Shown here piece after piece: positions 1 through 64,000 of a stretch of 64,000 nt of DNA. Location: NCBI GenBank assembly GCA_963823665.1, contig CAWGMQ010000003.1, positions 224,001 through 288,000 on the forward strand, written 5' to 3'. Source of the stretch: an uncultured Planctomycetota bacterium. Lineage in GTDB: Bacteria > Planctomycetota > Planctomycetia > Isosphaerales > Isosphaeraceae. A program made the translations under genes and the position numbers. The notes beneath the pieces are model-generated. The model was not told the origin of the DNA and made no database searches. It saw nothing but the letters and a program-made list of their open reading frames with translations. The first letter of the stretch is position 1, and each line of letters begins with the position of its first letter.

Positions 1-944
1 CCCGTCAGCATCTCAAAAAGCGTCACGCCCATGGAATAGACGTCGGTTCGTCCGTCGATCGCGGCCTCCGCGCGGATTTGTTCCGGGCTCATGTAGCTGG
101 GCGTGCCGCCCAGGAGCCCGCGGCGGTCATTCGAGGAGACCGTTCCCGCGTCCAGGAACCGTGCCAGGCCGAAGTCCGCCAGTTTTGCCCCTCCGGTCGA
201 CCCGTCGATCAGAATGTTGGTCGGTTTGACGTCTCGATGGATCAGCCCATTGGCGTGCGCGGCGGCCAGCGTGTCGGCCACTTGAATCAAGAGCTCGGCC
301 GCTCGAGCCGGGCTTGAGCGCGTTTCTCGCGAAAGTGTCGCGGCCAGGCTCTCTCCTCGCACCAGCTCCATCACAATGAAGGGGTGCCCGGCGGCCGTCT
401 CGTCGACCAGATAGACTGCCACCGCATGTTCGTGGCGGAACCGTGCGGCCGCGCTCGCTTCGCGGATCAGTTGTTTACGGCGGTCGGTTCCCGAGGCGCT
501 CGGAAACAGAATCTTGATCGCGACGTCCCGGTCGAGCACACCATCGTGCCCCGAAAAAACGATCCCCATTCCACCGCGGCCCAGCTCCGACTTGATCCGG
601 TAAGCGCCCAGCCTGCCCAGGTCGCCCGCGTGCTCCGACGGCTCGAGCAGTGCGCGTACCTCGCGGAGTGCCGTGCCGTCTTCGTCAAGCCGCTTGACCG
701 ATTCCGGCGAAATTCGCGAGAGTGCCCGGACCACGCTTTGGAGCCCAGGCTCTGCAAGATATCCTGGCGCCTTGCCCTGCAACGTTGCCCAGCCGGAAAG
801 CTCGCCGTCATCGGTCAGTCGATCGAGAATCGTGCAGCAACCAGAGCACGCGCCAACGTGCATTCGGATCGTTTCGGCATCGCCGTGCGGGAGCGTGCCA
901 GCGACCAGGGCCTGGAGTGATTCCACGCGAGGACAGGGCGTCAT
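1..944 (-). CDS. Ser/Thr protein kinase with N-terminal zinc-binding anti-sigma-like domain (runs off the left edge)
   Basis: Hand-translated from the ATG at 944 (not in the ORF track): MTPCPRVESLQALVAGTLPHGDAETIRMHVGACSGC (HxxxCxxC), then in the same frame LGRGGMGIVF, VAIKIL, HRDVKPTNIL, LADFGL and GTPSYMSPEQ. Confidence 0.92.
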   Translation of the reverse strand, partial: MTPCPRVESLQALVAGTLPHGDAETIRMHVGACSGCCTILDRLTDDGELSGWATLQGKAPGYLAEPGLQSVVRALSRISPESVKRLDEDGTALREVRALLEPSEHAGDLGRLGAYRIKSELGRGGMGIVFSGHDGVLDRDVAIKILFPSASGTDRRKQLIREASAAARFRHEHAVAVYLVDETAAGHPFIVMELVRGESLAATLSRETRSSPARAAELLIQVADTLAAAHANGLIHRDVKPTNILIDGSTGGAKLADFGLARFLDAGTVSSNDRRGLLGGTPSYMSPEQIRAEAAIDGRTDVYSMGVTLFEMLT

Positions 945-1001
945 TTTGGGGGCCGGTCTCCTGCACGGATCGGAGAGATCTGGGGGGGATACTCAATCGC
1001 A

Positions 1002-1613
1002 TCAATCATCCAGCGGCACGCATTGCGGCAGGTCTTCCGCGAGATGCATCACCTCATCGCGCAGCCGTTTGAGCACGCGCGACTTGGCCGCGTAGACCAG
1101 GTCGATCGGCATTCCAAGGGTCGCAGCGGCATCGCTGGCAGAGCGGTTCTCGACCCACACAACCTGGAAGGCGCGCCAGGTTGCCAGTTCAAAATCGGGT
1201 TGAATCCGCTCAAGCGCGATGCGCAGAATCTGCGAGTTGAATTCGTCGTGCCATTCGGGATCCGTGCCATCAACCGCAAGTCCGTCTGGCCCGTTCGACA
1301 AGGGTTCCGGAGGCAATCCTCGCTTGTCGAGCAAGCGAAAGACTCGGTTCCTGGTCACGGTGCGCAGCCAGTCACGAAATCGGCCCCGTTGTGGATCGTA
1401 CACGAAGTCTCGCATCGATCGTAGTACCTGGGCAAGCACATCCTGAGCAACATCGGCGGCATCGGCGTCCTGGAGTCCCTTTCCGCGCGCGTAGGCATAC
1501 ACGATGGGCGCATAAGTCGCCACAAACACCTGCCACGCATCGGAGTCCGAGACGTCGCGAAGGCGAAGCAGGAGACTCGGCCGGGTCGCTCCACCAGGAA
1601 CCGGTTCCGCCAT
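1002..1613 (-). CDS. ECF sigma-70 factor (planctomycete kinase-associated type)
   Basis: TRPSLLLRLRD..AW..FV..Y, DAADVAQDV, GRFRDWL and a region-4 HTH ending VYAAKSRVLKRLR; lies directly upstream of the kinase. Start taken at MAEPVPG. Confidence 0.92.
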   Translation of the reverse strand: MAEPVPGGATRPSLLLRLRDVSDSDAWQVFVATYAPIVYAYARGKGLQDADAADVAQDVLAQVLRSMRDFVYDPQRGRFRDWLRTVTRNRVFRLLDKRGLPPEPLSNGPDGLAVDGTDPEWHDEFNSQILRIALERIQPDFELATWRAFQVVWVENRSASDAAATLGMPIDLVYAAKSRVLKRLRDEVMHLAEDLPQCVPLDD

Positions 1614-1688
1614 CAGGATATATCCCACACTGCAACGGTTCTGCGTTGATTGTCCCAACTTTTTCCGCGGACAACAAGCGCCGCCGCC

Positions 1689-3023
1689 TCACGCGATGCG
1701 GAGCAGGGCAAGGACAATCAAGACAGCCAGCCCGATCAGAAGGGGACATGCCACCTGGCGGATCAACTCGCGAGGTCCGGCGCCGGAAAGCCGGGCGGCC
1801 ATCATCACGACGGCGGCGGCGGGGCTCATGGTGCGCCCGTAATGCGCTGCCAGCGTGATGACAGCGCCCAGGCGGATCGGATCGAGCCCCAATGATCCCG
1901 CCGCCGGCACGAAAAACTCCATGATCGAGACCGCCGGCGCTATCCCCGTCCCCGCCACGAACGCCAGGAACCACGATGCAGCCGGCGCCGCCAGCAGTGC
2001 CGACTTTGGCCAGGCGCTCATCACGTTCAATAACAGCTTGATCAACCCGCTCAGCTCGACGCCCGCCGCGAATGTCGAAGCAACCACGATCAACGAGATC
2101 ACATGGGTGTAGCCATATCCCGCACCCTCGAAGAAGGAGGCCGCCAGACCACCGCTCTTGCCGAAGCTGGTGAGCCCCGCCGCGGCAATCCCGATCAGCA
2201 TCGCAGCGAGAATCCGCCCGGGCCCGACAAGGAACTGGCCCACCGAGTACGGGCCGGCCATTGCGTCAATCGAGAGCAACAGGATCGGCAAGAGCGGGAC
2301 GAGCGCCTTCGCTCGGTTCAGTTTTGGCTCGATTGCCGGCTCTGGCTCTGCGCCGACGTCACCGGCTTGGGCTGCCGGCGCTCGCGGCTCCTCGCGCCGG
2401 CGTGCGAGCATCCAGAAGACCACCAGCACCACGCCGCAGGAAAGGAGGTTCAGCCCACGCGACCGCGCGATCACCTCCAGAGGCGCTACCTTTGATAACT
2501 CCGATAGCTTCGCGATCTCAACGGCGCCCGGATTGAAAAGCTCGCCCCCCATGGATGAGCCCAGGAGAAGAATCGCGCCGGCAGCCGCCGTACCCAGCCC
2601 GCCCGCGCGAAGCAGCGGGATGAGCACCGGGCCCAGCACGGCCGCGGTCGCCGCCTGGCTCACGATCGTGGTGTTGATCAAGTACCCCGCGGCGATCCCG
2701 CCGGGTATGAGCAAACCGCGCATGTGCCGCAAGGGACGAACCAGAAGCATGACCAGGTGCCGGTCGCATTCGGTCAATCGAAGCACATGAGCAAAACCCA
2801 TCGCCGAGCAGATCGGTATGACCGTCGCGGGGTTTGCCATCTCGCTCGCAAGCTTGGCGATGAATGCAGCCGGCCGGCCGGCGGCCAGAAACAAAGGCAA
2901 TGCGCCCAGAAAGAGCAGCATCCGCACGTCGACGCCGCGAATGACAAGGAACGTGACGATCAGAATGTCGAGGATCGCGAGAAGCTGAATCGGCGTGAGT
3001 CCGAAGGAAGGCGAGAAACCCAT
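1689..3023 (-). CDS. dcuC: DcuC-family C4-dicarboxylate / ion-transporter superfamily carrier
   Basis: 444 aa with many TM segments; PICSAMGFAHVL, GGELFNPGA, FFEGAGYGY and GRTMSP resemble DcuC/DcuD. Confidence 0.7.
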   Translation of the reverse strand: MGFSPSFGLTPIQLLAILDILIVTFLVIRGVDVRMLLFLGALPLFLAAGRPAAFIAKLASEMANPATVIPICSAMGFAHVLRLTECDRHLVMLLVRPLRHMRGLLIPGGIAAGYLINTTIVSQAATAAVLGPVLIPLLRAGGLGTAAAGAILLLGSSMGGELFNPGAVEIAKLSELSKVAPLEVIARSRGLNLLSCGVVLVVFWMLARRREEPRAPAAQAGDVGAEPEPAIEPKLNRAKALVPLLPILLLSIDAMAGPYSVGQFLVGPGRILAAMLIGIAAAGLTSFGKSGGLAASFFEGAGYGYTHVISLIVVASTFAAGVELSGLIKLLLNVMSAWPKSALLAAPAASWFLAFVAGTGIAPAVSIMEFFVPAAGSLGLDPIRLGAVITLAAHYGRTMSPAAAVVMMAARLSGAGPRELIRQVACPLLIGLAVLIVLALLRIA

Positions 3024-3083
3024 CGTCGTTGGCAGCGTGAATACTCGCCGCCACTCCGGCCATGATGCCCGTCGAAGCGTGAA

Positions 3084-4079
3084 TCACACCTGGATCGCGG
3101 CGAGTGCATCGAAATAGCTCGTCAGCTCGACATTTCCGCCGCTCAGGATGACCCCGACGCGAAGCGGACCGGCGGCGAGCTTGCCGGTCAGCAGTGGGGC
3201 AACCGCGACGGCGCTTGACGGCTCGATCACGATCTTGATGCGCTCCCAGACGAACCTCATGGCGTCGACGATGTCTTGCTCGGAGACGGCGATGATCCGG
3301 CTGACGCGAGTCGCGATCACGGCGAAGTTTCGCGCGCCGATCGAGGAAGTGCGCAGTCCGTCGGCGATTGTCGCAGGGCTCGGGCAGGTCACGATTCGAC
3401 CCGCTTCGAGTGAGCGCCTGGCGTCATCGGCATTGGCCGGCTCACCGGCCATCACTTTCGTGCTCGGCGAGATGCCCTCAACCGCCAGGGCCGTGCCGGC
3501 CAGCAATCCGCCGCCGCCAACGGGGCAGATGACCAGATCGAGCGGCCCCGCATCCTCGAGCAGCTCGAGCGCAGCCGTTCCCTGCCCGGCGATCACGTTC
3601 CAGTCGTCGAACGGGTGCACGAGGGTAAACCCTTGGCGTTCGATGAGCTCAGCCACGGTGTCCTCGCGCGATCGGAACGTCGGCTCGCAAGAAACAATAC
3701 TTGCTCCATAGCCCTCGGTCGCCGCTCGCTTGACCGCCGGCGCATTCCGCGGCATCACGACAGTGACCGGCACGCCCGCCAGCTTGCCGGCAAGCGCAAC
3801 AGCCTGCGCATGGTTCCCCGACGAATGCGTGATCACGCCCCGGCGCCGCTCATCATCGCTCAACTGGAGCATCGCGTTCATGGCCCCGCGAAACTTGAAC
3901 GCGCCAACCTTCTGGAAGTTCTCGCACTTGAGGAAGACCGAGCCGCCCACCCGCGCATCAAGCGCCTTCGACGTCATCACCGGCGTGCGATGCGCCCACG
4001 GCCTGATCCGTTCGGCGGCCTGGCGGATTTCGTTGATTCCGACTTCAACACTGCAAAACGCGGGCGAAATCGTGCTCAT
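3084..4079 (-). CDS. PLP-dependent Ser/Thr dehydratase (serine racemase / hydroxyaspartate ammonia-lyase type, no ACT domain)
   Basis: KCENFQKVGAFKFRGA (PLP lysine), SSGNHAQA, PVGGGGL, EPSSAV, ILSGGN; has its own ATG at 4079. Confidence 0.9.
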   Translation of the reverse strand: MSTISPAFCSVEVGINEIRQAAERIRPWAHRTPVMTSKALDARVGGSVFLKCENFQKVGAFKFRGAMNAMLQLSDDERRRGVITHSSGNHAQAVALAGKLAGVPVTVVMPRNAPAVKRAATEGYGASIVSCEPTFRSREDTVAELIERQGFTLVHPFDDWNVIAGQGTAALELLEDAGPLDLVICPVGGGGLLAGTALAVEGISPSTKVMAGEPANADDARRSLEAGRIVTCPSPATIADGLRTSSIGARNFAVIATRVSRIIAVSEQDIVDAMRFVWERIKIVIEPSSAVAVAPLLTGKLAAGPLRVGVILSGGNVELTSYFDALAAIQV

Positions 4080-4089
4080 AAGGCGACAC

Positions 4090-6275
<2,186 letters not shown>

Positions 6276-6485
6276 CGCGTTAGCGTTCTCCGGGACCGGA
6301 CCACATCACAGGAACTCTGAATCTCGTCAAGCGTAACGGAATGAGTGCAGTGCTGCCAATGCGGACACGGGTATCTCGGGGAAGGGTTCAGTTGCTGGCG
6401 TCTGCCGCGCGGACCGCCGAGCATGAAACCAAACCTCTTCGGACGACGAACCGCCTGCAATGGAATGCTCACCGTTGCGACGATC

Positions 6486-7850
6486 TCATTTTCGCTTTTC
6501 GGCCACGTTGTCGGGAAAGAAAGGTTGACCCTCAACGACCCCGTCCTGTTCATGATGTTCGAAGACCAGGCTGTCGACGATGTTTCCGGTGTGGTCAACG
6601 ATGATGTAGTGAATGCGCGATCTTTTTTCGTCTTTGTCCTTCTTTGGCTCCTCGTATTTCAGGACGGCGTAGCGGCCATCGGGCGAAGTTTTATCGGTTG
6701 ACGGCAAACCGTCGCAATGAACTCGATCCACGAGCGTCTTGGTCTTGCCCTCGACCGGCCACCGGGCTTCGATCCTCGCAACATAATACGGGGTCCTGCG
6801 CGTCGGACCATCCAGGACCTGCGCCCAATACTCGACGTCCTTCAGTTTAACGATCGGCCCTGATGGTGCAGGACTGTTGCCTGAACGTGATTCAGTGTCC
6901 TGCCTGGCTCTCGGTACTTCGGCAGCAACCGCCTCGGTGACCGACCGACGCTTCACATCGATTCGCATCGCGCCCTGATGGTGGCCGAGTAGCAAGATCG
7001 CCGCGTCCGTCAGCTTCTCGTCGCGTCCATCGCTCTGCCACCTCCTCCATTGGTTAGGGAATAGCGAGTTAGAGTTCTCGTCTCCCGATCGGGCAGTTGC
7101 CTTCGCCGTCTTCAATTCCTCGCCGTACAGGGCCACCACGCGTCGAACCGCGGATTCGTCCCAGGTCATTCGGTGGCGAATTCCGTCAAGATCCACAAAC
7201 CACAAGGATTCCCGACAGAGCTTTTCAATGGCAGGAGGCTCCAGCTTTTTCCTGCCCTTCAGGGATTCGTGCCATGTGTTCATCACCGACTGGTCCTCCG
7301 CGAGAAATCCACTCCCGTCCGGCACGATATCCATTAAACCGTCCGGGCCGTCGATGAGAGACTCGGTGTCCGCGTTCAGGATCGCGCTGCGCGAGGATCC
7401 CTTTCGTTCGTTGTTCATGACCAGAAAGTGGCTCTGTCGGTTCGGTACCTTGATCAGGCTCAATTGACCGGATTCGAGGTTGTTCCGAGCCCAGCTCATC
7501 CATCGCGTCGATCGCAAGACTCGACTTGACTTGACGTCGAAGGCGGAAAGCCGGCAGCTCAGCGACGACTGGCCCTGCCCGCGTCTGGGCTCGATGACGT
7601 AAAGAACCTTCCCGGCAGAATCCAAGTGACCACCCGCCTCCTTGGTCCCGCTCCACACGACCCGCTCGGCCCGCCCGGCTATGTCGTAGAATCGGACCTC
7701 CTTCGACGCATCGTCCTTCGAGAAGCCAAAGACAAAACCAGATGAATCATCAAGCCATTGTTCTTCAGGATTACACCCTGCCGGAGCAAGGATCAAAAAC
7801 AAAAGGCAAATCAAGAACGCTGCCCGCTGTCGGTTGAAGTAGTGGAGCAT
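6486..7850 (-). CDS. hypothetical lipoprotein, possibly beta-propeller-like
   Basis: Hydrophobic signal ending LAPAGC (lipobox); PDGSGFL and SPDGRY turn motifs. Start taken at MLHYF. Confidence 0.6.
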   Translation of the reverse strand: MLHYFNRQRAAFLICLLFLILAPAGCNPEEQWLDDSSGFVFGFSKDDASKEVRFYDIAGRAERVVWSGTKEAGGHLDSAGKVLYVIEPRRGQGQSSLSCRLSAFDVKSSRVLRSTRWMSWARNNLESGQLSLIKVPNRQSHFLVMNNERKGSSRSAILNADTESLIDGPDGLMDIVPDGSGFLAEDQSVMNTWHESLKGRKKLEPPAIEKLCRESLWFVDLDGIRHRMTWDESAVRRVVALYGEELKTAKATARSGDENSNSLFPNQWRRWQSDGRDEKLTDAAILLLGHHQGAMRIDVKRRSVTEAVAAEVPRARQDTESRSGNSPAPSGPIVKLKDVEYWAQVLDGPTRRTPYYVARIEARWPVEGKTKTLVDRVHCDGLPSTDKTSPDGRYAVLKYEEPKKDKDEKRSRIHYIIVDHTGNIVDSLVFEHHEQDGVVEGQPFFPDNVAEKRK

Positions 7851-8166
7851 GGATTGCGTCCTCCTCGATGCCCAGAGTACATGATGAAGCAGCGCGGTGC
7901 CAATGCCGCCGCGGCGATCCGGGCGGCGAGTGAAGCGGCACGATCGCGGACTCGCGCCCCTCCCCCTCTCGCGCGACAACGGTGGGTGGCACTGGCTTTG
8001 CCAGAGTTCCATTCCCGGGTGAATCGCGGTCCCGGATTCACGAACGGCCATTTACCGCAATGAAGTGCCGGCCAAGCGTGACAACACCGGCCGGCGAAGA
8101 GTATGGGTACTCCTTTGATCCTGCTCATGATATCCTTAAGGAGATCCGATGAGGGGAGTCTTACAC

Positions 8167-8424
8167 ATGGCCACCGACCGCGTAAATGACGTGCGGGCAT
8201 TCCAAAGCTTTCTCAGCGAGAAAATCTCGGCCGGAGAAGCCAACCTCACTTTGGATGAAATCCTCGGGCTATGGGAGTACGAGAATTCTTCCACCGAAGA
8301 GCGCGAAGCAACTCGGGAGGCGATTAGCGCTGGCCTTGCCGACGTTGAGGCAGGCCGGACCACGCCTTTCGAGCAATTCGATCGCGAGTTTCGCCAGAAT
8401 CACGGCTTAGCGCCACGAAAATGA
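8167..8424 (+). CDS. putative type II antitoxin (ParD-like partner of RelE/ParE)
   Basis: 85 aa, acidic, with AISAGLADVEAGRTTPFEQF; ATGA-coupled to a ParE-like start. Confidence 0.65.
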   Translation: MATDRVNDVRAFQSFLSEKISAGEANLTLDEILGLWEYENSSTEEREATREAISAGLADVEAGRTTPFEQFDREFRQNHGLAPRK

Positions 8425-8549
8425 CCTATCGTGTGCTGCCCACTTCCTGGGCTGAAGCGGACATCGACCGCATTTTCGACTTGACCCGGCGCACCGTCTG
8501 GACAACAACGCCGGATCTGCTCCGCTCCGCATTGGGCGCACCGTCGTAA
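8421..8549 (+). pseudogene. truncated RelE/ParE toxin remnant
   Basis: Hand translation gives MTYRVLPTSWAEADIDRIFDL... (ParE-like N-terminus), which loses similarity after about 20 codons and stops at codon 43 inside the convergent S53 gene. Confidence 0.65.
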
Positions 8550-11260
8550 GCCGCGCGGATCGCATTGCGCCCGATCGGCAGGGTCGACGTCGTAAAACTG
8601 GACTTGCCGTCGCGAAGCGGGACGATCGCCAAAACAATGTTCCCATCCGTGAACGTGACCGACCCGCCAGCCACCGCTCGCGCGCTGCCGTTGAACTTGA
8701 CCTTGGCGGTGAAAGTAACCGGGTGACCGAAGGTAGCGGCCGTCGACTTCACCGTCAACAACGTGTGGGTAAGGACCGCGCCGTTTGTCGGAGCGGCTGC
8801 CGGTGGCGGAGTGAGCGGGTTTGTCGAGGACGACGGTGGGGTCGACGAACCGGGATTCGACCCCGTCGTGGACGTCGGAGGCCCTGATACACTTGCGGTG
8901 ACGTTAAACGCAGCCGTGGTCACCGGCGCCACGCTTCCGCCACTGACTGTGAGCGTATAACCGGTACCGACCTTGTTCAGAGTGAGCCCGGAAAACGTCG
9001 CGATGCCGTTTGTCACCGGCGCCGTCGGGTTACCGCCCAGCCTGCTGGCGCCGGGGTTCGCGCTCAACGCGATCGCGAGATTGGCATCATAGCCCGCGAT
9101 CACGTTGCCGGAAGAATCCTCGACGGCGACCGTCAGCCCGAAACCGCTTCCTGCGCTGACGCTCGCGGGCGGCTGCACGGTGATCACCAGCAGGTCGTAC
9201 TGTGCCGTCGCGCCGTAAGCGATCAGACCTGGGATCAAGAGGTTCGCAATCGGTGAGCCGAGGCCGGTGACTTCGTCATATCCAGCGCTCGCGTTGAACC
9301 CGTTGTAACCGGATGTGATGTCATGAAAATCGCTCGAGGGCAGGCCATACAGGGCTTGCAAGGCCTGCGTTGGATCCGAGCCGCTATTGAGCGTATCGCT
9401 GCCTTGCGCCACACGTCCCTGATTGGCGATGGCGAAGATCCCCGCCCAGCAGGGGCTGCTCAGACTGGTCCCGAAGTTCCCGTAGGTCAGACCGCCGTTC
9501 TGGAAACAAGTCACACCGCTGTTTTCACTCGCATCGAACGCCACGTCGGGTGTGGTCCGCTGCCGGGTGTTCTGGTACGTGAGCTGGTACGCAGGCTCCG
9601 GTTCGAACGGTGTCGGACCGCCGGTACTTGCCCAGGCCGCAGCGCTGCCGATGGCATCGGCAACCACCCGGCTGTCGGCCGAGCTGGCATCGAGCACCAC
9701 GGTCAACGTGCCGGTGCCACTCGATGAAAGCGTCGGGAAGAACACTCCCAGTTCCTGGAACTGAGAACTGCCGACAGCGTTGCCTGATGGACTCTTGCTC
9801 TGATCGACGACAACCGTCCCGAGCACGGTCCCCGACGCCTGGGTGCCGTCGTAGATCGTGTACGTCGCATCGGTGGCGTTGCTCGCGCTCGCGGTCCAGG
9901 TCGCGGATAGCTCCGTTCCCGCGCCCGTGTTCGCGGGCGTGACGGCGATCGTCCAGACCGCCGAGCCTGAAGTCCCTCCGACCGCCGTGCTGTACGTTCC
10001 GCTGAACCCGCCCGATTGCGATGTCCACGTGCCGGTCTGGATATACGCCGAGCTGCCGTTGTCGACCGTGCTCGACGGGGCCGGAAAACTCCAGCCGGTT
10101 TCGCTGCCATAGGCGTTGCTGGCAATGCTCAGTTGCGTGCCGCCGACAGCCACGACATTCGGTGAAGTCGCCGGATAATAGCCGTTGTTTCCGGTAGACG
10201 GTGCAGGATCGGTTGGCGGCGACGGATAAACATTCGCCCCGTTGTCGTAGCTGGAGGCGAGGAACGTGACTCCGGTGTGCCCGCTCGGCGTGACGAATGT
10301 TGATGAATCGTACGCAGTTTCGCCGCTCCATTCATCCAGGTCCCAGCTATTGGAAACCACGGACACGCCCGGCAGGCTGGCGGCCAGCGCGTCGCCGGCG
10401 AGCAGGCTCATGGGCCAGCTCGCATCATCATTCACTTCGATGACATCGATCTTGGCCCCGGGAGCCATCGCATGCGCCCATTCGACATCCATCTCCTCTT
10501 CTGCTTCCCAATCCCCGCTTGGATCAGCCGCGGGCACGCCATTGCTGCCGCTTTGGCCAACGAGCGCGGTAATGTTCGTGCCCGACTGGTTGTACACACT
10601 GACAATCGACGACGCCGGCCCATACTGCTGGTACAAAGTCTGGGTGGAATTCAGCGTCAAGCTCATGGTTTCGTCGAAACCGTCCAGATCCGTGAGCACG
10701 GTCGGGGCATTCCCGACTTCGACGAGGGCAATGGTCTGTCCCGCACCATCATCTCCACCAGCGCCGAAGCCAGGAACGCTGTTGAGCCCGTAAGCCGCCC
10801 TGATCTGCGCCACGGTGTAGGAGACGTTCCCCACCGCGGGCGCGACGGCGTCAAACGTGAAGCTCATGGTGTTGTCAGCGTAAGTCGTTTCTGGGACGGA
10901 CTGATCCGGGTCGACGGTGACCGTGACCACATTGATCCCGGGTGTGGCGCAAAACGTGCCCCAATCCGCCTCGAATGAACTCGTCCCCGAGATCCCCGCC
11001 CCCCAGGTGAGGGCCCCGGAGTCCTGGGTGAGTCCATTGACTGTATAACCCACCACGTACGAGGCATCGCTCGGCAAATCCTGGGTGGTGAAATCGGCCT
11101 GGATCGATACGTACTCGCCGACGTTGATTGTGCTCTGCGGCTGTCCGCTCCCGTCGACCACGAAGGCATTGGTGATTGTGATGTTGCCGGCCGGAGTGAG
11201 CCGATCTTCGAGGAGCTCGAACTCGGCATCGAAGAGAAACTGCCTGCCACGTCGGGCCAT
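8426..11260 (-). CDS. secreted S53 (sedolisin-like) peptidase with CARDB-like, inserted beta-sandwich and Ig-like domains
   Basis: FELLEDRLTP export motif; EEEMDVEWAHAMAPGA (ExxxD), YPATSPNVVAVGGT, RTTPDVAFDA, GTSLSSP and FHDITSG..GYDEVTGLGSP; C-terminal Big-like domain. Confidence 0.88.
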   Translation of the reverse strand: MARRGRQFLFDAEFELLEDRLTPAGNITITNAFVVDGSGQPQSTINVGEYVSIQADFTTQDLPSDASYVVGYTVNGLTQDSGALTWGAGISGTSSFEADWGTFCATPGINVVTVTVDPDQSVPETTYADNTMSFTFDAVAPAVGNVSYTVAQIRAAYGLNSVPGFGAGGDDGAGQTIALVEVGNAPTVLTDLDGFDETMSLTLNSTQTLYQQYGPASSIVSVYNQSGTNITALVGQSGSNGVPAADPSGDWEAEEEMDVEWAHAMAPGAKIDVIEVNDDASWPMSLLAGDALAASLPGVSVVSNSWDLDEWSGETAYDSSTFVTPSGHTGVTFLASSYDNGANVYPSPPTDPAPSTGNNGYYPATSPNVVAVGGTQLSIASNAYGSETGWSFPAPSSTVDNGSSAYIQTGTWTSQSGGFSGTYSTAVGGTSGSAVWTIAVTPANTGAGTELSATWTASASNATDATYTIYDGTQASGTVLGTVVVDQSKSPSGNAVGSSQFQELGVFFPTLSSSGTGTLTVVLDASSADSRVVADAIGSAAAWASTGGPTPFEPEPAYQLTYQNTRQRTTPDVAFDASENSGVTCFQNGGLTYGNFGTSLSSPCWAGIFAIANQGRVAQGSDTLNSGSDPTQALQALYGLPSSDFHDITSGYNGFNASAGYDEVTGLGSPIANLLIPGLIAYGATAQYDLLVITVQPPASVSAGSGFGLTVAVEDSSGNVIAGYDANLAIALSANPGASRLGGNPTAPVTNGIATFSGLTLNKVGTGYTLTVSGGSVAPVTTAAFNVTASVSGPPTSTTGSNPGSSTPPSSSTNPLTPPPAAAPTNGAVLTHTLLTVKSTAATFGHPVTFTAKVKFNGSARAVAGGSVTFTDGNIVLAIVPLRDGKSSFTTSTLPIGRNAIRAAYDGAPNAERSRSGVVVQTVRRVKSKMRSMSASAQEVGSTR

Positions 11261-11581
11261 CGTTCGGCAGCCAACGACTCGGGCCCGAGATTTCGCCGAC
11301 GGAGATCCCGTCACTCAGATATCCTCAAGAAGTCAACTCTCGGTCGAGAACGCCGCGGCGCATGGGAGGACCAACCAGAGATTCTACACGTTTGAGCCAA
11401 ATGATCCAACCGATCGTGCAACGTCGTGCTGCAAAAGGTCATCACGATGATTACCTTGATGCCGCCGGTTGGTCCGACCGGCGTGTCACGCTCATCTCCT
11501 ATTGCCGGGTGCGCCGCTTCCTGTTCCAATCCCCGTAGACCCGTTGGAAACGGCTCTCGGCGCCGAAAGGAAGCCCCGGCC

Positions 11582-13066
11582 ATGCGACTGCACCGCCCGC
11601 AGATCTCGCTTAAACACCTGCTCTTCGCCGTCGCCATCTTGGCGATGAACTGCGCGGCTCATCGGTACCTTTTCGAGGAGCTTGGCCGCCATGACGCGGA
11701 CTCTCTCCTCGCGACCTTTCCTGAGGGCTTCGTCGCGGGTGTTATTCCACTCCTCAATTTTGCGGCGATCGGTAGCGCATTCTTCGTGGTCAGGTCGCTC
11801 CGTTCGCGCGGCCGCGCACGCGAAGCGTGTCGACAACAGAAGCCGGCGGGGGCGACTTTCTTCAGCCTCCATTTCTTTGCACTTTCCTGCGTTGCCGCCG
11901 CTTTCATGCCGGACACAATTGCACTCGAGCAACTGGCAGCCATCATCCCCCAGAGTTGGCTCGCGGCCCTTGCTGAATGCGCGCGTTCGATTCCCGACGA
12001 GCTCCTCGTTCCCGTCGTCTTCGGACTGTGTTTCTCGGGGCCACTCTTGATTCTTTCCTGGTTCGGCGGCTTGCTCGCAAGACACAGCGCCGCCACGTTG
12101 TCAGCCCGCCGGTTCAAAGCCTTGGCAGTCACGGTCTCATTGGGCTTCGCGAGCATCGCGCTGGCGATCTGGGTGACACCGCGCCCGTTTGCGGATGACC
12201 AGGATGTCGATCTCGATTTCCGCATCGTCGACAGCGACTCGACGCAGGCGATCTCCGCGGCGTCCCTGCGACTGATCAATCCGTTTGACGCGTCTTCAAC
12301 TCCCCCGAGCGCCCTCTCTGACACCAACGGGTGCGCGCGAATCAAGGCTCGTTTGCCAGGCCACGGCGAGAGAATCGCTTTCATGCACTTCGGCGCTTTC
12401 TCGCCCTGGGGTCGGTGGTTGGAGGTTTGCGCGGCGAATTACCGGACGACTCGACTGCCGCTGCCACAGGTCTTGGGCCGCCACGTCGTCCTTGGAGAAA
12501 CGCATCTTCAGACGGTCGCACTGACCAGAGGCAAGACACCCGAAGATGCGTTCCGAGACATTGCCGGGTGCTACACGAGGGATACAGGTTACGGAGGCAG
12601 CGGCTTCAGGATCGAACCGGACGGGCGGTTCTCATGGAGTGCGTGGGGATGCACGCCTCCATCCCTCCAGGAATATGGAAGTCTCAATCGAACTCAAGAC
12701 TCATTCCAGCTCGAGCCAATTCCCCATCCAGGCGAAGAGACGCATCCGCTGGTGAAAGGGAAATTCCGCAGGATAGAGTGGGGCGAATGCGCCTATTTTA
12801 CATTCGCAGACGACGCCAATCTGACGCGCTTCTGTCGAGCCAGCCTGACGCCCAACCATCCACGGAACTTTGGGCCGCCGATCTATTGTCGCGAGTCCGA
12901 CCTCAAGAAACCGCAAACAAGCCTGCCTCGGCTTCCCACACGTGTATGGGTGAGGTTTTTGTTTCAGGAAGCCAGCCTTCAAAACGAAGACGGTCTCTTG
13001 AGGCTCGGAATCGAGCGGTTCTTGAGGTGTGGAACGCATCCAGGAACACCCCGAACGGATCTTTAA
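11582..13066 (+). CDS. hypothetical multi-pass membrane protein with extracytoplasmic C-terminal domain
   Basis: About 5 hydrophobic segments followed by a soluble domain; N-terminus MRLHRPQISLKHLLFAVA. Confidence 0.65.
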   Translation: MRLHRPQISLKHLLFAVAILAMNCAAHRYLFEELGRHDADSLLATFPEGFVAGVIPLLNFAAIGSAFFVVRSLRSRGRAREACRQQKPAGATFFSLHFFALSCVAAAFMPDTIALEQLAAIIPQSWLAALAECARSIPDELLVPVVFGLCFSGPLLILSWFGGLLARHSAATLSARRFKALAVTVSLGFASIALAIWVTPRPFADDQDVDLDFRIVDSDSTQAISAASLRLINPFDASSTPPSALSDTNGCARIKARLPGHGERIAFMHFGAFSPWGRWLEVCAANYRTTRLPLPQVLGRHVVLGETHLQTVALTRGKTPEDAFRDIAGCYTRDTGYGGSGFRIEPDGRFSWSAWGCTPPSLQEYGSLNRTQDSFQLEPIPHPGEETHPLVKGKFRRIEWGECAYFTFADDANLTRFCRASLTPNHPRNFGPPIYCRESDLKKPQTSLPRLPTRVWVRFLFQEASLQNEDGLLRLGIERFLRCGTHPGTPRTDL

Positions 13067-13262
13067 CCGGGGTCGTCGATTCGCGCCGGCAACGCGCACC
13101 CCGGAACCCCGGACCACGACTTCGACCGCCGGGATCCGCAGCTTTCGTTGCACGGTCGACGTGTCCCACGGGCTCTGACATGATATCCTTAATAGCAATG
13201 GGTGTCGTCTGCATAGACCGGTTTGCACGGTGGCACGATCGCTGAGTGCAAAAGGAACACGT

Positions 13263-13721
13263 ATGTCTTCACACATCTGCGCGAAATGCGGCAAGCTGCT
13301 CACTCTAAGCCAATCAAATGAGCCGTGTCCATATTGTGGAAGCAGGGACAGGATCGTGTTCGATGTGGATGTCGCTGTTGCCGCCGCGAAGGAAGCGGCG
13401 GCAGAGGTGTTGGCGAAGAAACACTACGAGTTGGAGGCCGGTCTGAGTCAAGTCTTTCGGATCACCGCCAGCGCCAAGTCTGAAGTGATCCCGACCGAGC
13501 CTATCAAGTTGCTCGAAGTGAATGAGAACACGGTGGAGTCGGGCGTGATGCCCCTGAGCTTCGGCCCCATGCCCACCAGAGGCATCAATTTCCCGTCGAC
13601 GATCATTGAGGTGACACCAAACGAATTCAAGCGGATTCAATCGAACGAGCTCAGGCTGCCCGAGGGCTGGGAAATCCGTGAGGAACTGCCGAGGCCCGCG
13701 GGTAATCCCGGAGGGGTGTAA
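13263..13721 (+). CDS. hypothetical protein: Zn-ribbon plus possible degenerate MNT-like domain
   Basis: CAKC...CPYC at the N-terminus; EPIKLLEV...IIEVTPNEF; TAATG-coupled to the HEPN-like gene. Confidence 0.7.
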   Translation: MSSHICAKCGKLLTLSQSNEPCPYCGSRDRIVFDVDVAVAAAKEAAAEVLAKKHYELEAGLSQVFRITASAKSEVIPTEPIKLLEVNENTVESGVMPLSFGPMPTRGINFPSTIIEVTPNEFKRIQSNELRLPEGWEIREELPRPAGNPGGV

Positions 13722-14224
13722 TGGCGACCCCCGCGCAATGGACCAAGGGATACGGCAGGCATGCAGACGCCGACTTGAGCACCTTCAATCTGCTTCAACG
13801 TAGCGAAGTCCCCGAGTGCCACAAGCTGCAATTCCTGCAGATGGCTTGTGAAAAGCTCGTAGAGGCCCATCTGTGCAGAGAAGGGAAAGATCCCGCAACG
13901 CTGCAGGGAAGCCACGCGTATGTTTCGAAGCACCTTGCGGTAGTGCTACGCGACCAGGCGGCTTTCGAGAACTATCAGGGAAGCCGAGCACGGGACGTCT
14001 TGCACCGTGCTCGGAAACTCGCTCTCGAGATTGAACTGCTTGCGCCAGCCGTAAAGCGCGGCGGCCGTCGTCCGGACAACTGCGAGTATCCGTGGGAAGA
14101 TGCTTCTGGAACGTTGCACCTCCCTCTCGAACATTCTTTCCATCCATCCCAGCTCATACTTATGCCGGCGGGTCTCACGATTCTTAAGCTCATTCGCGGC
14201 GCGATCAACAGACTGTTGTCTTGA
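13721..14224 (+). CDS. HEPN-like domain protein
   Basis: ADADL..., FLQMACEKLVEAHL (compare QQAxEKxLKA), GSH and NCEYPWE (compare RYP) follow the layout of MNT-associated HEPN proteins. Confidence 0.65.
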   Translation: MATPAQWTKGYGRHADADLSTFNLLQRSEVPECHKLQFLQMACEKLVEAHLCREGKDPATLQGSHAYVSKHLAVVLRDQAAFENYQGSRARDVLHRARKLALEIELLAPAVKRGGRRPDNCEYPWEDASGTLHLPLEHSFHPSQLILMPAGLTILKLIRGAINRLLS

Positions 14225-14256
14225 GGAGTTTTGTCCTCACGCTCAGAGTGCCCGTT

Positions 14257-14346
14257 CGCGCCACGAAGCAAACCGCCGCGAACGTGCTGGCAAGAAAACA
14301 CGTCATATCAGCGGCTGGCCTGAGTCATGCCGTCTTTCGGATCACC
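14257..14346 (+). pseudogene. decayed paralogous fragment of the 13263-13721 gene
   Basis: RATKQTAANVLARKHVISAAGLSHAVFRIT aligns with AAAKEAAAEVLAKKHYELEAGLSQ-VFRIT (13380-13466); both contain the exact 15-mer gtctttcggatcacc. Confidence 0.75.
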
Positions 14347-14349
14347 AGT

Positions 14350-14949
14350 TCACCGTTCAATATGACCACGATGCCCGGGGTGAACGGTGCGCTGGTGATG
14401 GGGACTGCTGTGATGACCGCCCAGCGCCAACATCTTGATTGGAGGGACCGCCGGGGCCGGGGCCGGGACCGGCGAGTCCGTCGCGAGCGAGACCGTCTTG
14501 GAGTTGGTTGGCGTTGCGGGCGAGCTCAGGTTCCCCTGGTTCGAGCTGAATGGGTTCATCGAGGTCGACGGCTGGACAGTCGGGAATCTCGACATGAGTG
14601 CGATCTGTGCCGAGCTCGTCGACGCCAGGGCACTTATGCTCGGTCTCGAGGAGGCCGACGTTGAAGTGGGAGTCGCAACGGTACTCGGTGCGCTCACCAC
14701 GCTCGTTGGTGAATTCGAGGCGGCGGGTGGCGGGTTCATCATGACCGGTGGCGGGTTCATCATGACCGGTGTCGGGTTCATCATGGCCGGTGTCGGGTTC
14801 ATGATGACCGGCATCGGGTTCATGATGACCGGCATCGGGTTCGTCATGGGTTCCATGGCAGGCATTCCCGACGCCATGGACAGCAGCGCCCTTCCCTCAA
14901 GCGTCTCGACCGAGATCGACGCCTTCCGGCGAAACTTTCGCGATATCAT
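14350..14949 (-). CDS. secreted low-complexity Met/Pro/Ser/Thr-rich protein
   Basis: RRKASISVETLEGRALLS planctomycete export motif, MNPxPx heptads and a His-rich tail. Start uncertain (14949-14991). Confidence 0.75.
   Translation of the reverse strand: MISRKFRRKASISVETLEGRALLSMASGMPAMEPMTNPMPVIMNPMPVIMNPTPAMMNPTPVMMNPPPVMMNPPPAASNSPTSVVSAPSTVATPTSTSASSRPSISALASTSSAQIALMSRFPTVQPSTSMNPFSSNQGNLSSPATPTNSKTVSLATDSPVPAPAPAVPPIKMLALGGHHSSPHHQRTVHPGHRGHIER
14731..14850. repeat. 21-bp coding tandem repeat, about 5.7 copies
   Basis: cgggttcat(c/g)atg(a/g)ccgg-type units at 14731, 14752, 14773, 14794, 14815 and a partial unit at 14836. Confidence 0.95.
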
Positions 14950-15135
14950 CGTTCGCCGGTCTTGCTCCTGATGCGATCTCATGGTTTTCATCCTTCGTGA
15001 AAAGTTCAAAAGCACGAGAGAACCCATATAATAAGAGAGTCAGGCGCCAGTACCGCGGACACAAATCAATTTGGCACTTCTGCCAGCGCTGACGTCCCCA
15101 GCACACCGGGGGTCCGCGACCGGAGGCCCACACCT

Positions 15136-15744
15136 ATGACGATCGCAGCCGTGATCCTCTGCGGCGGTGAAAGCCGCCGGATGGGCCGGCCCAAGGCCTG
15201 GCTGCCCTTCGGCCCGGAGGTGATGCTCCAGCGCGTCGTGCGGCTGGTCGGCGCTGTGGCCGCCCCCATCGTCGTCGTCGCGGCGCCGGGGCAGGATCTC
15301 CCCACGCTCCCGGCCGAAGTCTCGATCGTCCGCGATGAAATCTCCGGCCGTGGTCCTCTGCAGGGACTCGCGGCCGGCTTTGGTGCACTCGGTGAGGAAG
15401 TCGATCTCGCTTACGCAACGAGCACCGACGTACCCTTCCTCGAACCGCGCTGGATCACACGACTGGCCGAGCTGATCGACGATGCCGATCTGGCCATTCC
15501 GTCGATCGGCGGTTATTTCCATCCCCTGGCCGCGCTTTATCGGCGAAAGGCCGTCCTTCCCGCAATCGTTGAGCTGCTCAGCCACGATCGTCTGAGGCCG
15601 TTCTTCCTCGTCGAGGCGGTTCGGACGCGAGTTGTCCTCGAGCACGAAGTGAACACGGTCGACCCGCAGCTTGGTACACTGCGCAATCTGAACCAGCCAG
15701 AGGATTACGAGCAGGCGCTCCGGGACGCCGGTTTGGGTGCGTGA
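15136..15744 (+). CDS. mobA: molybdenum cofactor guanylyltransferase
   Basis: ILCGGESRRMGRPKA, GRGPLQGL, DVPFL, HPLAALY, NLNQPEDY. Confidence 0.93.
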   Translation: MTIAAVILCGGESRRMGRPKAWLPFGPEVMLQRVVRLVGAVAAPIVVVAAPGQDLPTLPAEVSIVRDEISGRGPLQGLAAGFGALGEEVDLAYATSTDVPFLEPRWITRLAELIDDADLAIPSIGGYFHPLAALYRRKAVLPAIVELLSHDRLRPFFLVEAVRTRVVLEHEVNTVDPQLGTLRNLNQPEDYEQALRDAGLGA

Positions 15745-17666
15745 GCGCGCGGCGGGTTGATGTCGAAGGCTGGCCGGTGAAAGCTATGGACCTCGATACC
15801 GCTTATCGGCGCGCGACTCAAGCCTCGGGAGCATTCGTCGCGCTCGCCGGTGTGGCAGCCCTTGCGGGCTGGATGACGGGCGAGCCCGTCCTCCTCGGTC
15901 TTCGCCCGAATTACATACCGATGGCCCCCAACACCGCGCTGGCGTTCATCGTCCTGGGTGTCGCTCTGATCGTCTTGCGCAGCGGATGGCGAGGCGGTCG
16001 CGTGATTGCCGGCTCCGGTGCCGGTCTGGTCGGCTTCGTTGGTCTCCTGAGGTTGTGCGAGTACGCCGCAGGTCGCGAATTTGCTGTGGACGAATGGTTC
16101 TTCCATTTTCACCGCGAACAGCTTGGGCTCGCTCCCATCGGCAAGATGTCGCTCCCGACGGCGATCGCGTTTGTCGCGGCCTCTAGCGCGGTGGTGGCGC
16201 TCGTTTGGCCCCATCGATGGAAATCGGCCCATCACGCGCACGCGGCGGGGGTGGGTGGTCTGATCACCGGGACGACGGGTCTGGTCTTCAGCCTCGGTTA
16301 CCTGTTCAGCCCGAACGCGCCGCTGCTCTACGGCACCGAGTCGATACCGATGGCACTCAACACGGCGTTATGTTTCCTCTGTCTGGGAGTTGGCCTTACC
16401 TCCGCCGCCGGGCCCGAAGCGTTTCCGCTGGTAAGGCTCTCCGGTCCGTCGATCGGCGCTCGCTTGTTGCGGATCTTCCTCCCGCTCGTCGTGGGAACAG
16501 TCGGGGTCGTCGCGTGGTTGACTCATTTCCTCACGACGACCGCCGGGTCGTCTTCCGCCGCGGTCTCCTCGGCGGCGCTGGCGGTTGCCGCGATCCTGTT
16601 GTTCGGCATGATCTGTGCGCGGATTGCCGGCCACGTCGGCGGCCAGATTGAACATGCGGAAGCCGAGCTGCAGCGGGCCAACGACCTCCTTGAATTCAAA
16701 GTCGTCGAGCGAACGCGCGAGCTGAGCCGATCGAATGCTGAAACGGCCGCGGCACTCCACGAACTTCAGCTTGCACACGCGTCTCTTCAGCACGCTCACC
16801 TCGAGCTGCGGCAAGCACAGTCTCGCATGATCCAGCAGGCGAGAATGGCCAGCCTGGGCCAGACCGCAGCCGGCGTCGCGCACGAGATCAACAATCCGCT
16901 CTCCTTCGTCACCAATAATCTCAGTTTGCTGAAGCGCGAATTCACCGGTCTCCACGATGTTGTGCTTCTCTACCAGCAAGCCGAGCAAACCCTGGCTCAA
17001 TTCCGGCAAGACCTGCATTCAAAGATATCCGAGCTTGCCGATGAGCTGGACCTGCCCTACGTGCTCGAGAATCTCGACGGGCTGTTCGAACGCTCCCAGC
17101 GCGGGCTGCTGCGAATCCAGAAAATCGTCGCTGACCTGCGTGACTTCGCGCACCTCGAAGAGGCAGAGTTCAAGGAAGCCGACCTGAATGCCGGAATCAG
17201 CACCACGGTCCGCCTGATGCAGACCTTAGCCGGTGCCCGTCAGGTATCGCTCGAGACCTGCCTGGCCCCGATCCCCGTGACGAATTGTTTCCCGGCGAAA
17301 ATTAACCTGGTGGTTCAAAGCTTGATCTCCAACGCGATCGATGCCTGCGGGGAAGGTGGCCGCGTCGTCGTCGAGACAGATACAGTCGATGCAGCAATCG
17401 CGATCCGTGTTTCGGACAACGGCCACGGCATCGCCCCGGGAATTCGTGAACGAATCTTCGATCCCTTCTTCACGACCAAGCCCATCGGCAAAGGAACGGG
17501 GCTGGGCCTCTCGATCAGCTACGGCATTGTCAAGGACCACGGCGGGTCGATCGATTTCGAGTCGCAGCCTGGTGAAGGCACGCGGTTCACGGTTTTGATA
17601 CCCATTGCGCCCTCAGGCACAACCGTACAACTCATGGGAAGTGCCGGCGACACGCACAAACCGTAA
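15741..17666 (+). CDS. membrane-bound sensor histidine kinase (NtrB-like)
   Basis: Multiple TM segments; [12 protein letters not shown]-box, [25 protein letters not shown]. Confidence 0.95.
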
Positions 17667-17752
17667 GCGCCGGGAGGCTGTGCGACCAAGCACCCGTCTG
17701 AGTACCCTGAAGGCAAGATGATCCCCTGGCACTTCGAGGAACTGCCCCGGCC

Positions 17753-18277
17753 ATGCGTCTGCCACGCGTTCGGTTCAAACTCGGTCAGGTGATGGTCGCG
17801 CTCGTCTTCGTGAGCCTTGGGCTCGCGATCTTTGCCCGGCATCAACGACTCAAGACTTTGCTGGTCAACCAGGAGATCACTCTGAAGGTCGCCGAGGCTA
17901 ACTTTCTGAATGCCTCGCTCGCGCGCGGGAAAGCCGAGTACGACTTCATCGCGTACCTCAAGACTGATGAAGCGCGGTTGGAGACCGAGCTGAACGCGCT
18001 TTCCAAAGACGGTGACCGCGTAGACCAAAGGCTCGGCGCTCTCAAGAGCGACGTTTTGAAAGCGCGAGCGGAACAACTAGCAAAACGGGCGCTCTGGGAA
18101 CACGAGCGCATGACCCTGAACAGGCTAAGGTGGGAACTGGCGAACTCCTGGCGCCTGTGGCGGAGCACAGGTGGTGCTCGTTCTGTGTCGTCCGAATCGA
18201 ATTGGAACCTGTCCGACACGGAAAAAGCCGAGCTCGACCAGCAATTACGGCATTTTGGGAACGCCGTGCGAAACTGA
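17753..18277 (+). CDS. hypothetical membrane-anchored coiled-coil protein
   Basis: MRLPRVRFKLGQVMVALV single TM followed by a helical region. Confidence 0.65.
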   Translation: MRLPRVRFKLGQVMVALVFVSLGLAIFARHQRLKTLLVNQEITLKVAEANFLNASLARGKAEYDFIAYLKTDEARLETELNALSKDGDRVDQRLGALKSDVLKARAEQLAKRALWEHERMTLNRLRWELANSWRLWRSTGGARSVSSESNWNLSDTEKAELDQQLRHFGNAVRN

Positions 18278-18409
18278 TGGGCATTCCGTTTTCCTCCCAA
18301 TCGCTCGCTTGGTTTCAGATAATCCGAGATCCCACCAAAAAAATTCGTGAGCCGACCCCGGCTTTTAGGCATTACAGTGAGGTAACACAGATGGGAGGAG
18401 CCAGAAATC

Positions 18410-19916
18410 GTGAATCGGTACGCCCGTGTCACGCGAGACTTCAACCAGTTGTTCCGCCTCGGCGCTGCCGGCGGAGCAACCGATTGCCAACTGATTGAGC
18501 AGTTCGCCCGGCAAGAGGAGGGCGCCGACGCGGCGTTCGAGGTGCTCGTCGAGCGGCACGGGCCGATGGTGTTGCGAGTCTGCCGTGGTGTGCTCCGCGA
18601 CGAGCATGACGCCGAGGACGCGTTCCAGACGACCTTCCTGGTGCTCGCCCGCAAAGCTCGAACCCTCTGGGTCAAAGACTCCTTGGCGAGCTGGCTTTAC
18701 GGTGTCGCATACCGAGTCGCCTCGAAGGCGCGAATTGATGTCATGCGACGAAGACAACACGAACGCAGGGCGACCGTGGCCAAAGGCCCGGACCTGGAAG
18801 CCGGCCCGATCGTCCCCTGGTCCGATGACCAGGCGATCGTCTCCGACGAGATCTCCCGGCTGCCGGAGAAGTACCGTGCGCCCACCGTCCTTTGTTACCT
18901 GGAAGCGATGTCATACGAAGCGGCGGCCAGCCGGCTCGGACTGACTGAGGACGCCGTGAGAGGCCGATTGGCTCGCGCCCGGCAGAGGCTGCGATCGCGG
19001 CTGAGAGGCCGGGGCGTCGAGCTATCGGCGATGCTTCTGGCCTCTCGAGGAGCGATTCCTGTAACAACGTATGTGCGGCCCGGATTGTTGCATTCGACGA
19101 TCGAGGCCGCGATGAACTTCTCGGCGCGAAGGTCGGTGGAAACGCTCTTGAGCTACGAGGCGGCTGTTTCAATCGGCGAAAGGATCGGCACGACCATGAT
19201 ACGAACCAAGCTGAGAACCGCTCTGCTCGCAACCCTGACCCTCGGCGCGATCGCCGCCGGCGCGGGCGTTCTGGCCCAACCGACAGGTGGCCGGCGAGAT
19301 CAGCCGGAGCAACCCGTCGGCACACGGAATCCCGCCGCGCGGCTCACCGGCTCGACGGGCGGTAACCTGAGCGTGGACTGGACGCCCTGGGGCGGCAAAT
19401 CGCAAGAGGATCGAGATCACGGTCGATGCGACTCGTCATTGCGTTCATCTTTCAGAGACGAGCTTGAAGAGCGATGCCCGCCCCAACGACGGAGCTGTCC
19501 GTCTCGATCTCGCACGGGGAAGGACTTATACCGTTGCCGCAACCGGTGAAGCGTTCATGACCGACGCCACCGGCCCGGATGCCGACCCGTATCCAGGGGT
19601 CGTGCTCATCTACGGTGTCGACGCAGAGGATGGTTATGCCATCCGCCAGACCGTCCTGGCCGCAGGAAAGTCGATCACGTTCAAGACCCCGTGGGCCATC
19701 AGCCCCGCCGACGAAGTGTCCCTGCTGGCCTTCTTCCTGGATGTCTGGCCCGACGGGATCAAACGCGGCAGCTACAAGCTCACCGTCACCGAAATCGCGC
19801 AGAACGCCACGAAATTCCTCAGAGAGGGAGTGGATTTGACTGATCCCTCGGCGGCCGGTGGTCCAATGCGCGAAGGCCGTTCACTGGGGCCGGGGGCCGG
19901 AGGTGGAATGCGATGA
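18410..19916 (+). CDS. ECF sigma factor with TM and extracytoplasmic C-terminal extension (frameshift near 19400)
   Basis: AFEVLVERHGPMVLRVC, DAEDAFQTTFLVL, LPEKYRAPTVLCYLE, VRGRLARAR; TM LLATLTLGAIAAGAGVLA; continues in ORF 19464-19916. Confidence 0.88.
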
Positions 19917-19966
19917 CCCGCGAGCAAAACGCCGAGATGAACCACGTGCTATTCCTGCCCCACGCC

Positions 19967-21199
19967 TCAACTCTCGCATGAAGGCGGCCCCTGGATGACG
20001 GGCTCGGCCGCGGCGAGAATCTCCAATCGATTTCCCGACAAAGGCGGATAGATGCGCTGGCGGTTGATCGTCTGCTTCGTCCGCTTGGCGACCTCACCTG
20101 TTGCGACGACACGCCGGTCCCAGCCCTCCGTGTAAACGGCCCCCCACGGGCCCAGGTCGAGTACGGTCACGTACCAGTCGATGCGCAGCGGCAGCATCGG
20201 CAGGCCAAAAAGATCGGCGACGACGTTATGCCCGGCGAATCGGCCCATCGGCCGCGCGTGTTGACACGACATGACCGACGCATGCTGGTCGTCCATCGTT
20301 GCCGACGCGACATCCCCTGCGGCGAAAACGTTGGTGATTCCCTTCGCCCGCATGAATTCATCGACGGGAATTCGCCCGAAACGGTCGTACTCCGAAGCGA
20401 AGAACCGCGTGAGCGGGTTTGCCCGCATGCCCGCGCACCAGACCACGGTTTCGGCCGGAATCGCCTCGCCGGTCGCGAGTGTCACGCCATGCGGGCTCAC
20501 CGCGACAACCTCGATCCCCAATCGCAGCTCGACGCCGAGTGACTTCAAAGCCTCTAGAATGACCGGCCGGGCGCTTTCTCCCATATCCGAGCCGACTTGA
20601 GGCTGATGGTCGGCGAGTATGACGCGGATCGGGCCGGCCTGACCGGCCAGTTGAAGGGCAGTCCGCAGCTTCCCGGACATTTCCGCGGCGGTCTCGATGC
20701 CGGTCAAGCCCGCACCGACCACGATCACCGTCAGCCGCCCAGGCGAGTCTTGCCGGCCGGGCAACGACCGAATGTGTGCGTTGAGCCGCTCCGCGGCGTT
20801 GTAGGTATCCACGTCAAAGGCGTATTCCGCGAGGCCGTCAACCTTCGGCCGTGCGACCTGACTCCCGAGCGCGAAGACCAGCCGATCGTAGCGAAGCGTT
20901 TGCCGCCCCGTCGCCGTCGTCACACTCAACTCCCGCGCAGCCACGTCAATCTCCGCGACTTCGCCTTCCACCCGACTGACGCGAATCGGACCCAGAACGC
21001 TGTCGAGCGGCACGCGAACCGAATCCAGGTCTGCCTCATAATTCCGAACGCGGATGCAGTGGAATGCATCTCGATTCACGACCGTCACCTCGACCGCGTC
21101 AGGCCCAACCCCCAGCTCATCAAGCTTGCGCGCCGCTCCGACGGCACTCCACAATCCGGAAAACCCGCCACCGAGGACGATGATTTGCTTGGCACCCAT
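19967..21199 (-). CDS. NDH-2-like NAD(P)/FAD-dependent oxidoreductase
   Basis: IIVLGGGFSG, YDRLVFALGS, VVGAGLTGIE, VWCAG, VFAAGD. Confidence 0.9.
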   Translation of the reverse strand: MGAKQIIVLGGGFSGLWSAVGAARKLDELGVGPDAVEVTVVNRDAFHCIRVRNYEADLDSVRVPLDSVLGPIRVSRVEGEVAEIDVAARELSVTTATGRQTLRYDRLVFALGSQVARPKVDGLAEYAFDVDTYNAAERLNAHIRSLPGRQDSPGRLTVIVVGAGLTGIETAAEMSGKLRTALQLAGQAGPIRVILADHQPQVGSDMGESARPVILEALKSLGVELRLGIEVVAVSPHGVTLATGEAIPAETVVWCAGMRANPLTRFFASEYDRFGRIPVDEFMRAKGITNVFAAGDVASATMDDQHASVMSCQHARPMGRFAGHNVVADLFGLPMLPLRIDWYVTVLDLGPWGAVYTEGWDRRVVATGEVAKRTKQTINRQRIYPPLSGNRLEILAAAEPVIQGPPSCES

Positions 21200-21474
21200 G
21201 ATTCGTTGCATTCCGGAAACGCGACCTCCAAACTGACAATCATGGACTCCGAGATTATCAGCGATGTCACCGTTATTGAAACGATTGCGATTGAAAAAGC
21301 TATCCGCGAGCTCGCGCGGCTCCGGAAAAACTGCCCGGCCGGTGGCCGAAACTGAAAGGTGTTGGAACAATAAGGCTGTCGAACGGTAGCATAAGGCGCG
21401 CGGAATTGCACTGGTACGAAGCGCATGGAATCGGGCACTCTGATCGGATCGTATCTTAACCCATCCCGCGAGAC

Positions 21475-22329
21475 ATGAATCAATCCGGATCTCCAGTTCG
21501 TAACATCTCAGATACGGCGCTCTGGGCCGCATTCTACCGGGCGCTGGAGGCCGAGCGGCCGGATGCCGTGTTCCGCGATCGGCTGGCGCGGCGCCTGGCC
21601 GGCGAGCGCGGCGAAGCGATCGCCGCGACGATGCCGTTCTTCGAGTCGCACGCCTGGACGTGGGTCACGCGCACGTACCTGTTCGACCAGTTCATCACCG
21701 AAGGAGTCGCTCAGGGAGTCGACCTGGTGCTCAATCTCGCGGCCGGTCTCGACGCGCGGCCCTATCGGATGGAGTTGCCGCCATCGCTTCGCTGGGTCGA
21801 GGTGGACCTCCCGGAGCTGTTAGATTACAAGGAGGAGGTTCTCGCAGGCGAAAAACCGGTCTGCAATCTGGAGCGCATCCGGTTGGACCTTGCAAATGTC
21901 AGCGCCCGTCGCGAGCTTTTTGACCGGCTGGGCCAGGAAGCCCACAAGGCGCTCATCATCACCGAGGGGCTGATCGTCTACTTCACACGCGAGGAAGTCG
22001 CATCGCTTGCCCAGGACCTCGCCCGCCCTCCGGGCTTTCAGCGATGGACGACCGACGTCGGATCTCCGGGCCTCGTTGAGATGTTGCAAAAAAACCTCGG
22101 CAAGTCGCTGGGACAAGGAGGCGCCACGCTCAAATTCGGCCCGGAAGAAGGGCCGGACTTCTTCGCGCAGTTCGGCTGGAAACCCGTCGACGTGCGCTCC
22201 ATGCTCAAAACGGCGGCCCGATTGAAGCGACTGAGCACCTTCATGCGATTGATCGCACTGTTGCCCGAATCAAAAGGCCGGCAAAGCAAACGCCCGTGGG
22301 CCGGAATCTGTCTTCTCGTGAAGCAGTAG
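21475..22329 (+). CDS. SAM-dependent methyltransferase (LCM / leucine carboxyl methyltransferase family)
   Basis: ISDTALWAAFYRA, RTYLFD, LNLAAGLDARPYR, EVDLP, ITEGLIVY. Confidence 0.92.
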   Translation: MNQSGSPVRNISDTALWAAFYRALEAERPDAVFRDRLARRLAGERGEAIAATMPFFESHAWTWVTRTYLFDQFITEGVAQGVDLVLNLAAGLDARPYRMELPPSLRWVEVDLPELLDYKEEVLAGEKPVCNLERIRLDLANVSARRELFDRLGQEAHKALIITEGLIVYFTREEVASLAQDLARPPGFQRWTTDVGSPGLVEMLQKNLGKSLGQGGATLKFGPEEGPDFFAQFGWKPVDVRSMLKTAARLKRLSTFMRLIALLPESKGRQSKRPWAGICLLVKQ

Positions 22330-22341
22330 CGGTCTCGACAT

Positions 22342-23940
22342 TCAAGACGGATTCGCATACGCGGCAACAATCACCCGCGCTGTGCGCAGCCCGTCGACCG
22401 CCGCGCTGATGATTCCACCGGCATAGCCGGCCCCTTCGCCGCAGGGATAGAGCCCGGTGATTCCGGGGCTCTGCCGGCTTTCGGGCTCGCGGATGATGCG
22501 CACCGGCGAGCTGCCGCGCGATTCTGGACCGGTGAGCGTCGCGTCGCGGAGGAACCGGCCGCCAAACCGGCGATCCAGCTTGGGAAGCCCCTTCACAAGC
22601 GAGTCGATCACCAGTTCGGGCAGGAAGAGACCCAGGTCGATCCCCTGTCCTCCGCGTCGATAGCTCGTGGGGATATTGCCGCGACTCTTCCGCCCGGCCA
22701 GAAAATCCCGGGCCCATTGCAAGGGCGCTTCATACGATCTGCCGGTCGCCAGATAGGCGAGCCGCTCGACCCGCTGTTGATAATGCACTCCCGCGAGGGG
22801 ATGGCTGCCGCCGGTCTCACCTGGCTCGATGGTGATGACCAGCCCGCTGTTGGCATACGGCGAATCGTGGCGGCTCTCGCTCATGCCGTTGGTGCAGAAA
22901 TACCCGGGGTCGCTCACGCTGGGCATCACGTAGCCCCCGGCGCACATGCAGAACGTGAACAGGTCGCGGCTGCCGGCCGGCACCGAGGCGCTGTACTCGG
23001 CCGCGCCGAGGGCAGGGTGTCCCGCGCTCGCGCCATAGCGCACGCGGTCGATCGGTGCCTGCGGCTGCTCGATCCGCACGCCGAGCTGAAACGGCTTTTG
23101 CTCCATCGGCACGCCCCGGCGCAAGAGCACGCCGTACGTGTCGCGGGCACTGTGGCCGATCGCGAGGATCGCCACGTCCGCCGGGATATAACCCGACGAC
23201 GTGCCCAGCCCCCGCAGGCGGCCTTCGGCGATGTCGAAATCCTCAACGCGGCACGAAAAACGGATCTCTCCCCCGAGGGATTCAAACTTGCGGCGCAGTG
23301 TCCGCACGACGAGCGGCAGCCGGTTCGAGCCCAGGTGCGGGCGGTGCTCATAGACGATCGAGGGCCCGCCATGACACTCGGCGAGAATCTCGAGCACGTG
23401 CGTGACATCAGGGCCCGCGCTCCGGGATGTGAGCTTGCCGTCGCTGAACGTCCCGGCGCCCCCTTCGCCGAAGAGGTAGTTGCTCTCGGGATCGAGCGCC
23501 CCGTGCTGATCGAATCGGCGCACGTCGGCAACGCGTTCCTTGACGGCGCGGCCGCGCTCGAGGATCAAAGGCCGGTAACCGTTCAGTGCCAGCATGTAGC
23601 CGGCAAGAGGCCGGCAGGTCCGGCGCCGATGATCACGGGCCGGTGCCCCAAGGCCTGAGCCCCGGGCTCGGGCCAGTCAAAGCGATCCGGGATGTACAGC
23701 TCAGCGGCCGCGTGAACCGGGCTCATCTGCACGCGAGCGATGTCACTTTCGGCGAGATCGACGGCTGCCGAGTAGGCAAAATGAACGTCGTCGTGGCCGC
23801 GGGCGTCAAGGCTCTTGCGGATGATCCGCCAGCCGAGGATCGAATCGGGCGCAGACCGACAGCCTGCCCGCGATTTTCTCGGGCAAGCTCTCTTCCGGCT
23901 CTCCCAGCTCCAGGCGGATATTCGTCACTTTGATCGACAT
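22342..23940 (-). CDS. NAD(P)/FAD-dependent oxidoreductase (COG2509-like), several frameshifts at 23590-23870
   Basis: Starts MSIKVTNIRL at 23940; RKSLDAR, VIIGAGPAG (shifted frame), FGEGGAGTFSDGKL, AIGHSARD, FCMCAGG, YPCGEGAGYAGGIISAAVDG. Confidence 0.9.
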
Positions 23941-24003
23941 GGCAGCTGTACGTGGCACAAACGCTTGCGGACGCGCGATTGGCGTGTGTATGGCAAAAAG
24001 AAC

Positions 24004-24053
24004 GTCAGGCTGAAGCCTGACCTACTCAATCGTCAGGCTGAAGCCTGACCTAC
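24004..24053 (-). repeat. two tandem GTAG-type REP palindromes
   Basis: Identical GTAG-GTCAGGC-TTCA-GCCTGAC (minus strand) at 24004-24025 and 24032-24053; intergenic. Confidence 0.85.
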
Positions 24054-24059
24054 TTGATC

Positions 24060-25770
24060 TCATCGGGCCACCGGGCCGAAGCAAATCAGCGTGATGTCGT
24101 CAACCTGGTTGTGCCCGGCCGAGAACTCGCGGATATCTTGCAGGATCGCCCGGCCGATGGTTTCCGGACCTCCGGAAGTGTCTGCGAATTTGCGCAGCAG
24201 GCGCCGTTTGTCGCGGGATTCATAGATTTCTTCGCGGATATTGCGGGCGTCGGTGACTCCGTCGGAGAAGACGGCAACGACGTCGCCGGGCTCGAGCGCG
24301 ACCTCGGTTTGCCGGTACTCGCCCGTCGGGCACGATCCCCAGAGGAAAACCTGCGATTTCCTCGCCGACCTCGTCGATGGTCCCGTTGCTGCGTCGGATG
24401 AGGAGTGGGAGATGCCCCGCCGACGTGATCGAAAGCGTGCGCCGCTGCGGGTCCAGGATCGACAGGCTGAGCGTGATGAACTTCTCTTCGATGCCGGCCG
24501 CGAACAGCAGCGAGTTCAGCTCATTCGCCGCCTCGGACGGAGAATTCTCGGTGAGGATGCAGTACCGCGTATCGCCCGAGAATTTGGCCATCATGAGCGC
24601 GGCCGAGACGCCTTTTCCGGAGACGTCGCCCACGGCGATCGCCAGCTTGCCGCCGGGCAGAGGCACGAAGTCGTAGTAGTCGCCGCCGACCTCGTAGGCC
24701 GGGTCGTAGTGAGCGAAGAATTCGAATCCGGCGATGACCGGGACTGTCTGGGGCAAGAACCGCTTCTGCACCTGCTCGGCAAGCTTGAGATCTCGACTCA
24801 ATCGCTCGCGCTCGAGCAGCGACTCGTGCATCTGCGCGTTCTGGATCGAGATCGCGGCCTGGCCGGCGACCGCGGCCAGCACGTCCAGGTCTTCCTGGCC
24901 GAATTGCTTGCGATCGCTGGTATCGAGCTGGATGATGCCGAGCGCCTCCTTGTCCGGTGTCACGAGTGGAACGCACATGACCGAACGGATCTTGAGATCG
25001 GCGATCGAGGCGCTGGTCGGCAGGTTCTTGTCGGCGCCGGCATCCTGGCTCAGAATCGCTTTCTTCTGAAGCAGAACGTGGTTCACGATCGACCGGCTGA
25101 TGCTCATCGGCACTTCGTCGGCCGGAACGCTCGAGGCAAAAAGCGACTTCTTGGTCGGACGGTGCTTGAACGCCTTGCGAATCAGCCGCTTGGTCACCGG
25201 GTCGACCAGGATCAGGAACAGCCGCTCGGCTTGCGGAAAAAGCTCCATGAGCGAATCGAGGATCCGGGGCGCGACGGCGTCGATCTTCAGCTCGCTGCAA
25301 AGGTTCCGGCTGATCTCGAGAATCGCCTTGAGCTTCACCTCGGGCTTGATCATGCTCGCCATGGCGCTCGAGCGCGAGGCGTCGAGAACGTGAAGCTGGG
25401 GTGCTTCATGGTTCTCGGCCTCGTTCACGATCATGATCTCGCCGCCATCCTTCGAGGCGCCATCGGCGGGAAGCTGCGGGTAAAACAAGAATTCGACATC
25501 GCAAATGTTGATCCGGTCCCCGGTCAACAGGCGGTGATCGATCCCCGGAATCACCTTGGCGTTGTTCACCCGCGTGGTGTTACGGGAATTCAAGTCGGCG
25601 AGATAAAAGTCCTCTCCGCTGCGATAGATCTCGGCATGGCGGCGGCTGACACCGTTGGGCTCGAGGACGATGTGGCAATGCTCTGGCGACCGGCCAATCG
25701 TGATGCGCTCCGGCTTGAGCTCGATGATCTGCCCGGCTGTATCGCCGTTGGCTCGTTTCAAGAATGCCAT
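24060..25770 (-). CDS. FHA-GAF-SpoIIE (PP2C-type) phosphatase (frameshift near 24330)
   Basis: IGRS..VSRRHA..DLNSRN (FHA); IRSVMCVPL (GAF); VGGDYYD, GDVSGKG and SAGHLP; SDGV and DDIT appear in the shifted frame. Confidence 0.93.
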
Positions 25771-25799
25771 GCTCCGCGACTCCCAACCCGCTCGTGGAC

Positions 25800-27568
25800 T
25801 CAATTTCGCTTGGCTGCGGCCCGCGACAGCACGCGATTGGCCCTGGGAACCTCGATCCGGTAAAGCTGCCAGACCAGGTGCGCCTGCACCTGCTGCAAGT
25901 TCTCTCGCATGATCGAAGTCGACTCGGTACCCGCCCGGGTCGCAGCCGCCAGGGCGTCGGTGCAGATCTCGAGAGCGAACTCGACGAGCGCCGGATCGTA
26001 CATGTCGGACGCTTCGTCGCGCATGATGCCCTTGAACCCTTCGAGCACACCGTCCAGATCACTCTTTCTCAGATTCACCGCAATCCGCACGACGCTCACC
26101 AGCTCCTGTTCGTGTGTCTTGGCGGATTTCCATGCCGAAAGCTCGGATTCGAGCGCCTCGAGCGCCTCGATATTGCAGTCCCTGAACCAGATCCGCGCAA
26201 GCTGCGTATATGCCCTCGAGACCTGGTCGTGCGAGTGCGAGAAAAAACCGGGCACGGCCAGGAATGCCGGCACCCGCTCCTCTTGCGGCGCCTCGAAGAT
26301 CGCATAATGCAATTGCTCTGCGGCGCCCGCCTTGCGGTTCACCACGCTCCAGCTCGGGTCGACCCAGAGCACCGGAATCGAGACCGAAGCGTCGCGCGGA
26401 ACGGCCATGATGTCCGGACTGCGATACGTCCAGCCGCCGATCGCGCCCAGAACCACCCCGGCGGACATGATCGCCGCGATCAGCCCCCCGGAAAGCCTCG
26501 AGAGACTGGCAGACGCCGTCTGGCCCGCACTCGCCGCGCGCGAAAGAACCGTCTTCGCAACCGGCTGCGCTGCCACACCGACGGAACTGCTGGCTGCGGC
26601 TGGTCGCGACACAGACTGCGATTCTGCCGCCGCCGAGCCGGTATCCGCGATCGTCGGAGCAGCGTCGATATGAAGCACATCGCGTAACTTCGCCACCTCA
26701 GCCAGCATCTCACCAGCCGACTGGTACCGGTCCGCCGGTGATTTCGCGATCAGCTTGAGTACGAGATTGTCCAGCTCCGAAGGCAGATCAGGCCGATGCA
26801 CCAGCATGCTCCGGGGCGTTTCCCGCACCTGCTTGAGTGCCAGCGCAAGCGCCGTCTCCGCCCGGAACGGCGGAACTCCGGACAGCATGTGGTAGAATGT
26901 TACCCCCAGCGAATACAGATCGCTGCGATGATCCACAGCGTGCCCCTGCGCCTGCTCGGGGCTCATGTAAAGCGGCGTTCCCATCGTCACGCCCGACTGC
27001 GTCAGGTGCAGGGCCTGACCATCCTGATCGCGACAGAGGCCGAAATCCGCGACTTTCACCCGCCCCTTCCGCGTCAGCAAGATGTTCTCAGGCTTGACGT
27101 CCCGGTGAATGAGGCCGATCTCGCCGGCCGCACCGATCGCCTGACCCGTCTGCTTCATGATCGAATACGCAAGCGGCAGATCGAGCGCACCCTTCTTCAG
27201 AATGTAGTCCCGCAGGTTCGTCCCCTGCACATACTCCATGGCAATGAAATGGATATCATCGACGCAGCCCAATGTGTACACATGAACAATATTTGGATGG
27301 TTGAGCTTGGCGACGGCTGTCGCTTCGGTCTTGAGCCGGCCGAGGTATGTCGGGTTGGATGCGAAATCGGGCCTCAAAACCTTGAGGGCGACCAGGCGGT
27401 TCAGGCTCACCTGCGTGGCCAGGTAAACTTCGCCCATCCCACCGCGGCCCAGCAGCTTCTCGACGCGAAAATCCTCGAGCGTGACCCCGGTCAAATCGCG
27501 GGCGCGGCGTCGCCCGCCTCGCCGGGGATCAGGGAGTCCTGGGCTGTTCGTCGGTCAGTTGTGCTCAT
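25800..27568 (-). CDS. membrane Ser/Thr protein kinase (frameshift near 27495)
   Basis: LGRGGMGEVY, VALK, HRDVKPENIL, DFG, GTPLYMSPEQ and one TM; probable start MSTTDRR at 27568. Confidence 0.93.
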
Positions 27569-27921
27569 GCTAAGCTGGTGGACCACATCGAGAAGAGGCG
27601 CGACTCCGTCGCAAATCTGCGGTTTGATATACCACAATAGTTTACGGGAATGCCGAATTCCCGGCAAATGGCAAAGTGGCGACCCTCCCGGATGGCGGAT
27701 CGCGAGTCCGCAGCCGGCCATGCGCGAGCACGGCGCTCGAAAAGGCAGGCGGGGCCCGGCGCCCGAGTCGCGCATGGGCGCGAGACTGATCCTGCGTGCA
27801 CCGCGCTCACCATGGCAATCAGGAATCGCTGGCGCGAAACCGAAAAAGAAGACATTGTGCACCTGGCCGATCGGCGGGTATGGTGATGAATGGCGAAGAG
27901 TGCTTCTTCGGGGGTGGTGTG

Positions 27922-28734
27922 ATGCGGAACACGCGGCGATGGCGGGAACGATTCCCTCTGCTTCTGTTGGGGTCCGCGTTTATTTTCATGGTCGGAAAGC
28001 CAACGCTTTCCCAGGGTCCGCGGGCCGCTTTTGACCAGGTCGTCGGCAACCCGCGCGGGCTTCCCCAGCTTCCACCCCAGGGTGCTTGGGGCGAAGTCAT
28101 CAACGCGACGCCGAGATGGCTGGTCATCCAGAATCACTCGGGCCAGCAGTTCCCGGTCGCGCTTGAAGATATCGGCGAGTTCCTGGTTCGCTGGCCCGCC
28201 AGCGTCAGCGGGCTCGGCCCCGACAGCCTGGTCGAAGCCGTCGGCAACGACCTCGGGTCAAACGTCGTTGAAGTCAGTCACGTCGACGTATTCGAGGGCA
28301 CCGATCGAAGCCTCGTCGCTCCGACCTACAACAGCATGCTGGCAAATAACGCCGCAGTGACGACCATCGACCCGACCTTCAACCGATTCATGAACGCCTG
28401 GGACTACGCCGGACAGAGCATGCTCTACGGCTGGGCTTATCCCTTCCCGACCGGCTTGAACGGCGCCGCCTCCCGCCTCCATGTGGTGGGAAGTGTCATT
28501 GAACGCGCACCACTTCGTCTGGCCGTCCCAGGCAATAACTTCACGACCGTCATCCCGGGCGGCAATGTTCAATTCACCGTGAGCCAGGTGACCAAGGGCA
28601 GCATGAACTATGCCCGCAAGGGAGATTACGCGTTCCTCCTTCCACGCGCAATCAACACACGCGGCCTGTCGGTGGCACAGCTCGTCCTCTACAAGTCGAT
28701 TCCACTCCGCCAGTTCAATCCCGCCGGGCGGTAA
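27922..28734 (+). CDS. hypothetical secreted protein
   Basis: Signal-like N-terminus followed by a beta-rich domain; reads as a natural protein. Confidence 0.7.
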   Translation: MRNTRRWRERFPLLLLGSAFIFMVGKPTLSQGPRAAFDQVVGNPRGLPQLPPQGAWGEVINATPRWLVIQNHSGQQFPVALEDIGEFLVRWPASVSGLGPDSLVEAVGNDLGSNVVEVSHVDVFEGTDRSLVAPTYNSMLANNAAVTTIDPTFNRFMNAWDYAGQSMLYGWAYPFPTGLNGAASRLHVVGSVIERAPLRLAVPGNNFTTVIPGGNVQFTVSQVTKGSMNYARKGDYAFLLPRAINTRGLSVAQLVLYKSIPLRQFNPAGR

Positions 28735-28764
28735 CGGATAAACTGCGTTCCGGGGGGTCGGGGC

Positions 28765-28995
28765 ATGGCGTCTGAGAATTTCGATCAGGTGCTGGAGGGC
28801 CTAAAGCAGTTGCAACCGTTCCGCGTGTTCACCGTCGAGCTGCACGGTGGCCGGCGCTTCGAGATCGACCACGCAGGAGCGCTCGTCGTCGGCGACGGGG
28901 TTGCGGTCTTCCTCGCTCCCGGGGGTATACCGATTTGGTTCGATCATGAGAGCGTGACCCATATCATCGGGGCCGGTGCGAACACACCTCTTTGA
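28765..28995 (+). CDS. small hypothetical protein
   Basis: 76 aa, QPFRVFTVELHGGRRFEIDH; fits cleanly between neighbouring genes. Confidence 0.7.
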   Translation: MASENFDQVLEGLKQLQPFRVFTVELHGGRRFEIDHAGALVVGDGVAVFLAPGGIPIWFDHESVTHIIGAGANTPL

Positions 28996-29019
28996 CGGAA
29001 AAGGTGTCTGACTGTTTCG

Positions 29020-30738
29020 TCATTCCAACCCACCCGCGGCCCCCTTGGTCGCCGGCTTGGCACTAGCTGGCTTTTGGGTCGCGCGCTTCGCATCCGCCTT
29101 CGGTTCGGCCTTTTTGGAGGCGGGCTCGGGCTTCTCGTCGTCGGCGCCGTCGTCGCCTTTGAGCGTTGAATCCATCTTTTCCTGGTCGTCGTCAGCCGTG
29201 CGATAGAGAGGGAGATAACGGTAGTACACCTCGAGGGTCAGTATCGACATCGCGGTCAGATACAGCCGGCCCGCTCGCTCGGCCCAGATGTCCGGTACGG
29301 GTGAGAACGGGTCCCAGCTTCCCTTGGCGCAGGTATCATCTTTGACCTGGAGCCCGATCAGCCCCTCGCGGATCTTCGGGTTCCAGCGCTCCCACTGCTC
29401 ATTCCTCATGTTGTGCAAGAGCTGCGTGGCGTAATACCAGTAATAGATGTTCCGGTTGCCGCCCTCCTGAAGGTTCTGCGAGACCTGCCCCACCCCCTTG
29501 ACGAGCGCAGGAAAGTCACGTGGCCAGCCGAGGAGCTGCCGGCTCACCAGTGCTTCCGCGGTCATGACCGGGGAGGCGCCTCGGCCGGGCTGATAAGAGT
29601 AGATCACGCGCTTCTGGTCCCCCGCCTGGTCGAGGTAGCGGTTGGCGGCCTTCAATACCTTCTTCGGGATCTTGATGCCCGCCATGTTCCCGCTTCGAAG
29701 CGCAAAGATCTGCCAGCCGAAGACCGACGTGTCACCTGCCTGCCCCGGCGAATACCGCCAGCCACCGCCGACGGGATCCTGGGAGTTGACGATGAACTGC
29801 AACGCCCGCTGGGCCGGCTTCTGTAGCTTGGGATCACCCGAGAGCCCCAGGCCTTCGCAAATCGCCATCGCCGCAATGGCGTGACTGTACATATATGCGT
29901 TTCCGGGCGGCCCGAAGAACAGGTCTCCGTCGGGCTGCTGATGGTCGATCAGCCACTCCAGGCCACGCCGTACGGCTTCCTGGTGCTTGCTCTTCACCGT
30001 ATGAATGTAACCCGCGCCCAGGAGGGGCAAGAGAGCGAGCCCGGTCGCGGCCGTATCCGATTCCGTGGCCATCTGAGCGGGGCAAGGCGTACCCTGGCAA
30101 TGGTCCTGAAAATTCAGGCTCCAGGATCCGTCCTCGCGCTGATGGCGGACCAGCCAGTCGAGGCCGTCCTCGACCGACTGTTCCGATTTGGCAGTGCCCC
30201 CCTCGCGTCGCACCAGCTTGGCACGGGTCATACCCGATCGGCCCGAAAACGGGGCGGTAATCGTCGCCGCCAGATTGGGCAGCCGCGCCATGCCGGCGAT
30301 CGACGGCCTGTCGAGCTTCTGCGTGCCGGATAGCGGCGCAGGCCCGGCAAGCGTCGGCGCGTAATGGGTGAGCGATGCCAGGTGGGGCTGGCCGACCATT
30401 TGCAGCCCGCTGTGCTCCGGCTCCAGACCGATCGAGGGCGGGTTCAGGCTTTGTTCATCGGTGAAGGGATCACCCGATCGTTTCGCCGGCACAAGAGAGG
30501 TCACGTCACCGATATCGGTATCTATGATCGAGCTATCAAACGCTGCATCGGGACGCGATGCCGGGCGATATCGGACGATCAAGGCCAGAATGAGCAGCAA
30601 GAGGGCGTGCAGCAGAAAACTGACGCCCCAGGAAGGGACGCTGCGCAGCGTCGTCTGATCGTATTCTCCATTCCAGCGTCGAAACCATTCCCGCTTCGCC
30701 GCGGTCAACCAGGTGACAACCCGCCTCGTCCCAAACAT
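29020..30738 (-). CDS. prenyltransferase/squalene-oxidase repeat protein
   Basis: SWGVSFLLH TM; repeats GLDWLVRHQREDGSW, GLEWLIDHQQPDG, QDPVGGGWRY, YYWYY, LEVYYRYLP. Confidence 0.88.
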   Translation of the reverse strand: MFGTRRVVTWLTAAKREWFRRWNGEYDQTTLRSVPSWGVSFLLHALLLLILALIVRYRPASRPDAAFDSSIIDTDIGDVTSLVPAKRSGDPFTDEQSLNPPSIGLEPEHSGLQMVGQPHLASLTHYAPTLAGPAPLSGTQKLDRPSIAGMARLPNLAATITAPFSGRSGMTRAKLVRREGGTAKSEQSVEDGLDWLVRHQREDGSWSLNFQDHCQGTPCPAQMATESDTAATGLALLPLLGAGYIHTVKSKHQEAVRRGLEWLIDHQQPDGDLFFGPPGNAYMYSHAIAAMAICEGLGLSGDPKLQKPAQRALQFIVNSQDPVGGGWRYSPGQAGDTSVFGWQIFALRSGNMAGIKIPKKVLKAANRYLDQAGDQKRVIYSYQPGRGASPVMTAEALVSRQLLGWPRDFPALVKGVGQVSQNLQEGGNRNIYYWYYATQLLHNMRNEQWERWNPKIREGLIGLQVKDDTCAKGSWDPFSPVPDIWAERAGRLYLTAMSILTLEVYYRYLPLYRTADDDQEKMDSTLKGDDGADDEKPEPASKKAEPKADAKRATQKPASAKPATKGAAGGLE

Positions 30739-30877
30739 AGGGCGCATCCTCTTGGTCAGGTCGTTGCGATCGCAGATTCTGATGAGAGACTTGGCACTCC
30801 GAATTCCTTCCATTATAAGAGTCGCATTCGCGCCCGCCAGTACGCCGGTGACGCCGGGCGATTATTTTTGAGACAGT

Positions 30878-33535
30878 TCAAGCTCCCTCGACCTCAACCG
30901 GAGCCCAATCCAGGCCGTTTAGCTGCTCGATCACGCGGGACGCGTCGGCGATCACGACGGCGACAAGCGCGTCGGGCACGATGTGCCGCCTGACTGCTTC
31001 AGAAAGCGACTCGAGTTCGATGGCGGCGAGTCGCTCGGCGAACCGCGAATCGTGATCCACCGGGAGATCGTGAATCACCAATCCGGCGAACCGGTTCACG
31101 ACCGCGCCGGGCGTGTCGAACTGGCGGGGATGACCCTCGATCAGCGACCGCCGGGCATCGTCAAGCTCCTCCGCACTGGGCGGCCGGCCCCCGGAAATGG
31201 CCTGGAGCTCAACCCGGATCTGGGCGAGCGCCTCGCCAACCTTTTCGGTCTGGACAGACGTGCTCACGCTGAACGGGCCGGGCCCTCTGCGGCAGTCGAA
31301 CGAGCTACGCACTCCGTATGTCAAGCCGCGCTCTTCGCGCAGACTCTCGTTGAGCCGCGACGTGAACTGGCCGCCCAGAATCTGGTTGGCGACGAGGATG
31401 TGGTCAAAATCCTCGCTGGAGCGCGCAATCCCGACATAACCGGCCCGCACGACCGCCTGCGCTGCCCCGGGCCGGTCGAGCAACAGCAGTCGTGCTCGCC
31501 CCGACCGCTCGATCTCGGGCGGGTCGCAGACCCTTGCGATCGTTCCCGCCCAGGGTGTGAGCCTGCGCTCGATCTCCAGGGCCAGCTCGTCGGGATCGAC
31601 GTCTCCCGCGACGATGACAGTCGGCCGCGCCGAAATCAAAACCCTGGCGTGAAAATCCGCCAGAGCTTTTCGATCGAGCTCGGCGACCGAGGCTTCCGTG
31701 CCTGCCAGCGGAAACCGATACGGGTGCTCTTCCGGATAGATGGCCCCCAGCAGCGCCCGCAGGGCGCGCGATTCCGCGTGGTCGCGCTCGGCTTTGAGCG
31801 CCGCAAGCGCCTGGCCGCGCACCCGCAGCCACTCCGCCTCGGGAAATGTCGGGTGCTGAAGGATGTCAGCCGCCAGATCCAGGCTCGCGCGAAAGTCGGT
31901 CTTCAAACATTTGAACGACACGTACGCACCCGCCCAGCCGCACGTGGCGTCGATTGTCGCGCCCATCGACTCGGCCTCGAGCGCGATTTGCTCGGCTGTT
32001 CGGGTGAATGTCCCTTCTTCGAGCATGCCCACCGTCAAGTGAGCGAGACCCGCCTGGCCTCCCCGCAGCACGCCCGCGCCACCGGGCAGCACAATCGAAC
32101 CCGTCACGGTCGGCAGGTCGCCGCGCGGAAAAACCCAGAGCGGAATCCCACCCGCGAGCTCGATCACCCGCGGCGTGGGGGGCCGGAAGGCACGTGCGGC
32201 GGCGCTCCGAGGCGGAACTGAACGATCGAGCCGGGGCAGAGTCGAGCGTTTGCCACGCCCTACGACCGAGAGCTCAACTCGGGGCCGCCCTACCAGATAG
32301 CGCTCGGCCACCGCTTGAAGCTCGAAGGGCGTCGCTCGCTCAAACCGGTCGACGTCCAGCGTGATCTGGCCAGGGTCTCCCCGGTAGATGTTGTAAGCGT
32401 TCAGACGGTCGGCGACTCCGCCGAAACCGCCGACGTGCTCGAGCGCAAACCAGAACGCCGCAACTCGCAGGCGCTGCACCCGCTTGAGCTCCGGCTTCGA
32501 AACGACCTCTCGCGATAGACGGGCCACCTCAAGGTCAATCCATCGCATCGCATCCGCGATTGATCGCGACGGCCGAAGCGTGACGACAATTCCAAAGACG
32601 CCGGCCAGCTCGCGGCCCGCCTGATAGGCGGTGACTTCTTGAGCGATCTGCTCTTCCACCACCAGCTTACGATAAAGCCGGCTCGATCGCCCACGTCCCA
32701 GAATGTCGCCGAGGAGCAAGAGCGCCGCATCGTCCTCATCAAAGTGCCGAACCGTTGGCCACATCAGGTACAGGCGGTCCAGCTCGACCCGATCGTTGAG
32801 GACGATCGGAATCGTGTCGACGAGCGGCCGGGCGGGAGCCCTCGGGCAAGCAGAGCCTTGCGTTCCCCCGGCAATCGGCCCGAAGTAACGCTCCGCCAGC
32901 GCGAATGCACGGTCTTCCTCCAGGTCGCCGACCAGCGCCAGGCTCGCGTTGTTCGGCACATAAAACCGGCGGAAGAAGGAACGAACATCTTCCATGCTTG
33001 CACGCTCAATATCCTCCATCACCCCGATCGTCAGCCAGTTGTAGGGGTGCTGCGGGGGGTAGAGCGCTTCTGCGATCAAGAATGAGGCGGATCCGTAGGG
33101 TCGATTGGCATAATTCTGGCGGTACTCGTTTGTTACGACGTCTTTCTGAACGCGGAGCTTGGTCTGGTCGAGGGCGCCCATCAGATGGGCCATGCGGTCT
33201 GACTCCATGGCGATGGCCCGTTCGAGATGGGCCTCGGGCAGGTCGACGTAGTAGTTCGTCCGATCAGACGATGTTGATCCATTGATCTCCGCACCCAGTT
33301 TCTGGAGGTGCTTGAAAAAATCGCCGCGGTAATGCTCCGAGCCCTCGAACATCAGGTGCTCGACCAGGTGTGTGAAGCCTCGCTGGTTGCGCTCCTCGTC
33401 TTTTGAACCAACGTGATACCAAAGATTTACAGCCACGATCGGCCGGTCTGCCTGACGCCGGAAGATGACGTCGAGGCCGTTATCGAGCGTGTGTTTGGAG
33501 AAGCGAAACGCAGCTCGAGAAATGGATTCAGTCAT
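30878..33535 (-). CDS. M16 family (pitrilysin-like) zinc peptidase
   Basis: WYHVGSKDE, HLVEH (HxxEH), RTNY; second half SRLNESLREERGLTYG. Confidence 0.95.
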   Translation of the reverse strand: MTESISRAAFRFSKHTLDNGLDVIFRRQADRPIVAVNLWYHVGSKDEERNQRGFTHLVEHLMFEGSEHYRGDFFKHLQKLGAEINGSTSSDRTNYYVDLPEAHLERAIAMESDRMAHLMGALDQTKLRVQKDVVTNEYRQNYANRPYGSASFLIAEALYPPQHPYNWLTIGVMEDIERASMEDVRSFFRRFYVPNNASLALVGDLEEDRAFALAERYFGPIAGGTQGSACPRAPARPLVDTIPIVLNDRVELDRLYLMWPTVRHFDEDDAALLLLGDILGRGRSSRLYRKLVVEEQIAQEVTAYQAGRELAGVFGIVVTLRPSRSIADAMRWIDLEVARLSREVVSKPELKRVQRLRVAAFWFALEHVGGFGGVADRLNAYNIYRGDPGQITLDVDRFERATPFELQAVAERYLVGRPRVELSVVGRGKRSTLPRLDRSVPPRSAAARAFRPPTPRVIELAGGIPLWVFPRGDLPTVTGSIVLPGGAGVLRGGQAGLAHLTVGMLEEGTFTRTAEQIALEAESMGATIDATCGWAGAYVSFKCLKTDFRASLDLAADILQHPTFPEAEWLRVRGQALAALKAERDHAESRALRALLGAIYPEEHPYRFPLAGTEASVAELDRKALADFHARVLISARPTVIVAGDVDPDELALEIERRLTPWAGTIARVCDPPEIERSGRARLLLLDRPGAAQAVVRAGYVGIARSSEDFDHILVANQILGGQFTSRLNESLREERGLTYGVRSSFDCRRGPGPFSVSTSVQTEKVGEALAQIRVELQAISGGRPPSAEELDDARRSLIEGHPRQFDTPGAVVNRFAGLVIHDLPVDHDSRFAERLAAIELESLSEAVRRHIVPDALVAVVIADASRVIEQLNGLDWAPVEVEGA

Positions 33536-33972
33536 GGGAAAGTTCGTCGCCCTAGTCTGGGTTATTCGTTTGCCGGTCACACACAGATGATGGCAAAAGT
33601 AATATTAAGTGCTTTATCGCTTCGGCGGACCAGACCGACTTTGCGCGAACGTTTGTGCCCGCCCTAGCTGCACGGCTGGTTAGGAGGATTGAAAAACGGG
33701 CCACATCGCCGGAGTGTGTGCTCTCTTTTGCGCCTTTCGGACGATACAATCCCACAGACGACCGCAGAGACTTTTGATCATTCCCAGTGGAGCCGGGATC
33801 CAGGCGTCCAGAGCGGGAGCCGGTCAGAACGCGGAGCCGGTCGGCATGTGCCTGGAGACACGATGGCGCTCGGGCCGCTTTTCAAGATCGTAGGACCTCG
33901 TGACCGAACCGGGTCGAACCGATCGCAAGGTCGCGCCGTCGCAAGCCAATTGGCTCTCTACAAGGTCAGGCT

Positions 33973-35149
33973 GTGAACTGGGACGACACCATCATCGACG
34001 CGGCCGCGACTGATACGGGCATGCGTCGCGCAAACAATCAAGACAGCCACACCGCGGTGCGCGCATCTCATGCGGCGGGCTGGCGGCAGCGGGGCCATGT
34101 GTTCATGGTCGCCGACGGGATGGGAGCCCACGCCGTCGGCGAGCTCGCCAGCAAGATGGCCTGCGACTTGATTCCTCACACCTACATGAAAACCCGGGCC
34201 GGCACCCCCTCGGAAGCCATCACCAAGGCATTCCGTGAAGTCAGCTCGCTCATCTACAGCCGGGCTTCGGCGAATCGCGACTTCCAGGGAATGGGCACAA
34301 CCTGCTCGGCGCTCGTCCTGCTCCCGGAAGGAGCGCTCATCTCTCATGTGGGCGATTCGCGGGTCTACCGCATCCGGCGAAACCGCATCGATCAGTTCTC
34401 GTTCGACCACAGCCTGGTCTGGGAGCTGGTGCGGCGCAACCACTTGACCTCGGAGCAGGCCAGCCTGAGCGTTCCCAAGAATGTCATCACCCGCAGCCTG
34501 GGGCCGGAGGTCGACATCGAGGTCGACATCGAGGGGCCGCTGGCGGTCGAGCCCGGCGACGTTTTTCTTCTCTGTTCAGACGGTCTCTCGGGGCCGGTCG
34601 AGGACCCCGAAATCGGCGCATTCGCGGCCAACTTCCATCCTCGCGACGCCTGCCGCTACCTGATCGCTCTGGCCAATCTGCGCGGCGGCCTCGATAACAT
34701 CACGGTTCAAATCGTCCGGATCGGCCCATGGATCGATCCCGATTCGGCCGAGGTGCAAAATCAAGAGACCGGCGAAAGCGGCCGTGGCAAGGGCGGCACT
34801 GCAACGGAGCTTCGGATCGCGCCTGTTCGGTCTTTTCAAGCCGAACCGGCGCGGTTCGACCATGCCGGCGGACGAGGAACATCCCTACCGCACAGCCGAA
34901 TGCACAATCGACGACGCCCTTATCGAACGCCTCGAAGAGCTGACCCGAAGCGCACAGGAGCAGGCGATCGCCCAGGCGTGGTCGGTCGACTGGAGCGCCC
35001 TGGCCACACTGCGCCGCGAGTCCGCCGACTCGCGCTCCACCGGCAATCGCCGGACCGCACTCCGCAAGCTCGGCGAGATCATGACCCTCCTGGGCGAAGC
35101 CGCTCGATTCTTTCGCAAAACCGCCGGCACTACCCCATTCTATCATTGA
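33973..35149 (+). CDS. PP2C/Stp1-type Ser/Thr phosphatase (frameshift near 34790)
   Basis: RRANNQD, VADGMG, MGTT, HVGDSR, LLCSDGL, GGLDNIT; C-terminus in ORF 34784-35149. Confidence 0.92.
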
Positions 35150-36856
35150 TTCCGGCATCCGGCCCAGGCAGCGGTCGAAGGTTGCGACCACGATCGAGAA
35201 GAGCCCGGTTGCCAGGCGCGCCATGAATCGCTGCCCAGAGAAAGCAGCCCATCCAGACATCCGCCGGCGAGCCCGGCATGTTGTGCGGCCCCGCTGCGAC
35301 GGTCAGTGTCGCGAACAATCGTTCCGTAGAAGCGGAGTGCCCATGATCACAGGCACGATGAAGCGATCGTTCACGCTCGCAGGCACCATCAGGGAGAGGA
35401 CCAGCGCCGGCCAGCCGATCGCAAGCAGCACCAGGGCGCCCACGCACAGCGCCACGGCACGCTCGAGCCTGCTCTGCCAGGTGGCCAGCGCGAGCCCCAG
35501 GCTGACGACCAACGCACTGAATGCCAGCAAGAGTCCCAGGAAATTCAGGTAGGAAAACCAGTGCCCACTCTCACAGGCCAGGAAAAACGTCGTCAAGGCG
35601 GGCGCAAAGAGCAGTTGCGGAACGGTCCGGAATGATCCCAGCCATTTCCCCTGCACCACCGACCGCGTCGAGATCGGCGTCGAGAGCAGAATGTCCAGGC
35701 TGCCACGCACCCGCTCTTCAACCAGGCTCGTGCACGCGTTGACGGCGAGCAATAGCAAGCCGAGATTGACCTGGAACACATTCATGATCGCGATCATGTC
35801 GCGGTTCGTGTTCCCGGAGACGACGCTGCTGAATGCCAGCACCACAAAGACGATCCCCATCCCCCAGTACACCATCCAGACGAGGCGCATGAAGCGCGAC
35901 GGCTTCGATCGATACCATTCGCGCCAGAAGACCGGGTTGCCGTCGAGCGACGGCCCCGGCAGCAACGGCCGCTTAGGCTTCACAGTCCGAGCGGCAAACC
36001 ACGGGCGGCGAGTTCTGGTCGGGCGCAGATTGAATCGCGTCTGAGCGACCCGGCGAATCCGGATCGTTGCCAGGCACACCAGGATGCCCGAGATGATCAG
36101 GCAGCCCGCCAGGAAAGCCAGATACATGAGCAGGCTCACGTTCCGCGACCAGAGAGTCGGAGCCCACACGAGGTAGAACGGATTCATGCCATCGATCAGG
36201 TCCATCACCGGCCCCGCGTAAAACGGCAACGACGACCATCCGAGGCCGCTCCACACTAACCCGGTGAGATACCGGCAGAAGAGCCAGAGGGTGATGATCA
36301 AATAGGTGAGCATCAACACATCCTGTGGCTTCCGGCCCCAGACCGACAGCGTGATCGCCAGCGAGCAGCCCAGCACCGCGCACCCAATCGCCGCCAGGAA
36401 CGACCCGAACACAGCGTTCGGGTCGATCCCTCCCAGAAGCGCGGAAATCGCCATGAGCGGCAAGACGCAGGCGACCAGTGAGAGCACCGGCACCAGGCGC
36501 ACTCCCAGCTTCCCGAGCACGATCTCGGCATTTGAGAGGTCTGTGGTCAGCATGTGGTCGAGCGTGCCGCGCGTCTTGTCCAGGCAGATGGCGCCCGCTG
36601 TCGTCGCCGGCGCCACCAGCAGCACGACCGCCAGCTCGATCGAGACAATCGTCAGATAAAGGTGTTGTCCAAAACGCGCCAGCTCGTTACGCGTGATCGT
36701 CGGGCCTGCTCCAGGATTCCCCCGATCGGTCCACAACGTGAAGTACATCCCCGCCAGAATCGCGAGCACAAACCCCGCGCGCACCGCGTAGAGTTGCCAC
36801 CGCCTCGTGGTCAATAACCACTCGTATGCGAAGACCGGTCCTGCCCCAAGCCGCAC
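35140..36856 (-). CDS. ABC-2-type permease (frameshifts near the 3' end; end approximate)
   Basis: GPVFAYEWL, DKTRGTLDHMLTT, NPVFWREW, EERVRGSLDILLSTP; TFDRCLGRMPE in a shifted frame. Confidence 0.85.
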
Positions 36857-37103
36857 GTCGCGTCCTCTGCAATGGAGAAACTCAAGGTCGCCATCGAGTC
36901 GTCCCTGTCCGCCATTCTCGTCGAGAGATCGGACGTTTGTCAAACGCCATGCCGTGCGCACCTTGTCCTGTCGGCAGTCGTGGGGCTCCGTTTCAAAGCA
37001 GGAGCTTCGGGTCCTTGTCATTTCGCTTTGGGTTCTGGCATCGTAGAGCGCTTTTGACAACCACTTTCGAGTCACGGTTCTTCGATCACCACAAGGGCAA
37101 ACC

Positions 37104-38296
37104 ATGTCATCGAACGAGCGACCTCTTGAGCCTGCGACCCTGTGTGCGAGGGCGCCGGCACCGGCCCCATCGACCAGCCGGCCGCTCATTCCGCCGCTCG
37201 ACCTGAGCGTGGTGTACTGCCCGGCTGATCTTGACCACGTGGATGCGTTGAACACGGGAACGAAGGAGGGCTTCATCTATGCCCGCGACGGCCACCCCAA
37301 CGCCGCCCAGCTTGCCGAGAAGATGGCTCGTCTCGAAGGCGGCGAAGCGGGGCTCGTGTGTGCTTCGGGTATGGGTGCGATTGCCGCCGTTTTCCTGTCG
37401 CTTCTTTCGCAGAACGATCATGTGCTGGTCGCGAGTGGAATTTACGGTAAAACGACGGCACTCGTCGCCCGGCTGCTTCCCCGATGGGGTATCTCGCACG
37501 ATCTGTTCGACGCAGCCGACGTGGCATCGCTGCGATTGCGGTTGACCCCGAACACGCGTCTGGTCTTCGTGGAGACCATCTCGAACCCGTTGCTTCGGAT
37601 TGCTGACCTGGAAAGCCTGGCCGAAGTCGCCGCGAGCGCCGGAGTTCCTCTGGTGGTCGACAACACCTTCGCCCCCCTGCTCTGCCGGCCGATTGCGCGA
37701 GGCGCTGCTTGGTGGTGCATTCCGCGACCAAGATGATCGGCGGCCATAGCGATCTCACGCTCGGCGTGCTCGTCGGCCCGCGCTCCATGATCGACTCGAT
37801 CCGGACGGTGGCCTCGACGCTCGGACAGACCGGCAACCCGTTCGAAAGCTGGCTGGCCTTACGCGGGCTGGCGACGCTCTGCGTGCGGATGGAGCGCGCG
37901 AGCCGCACGGCGCTCGAGCTCGCCCGGCGCTTCGAACATCACAATCAGGTCAGTCGCACGTTCTATCCCGGCCTGGAGTCGCACCCGGAGTTCGCCCTGG
38001 CAGGGCGCTTGCTCGACGGGGGCTTTGGCGCGATGGTCACGATCGACCTGGGCAGCCGCATCCGTGCCGAGTCGTTCATCAAGAATCTGGCGTCGTCGAT
38101 CCCCTTCGCCCCCAGCCTGGGCGACGTTCAAACGACGCTGAGCCATCCTGCGACAACCAGCCACCGCGGTCAGGACGAAGCTCAACTGGCCGCGCAGGGA
38201 TTGACCGCCGGCATGGTGCGGCTTTCGGTGGGGCTCGAGGATCCGGGGGATCTGTGGTCAGAGTTTCGCGGGCCGCTGGATGGGCCTGGAAGTTGA
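37104..38296 (+). CDS. PLP-dependent trans-sulfuration enzyme (MetB/MetC/MGL family), frameshift near 37705
   Basis: YARDGHPN, ASGMGAI, ETISNP, VVDNTFA, HSATKMIGGHSD (PLP lysine), SLGDV, VRLSVGLED. Confidence 0.93.
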
Positions 38297-38305
38297 GGTT
38301 CGCGT
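38108..38305 (+). repeat. left copy of a 198-bp direct repeat (gene 3' end)
   Basis: Aligns without gaps to 41350-41547; 21 mismatches by hand count. Confidence 0.95.
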
Positions 38306-38487
38306 TTAATACGGTGACAAGCGCGATGCCCATGACCACGCTCGTGAGAGCGTGGTTCGGACGGGACGAACGTCCTCCAGCCTCGGGCGTAAGCCCGATC
38401 CGCGGTCGAGATGGTCGGACTTACGTGTGATTATTACAATGAAGTGGAAGGACTCGGAAGCGCCGATTTTCGTGCGGAGGCTTATTC

Positions 38488-38976
38488 GTGGAATCACTCA
38501 AGGAATTCATCGCATCGCAGGCTGAAAAGCTGCGAAACGAGGAGTCGCAGGCGGCGGATAGGTGTAGCGAATGGGTCGCCGCTGTCGATCGGCTCAACCA
38601 GCAAATCATGGCGTGGCTGACCGATGCAGACCCGGATCACGCAATTCTCGAGGTGCGCGAAACTCCTTACCAACTTCGGGAGGAAGGTATTGGAAGCTAC
38701 GAGGCTCGTGGACTTACCATCCGCGCGGGACGGCGCGCGCTTCGTGTGGAGCCGATCGCGCGGAATGTAGCGGGACCACTTTCGTCAACCGGTGTCATCC
38801 ACGTCAGTCGAGCTTACGGGCGAGTGGACCTGACCGATGGCTTGCAAAAATTCATGATCTTCAGGATAGAAAAAGTCCCAGACGATCGGTGGAGTATCAT
38901 AGAGCAGGATGGGTTCCGGATGCAGGCTTTCGACCAGGTCGCGTTCGAGGGAGCTTTCAAGGCCCTGCTTGAATGA
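38488..38976 (+). CDS. uncharacterised protein coupled to the HEPN gene
   Basis: 162 aa, GGAGG RBS, GTG start, ATGA overlap with the next gene. Confidence 0.8.
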   Translation: MESLKEFIASQAEKLRNEESQAADRCSEWVAAVDRLNQQIMAWLTDADPDHAILEVRETPYQLREEGIGSYEARGLTIRAGRRALRVEPIARNVAGPLSSTGVIHVSRAYGRVDLTDGLQKFMIFRIEKVPDDRWSIIEQDGFRMQAFDQVAFEGAFKALLE

Positions 38977-39524
38977 TCGACCTCGAAGATGCTTGGACGT
39001 GGTATGTCACGACCCGGAAGCAGCTACGACTGTTCGGCCGGCTCGGCCGGAAACATTGGGATAAGCTGCCGTGGGATGGCAAGCTCGGCGAAGACGATGC
39101 CCTGAAGAGCCTCGAGTCGGAATCGGTCGTCACCGGCTCGGCCTTCTGCTTGGAACATCTCGACGACTTCGCAGTGCTCATCCTTTTTTCCGTGTTCGAA
39201 TCCATCGTGCGGGCTCAAGTTCTCTCCGAAGTCGAAGACGAGAAGAGTCGGTTGCGCCATGCGCTCATCATTCAGATTGTGACCGACGCCACAGATGAGA
39301 TCGAGCACGGCAGTTTCCACCGCGTGCTTCGGGTGTTTAGAGGGCTCGATGCGAATCTTACCGAGGAAGTCAGTCAAGTACGAAGGTATCGCAATTGGGT
39401 GGCGCACGGACGCCGGACTGCGAAGCCGGAAGCCGTTGATCCTGAGACGGCTTTCCGACGCCTGAAGGAGTTCCTTGATGCGCTGGGGATGGGCTCGGCT
39501 AATGGCGGCACAACACATAACTGA
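38973..39524 (+). CDS. HEPN-domain putative ribonuclease
   Basis: Helical protein with LILFSVFESIVR (N-terminal Glu) and RRYRNWVAHG (Rx4H). Confidence 0.75.
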   Translation: MIDLEDAWTWYVTTRKQLRLFGRLGRKHWDKLPWDGKLGEDDALKSLESESVVTGSAFCLEHLDDFAVLILFSVFESIVRAQVLSEVEDEKSRLRHALIIQIVTDATDEIEHGSFHRVLRVFRGLDANLTEEVSQVRRYRNWVAHGRRTAKPEAVDPETAFRRLKEFLDALGMGSANGGTTHN

Positions 39525-41021
39525 CCGCCAGCTTCACCGCGACAGCCGGGACCGGATCGGCGGGCTGTTAGAGTTTGCCTTTGCGCTCAGCGCCTCACTG
39601 CTGGCTTTTGCGGCCGTCATATCAGCGCCGGCCTCTGTGAATGGAGCCGTGTGGTTTGCGCGAGCGAAGGCATCCGGAGACGGCACGAGCCGGGCCAGCC
39701 CGATCGGCTCATCCACCGGACTCGACACCGTCACCAGACCCGGCGACATGATCATTCTACTGGCGAATGACGACCCGTTTGACGGCGGCGTGACGCTCAA
39801 AGCGGGCCAGACGCTCATCGGTCACGCGGAGGCCGGTCCCAAACCCGCGATCACGAATTCGAATGCCGAGCGCAACGGCGGCAACGGCGTCGTGCTGGCC
39901 GACGACTGCAAAGTCATCGACATACGCATCGAACGAACAAGGGCGAGCGGAGTCTTCGGACTCGATGTCTCGGGCACCTGCCTGGTCGGCGTCGACGTCG
40001 ACGGCGCCAATCAATCCGCCGGCCTCACGACAACTGAGGTGAGTCTGCTCGGGCGGATCTCGAATGCCGGCATCCTGTTCATCGCGGCTCGACCCGGAAA
40101 GGTCTCCGAGAATCGCCTCCTGCGATGCCGCGTCATGAACGCCGCCGGCATCGGTATCGGCGCCTTCGCGCTCAAGGGAGGGCAAACCCGGCTGGTTATC
40201 AGCCACAGTCGCGCCGAGGGTGGGGCCCTGATACCTCCACTGTTCGACATGGGAGTCGTGGCATTCGCCGATGGGAGGGCCTCGGAGTCCGCTCTGGAGA
40301 TCAGGGACAGCGTCGCCTCGGGCCGCATGAGCCAGCAGGGCGCAACATCCTTGCCTTCGCCGCCGCCGGAGCGAAGGCCAAGGCCCGCATCGAACGATCG
40401 GTGTCGGGTGAATCGGGCCAGGATGGCGTCATTGCTGTGGCGGCGATGGTCCCCGCCACGGTCGAGATGGAGATCCGAGACTCCACGCTCGAGAAAGCGG
40501 CCCAGATGAACCTCGAGGGGACGATCCTCGACCTACCCCCGTCTGATCCCGACCGGGCCGATCAGAGCCTTGTCTCGATCGACGTCGAAGGGAGTGTGAT
40601 CCGGGATGCCGGGTTTGTGGATGGATTTCGGGGCGAGGCCCAGAACATCTGGCTGGCGCCGTCGGTCCTTGCCGGCGGGCCATTCGCCAGGGGCCGCTAT
40701 CGTCTCGCAGTCCGCGACTCGATCGTGGAGAAGGCCCTCAAAGGCGGCATCGCCGTTGGCAACGCCGGCTCGGATTTCAAGATTGGAGCCGACGAGGGTC
40801 AGTACGAGGTCCGGCTGCGCGACAACACGATCCGGGATAACGGCACCTGCGAGATTGCCATCGCCGCGGCAATTGCCCGCGTCGACGCACGCGGGAACTT
40901 CTGGGGATCGCCATCGGGGCTCGCCAACGACCGCATCATCCTGCTCGATGCGGCGCGGCGGTCGCAGATCGATGCTTCGGAGCCGCTCGCTCGCCCAGAG
41001 GAGCGGTTGAGATCCAAGTAG
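39502..41021 (+). CDS. secreted right-handed beta-helix protein (frameshift near 40340)
   Basis: GDGTSRASPIGS..PGDMIIL, parallel beta-helix periodicity, VDARGNFWG; spans ORFs 39475-40509 and 40125-41021. Confidence 0.75.
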
Positions 41022-41349
41022 TGCGCGTGGCGGAGGGTGGCTCCTTGTGCCGCGCCGCAGGCTCGTGCGGTGGAGTAACTTGCAGGGACCGACAACCACG
41101 GCGAACCCGGGGGGCAACGGCACCAGCGTGTCATCTGACGTCAATTTTAGACGCTGGATCGTGGCGTACCGCAATCCCGCGAAGGTGGGATTTGACCCCA
41201 CCGAGCTCAAGCTCTCCGATAAGGCTCAGGTTCGGTAGGCGGGTTTTCGTTCACGAAGCGAGACTCAATCCCCCGATCGATTCTCGTCGCGATAACGCTC
41301 CGGTCATTCCGCATGCAGTCAGTCCTCCCCGTACCGCCGCAAGCACGCT

Positions 41350-41547
41350 GCCCCCAGCCTGGGCGACGTTCAGATGACGCTCAGCTATCCGGCGACAACC
41401 AGCCACCGCGGTCAGGACGAAGCCCAGTTGGCCGCCCAGGGATTGAGCTCCGGCATGGTGCGGCTTTCGGTAGGGCCTGAAGAGCCCGAGGATCTGTGGT
41501 CGGAGTTTCGCGGGGCGCTGGATGGGCTTGGAAGTTGAGGTTCGCGT
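41350..41547 (+). repeat. right copy of the 198-bp direct repeat: orphan 3' end of the trans-sulfuration gene
   Basis: Open frame APSLGDVQMTLSYPATTSHRGQ...LDGLGS* with no 5' part or start codon. Confidence 0.95.
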
Positions 41548-41746
41548 CGAACATGCCTGGCAGCGCGCATTCGACGACTCCACGCGCGGCCAGGCGAACG
41601 ACCGAGGACTTCACCAGTGACCAGGAAGCAGGCTGGGCGAACAGCGGCACGTCGGGCAGCCCGGCTCGTTCGACCCTTCTTTCAGGTTGGGTGTCTGGGT
41701 CCTCTGACCGACGAGAGAGTCGAGGCCGCGATCCTCGGCAATTCCA

Positions 41747-43285
41747 TCATTCCGCATGCCGCTGCTGTTTGGTCCCGTGCCGGCGCAGCACTTCCATGAC
41801 AGGTTCGGTCCCCCTGGTAACATCTGGGATCTTTGCGCCGGATTTGAGCAAGGTCTCGACTGTAGCGGCATAATCTCCCGTGCTTGAGTGCCAGCCGTGC
41901 TCGGAGCCGTGCATCGCCCAGCCGAGCGGCGTGCCCTGAAAGTCCGCGTCGGTGACCTCCAGCGGTGGGCTGAAGCGCAGGATGGTCTTGGCCATCGCGT
42001 CGTTGCCATGGAAGGCCGCCCAGTGCAGCGGCGTGGCCTGGTGTTGCCCCGCGCGTCCACGGGCCAGCCACACTCGAGCATGAGGCGAACGACTTCGGTC
42101 TCATTGTTGCGCGCGGCGTGCGCCACCATTCGGCGGTCGGCTTCGCTCAGACCGTCAACGACGTTTAGATTCTCGCGCCGGATCGCCAGCGCTTTTCCTC
42201 CTCGCCCATCCAGCACGCTTCGATGAGCTTGACATCGGCCGGGCTGTGCTCCTCAAGCAGTGGAAGGACATCGTCGTGGCCGAACTTCCTGGCGACTTGA
42301 TGTGGTGAGACGTACCAACCCAGCTTCCACTGATAGATCGTGCCGCCCGATTTGGGATTGACCATGGGGAAGAATTGCTCGCTGACACGCATCCGGATAC
42401 AGTCCGGATTCGCCTCGAGATGGCGGCGAGCGAGCTCCAGGTCGCCGAGCGCCGCCGCCATGAGCAAGTCGGTCTGGCAGCCGCGGGCGACCAGGTATCG
42501 GGCTACGTCGAGGCGTTCGTCCAGCATCCATTGCGCGGGAGTCGACTCGTGGTCCAGATCGCGTGTATCGATGTGAGCTCCGTGGTCGAGCAGGTATCTG
42601 GCAATCTCGACCGAGGCCGCGAAATGAAGCGGCGTCTGGCCATCGCCGCCGCGGGCATGGACAAGCTCCGGGTCAGCTTTGACCAGGTCACGAAGTCGAT
42701 CGAGCAAGCCCAGCCGCGCCGCGGCGTGAACGTCCACGGTCGCTCCGCGCTCGATCGCATAGGCCGCTAACTCGGTACTGGCCGAGTGCAGCAGCCCGAA
42801 GCCGCCCGCCCACCAGCGGCTCTTGGCGTTCAGATTCGCGCCAAAGGCCAGCAGTACATCGAGCATCTCCTTGCTGCGAACGTTGGTGATCACCGGTGAG
42901 TCAAAAGGTCCCAGCGGCTCGTCGATCTGCGCTCGCAGCACGGGGTGGGCCTCGAGTAAGCGCCAGCGCCCGCGGCATCGTCGCTTCGTATGGCCTGTGT
43001 GAATTGTTCGACGAGACGCTCCGCACCGGGCGCGAGCGACTCGACGTGGGCCTTCAGCTTGGGCCAACTGGTAAAACCATACTCACGCGCGATGACGAGC
43101 TGCGCGCCACTGAGCGTGAAGCGAAACGTCTGGATCTCGTGGACCGACGATCCCGCAAGCCGAGGATGATTGGCCTGAATACGCTCGAGCGCCTTTGGGT
43201 CTCCGGCCTTGTGAGCCTTCTTGAGGTCTTTGGCCTGATTCTTGAGCTGGTCGAGGTTGGGACGCTCTGGCAGTGGCGTTGCCAT
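41747..43285 (-). CDS. ankyrin-repeat protein with N-terminal 'PNLDQLKNQAK...AREYGFxSW' domain (frameshifts near 42960, 42190, 42050)
   Basis: GGDGQTPLHFAA, ATPLHWAAFHG and GTPLGWAMHG across three consecutive ORFs; ATG at 43285 with a GGAG RBS. Confidence 0.88.
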
Positions 43286-43287
43286 CA

Positions 43288-43416
43288 GGAACACTCCTTC
43301 CGTTGATGCCTGTTGTCCGCAGTTCAGGCCGAAAGAAGGTTCGCTGCTATCAACGTATTGTCTGACGAGTGGACTCTGTCCTTCCCGCGGACCGGGCGCG
43401 CCTCGCACGCGCACGG
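43288..43416 (-). ncRNA. candidate structured cis-regulatory 5' leader
   Basis: Nested helices GTCCGCGG/CTGCGGAC and GAAGG/CCTTC enclosing two small hairpins; a 5' GCGCGT/GCGCGC hairpin; a TATCCT -10-like box just upstream. Confidence 0.5.
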
Positions 43417-43844
43417 TTCAGGATACAGGGAAATGCGGGGAACACAAATGGAGAATCTCAGGCTCAGGGGATGCAGACGTTTCTCTCGGCCTACGCAAAT
43501 GCCAGGTCTCGGCGGTGCCGGTTCAACGGGCACGTTCTCCAGAACGGTTGACGGACGGAGCTGATCGAAGACGAGTTGCGTTGGACGAAGGCGCACCACG
43601 CCTGGACTCTTGAGAGCCAGAACGTCGTCGATGGCATCAGGGCGATGTTAGATCCCGGTCAATCGCGGCTTTGCAGCGTAGTCGGTGTCTCGGGCTGGAA
43701 GGTGAAGCAAGCGCCGGTGTGGCTCGGCAGGAGCTTCGCGCTCTCGGAAGCGGTGGCCTTCCGGGCTGGCGGCGCTTTCATCGCATGTGGACCGATCGGG
43801 GACCCTTCGCGAAGCGAAGGGCGACAATGGGGACCGACGCGCGG

Positions 43845-45164
43845 TCACCGAGCCGATGCGCCCGCCCCTGCCGGCTCGACCAGCTCATGAATACGCCCGT
43901 CGAAGGCCAAGATGTAGAGCTCGCCCTGGGAATCCTCGCCGAAGGACGCGATGTTTAGCTTCTGGGTCTTGCGCATGTCAATCAGCTCGCCGCTGGCGAG
44001 CAGCTTGCCGTTCTCATAGCGGAGGCCCCAGATCCGGCCGCTGTCGAAATCGCCGTAGACGTAGACCCCTGCGAGCGAGGGTACTTTTTTGCCGCGGTAG
44101 ACGTAACCGCCGGTGATGCTCAAGCCGCTATCCGGGCGGTCGCGGGTCGGGGCATGCGGATATTCGACGATCGGGGGCGCGATCTTGGAGGCGGAGTCGG
44201 CCCGCTGGCGGCGCTGGGGTTGAAAGGCATGAAACCCTTCCCTGATGCTCCAGCCGTAGTTGCCGCCGTTCTCGATGCGATGCACCATCTCCCACAGGTT
44301 TTGCCCGACGTCGCCGGCCCACAGGTCCCCGGTCTGGCGGTCGAAGCTGAACTTCCAGACGTTGCGCAGGCCAATGCAATAAACCTCGGGCGCCCACCGC
44401 GCGAACTTCCTTGCTCGCTTGGCCGGGTTATCCGCGGGTATCCCGTACGGCTTGCCATCGGCCGGATGATCGACGTCGATCCGCAGGATCGATGCCCACC
44501 AGTCCGACGGGTTCTGGCCGCTGGTCAACGGGTCGTCGGCCGCTCCAGAGTCACCCAGCGTGATGTACAGGTAGCCGTCGGGCCCGAAGGCAATCGTGCC
44601 GCCATTGTGGTTTTCAAACGGGTCTTCCTTAGAAACCCAGATCCTCTGTTCACTCGCCGGATCGGCCGATCGCGGGTTGTCGCTCGACGCCTTGAATCGA
44701 GAGACAACCGAGTGCCGCTTGTTCTGGTCGTTGGCCGAATAGTAAACAAAGAAGAACTTGTTCTCCTTGTATTTGGGATGAAACGCCATCCCCAGCAGCC
44801 CTTCTTCATTTCCGCGATTGATCGGATCGGGAAGCTTGAGGAAGAGCTGCTTGACACTCGTGGATCGCTCGTTGGGAAACGACCAGATCGTGGCCGTGTG
44901 CTGCTCGACTATGAAAAGGAGGTTCGACCCGTCCGCCGGGTCAGCCATGGAAACCGGCCGATCGAACCTGAGGTTGGGAAACGCGACGGCGGTGCCCAGC
45001 ACCGGCAAGCTGGCCGTCGCTGCCTTCTTGCCCGCAGCCTTCTTCGTTTGGGCCGCGGCCGGGGTGTTCTGCGTCAGCGCGGCGATGACGATCGCCGCCA
45101 GCAGTCCTCGCCATCCGAGGGCGCAGGGCACTCCAGTCCCGATCTTCTTCCGGTGCATGGGCAT
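43845..45164 (-). CDS. PQQ-dependent glucose/sorbosone dehydrogenase family protein
   Basis: EEGLLGMAFHP, NHNGGTIAFGPDGYLYI, GLRNVWKFSFD, GDVGQ, GGNYGW, SITGGYVYRG, SFGED. Confidence 0.92.
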   Translation of the reverse strand: MPMHRKKIGTGVPCALGWRGLLAAIVIAALTQNTPAAAQTKKAAGKKAATASLPVLGTAVAFPNLRFDRPVSMADPADGSNLLFIVEQHTATIWSFPNERSTSVKQLFLKLPDPINRGNEEGLLGMAFHPKYKENKFFFVYYSANDQNKRHSVVSRFKASSDNPRSADPASEQRIWVSKEDPFENHNGGTIAFGPDGYLYITLGDSGAADDPLTSGQNPSDWWASILRIDVDHPADGKPYGIPADNPAKRARKFARWAPEVYCIGLRNVWKFSFDRQTGDLWAGDVGQNLWEMVHRIENGGNYGWSIREGFHAFQPQRRQRADSASKIAPPIVEYPHAPTRDRPDSGLSITGGYVYRGKKVPSLAGVYVYGDFDSGRIWGLRYENGKLLASGELIDMRKTQKLNIASFGEDSQGELYILAFDGRIHELVEPAGAGASAR

Positions 45165-45168
45165 CGTC

Positions 45169-46701
45169 TCATTTCTCCATTTTTTTCGGCTTGCCGTTAT
45201 TCCAGATCGGCGCGACGTCGGCCGAGCATTGTTCACGAATACCGTTTTCACTCAGCACTTCTGCCGTGGCTGCGATCGCTGCTTCTCGCGGAAAGACGAT
45301 CAGCTCGCTGTACTTGCCCAGGAACTTGAATTCGACGAACTCGTCTGTAAGGTCACGAAGTGTTTCGACCAGGTGCTTCAGGTTGCGGATTTTTATGCCG
45401 TTGACCTGGGAAATGGCGTCGGCATACGGCCCCCTGTAACCGGTGCTGATCTTGTGGACGAACATCGGGTGCGCGAGCAGGACGATTCGTTCCTCGGGAA
45501 AGGAAGGACGGTCTCCATACCGGCTGAGCATCGGATTACCCTGGTTGGCATACCCGAGCAGCGTATCGGCACCATCGCCGTACGTGAAGGCCCGGACGTA
45601 GTTTTCGGTCGCTTCCGTGAAAACCAGAGGTCCATAAATGAAATACGATGGAGCGTTGCCGGCCAGATACGGAAAAAGCCAGCGGTCCTGAGTCGGGCTG
45701 ACAGGAACCTCCACGACCTGCTCCGCGCCGTTGCGAAGGATCGTGAGCCGCAACTTGTTATCGCGCGCGAGCCGCTGCACCAGGTAGTGGAACCGAAAGT
45801 GGTGATCGTCGACCTGCACCATCCCTGCGTTGTCGATCAAGTGATCGCCGATCCGGGTCACGATGTCGCCGGCTTGCAGCAGAAAAGGTCCGTCGTGTAT
45901 TTCCACGGTCTTGACGAGGACACCCGTGGTCTTCTTGTCGAGCTTGAGCTTGCGCCTGAGCGCCAGATTCTCGAGGTTTTGAAACCCGTCGATCAAGACG
46001 GGCTTGCCGTCGTACCGGCCATCCTCGACGTCTTTCAAGAAGAGCTCGATTTCCTCCATGGGGATGATGTAACCGATGTTATCGGCCTGCTGAAGCTTGC
46101 TGAAGACCAGCCCGATCATCTTTCCGTCGGCAACCGCCGGGCCGCCGCTGTTGCCCGGGTTGATCGCCGCGTCGATCTGGATGCGCAGTCCCTCGGTCAC
46201 CTGATAATACTCGGCGTACTCGAGCCGCGACACGATCCCACGAGTGATCGAGAGGTCCATCCCCCCCTCGGGATATCCGTAGGCAAAGACCGTTTGCTGG
46301 ATCTTGGGGAGCTGCTTCTGGTGCGGCAGAGCGGGATGTTTGTCAAAGAACTCGGCGTCATCGAGCTTGAGCACCGCCAGATCGATCGACGCCGCGATCG
46401 CAACAACCTTCGCAGGCAGCTTGTCGCTGGACCTGTCGGGCTGAACGAAGATCTGGCTTGCGCAGTTCACGACGTGCGCGTTTGTCAATATGCGTTTATC
46501 GGAGATGACCACGCCGGAGCCGGTCACTTCCTGGGGCGAGCTCTTGGTCCAGGGCCGGAACATGTCTGCCGTACGGGTCGATGCGGTGATCTTGACGACG
46601 GACTTGCGCACCTTGGCGTCATCGTCCTGGGCGGAGGCAACGCGTGCCGTGAGCGTGACGAGAAGACTTGCGGCGATGATGAGCCTGTTGCAATTCCACA
46701 C
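45169..46701 (-). CDS. HtrA/Deg-like trypsin serine protease with PDZ domains
   Basis: Signal peptide; ILTNAHVV, DLAVL, DAAINPGNSGGP. Confidence 0.93.
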   Translation of the reverse strand: MWNCNRLIIAASLLVTLTARVASAQDDDAKVRKSVVKITASTRTADMFRPWTKSSPQEVTGSGVVISDKRILTNAHVVNCASQIFVQPDRSSDKLPAKVVAIAASIDLAVLKLDDAEFFDKHPALPHQKQLPKIQQTVFAYGYPEGGMDLSITRGIVSRLEYAEYYQVTEGLRIQIDAAINPGNSGGPAVADGKMIGLVFSKLQQADNIGYIIPMEEIELFLKDVEDGRYDGKPVLIDGFQNLENLALRRKLKLDKKTTGVLVKTVEIHDGPFLLQAGDIVTRIGDHLIDNAGMVQVDDHHFRFHYLVQRLARDNKLRLTILRNGAEQVVEVPVSPTQDRWLFPYLAGNAPSYFIYGPLVFTEATENYVRAFTYGDGADTLLGYANQGNPMLSRYGDRPSFPEERIVLLAHPMFVHKISTGYRGPYADAISQVNGIKIRNLKHLVETLRDLTDEFVEFKFLGKYSELIVFPREAAIAATAEVLSENGIREQCSADVAPIWNNGKPKKMEK

Positions 46702-46843
46702 GCGACTGACTCCGAGGCAATTTCTTGAATCTCGATTTCGGGAGCGATTTGTTGTACTTGAGAAGACAGTTTCCTGACGCCGGACCGGTATCAGTGTATT
46801 ATGAGGTTCTGCATTCGATCAAAGCCAATCTGCAGTCGCCGCT

Positions 46844-47089
46844 ATGAAAGTGATCAATCTGGCTGAGAGCCGGCCGACGCTCGACGATGTGATTCGGCTT
46901 GCGCGGAACGGAGTCGTTGTATTGCGCGAAGCGGATGGTACGGCTTTCGCGCTCGCCGCCCTCGACGATTTTGACGTCGAGGTTGAGCTGTTGCGAAACA
47001 GTCCGGACTTCCTGAGTTTCCTGAGGCAGCTCTCAAGCGAGAGAGCTTCAATCACGCTCGACGATCTTCGGGCGGAACTGGCCCTTTGA
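46844..47089 (+). CDS. orphan Phd/YefM-like antitoxin
   Basis: MKVINLAE...LDDVIRLARNGVVVL...; C-terminus ITLDDLRAEL; no toxin ORF on either side. Confidence 0.55.
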   Translation: MKVINLAESRPTLDDVIRLARNGVVVLREADGTAFALAALDDFDVEVELLRNSPDFLSFLRQLSSERASITLDDLRAELAL

Positions 47090-47110
47090 AGCCCGACCAT
47101 CGAATCGCGC

Positions 47111-48754
47111 TCAAATCTCGGCAAGCACCCGGTGGGCGCACGTGACCGCCAGGGCGCCGTCGCCGACGGCGAATGCCACGCGCTTGGTGGTGCCGCTGCG
47201 GACATCGCCCGCCGCGAAGACTCCGGGACAGGTGGTCTCAACCGTGCACGGCTCGCGGTCGGCAAGCGGCCAGCGGTCGGATTTGGCGGCATCGGCTCCG
47301 GTCAGGATGAAGCCCTTGGAATCGACGGCGATGCTCGGAGGCAGCCAGTCGGTCCTGGGCTTCGCGCCGATGAAAACAAAAACGGCCGAGCAATCGAGGT
47401 CGCGGGAACTGGAGCCGCGCAGATCGCGAAGCCGCAGCCTCGTGATCGTGCGGTCGCCGTGGATGGCGTCAATCTCGACATGACGGATGACTTCGATTCT
47501 CGGGTGGCGCTCGATCCGCCGCGCGAGGTAGTCGGACATGCTCTTGCGCAGGTCGTCACCACGCAAGAGCAGCGTGGCGCCGCTTGTTTGTTCGGCGAGG
47601 AACATCACGGCCTGACCCGCCGAGTTGCCGCCGCCCACGACGGCGGCGCGGCCATCACGGCATGAGCGCGCGTGAACCGACGTGCAGGAATAAAAGATCC
47701 CGGAGCCCTCCCAGCGCTCGCAACCCGCGACGGGAAGGCGTTGATACGATGCGCCCGTGGCGATCAGAATGGTTCGTCCGCTGACGACCTGGCCGTCGTC
47801 GAGGACGAGCCGGTGCAAGCGGTTCTCGCACGTCATGGAGCGGACCTCGACCGGAGCGACGAGCTCGGCCCCGAACTTGAGGGCCTGGAGATAACCCCGA
47901 TTGGCAAGGTCAGCCCCGGTGAGACCGGCGGGGAACCCCATGTAGTTCTCGATCCGCGAGCTGGTTCCTGCCTGGCCGCCGGGTCCGAAGCGGTCGAGCA
48001 CGATGGTGGCGAGGCCCTCCGAGGCACCATAGACCGCGGCCGCGAGTCCGGCCGGGCCGGCCCCCACGATGACCAGATCAAACGGCTCCGTACGAATCTG
48101 GCGCTTGAGGCCCAGGCACTCGGCGAGCCGGGTGACCGTCGGGCGCGGCGACCGTGTGCCCCGGTTGCAGGCGACGAACGGCAGTTGGTCCGGCCTCACA
48201 TCCAGCTCTTTCAGCGCGGCTTTTCCCTCCGCTCCGTCGGCGTCGATCCAGGTATGCGGCACCTTATTCTTGTCAAAGAACTCGCGGATGACGGTGACGT
48301 CCGGATCTCCAAGGTGTCCGAGAAGTCGCACGCCGACGAAGCCGGAACGCTCCAGCATGATCCGGCGAGTCTGAAATGCCTCGAGCAGCTTGTCGCTCAG
48401 ATCGGGAATCTCCTGGATGATTCGCCGCAGCTCACCCTGACTGACGCAGTAGGCCCGGCAAGCCCCTCTGGCATAAGCCGAAACGGCGGCCGGCCGGTCG
48501 GTGAGGAGCGAGACGTCACCGGTGAACTCGCGTGGGCCATGAACAACGACCGTTTTCGGCTCGGCGCGCGATTCATCCACGATCGCAATTTCACCGGAAA
48601 TCACGACGTAGAGCGGCAGCCCGCGCTGGCCTGCCTGAAAGATCGGCTCGCCGTCCTCAAACGAGCATGTCTTTGCGAGCGACGCGAGGCATTCGAGCTC
48701 TTCCTCGCTGAGCTTTGGAAATGCGATGTGATGCGCGTATTCGACAGTCGCCAT
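47111..48754 (-). CDS. cyclic-nucleotide-binding thioredoxin-reductase-like flavoprotein
   Basis: cNMP domain (LYVVISGEI, FTGDVSLL); IVGAGPAG, SSRIENYMGFP, VVGGGNSAGQ, FAAGDVR. Confidence 0.92.
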   Translation of the reverse strand: MATVEYAHHIAFPKLSEEELECLASLAKTCSFEDGEPIFQAGQRGLPLYVVISGEIAIVDESRAEPKTVVVHGPREFTGDVSLLTDRPAAVSAYARGACRAYCVSQGELRRIIQEIPDLSDKLLEAFQTRRIMLERSGFVGVRLLGHLGDPDVTVIREFFDKNKVPHTWIDADGAEGKAALKELDVRPDQLPFVACNRGTRSPRPTVTRLAECLGLKRQIRTEPFDLVIVGAGPAGLAAAVYGASEGLATIVLDRFGPGGQAGTSSRIENYMGFPAGLTGADLANRGYLQALKFGAELVAPVEVRSMTCENRLHRLVLDDGQVVSGRTILIATGASYQRLPVAGCERWEGSGIFYSCTSVHARSCRDGRAAVVGGGNSAGQAVMFLAEQTSGATLLLRGDDLRKSMSDYLARRIERHPRIEVIRHVEIDAIHGDRTITRLRLRDLRGSSSRDLDCSAVFVFIGAKPRTDWLPPSIAVDSKGFILTGADAAKSDRWPLADREPCTVETTCPGVFAAGDVRSGTTKRVAFAVGDGALAVTCAHRVLAEI

Positions 48755-48949
48755 GGGCTCGAGCTCTCCCTTGCTTCGTTCCGTCCTGTGAACTGTGCAG
48801 ACGTGGGCGAATATGAGATCGTCGCTTGATTTACGTATGCGAGTCAAGACCAGGTCTGCTCTGTCGAGCAAGATGAAGGCACCGCGACTCGGCATGCGGA
48901 GCGGCGGCCTGGAAAATGACCTCGCTCGACTCTTCACGCCCCGGTGTGG

Positions 48950-51900
48950 TCAATCGGGCACGAATACATTCGCAGGCAGATCGGCGAGCCCGAGCCTCTG
49001 CTTCCACGCCGCGGCCTCGGCAGGCTTGCCCCACTCCTCGTACAGCCGCAACACCCGACTCGCCGCTTCGTTCAGAGCCGATTTGTATTGCGCCGGGATC
49101 TTCCCTTCGCGCGCCTTCATGCCGTTGTAACCGCCAACGATCAATGGCTCCGCGTCCGCGAACTTGTTCTGGCGCACCAAGACTTCTCCGATCAGAGATC
49201 GGCCGCTGAACATATCCCAATCGTCGGGCCGCGCCTTTTCGACGATTACCATGGACTCGCGAAGGATCGCCTCCGCCCCGGCCCACTTCCTCTGATGGAT
49301 CAGATTCTGGCCTAGACCCGAAAGCGACGCCGCGATCGCAAGGTCGGCCGGCCCAAACTGTTTGCGAGCGCGGTCAAGCGCCTTGCGCAAGAGAGGCTCA
49401 GCACTCGCATGTTTGCCGGCGCGGTCGTAGGCAGTGGCCAGTTCCGCCTCGGCCATCGCGGCTAGTCCCGCAGTTGCTCCGGAATTCGCACTCATACGGT
49501 CGAGCGCCTGTTCCATTAATCGGATTCCATCGTTCAAACGGCCTGCGTCACGGTAGTTTATTCCCAAATTGATTTTTACCCCGAGTGTGGTGGGATGGCC
49601 AGCCCCGAGCGCGCGTTCCGTATTCTCGAGGTTCGCTTCGAGCAGCGGGATAGAACGATCCAGCCTGCCCTGCTTCCAATAGGCGATGGCGAGGTTGTTT
49701 CGGGCGACCAGGGTGGTCGGGTGGCCTGGCCCGAGTTTCGACTCCATCTGCTTGAGCGTCGCCTCCTGCATTTTGACGGCGAGGTCGGCGCGTCCGGTTG
49801 CACGGTAGGCAACCGCGAGATTTGTCCGGGCAGTGAGTGTAGTAGGATTGTCAGAACCGAGCTTCGACTCCATCAGCTTGAGTACCTCTTCGAACATCTT
49901 GATGGCGTCGTCGGTGCGACCGGCAGCGGAGTAGGCGTGCGCGAGATTATTGCGGCCGGCGAGCGTATCGGGATGAGTAGCGCCGAGCTTCTGCTCGTAC
50001 CGTTCGAGCGTGGTCTCGAGGAGCTTGATAGCAAGCTCAGTGCGGCCGGCCTTGTTGTAGGCTGTCGCCAGATTATTGCGGCTCTGTAGCGTGTAAAGAT
50101 TGTTCACGCCGAGCGTCGACTCCAGACGCGCAAGGGTCGCCTCGTGAAGCTTGATCGCTTCGTCGATGAGGCCCGCGTCGTAATAGGAATTGGCGAGGTT
50201 GTTGCGAACGCCGAGCGTGTCGCGGTGGTCGGGGCCAAGCTTCGATTCCATGATCTTGAGCACGGCGTTCTGCATTTTCATGGCTTTGTCGGTTCGACCC
50301 ACCTTCCAGTAGGCCGAAGCGAGGTCGGAGCGGCAGGTTACCGTGTCGGCGTGGTCTGGGCCGAGCTTCGATTCGAGTTCCTCGAGCGTAGCCTCGAGCA
50401 TCGTGACGGCTAGCTCTGCGCGACCGGCGCTCGAGTAAGCCTCGGCGAGATTGTGACGGCTTACGAGGGTCTCATGATCGTCGGATCCGAGCCTCGCTTG
50501 ACGCAGCTCGAGGGCACGCTCCAACTGCGGAATGGCCAGCGCCGCCTCACCGAGGTGGTGGTAAGTCACCCCTAGCGTGTCTCGCACGTCGGCCTCGACG
50601 AGCGCTTGGTTCTGGAACCTTTCGGCGATCTTGGGCTCGGCGTCGTCGATTGCCTTGCGCAGGGTGATGTCCCTCGCAATCCCCCCATCCCTCCCCTCGG
50701 GCCGCGTGGCCGCGAGCACATCGTTCTTGAGAAATGCCAGTAGTGACTCGGCCCGCTGCCGCGACTCGTCAGACTTGTGGAGCGCTTTGATGGCCTCGTT
50801 CTTCGCGTCGGTGGTCGCGGCGCTCGCGGCGGCCAGGTCGGTGTAGGCCTTCGCCTGCACGATCGCCACGGCCGAAAGGCCCATGACACCGACGACGAGA
50901 GCCGCCGCCGCGCTGGTGACCGCCGTCCGTTGGCGCCGCGCCCATCGCCGGGCCCGAACGGCGAGCGGCTCCCGCCACGCAGAGACCGGCTCATCAGCCA
51001 GCCAGCGCTCAAGGTCAGCTTTGAACGCCTCGGCTGACTCGTATCGATCGGCTGGCGCGATCGCCATTGCCTTCAGGCAGATCGCCTCAAGCGCCGCGGC
51101 AATGCGGCGATTATGCGACCGAGGCGGCGGGATGTCCCCCGCCATCACCTTCTGATAAACCTCTGCGCGGTCGGGCGCCTCACACGGAGCACGGCCCGTA
51201 AGCAGATGGTATAGCGTAGCGCCCAGACAGTACACATCGCTTCGTACTCCCAGATCACCAACTCGACCGAGGACCTGCTCGGGGCTCATGTAAGCCGGTG
51301 TACCCACCGCCGACCCCGCGCGGGTCGACTCGAGCGCGCTACCGGAGGCGGGCTTGAGCGGAAGCTCTGGTCGCTGGCTCGGGATCTCGGGCTCGGTTTC
51401 ATCAAGCATCTTGGCCAGGCCCCAATCAACCACGAGCGTTTCACCGTAATTGCCCAGCATGATGTTGGCGGGCTTCAGATCGCGATGCAGCACACGCCGG
51501 CTGTGCGCATAGGCCACCGCATCGCAAACGTCGATGAACCGGCCGAGGAGCTCGCGCAACTCCAGCGTGCTTTGCCCCTCGTCACGCCCAGACTGGTGCT
51601 CGGCTTCATGAAAACGGCGTATCGCTTCCTTGAGACTGCTGCCCCTCACAAACCTCATTGCATAGAACGGCCGCCCGTCGGGTAGATGACCCAGTCCGTA
51701 AACCGGCACGATCCCGGGATGTTCCAGTCCGCCGGTCACCTCAGCCTCGAACTCGAACCTGGCTCGAACGTGCGCATCGAAAGCAAACTGGGGTTGAATC
51801 TCCTTGAGCGCAACCTCGCGATTGAGCTCCGTATCTCGGGCAACGAACACCTCGCCAAGTCCCCCCTTCGCATGAGGGCGGAGAATGAGAAATCGGGCGG

Positions 51901-52300
51901 CATAGGAAGTCAGATGGCCAACGATCGTGGCATTGACCGCGCCCTCGGGTTCGTCGCCGTTCGGAATCTGGCTGTCGCGTAGCTGCCCCAAGCTCGCAAC
52001 GATCTCGGCGTCTGCCATTCGCGACCAGTCGTCGTGGACCGAGCCGACCGAACGAAGCGCAGCCAGGCTCTTGTGCGGATCGTTTCCGTGAATCTCGATG
52101 TGTTCTTCGACCAACCCCTCCATGAGCTTGTGGCGGCTTCGCGTGAGCGCTCCACGCTCGAGTAGAATCTGCCCGAGCGATCGAGACTTGTCAGCCACCC
52201 AGGAGTTGAAGGCTCCTAGCAATGTGTCGCGATCGACGAAGTTATTCTGCAGCGCCAGCAGACCGAACAACAGGTTCCGACTGGTGTCCACGGGTGCCAA
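48950..52300 (-). CDS. Ser/Thr kinase with kinesin-light-chain-type TPR array
   Basis: RNLLFGLLALQ N-domain; AKGGLGEV, HRDLKPANI, DWGLAK, GTPAYMSPEQ; many LGPDHxDTL..RNNLA repeats. Confidence 0.95.
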   Translation of the reverse strand: MAPVDTSRNLLFGLLALQNNFVDRDTLLGAFNSWVADKSRSLGQILLERGALTRSRHKLMEGLVEEHIEIHGNDPHKSLAALRSVGSVHDDWSRMADAEIVASLGQLRDSQIPNGDEPEGAVNATIVGHLTSYAARFLILRPHAKGGLGEVFVARDTELNREVALKEIQPQFAFDAHVRARFEFEAEVTGGLEHPGIVPVYGLGHLPDGRPFYAMRFVRGSSLKEAIRRFHEAEHQSGRDEGQSTLELRELLGRFIDVCDAVAYAHSRRVLHRDLKPANIMLGNYGETLVVDWGLAKMLDETEPEIPSQRPELPLKPASGSALESTRAGSAVGTPAYMSPEQVLGRVGDLGVRSDVYCLGATLYHLLTGRAPCEAPDRAEVYQKVMAGDIPPPRSHNRRIAAALEAICLKAMAIAPADRYESAEAFKADLERWLADEPVSAWREPLAVRARRWARRQRTAVTSAAAALVVGVMGLSAVAIVQAKAYTDLAAASAATTDAKNEAIKALHKSDESRQRAESLLAFLKNDVLAATRPEGRDGGIARDITLRKAIDDAEPKIAERFQNQALVEADVRDTLGVTYHHLGEAALAIPQLERALELRQARLGSDDHETLVSRHNLAEAYSSAGRAELAVTMLEATLEELESKLGPDHADTVTCRSDLASAYWKVGRTDKAMKMQNAVLKIMESKLGPDHRDTLGVRNNLANSYYDAGLIDEAIKLHEATLARLESTLGVNNLYTLQSRNNLATAYNKAGRTELAIKLLETTLERYEQKLGATHPDTLAGRNNLAHAYSAAGRTDDAIKMFEEVLKLMESKLGSDNPTTLTARTNLAVAYRATGRADLAVKMQEATLKQMESKLGPGHPTTLVARNNLAIAYWKQGRLDRSIPLLEANLENTERALGAGHPTTLGVKINLGINYRDAGRLNDGIRLMEQALDRMSANSGATAGLAAMAEAELATAYDRAGKHASAEPLLRKALDRARKQFGPADLAIAASLSGLGQNLIHQRKWAGAEAILRESMVIVEKARPDDWDMFSGRSLIGEVLVRQNKFADAEPLIVGGYNGMKAREGKIPAQYKSALNEAASRVLRLYEEWGKPAEAAAWKQRLGLADLPANVFVPD

Positions 52301-52532
52301 TGTCGCGCCTCCTCATCAAAGCGTTTCAGGTCTGTTCACCAGCCCAGATCAATTCTAACCGTTTGCTCGCGGCCTGCGGCGCGATTGCTCTCTGGAAAAT
52401 ACAAGAATAACTGACTAGAGTTGAGCACTCTGGGTCAGTGCATCGAGCTCGCGGCCCATCCGACGCCGGCGTGTGCCGCTTTGCAGCAGGGAAGCTGAAG
52501 CGACTTCTCCCACCACCTTCAGGCCGACACCC

Positions 52533-54758
52533 ATGAATCTCAGAGTCATTCGATTCACGCCGGCGCGGGTACGGCCCCCGCGCCGGGTGCGAAACCACCC
52601 GGTCCGTGCTCTGCGCCTCGAGGCGCTCGAGGATCGGCTCGTCTTGAGCGGGCAAGGCACCTGGTCGGCATTCAACCCCGTTGGCCCGGCCCCGCGATGG
52701 GGGGCGCCGATCGTTGCACTCGGGCCCCTGTCGGTGGGCAACACGTTCGTGACTCCCGGCACCAACTACTTCTTCGGCGGTACCGACGGCACGAATACCT
52801 ACGATGACACCTGGGCCATCTCCCAGGGCACCACACTGGCAACGCGATTGCAGCCCGCGACAAGCCCCCCCGCGCGGCACGACCAGGCGGCAGTCGCTTT
52901 TAACAATAAAATGTACATATTCGGCGGCGAGGACGCGGCCGGCAACAGTTTGAGCGACGTCTGGGCTTTCGACCCGATTGCGGACACCTGGCAACAGCAA
53001 CCGAGTCAAGCGGGCGCACAGGCCTGGCCGGGCGGTTTCGACGCGGTTGCCGTCGCGATCGGGCAGCAGATCATCCTTTACGGTGGAAGCGTCTCGAGCG
53101 GCGGTGTCGCGCAGCCGGCAGCCGCTTTCGCCTACGCATACAACCCGGCTGACGGCTCGTGGACCAGGCTTTCCGCCGACCCCTTGGGGCCCGATCCGGG
53201 CGCCACGGCTGCCGCATTCGCGGGCGACATGTACGTCTTCAGCTCGACCAGCAGCACGATCGAGTCGTTCGACCCGGTCGCAAACACATGGTCAGCAGTG
53301 ACCGTGCAAGGAACGGGGCCGGCCCCGCGCGCTCACGCCGCGGGTGCCGCAATCTCGAGCATCTTCTTGCTGGAGGGTGGTGCCGGCAGCTCGGGCGACG
53401 CGTGGGAGTTCAACTTCACGACCGGCACGTGGACGCAGAAGGCGTCGTTCCCCGATTCCGGCGTCCAGTACCAGGGCGCGGCAGCCTTTTACAACTCCGG
53501 TGTCCCGCTCTTCATGGTGTACGGAGGCCAGGTCGAAAACCCGTCGACTCAAGCGCCAATCCCGAACCCCGGCGCCATCGTCGGGCGTTTTCAAGGAGTG
53601 GGAGCAGTTGTCGCATCCGATAATCTTCCGGCCGGTCTGCCTGGTCTGGTGGCGCCAGATCTCGTTGTGGCCGAGCCGGGAGGGACCGATACGTATTTCG
53701 TCGAGCTGTCGGGCGAAACCAGCTCGGCTACCGTGACGATCCCGCTCTCCAGTACCAACCCGGCCGAAGGCACTGTCTCGCCTGCACAGCTCGTATTTAC
53801 ACCCGCCAACGCGAGCACGCCCCAGATGATCACCGTCAAGGGCGGAGCCAGTACGGCCCAGAACGGCGACGTGCTCTTCCAGATCCAGTACGGGCCGATC
53901 ATCAGCGCCGACCCCGACTGGAGCGGCTTGACTGACAGCGTGCCGGTCATCGGCCGGCCGCTTCCGGCCTTCACCGTCGGCAACTTTGGCAGCTATGACA
54001 TCACGACAAACGGTTACGCGGTCAGGCAGAGCGGCGGTGCACTGCCCTTGGGTCTGAGCTTTGACCCCGCCACGGAGACGATCAGCGGCAAGCCCGATGC
54101 AGGAACGGCGAGAAGCTACACGCTCTCGTTCCAGGGAGAAGCTCCGAGTACCACGATCTCGTTCACCGTCGCGGTGGCGAACGGCTCTAACGCGGGCTCC
54201 ACAGCTCCCATCGTGACGCTGAAACCGGCCAACCAGACGGTCAGTGCAGGTCAGACAGCGCTGTTCACTGCAGAAGCAAGCGGATCGCCGGCGCCAAGCG
54301 TGCAGTGGCAGATGAGCACCGATGGCGGGAAGACGTTCACCAACATCCCCGGCGCCACTTCGACAACGCTTTCGTTGCTGGCAAAGGGGACGATGACCGG
54401 CGACGAGTACCGGGCCGTGTTCACCAACACGGCCGGCCAGATCGCGAGCATCGCAGGCATTTTGACGGTGAAAAACTTCGCGCCGATCATCACGCTTCAG
54501 CCAGCGAGCGTGAGCACGACGGCCCAGAAGATCGTCCGATTCACGGTCGTCGACGCCGCCGATCCGACGGCGACTTTCCAGTGGCAGAAGGCAGCCAAGG
54601 GCAGCTCGAAGTTCACCAACATCAAGGGCGCCACGTCGGCCACGGTCAGCGTCGCCGCCACCAAGGCCGCGAACGGCCAGAAATATCGCGTGGTGATCAC
54701 GAACAAGTTCGGCAAGGTTACGAGCCAGGCTGCGGTTCTCGAGGTCGTGAAGGCCTGA
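52533..54758 (+). CDS. secreted Kelch-repeat protein with Calx-beta-like and Ig domains
   Basis: [11 protein letters not shown] export motif; [19 protein letters not shown]elch repeats; [11 protein letters not shown]; two I-set-like domains (PSVQWQ). Confidence 0.88.
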
Positions 54759-54764
54759 CGTCGA

Positions 54765-55427
54765 TCACGACACGATCAATCCGTCCTGGATCTCGAGCAC
54801 CTGGTCGCCGGGGCGGATAAAGCGTCGGTCGTGGGTGACGACGACCAGCGTGCAGCCGCGCTTTTCCTGCTGCTCTCGCAACAGCTCGAAAATCTCGTCG
54901 CCTCCCTTGCGGTCGAGGTTACCGGTGGGCTCGTCGGCGAGGAGCAAGATCGGATCCTTGACCAGCGCGCGAGCAATTGCGACCCGCTGCTGCTGGCCGC
55001 CGGAAAGCTTGGAAGGCTTGTGGGAAAACCGATGCCCGAGCCCGACCTGGCGGAGCAAGTCTTCGGCCTTTTTGCGGCAGTCGTCCGATACGCCCAGCGG
55101 TATGAACGGAAGCAGAACGTTTCCGACGGCCGTGAGGTTATGAATCAAGTTGAACTGCTGGAAGATGAAGCCGAGCTTCTGGCGCCGGACCGTGTCCTGC
55201 TGGGTCTCGTTCATCGTAGTGAGCACATTTTCTTCGATGGCAATCGACCCCGACGTGGGAGAATCGAGGGCGGCGAGTAGATAGAGCAGCGTGCTCTTGC
55301 CGGACCCAGACGGACCGACGATAAACGTGAAAGACCCGTTGGGGACCTCGAAAGACACGCCGCGCAGGGCGTGGACCTGTTCTTCACCACTCACGTAGCA
55401 CTTCTTGAGGTCGGACACGCGGATCAT
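54765..55427 (-). CDS. ABC transporter ATP-binding protein (LolD/MacB-type)
   Basis: [37 protein letters not shown]. Confidence 0.96.
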
Positions 55428-55469
55428 GGGATCACTTCCGTTTCGAGGGAGAAACGTTGGCCTGGTTGC

Positions 55470-56707
55470 TCATGACGCCTCGTTGCGTATTGCGTCCATG
55501 GGCGTCATTCGCGAGGCGCGCCAGGCGGGGTAAAGGCCGGCGAGCACCGCGATCAGGATGGCCACGAGCGTGCTGGCGGCAATCAACCCCGGCGTGAGCT
55601 CGAGCTGAAGCTCGAACTGGGTCAGAAAATGGTTGAGCGCGATCACGCCCGCGAAGGCCAGAATGCTGGCCAGGATGCCGGAGAGCAGGCCGAGGAGCGC
55701 GCTCTCGATCGTGACGAGGCCCAGGACGTTCCGCCGGGTCCAGCCGTTGGCCCGCATCACGCCGAATTCGACGATTCGCTCCATGGCGCTCATCAGCATG
55801 GTGTTGGCGATTCCCACACCGCCGACCAAAAGCGCCAGCCCGACCGTCAGCGACAGGAAAAGCTCGAGCTTGCCCATGATATCGCCCACCTGGATGTTGA
55901 ACTGAGACATCGTGCGGATCTGAACGTCGTCGAGCGCACCGGTGATCCGCTCGCCCAGTTCCGATAGTTCGACCTCCGGCTTCGGCTCGACGTAGAACGC
56001 GGAGACGGTCTTCTTGTCGACGTTGAGAAGTTCCCGCGCGGTCTCGATATCCATGACCACGGTGGTATCGATCAAGAGCGAGCCGGTTTCGTACAGGCCG
56101 ATCACCTCGAATTTCTTGCCGCCGATCAAGATCGAGTCGCCGACCTTCTTGGGCGAGCCGTCCGAGTTGGGGTAGTCGTGGGCGATCTTGGTGCTGATCA
56201 GGACGTTGTGCTTACCCACGTCGTCCATCGTGAGGAAACGGCCGCCGCCTTTTTCGGGCGGAAGAAGTCCTTGCTCAAACACGCCGCTTTTCAAATCGAG
56301 GTGTTCAGGAAGCTGCTGTCCTTCGACCAGTATGGTCTCCGCGAATGAGCTGAACCGATCGTTACCCTTCTGGGTCAACATCCGCGCGGCAGCCTGGAGC
56401 TGCAAGTTGCGTCCTTCGATGGGCGGGCACATTCCCCAGACCTCGGGCGCGACAATCCGCGAACCGGGTATCTTGCGCATGTCATCGACCATGCTCGCGG
56501 GCAGATTGCTGAACACGGGGGCCGGTGAATTGGCCCGCATGACCATCAAACCGTTCATGCGCGCAGCGTGTTGCCCATCAGCGTGCGAATGCCGGTGGTC
56601 AGGCTGAACAGACCCAGGATCGCGATGATGGGAATCGTCAGGCCGAGGACCGCCAGGAACGTGCGGGTGGGGCGAGTGATCAGGTTTTGCCAGGCGAACA
56701 GGAGCAT
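55470..56707 (-). CDS. MacB/FtsX-type ABC permease (frameshift near 56565)
   Basis: Start MLLFAWQNLITRPTRT; GGVGIANTM, ERIVEFGVMRANG, AGLYPAWRA. Confidence 0.92.
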
Positions 56708-56815
56708 GAGACGAAGCTCTCCGGGAGCAACATATCGAGTCGTCGGGCGACCAAACGTATCCTTATAGCCGCTCGAACAGTAAGCTCATAGTGGTAAATC
56801 AAGGAGTTACGAACG

Positions 56816-57580
56816 ATGTCCTGCATCCGGCGTGCCGTCATCCATCTCGTGGTTCTGGCCGGTGCGTCGCCCGCGCTGGCCCAGAGTGTGCCGCTGGGCG
56901 CGCTCGACAACTGGATGTGGTACACCGAAAATGCGTGGAAAGACCTCGAAAAAGGGCATTACGACCGCGCCGAAGCGAAGTTTCGCCGCGCCATCAAGGA
57001 ACTCGAGCCCTATGCTCCTGCCAACCGTAAATTGATGGCAAGGACGTATTGCGACCTGGCCCGCGTGTTCTACCATCAGAAACGCTACGCCGATGCCGAG
57101 CCGCTGGCGAAGTGGGCGCTTGCGGTGCGCGACGCCGACAAGAAATCCAGCTCGGATTCGGTCTTTCTGTCGTTGTTCACACTGGCGTCGATCCAGACCG
57201 CGCAAGAGCACTACGCCGATGCCGAGCCGCACTTCAAACGTGCTCTGGCGCTTCAAGAGAAAGAGCTGACCGCCAGCCACGTCAACACATTGGTAACGCT
57301 CGAGCGGCTGGCCTTCGTGCTACGCAGCCAGGGAAAGTACAATGAGGCCGATCCGCTCTATCGGCGCGCGATTGCCGTCCACGAGCGAAAGACGCCCGAC
57401 GAGAATACTGACCTTGCCGATACGATCGATCAATACGTGATCCTGTTGCGCAAGCTTAACCGCAGCGACGAAGCCGAACGATGGCAGGCCCGCGCGCTCA
57501 AGATTCGCGACACTGCCGCAACCAAGGCGGCCCGGGCCAAGGCGGACCAGGTCTCGAAGACACTCAAGGGATTCAAGTAG
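56816..57580 (+). CDS. secreted TPR protein
   Basis: Signal peptide ending ALA; repeated YADAEPL..ALA units. Confidence 0.88.
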   Translation: MSCIRRAVIHLVVLAGASPALAQSVPLGALDNWMWYTENAWKDLEKGHYDRAEAKFRRAIKELEPYAPANRKLMARTYCDLARVFYHQKRYADAEPLAKWALAVRDADKKSSSDSVFLSLFTLASIQTAQEHYADAEPHFKRALALQEKELTASHVNTLVTLERLAFVLRSQGKYNEADPLYRRAIAVHERKTPDENTDLADTIDQYVILLRKLNRSDEAERWQARALKIRDTAATKAARAKADQVSKTLKGFK

Positions 57581-57611
57581 CTTTCGTGGGATAACCCTTC
57601 GTGGAGCAACG

Positions 57612-58703
57612 ATGACGACCGATGCCGGCGCGATGCGCCCGCGCACTCGCAAGCGTACGTGGGTTTTGCTCTCGCTGGGAGCCGTGGTTCTGATCGCGCT
57701 GGTCTGGAGCGCAATCGCCGGCCTTGGATCGGGTGGAGGACCTTTACCGGAACCGCCGCCGATCCCGGTTCCGAATGGCTACGACGACGTGCTGGAGGCC
57801 GGGCGCGCGATCGAAAAATCGGGACTGGTCGGGTCGAAGCTCGACCTCGCCAAAGCCGACGCGAAAGAGCTTGGGCCGATCGTGCAAGGATCTGGCGAAC
57901 CGATCGCACAGGCTCGCAAAGGCCTCGAGAAGTCGTTCCAGGTTCCGGTGATTTATGAAATGAACGCGATGATGGACGTGACGATGCGCGACCTGGGCTC
58001 GATTCGAGGGGGACTGGTCCGCGCGATGGTCGCCCAGGGCCGGCTCGCCGAACTGGAAGGACGCATCGACCTAGCGGCGGGTCGTTACAGCGACCTCATT
58101 CGCCTGAGCGAGGTCATGAGTCATCGCGTGCCCATGATGGCTTTTCAGATCAGCGAGGCCATAGAAATGCAAGGGCTTTACCATTTGCGCGACATGCGCG
58201 ACAAGCTCTCCCCCGAACAGTGCCGGAAGCTGATCGCTCTTCTGCTCGAGGTCGATCGCAAACAGGAGCCCGCCGCGCAATCGATCCTGTACGAAAACAT
58301 GTTCATCAACGCGAACATGAAGCAGATGGGATTCTTTCCCTCAATCATGATCAAGGTTTCTGGCGTACAGGCAAAGACACAGGCCCAGGTCACGCAGACG
58401 CTGGAATCGTCGGAGAAGCGCCACGCCGCGGCTCGCCGGGTGCTCTTGACCGATCTGGCCGTGCGGATCTATCGCGCCGAGCACGGTGAGGCCCCGCCTG
58501 ATTTGAATGCGCTGGTCCCATCGATTTTGAAATCGGTACCTGTGGATCCGTACACGGGTAAACCGCTGCGCTATGTGAAACGCGGGAAAGACGGCGTCGT
58601 CTATAGCGTGGGCCCCGACCGAAAGGACGACATCCTCGCCACGCCGCTCGGCAAGCGCCATGTTGACTCCACCGCCGGTGATTTCACGATCGATTCGTTT
58701 TAG
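57612..58703 (+). CDS. membrane-anchored hypothetical protein with pseudopilin-like C-terminus
   Basis: N-terminal TM; YRAEHGEAPPDLNALVP..PVDPYTGKPLRY..VYSVGPD. Confidence 0.7.
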   Translation: MTTDAGAMRPRTRKRTWVLLSLGAVVLIALVWSAIAGLGSGGGPLPEPPPIPVPNGYDDVLEAGRAIEKSGLVGSKLDLAKADAKELGPIVQGSGEPIAQARKGLEKSFQVPVIYEMNAMMDVTMRDLGSIRGGLVRAMVAQGRLAELEGRIDLAAGRYSDLIRLSEVMSHRVPMMAFQISEAIEMQGLYHLRDMRDKLSPEQCRKLIALLLEVDRKQEPAAQSILYENMFINANMKQMGFFPSIMIKVSGVQAKTQAQVTQTLESSEKRHAAARRVLLTDLAVRIYRAEHGEAPPDLNALVPSILKSVPVDPYTGKPLRYVKRGKDGVVYSVGPDRKDDILATPLGKRHVDSTAGDFTIDSF

Positions 58704-58810
58704 TAGGTCAGGCTTTAGCCTGACGATTCTTTGCGGTACGTCTGCCTTGCGGCGCAACATCCGCCAAAAGACCAGCGCTAAAAAATGCGTCGGGCTGCAG
58801 CCCGACCTAC
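58703..58810. repeat. REPIN: inverted pair of GTAG-type REPs
   Basis: GTAG-GTCAGGC-TTTA-GCCTGAC (58703-58724, plus) and GTAG-GTCGGGC-TGCA-GCCCGAC (58789-58810, minus), with a 64-bp partly self-complementary spacer. Confidence 0.85.
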
Positions 58811-58975
58811 GAGTTTTCGACGGTGCTTTCCGAAGGCGGCAGGGCTGACCGACGTCAATCACAGCAGTCGCGTCACGCGGCGGGCAATCGGCAATCGAGC
58901 CCGAACATGACGGTGGATGACGCATTGGGAAAAACTCATGCGGCGCATTAGATCGATCTCCAGGAGGAGGGTTCT

Positions 58976-59854
58976 TTGCGGCAAGTTGTCGTCATGCTGA
59001 TGATTGGCTGGACTGCGTTCTGCGGATGGGCACGTGATCCTGATCCAAAGATCCGTGCCCAACTGCTCGAATATGCCGCGTGGACAACGCGGGAATATCG
59101 GTCCTGGCGAACCTTTGGTCCCCGAACGGATGAGGTGATCCCGGCAATCGCCTCCGCGCTCGCCGACTCGGACGATTCGAGCGCGGCCGAGATCGCCTTG
59201 ATCGAACTGGGCATGCGGTCGATGCCCGTCGTGTTGCCGTTGCTAGCTGACCAGAATTCCGCAATCAGCGAAGGCGCCGAGTCGGTTCTCTCGCATCTCG
59301 CCGTTGATGACGAAACGGTGCCGGGCGAGACCGTTGCGCAGGCGGCTGATCGGATTCGCGAAGTTCGCTCTGCGCTCGTCGCCACACTCAAAGCTCCGAG
59401 CAAGCGTGCCCGCTACCACGCGGCATAAGCCCTTCTGTATGCCGGCGAGCCGCATGTCTCGAGTCTCGCTCTCGGACTCGAAGACCCGGCTCCGCTTCTC
59501 CGCCTGCATGCGGCATACGCGATCGATGAGGTCGAGCCCGCCAAAGCGCGCGTCGCCCTCGACGCGCTGCAAAAGTGCTTGCGAGACCCTTCCGCCGATG
59601 TGCGCACCGCCGCGGCAGCCGCGATCAAGAAGATTCGAGATCGCGCGCTTCTCCGTCGATGCGTGAAGCGGCCGCCAGGCGGGGGCGGGTCGGGATTGGG
59701 GCCTCGACGGGACAACAGGCGGGGGCGGGATCTGTCGGCTGGACGCAGCGGGCCGGATCCTGGTCGGGACTGGGGCCTCGACGGGACAACAGGCGGGGGC
59801 ACTGTTTCGAGGCTTGTCATGTTTGGGACAATGGCGGATTTGAACAGGAGGTAA
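58976..59854 (+). pseudogene. HEAT-repeat protein with an in-frame TAA at 59426-59428
   Basis: ALADSD, LLADQN, then after the stop in the same frame GLEDPAPLLRLHAA and CLRDPSADVRTAAAAAI. The 3' end runs into repeats and is uncertain. Confidence 0.7.
59688..59800. repeat. 39-bp direct repeat, two copies with a 35-bp spacer
   Basis: ggtcggga(t/c)tggggcctcgacgggacaacaggcgggggc at 59688-59726 and 59762-59800. Confidence 0.9.
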
Positions 59855-59969
59855 AAAAGGTAACGAGGAGGAGGCGTCAAGAGTAAGGACCAGGCGGACA
59901 CGGTGTGAATGGTGGCAACTGTCGTTTATCGCGCCGGGCATTCGGCGAGGGGCCCTAAACCCGTGGATG

Positions 59970-61199
59970 TCAGGGCTTCGTGTCGTCGAAGCCCACGGTG
60001 ATCGGGACGAGTTTCCTGTCGGGGACGCCTACCAGGTAGAAGATGAATCGAATGCCGGTGTTGGCGAACGCTCGGAGCTCTTCGGCGTGTTCTTCTTCGA
60101 ACGAGGTGGAATCCCAGGAGTCGCAGAAGGGGACGACGGTTTGGGTGGCGCCTCGGGATTCAATCAGCCGGGCCTTGATCTGGCGCATGAGCTTGGTGAA
60201 GGAACGGGGCGAGTTCCCGGACCAGCCTTTTGTCGCCGCGAGCAGGATTGGTCGCGCGGCGTCTTCGAGGTAGCCGGGGATGACCATGACGTCTTGTGAG
60301 GCGAGGAGGGAGTCTTCGCCGCCGATCAGGTCTGGGGAGGAGAGGTCTTCGATGATGGCGTCGTAGCCTAGCTCGGAGATTGCGGCTTTTAAGCGGTCTA
60401 GCAGCTTGGCCAGGGAGTCGGACGGCTGGGTTTCGAGCTGGGGAAAGCCAACCATCGGTTGCCGCGCGAGCGACATGGGTTTGCTCCTCCACGAAAGGCT
60501 CAAAAGGGCCGAGGCTTCGGGTCTCGAATCGGTCAGCCAGGATACGCAGAGCGTGGAATGTACGTAATGGCGAAGGTGCACGAGGATCTGATCCTGCATG
60601 CGTCTTGGTAGCTCGTGCCATTGGTCGAGCAGACGTTCATTCTGCTCGAGGACGACGGATCGGGACATGCCAAAATCGCCGGAGCCAGGGACGCTACGCT
60701 TGTAGAGCTTCTCTTTGACGGCGAGCGGGAGCTCGATTCGGGCGGCGCGGCTTAGCAGGTTTGCTCGCTCGTGATTTCTTGCGACGTGGGTATAAGTCGC
60801 GGCGACGTCGTGCTCGCGGTGCTTTCCGCGCGCCTTCCGCATCGGTTCTGAATCGGTCCAGGACCTGGCGATGAATTCGTCGAGCGTTTGGTCTCGAGTC
60901 AGTGTGAAAACGAGTAGGTTGCAGTTCGCGATCAGTTGCGACCAAGTCTTGGGAAAGGACTCGAGTTCTTGACCAAAGTAGCGGCAGAATCGCTCGAGCA
61001 GGCCGGCCCAGTTGCTCCAGGTGAGCAGGAAGAGCTCGGCGAGGAACCAGTGTTCGATGGTGGCGTCGGAGTCCAGCGTTCGCCGGGCCCGAACCTCGGC
61101 GCTCCATTCAAGGCGCGCGAAGGATGAATCTCGCAGGTCGTCGTGAAGACGGCGCAAGGTAGTCTGCCGCGATTTCAGCTCATTTCTGAGGTTGGCCAT
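59970..61199 (-). CDS. hypothetical protein
   Basis: 409-aa uninterrupted ORF; helical N-terminal half and alpha/beta C-terminal domain. Confidence 0.75.
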   Translation of the reverse strand: MANLRNELKSRQTTLRRLHDDLRDSSFARLEWSAEVRARRTLDSDATIEHWFLAELFLLTWSNWAGLLERFCRYFGQELESFPKTWSQLIANCNLLVFTLTRDQTLDEFIARSWTDSEPMRKARGKHREHDVAATYTHVARNHERANLLSRAARIELPLAVKEKLYKRSVPGSGDFGMSRSVVLEQNERLLDQWHELPRRMQDQILVHLRHYVHSTLCVSWLTDSRPEASALLSLSWRSKPMSLARQPMVGFPQLETQPSDSLAKLLDRLKAAISELGYDAIIEDLSSPDLIGGEDSLLASQDVMVIPGYLEDAARPILLAATKGWSGNSPRSFTKLMRQIKARLIESRGATQTVVPFCDSWDSTSFEEEHAEELRAFANTGIRFIFYLVGVPDRKLVPITVGFDDTKP

Positions 61200-61452
61200 C
61201 GCGGATCATCCTGAGGTTAATGATGAGACGGCCCTTTTCCTTGATGCGGAGGTCGTCTAGATATCGGAGCCGTCGCTGAGCCACCGACACGCCGCGGCCG
61301 GGGATGTTAGACATCCACCTTTCGCCGAGCGACGGGTACTGGCATTTTGGGTGTTCGAAACGACCCGAGGCCGTGGTTTTTTGCCGAACGTGCGGGCCAC
61401 GGATGAGTGGATGCGGAGGACCGTGACAATAGGATGGGTGTCTGGAATACTT

Positions 61453-64000
61453 CTAACCGCTGCCATTCGCCCTGGTCAGGAGCTGATCGACGTCGTTCCA
61501 GAGCCGTTTGAACGCGGCGCGCTCGTCTTCGGGCAGCTTGGCCAGTTCCTTTTCATCGCGGATGCCGGCGAGGTCGGTGTCTTCCTTCCAGTGCTGAAGG
61601 GTCGACGCGACCTTCGCCTTCATGTCTGCCGCGCCGGAATCGAGGATGTTGGCCCAGGTGGCAAGCTCGGCCCGGAGCCATTCACGAGCCTGGCGGCGGA
61701 GCTTGGCCTTGGCGGCGTCATCGGGAGGCGGGTCGTCCTTGCCGTGACCCGCGCCCGCCAGCGCGGCGGCGCAGGCGGCGTTGTAGCGGTGCTGGGCCTG
61801 GCGATCGTCGGCAAGGCTCGGCTCAGCCGCGAGCGCCTCGGTCCAGAGCCGGGCGGCGGCGGCATGCAGCAATTTGTCGTAGGCGCGCTGGGCCAGTTGG
61901 AGACGCTCGCTGTTGTCCCTGGGAGTCTGATCGCCCTTGAGGATCCCGGCCAATCGCGCATCCATGGCCGCCATCGCCGGGTCGGAGGCGCGGAACTTGG
62001 CGAGTTCTTGCTCAGCCTCGGCCGCGCCTTTGGCGTCGTTCAGCCCTCGGCAAGCTTTGATGAGATTGCTGAGCTGAGCGTCCATAGGCCGCCGGAAGCC
62101 CGTGGTCGCGGGATAAACCGCGAGAGCCTTGCGCTGCGATTCGATGGCCTGCCGGAGAAGGTCGCGGGCCTGCTCAAACCGTTTTGCATCCAGTTCGATC
62201 ATCGCGAGATTGTTCAATATCCCGCCTAAGTTGCTCTGCCAAACGGGCGACTCGGGATGGTCCCGCGCTATCTTCTGCCGGATCAGCAGCGCCGACTCGT
62301 ACGATTTCAGCGCCTCGGCTGGCTTGCCGATCGCGCAGGCAGAGGCCGATGCTGTTGTGGCTGCGCCAGCTCCTCCTGGTACCAGGTGACGGAGGGGTTG
62401 TCGTCGGCCAGCTTCTGTCGGACTTTCCGCGCCGACTCGAGCGACTTCAGCGCCTCGGCCGGCTTGTCGCTCTCGTGCAGCATGATGCCGATGTTGTCCT
62501 GGGTGCGCGCCAGGCCAGCGACGAACTCGGTGACGGAGGGATTGTCGTCGGCCAGCTTCTGATAGAACTCGCGCGCCGACTCGAGCGACTTCAGCGCCTC
62601 GGCCGGCTTGCCGGCGTCGTGGTGCACGTAGGCGATGCTGTTGTGGGTGTTCGCCAACTGGTTCTGGAACCTGGTGACGGCGGGATTGTCGTCGGCCAGC
62701 TTCTGGAAGAGCGCCGCGCCCGCTCGTACGATTTCAGCGCCTCGGCTCGCTTGCTGGTCACGCCCAGCACGAAGCCGATGTTGCCGTAGCTCGCTGCCAG
62801 TTCGCCCTGAAACAGCCTGACTGTGGGGTTATCGTCGGCCAGCTTCTGTCGGACTTTCCGCGCCGACTCAAGCGATTTCAGGGCCTCGGCCAGCTTGCCG
62901 CTAGAGTACAGCAGCATGCCTATACTACTGTGGCTATTCGCCAGGTCGCTCTGGACCTGAGTGTCGGTGGGGTTGTCGTTGGCCAGCTTCCGCTGGATCG
63001 CAAGCGCCGACTCGGCCGCTTCCAGGGCCTCGGCCGGCTTGCCGGTCTGCTGCAGAAGCGTGGCGATGTTGTAGCGGCTGACGGCCAGGTCGCGCTGAAA
63101 CTTGATGACGTTGGGATTGTCGTCGGCCAGTTTCTGCCGGATCGTCTGCGATTCCTGGAAGGCCGCCAGGGCGTCTTGCTTGTCGCCGATCTCATCGGTG
63201 AGAGAGCCCAGGTCAAAGCTCGCTGATGCCAGCCGGGCAAGCGATTCCGGAGTCGTCGCCTTGTCCGCCTGGAGGCGATCGCGCAGCGCGCGGAAGAACG
63301 CCAGCGGCTCCTTCAGCAGGCGCTTGCGAAGGGCTTCCAGTGCTGGATTCTTCTTCAACTCCGGCTCGTTGGCCACTACGTCGCCGAACTGCTTCACCGC
63401 CGCGATCGCCTGCGCCTCGCGATCCTCGGCGCGGCGGCGCTGGGCGTCCAGGGCCGCATTGGCCCGGATCAGCTCGCTGTTTTTGCGACCGATCTCGCTG
63501 GCATGTGCCGACCGTTCCGACGCGAAAACGGCGAACGAGGCCACGGCTACCAAAAGCACCGCCGCGGCACTGGTGACCAAGGTACGATGTTTGCGGCCCC
63601 ACCGCGTCAACCGCACCGTGAGCGGGTCGCGATACACCGACACGGGCTCGTCGATCAGCCAGCGCCGCACCTCATCGGCCAATGCCGATGCGCTGGCGTA
63701 CCGGTCGTGGCGATTGAGTGACAGGGCTTTGGCGCAGATGGCATCGAGTGCGGCTGGGACGGTCAGGTCCACCTCGCGAGCACGGGGAATGCGGCCCGCT
63801 GAGACGTTTTGATAGATCTCTTCGAGCGTCGTACCTTGCGCGGGAGGACGATTGGCGAGGATCTCGTAGAGGATCGCACCGAGGCCATAGAGATCCGTGC
63901 GAGTGTCGATCTGATCGTCGTTCATCGCGACCTGCTCGGGGGCCATGTAAACCGGCGTGCCCACGCGGCCATGCGTCTTGTCGCTTTGGGCGCCATCGGT
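61453..64000 (-). CDS. Ser/Thr kinase-TPR protein, 3' part (frameshifts near 62720 and 62350-62300)
   Basis: GTPVYMAPEQ, TDLYGLGAILYE; ~48-aa QKLADDNP repeats; C-terminal RYNAACAAAL...LQHWKEDTDLAGIRD. Confidence 0.9.

Follow-up and report, generated by a model that had tools for sequence, protein, structure and literature searches.

What kind of element precedes the ankyrin-repeat gene that starts at 43285 on the minus strand of this DNA, and what does it respond to? The stretch analysed here (the window) comprises 64,000 nucleotides from an uncultured bacterium of the Isosphaeraceae, and the region just upstream of the gene was originally predicted to be a new cis-regulatory RNA in which alternative pairings free or block the Shine-Dalgarno (SD) sequence. 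All the sequence elements on which that prediction was built were found on the minus strand: the hairpin GCGCGT/GCGCGC at 43412-43396; GTCCGCGG at 43392-43385, complementary to CTGCGGAC at 43322-43315; the heptamer GGAAGGA, which occurs twice in the leader, at 43385-43379 and 43301-43295; the CCTTC tract at 43339-43335; and the ATG of the downstream gene at 43285-43283.

The downstream gene, its promoter and the 5′ UTR

The gene encodes a basic, helical N-terminal domain of 85 amino acids (43031..43285, minus strand), distantly related to the N-terminal part of Glyoxalase_8 (PF20066), followed by a remainder with Ank matches (41747..43030, minus strand). In the present assembly, the ORF translations break the ankyrin gene across three frames. 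Its closest relative among the best 80 of 520 loci, from an Isosphaeraceae genome, is 82% identical, intact, and 511 amino acids long. The frame breaks are probably assembly errors, since at two of the three, near 42964 and 42196, short-read contigs that differ from the window in nothing else (one low-depth contig each) have one base more; the third break lies at about 42050. Elsewhere in the window, the minus-strand ORF translations at about 38080-38340 and 41380-41650 resemble each other, which suggests that the end of a PLP-enzyme-like gene is present as a diverged direct repeat on either side of the 38.5-41.0 kb block, possibly through an old insertion or duplication. An 81-amino-acid ORF at 46844-47089 (plus strand) encodes what we take to be an antitoxin-like protein.

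Just upstream of the first helix of the leader, P1, lies a probable sigma-70-type promoter (43420..43447, minus strand), consisting of TTGTGT (43447-43442), a 16-nt spacer, and TATCCT (43425-43420), which had already been picked out as a -10-like box. Counted from the first conserved G, the two boxes lie at -37 and -15; they are a weak match left unflagged by a promoter scanner, and they are positioned as in the homologues. In 67 non-redundant leaders, the -35 box lies 35-39 nt and the -10 box 12-15 nt upstream of the first helix; TTG[AC][ACT] occurs at the -35 position in 58 of the 67 (7 and 6 in control windows) and TAnnnT at the -10 position in 52 (9 and 4 in control windows). Judging by the promoter position, transcription would start near 43413-43411, and since the boxes stand at a fixed distance before P1, the RNA appears to be the complete 5′ UTR, of about 123-125 nt. 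Supplementary rows of the Burkholderia data in PMC4603805, consulted for a mapped start, yielded no identifiable orthologue.

A conserved fold with two pseudoknots

Folded alone, the window leader is little more stable than expected by chance: it scored a z of -1.46, and 17 of 200 shuffles were equally good. Across 81 distinct homologues, 94.2% of cells pair in a seven-helix model (P1, PK-A, Pb, P2, P3, P4, and P5) and 26 of 36 pairs show double-sided change, and across 93 sequences outside the training set, most of them found with a pattern fixing P2 and CCACC, 94.1% of cells pair and 28 of 36 pairs are doubly changed; none of 500 shuffles reached these levels in either set, with both alignments fitted to the nested part of the model and the counts inflated by kinship. 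PK-A, Pb, and P2 are absent from the covariance model to which the alignments were fitted. The family evidence is far beyond chance and confirms the leader as a conserved folded RNA, the covariation bearing out the proposal of a conserved cis-regulatory leader. Mutual information computed over 67 sequences (82 before the removal of near-duplicates) picked out P1, P3, P4, and P5 together with a pseudoknot that had not been expected, joining the P1 loop to the segment after P3 (z 7-10).

The helices are described here in the orientation of the RNA, all on the minus strand, with values for two homologue sets. P1 (43396..43412) is the hairpin GCGCGT/GCGCGC with the loop GCGAG; its conserved core, 43410-43407 with 43401-43398, is paired in 94.4% and 97.8% of cells, and three of its four pairs show double-sided change. 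The core pseudoknot PK-A (43365..43406), missing from the original prediction, joins the P1 loop GCGAG (43406-43402) to CTCGT (43369-43365). It is supported by covariation, with APC-corrected mutual information z of 7.1, 9.8, and 8.0 for three pairs (67 sequences), is paired in 90.9% and 90.5%, and has a duplex energy of -4.36 kcal/mol with its own partner versus -2.55 kcal/mol with a swapped one. Pb (43385..43395), formed by CC (43395-43394) and GG (43386-43385), displays GTCCGC in its loop; it is paired in 93.7% and 99.5%, with few double-sided changes and a z of 4.0 for one pair. The displayed GTCCGC (43392-43387) pairs with GCGGAC (43320-43315) in P2 (43315..43392), a long-range, kissing-type helix that is 99.6% paired yet almost invariant in the main family (81 homologues); by eye, it varies in step in a Vibrio copy missed by R1, the covariance model described below. 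P2 retains six of the eight pairs of the outer helix first drawn between GTCCGCGG and CTGCGGAC, the two extra pairs holding in 39% and 73% of 67 sequences. After a purine-rich GAA/AAA joiner comes the hairpin P3, GGAC-AGA-GTCC (43371..43381), which is 100% and 99.2% paired and doubly changed at four of four and three of four pairs.

A variable linker (43343..43364), free in sequence and bounded in length (18-36 nt, median 22, in 67 homologues), separates this core from the 3′ hairpin; its 18-nt minimum fits the simultaneous formation of all the helices. The two small inner hairpins and AGCAGCGAA of the original prediction fall inside or overlap this linker, outside the conserved fold. In P4 (43289..43342), the anti-SD strand GAACCTTCTTTCG (43342-43330) pairs with CGGAAGGAGTGTTC (43302-43289) and buries the SD, with a possible one-base slip in register. 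Double-sided change at 10 of 11 and 11 of 11 pairs upholds the idea of an SD-sequestering helix. P5 (43308..43329), GCCTG (43329-43325) with CAGGC (43312-43308), was also absent from the first description; its loop contains GCGGAC, it is 98.8% and 96.5% paired, and the P4+P5 hairpin has a median energy of -18.4 kcal/mol (67 homologues). An earlier model of ours paired GG of the P1 loop with CC right after P1 and had GG/CC at the base of P3; these pairs showed no covariation, and compact variants and mutual information led us to replace them with PK-A and Pb. The helix order does not fit HDV-like or pistol ribozyme topologies.

According to the original prediction, the 5′ GGAAGGA and the SD compete for the single anti-SD tract. 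A fold of this kind, with the SD freed, is feasible on paper for the window sequence and has an energy of -45.0 kcal/mol, but it lies 8 kcal/mol above the minimum (-53.1), is not conserved, has no covariation, and disrupts P3, which is 99-100% paired and covarying; the GGA of the proposed 5′ arm is itself part of this hairpin (GGAC/GTCC). The pairs of the inner GAAGG/CCTTC helix hold in 33, 75, 85, 96, and 64% of 67 homologues, again without covariation. Swapping partners leaves the duplex between the 5′ arm and the anti-SD unchanged or slightly better (-5.65 kcal/mol with its own partner versus -5.73 swapped); for the SD/anti-SD duplex, the values are -14.5 and -9.3 kcal/mol. When the SD was forced open, the 5′-arm/anti-SD helix was present in only 4 of 67 folds. 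We consider this switch very improbable. Under the same constraint, P2 forms in 52 of the 67 nested folds and P5 persists in 4, in a procedure that is unable to score pseudoknots.

The N-terminal domain as companion of the RNA

The best 80 of 520 loci from a search with the domain include Acidobacteriota, Verrucomicrobiota, Chloroflexota, Gemmatimonadota, Poribacteria, Latescibacterota, and Planctomycetota among their phyla. We trained covariance model R1 on 65 leaders, of which these 80 loci supplied 63; it gave a full match at 79 of the 80 (73 directly before the domain gene and 6 before the preceding gene) and a match in the 3′ half only at the remaining one, training members matching by construction. 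R1 also matched 7 of 12 plasmid-collection loci (Proteobacteria, Actinomycetota, and Gemmatimonadota). Occurrence is patchy, with the leader in 4 of 101 same-class genomes. Several loci drew attention in other ways. L154 has two back-to-back leaders, 1191-1327 (minus) and 1469-1611 (plus), each before its own domain-bearing gene, and PK-A is completely changed in the second copy. L168 has a core-only RNA (2879-2953, plus) before a partial domain gene, and L219 is a viral contig with leader RNA and domain gene. At L220, a fragment matching a group II intron model (1-43, minus) lies about 1 kb upstream of the leader. An Aromatoleum plasmid (L267, about 640-800) has a short, faintly domain-like ORF just past an IS200/605 tnpA, with GCGGAC-like words upstream and no R1 match.

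Searches of Rfam 15 gave no match at the gathering score in the window (two chance snoRNA matches had E > 1) and none on any leader of 20 + 12 + 5 + 7 homologous loci, in line with the novelty first claimed. We had presumed that the leader might be the 'COG3860' motif, a suspicion answered solely by the lack of any Rfam match. No description of the leader was found in the literature by library searches or by term searches of the main text of PMC5737381, the main text and one small supplement of PMC8632094, and the accessible part of PMC11109978; the many minor motifs in the supplements of PMC5737381 and PMC11109978, which lie outside this search, possibly include one. Solibacter-1 and Soil-1, orphan motifs of soil bacteria that are not in Rfam and are listed as non-cis-regulatory in the available portion of PMC2864571, differ from the leader in sequence and length where their alignment rows there are compared by eye. 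A leader RNA that spans many phyla and combines two pseudoknots with a hairpin burying the SD is apparently undescribed.

The domain family comprises 9,452 clusters at 50% identity, and tandem copies are frequent. The AlphaFold model has five helices (pLDDT 89.9). Conserved residues are K14, K18, Q61, R66, and W73, with K or R at model positions 14, 18, and 66 in 98%, 94%, and 94% of 135 proteins; the N-terminal 85 amino acids have a net positive charge in 89% of these, versus 10% for the remainder of the protein. Fold searches gave no clear relative (best Foldseek E 2.9; best VIA Z 4.1, rmsd 3.6, 63 aligned), which does not show a new fold, and matched no known RNA-binding protein. A search of the ESM Atlas with the domain returned hypothetical proteins only, and a sequence match in the PDB, 9s82 'JUBO2' (E 0.005), was set aside, as it looks like a Lys/Glu-rich designed protein. 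NCBIfam NF004629 (PRK05973 'DNA helicase') was weakly matched by 14 of 49 domains (best E 0.0013), and the NF004629 search gave matches solely outside the N-terminal part; the same N-terminal tag may be present in that family.

To approach the association from the other side, we scanned with an RNA pattern and obtained at least 120 metagenome loci and 1 viral locus. Among the 121 loci listed, the next gene encodes the domain in 113; three of the others have too little DNA, and five have no domain match at a lenient 12-bit threshold and look, by eye, frameshifted or degenerate, so that no RNA site clearly serves a domain-free unit among those listed. In the 101 same-class genomes, all 7 RNA sites adjoin a domain gene, and the other domain rows are one degenerate copy and three weak matches, two of which are thioredoxin-like once translated. 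The window's own genome has three RNA-domain pairs out of three. In five genomes selected for carrying an RNA-domain pair, the RNA accompanies 8 of 10 domain genes, the others being an interrupted gene and a degenerate domain; one genome lacks the RNA at 2 of 6 domain genes. At L242 (G061:C1, about 1710460-1710819), a domain gene is interrupted by an opposite-strand gene, presumably of HigA type (antitoxin) from its appearance. Two cases suggest decay in concert: a domain with K-to-E changes stands behind a 25-bit RNA, and a domain without the invariant AQ has no RNA present.

The cargo varies. In a set of 50 proteins, 49 of which stand for clusters drawn from 142 ORFs, it is ankyrin in 32, LRR in 3, Clp_N in 2, FliG in 2, WD40 in 1, BFN plus Clp_N in 1, other in 3, and without a family in 6; plasmid records add fusions to VOC and DUF1835. 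Operons in which the domain gene comes second occur in three gene arrangements, and in these the RNA leads the first gene. In six related loci, close kin that represent one event, the RNA precedes a SnoaL-like gene that lacks the domain, which is encoded on its own by the next gene (93-97 amino acids). This stand-alone domain shows 5-12 synonymous versus 0-3 non-synonymous codon changes per pair, the cargo roughly 1:1, a pattern indicative of strong purifying selection. It is preceded by an apparent remnant of the leader 3′ end, which suggests that the arrangement arose by insertion. As far as gene neighbourhoods tell, the RNA is shown to track the N-terminal domain whatever the cargo, including as a separate second gene; the suspected tie to this domain holds, and the leader goes with it rather than with ankyrin repeats.

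The pairing appears to extend to Glyoxalase_8 itself. The window domain scored 17.6 bits against PF20066 and that of L140 22.4 bits, both under the 23.7 cut-off; the domain weakly matches model positions 4-56 (13 of 49 members at E ≤ 0.1), and 36 of 120 among the relatives listed for a short-form domain member carry PF20066. Unlike canonical members, the window protein has two extra helices and ankyrin cargo. Of 49 canonical Glyoxalase_8 records, 7 were examined, and all 7 have a leader of the same topology. In five, a diverged leader with the same helix order lies directly upstream; in the other two, a MATE gene comes first and the Glyoxalase_8 gene second, and the leader precedes the MATE gene, as predicted beforehand; these two operons are probably one event. 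P1, PK-A, and P2 pair in 92.9% of cells in the seven leaders, and P2 is 100% paired with four of six pairs doubly changed; their SD helix was judged by eye. R1 misses the one such leader tested (L265), so that the homology of this type rests on topology and short motifs. No leader was seen by eye at one Variovorax 'glyoxalase superfamily' gene. Five rhizobial VOC fusions, also missed by R1, have by eye the core only (P1, PK-A, Pb, and P3), and in this compact variant Pb is a fully closed hairpin.

What the leader may respond to

We consider it rather likely that promoter, leader RNA, and N-terminal domain constitute a portable autoregulatory module, in which the domain is predicted to bind the RNA. 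Transcription would start at P1; covariation shows the transcript folding the compact core of P1, PK-A, Pb, and P3, with the SD paired in the 3′ hairpin P4+P5 and the Pb loop pairing with the P5 loop as P2. The basic helical domain would bind the core, the part common to all variants and its presumed target, and the P2 junction of its own mRNA, locking the SD within P4 and damping translation as the protein builds up; the protein-free leader could relax, with P2 forming openly, P5 and P4 melting, and the SD freed. That control takes the form of repression is less certain than binding by the domain: P4+P5 is already stable alone, with the median energy given above, so a repressor may be unneeded and the protein could activate.

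Autogenous leaders of ribosomal proteins, such as the E. coli rpsO/S15 pseudoknot, offer a precedent. As in these, a pseudoknotted 5′ UTR lies at the SD before the gene of a small basic helical protein or domain, and conserved structure stands in the 5′ UTR (so assigned from promoter position) of an operon encoding the putative binder. The leader differs in having no Rfam match and in its putative binder, which is fused N-terminally to unrelated cargo or encoded as a second gene and is neither ribosomal nor a known nucleic-acid-binding protein. The 'protein binding candidate' class defined in PMC11109978 is another such precedent.

Two other readings bear on the same observations. Ligand binding in the pseudoknotted core could control P2/P5 and thereby SD release, making the leader a translational riboswitch for a metabolite or ion. 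Near-invariant nucleotides, pseudoknots, an SD expression platform, and broad spread are typical of riboswitches, and preQ1-II/III, SAM-II, guanidine-III, and ZTP are translational examples with pseudoknots; the leader likewise joins a compact, complex conserved domain with two pseudoknots to an SD-sequestering platform, has near-invariant bases even in helices, and occurs in many phyla. However, it has no Rfam 15 match and no common metabolic gene context, since ankyrin, LRR, WD40, Clp_N, FliG, BFN, SnoaL, VOC, DUF1835, and MATE share no pathway; the domain is the sole constant beside the RNA, also as a separate gene, and the Glyoxalase_8-type leaders keep the topology with a much changed core sequence, arguably more than a small-molecule pocket usually allows. 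We regard a riboswitch as unlikely. The remaining reading, that promoter, leader, and domain are shuffled as a block while the RNA answers to another host factor or condition and the domain serves as an oligomerisation, localisation, or turnover tag, draws on the very linkage that suggests a module: proximity on the DNA could be enough to hold promoter, leader, and N-terminus together, adjacency explains most of the co-occurrence, and operons with the RNA and a separate domain gene would arise by insertion too, as the leader remnant before the stand-alone domain suggests. The patchy distribution in same-class genomes and the many proteins with tandem domain copies fit such hitch-hiking as well. 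Against it, the linkage persists across very distant phyla, the long, compact, and Glyoxalase_8 types show RNA and domain diverging together, and no listed RNA-first locus clearly serves a domain-free unit; we judge it quite improbable.

Returning to the autoregulatory module, we propose, tentatively, that the RNA-domain pair is an ancient plug-in feedback device placed on unrelated genes and operons, whose long, compact, and alphaproteobacterial types have co-evolved and are possibly orthogonal, and in which the cargo could tune RNA binding. If so, each cargo fusion could sense its own partner or substrate. The 85-amino-acid domain and the 125-nt RNA are small enough for an easy test in E. 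coli, and orthogonal pairs would make useful parts for synthetic feedback. The leader adds to the known structured RNAs a cross-phylum class with two pseudoknots that is absent from Rfam. If the domain does bind its leader, more than 9,000 clusters (50% identity) and PF20066, now unannotated or mislabelled as glyoxalase, would gain a function, and autogenous translational control would extend beyond dedicated RNA-binding proteins to a movable module on arbitrary cargo.
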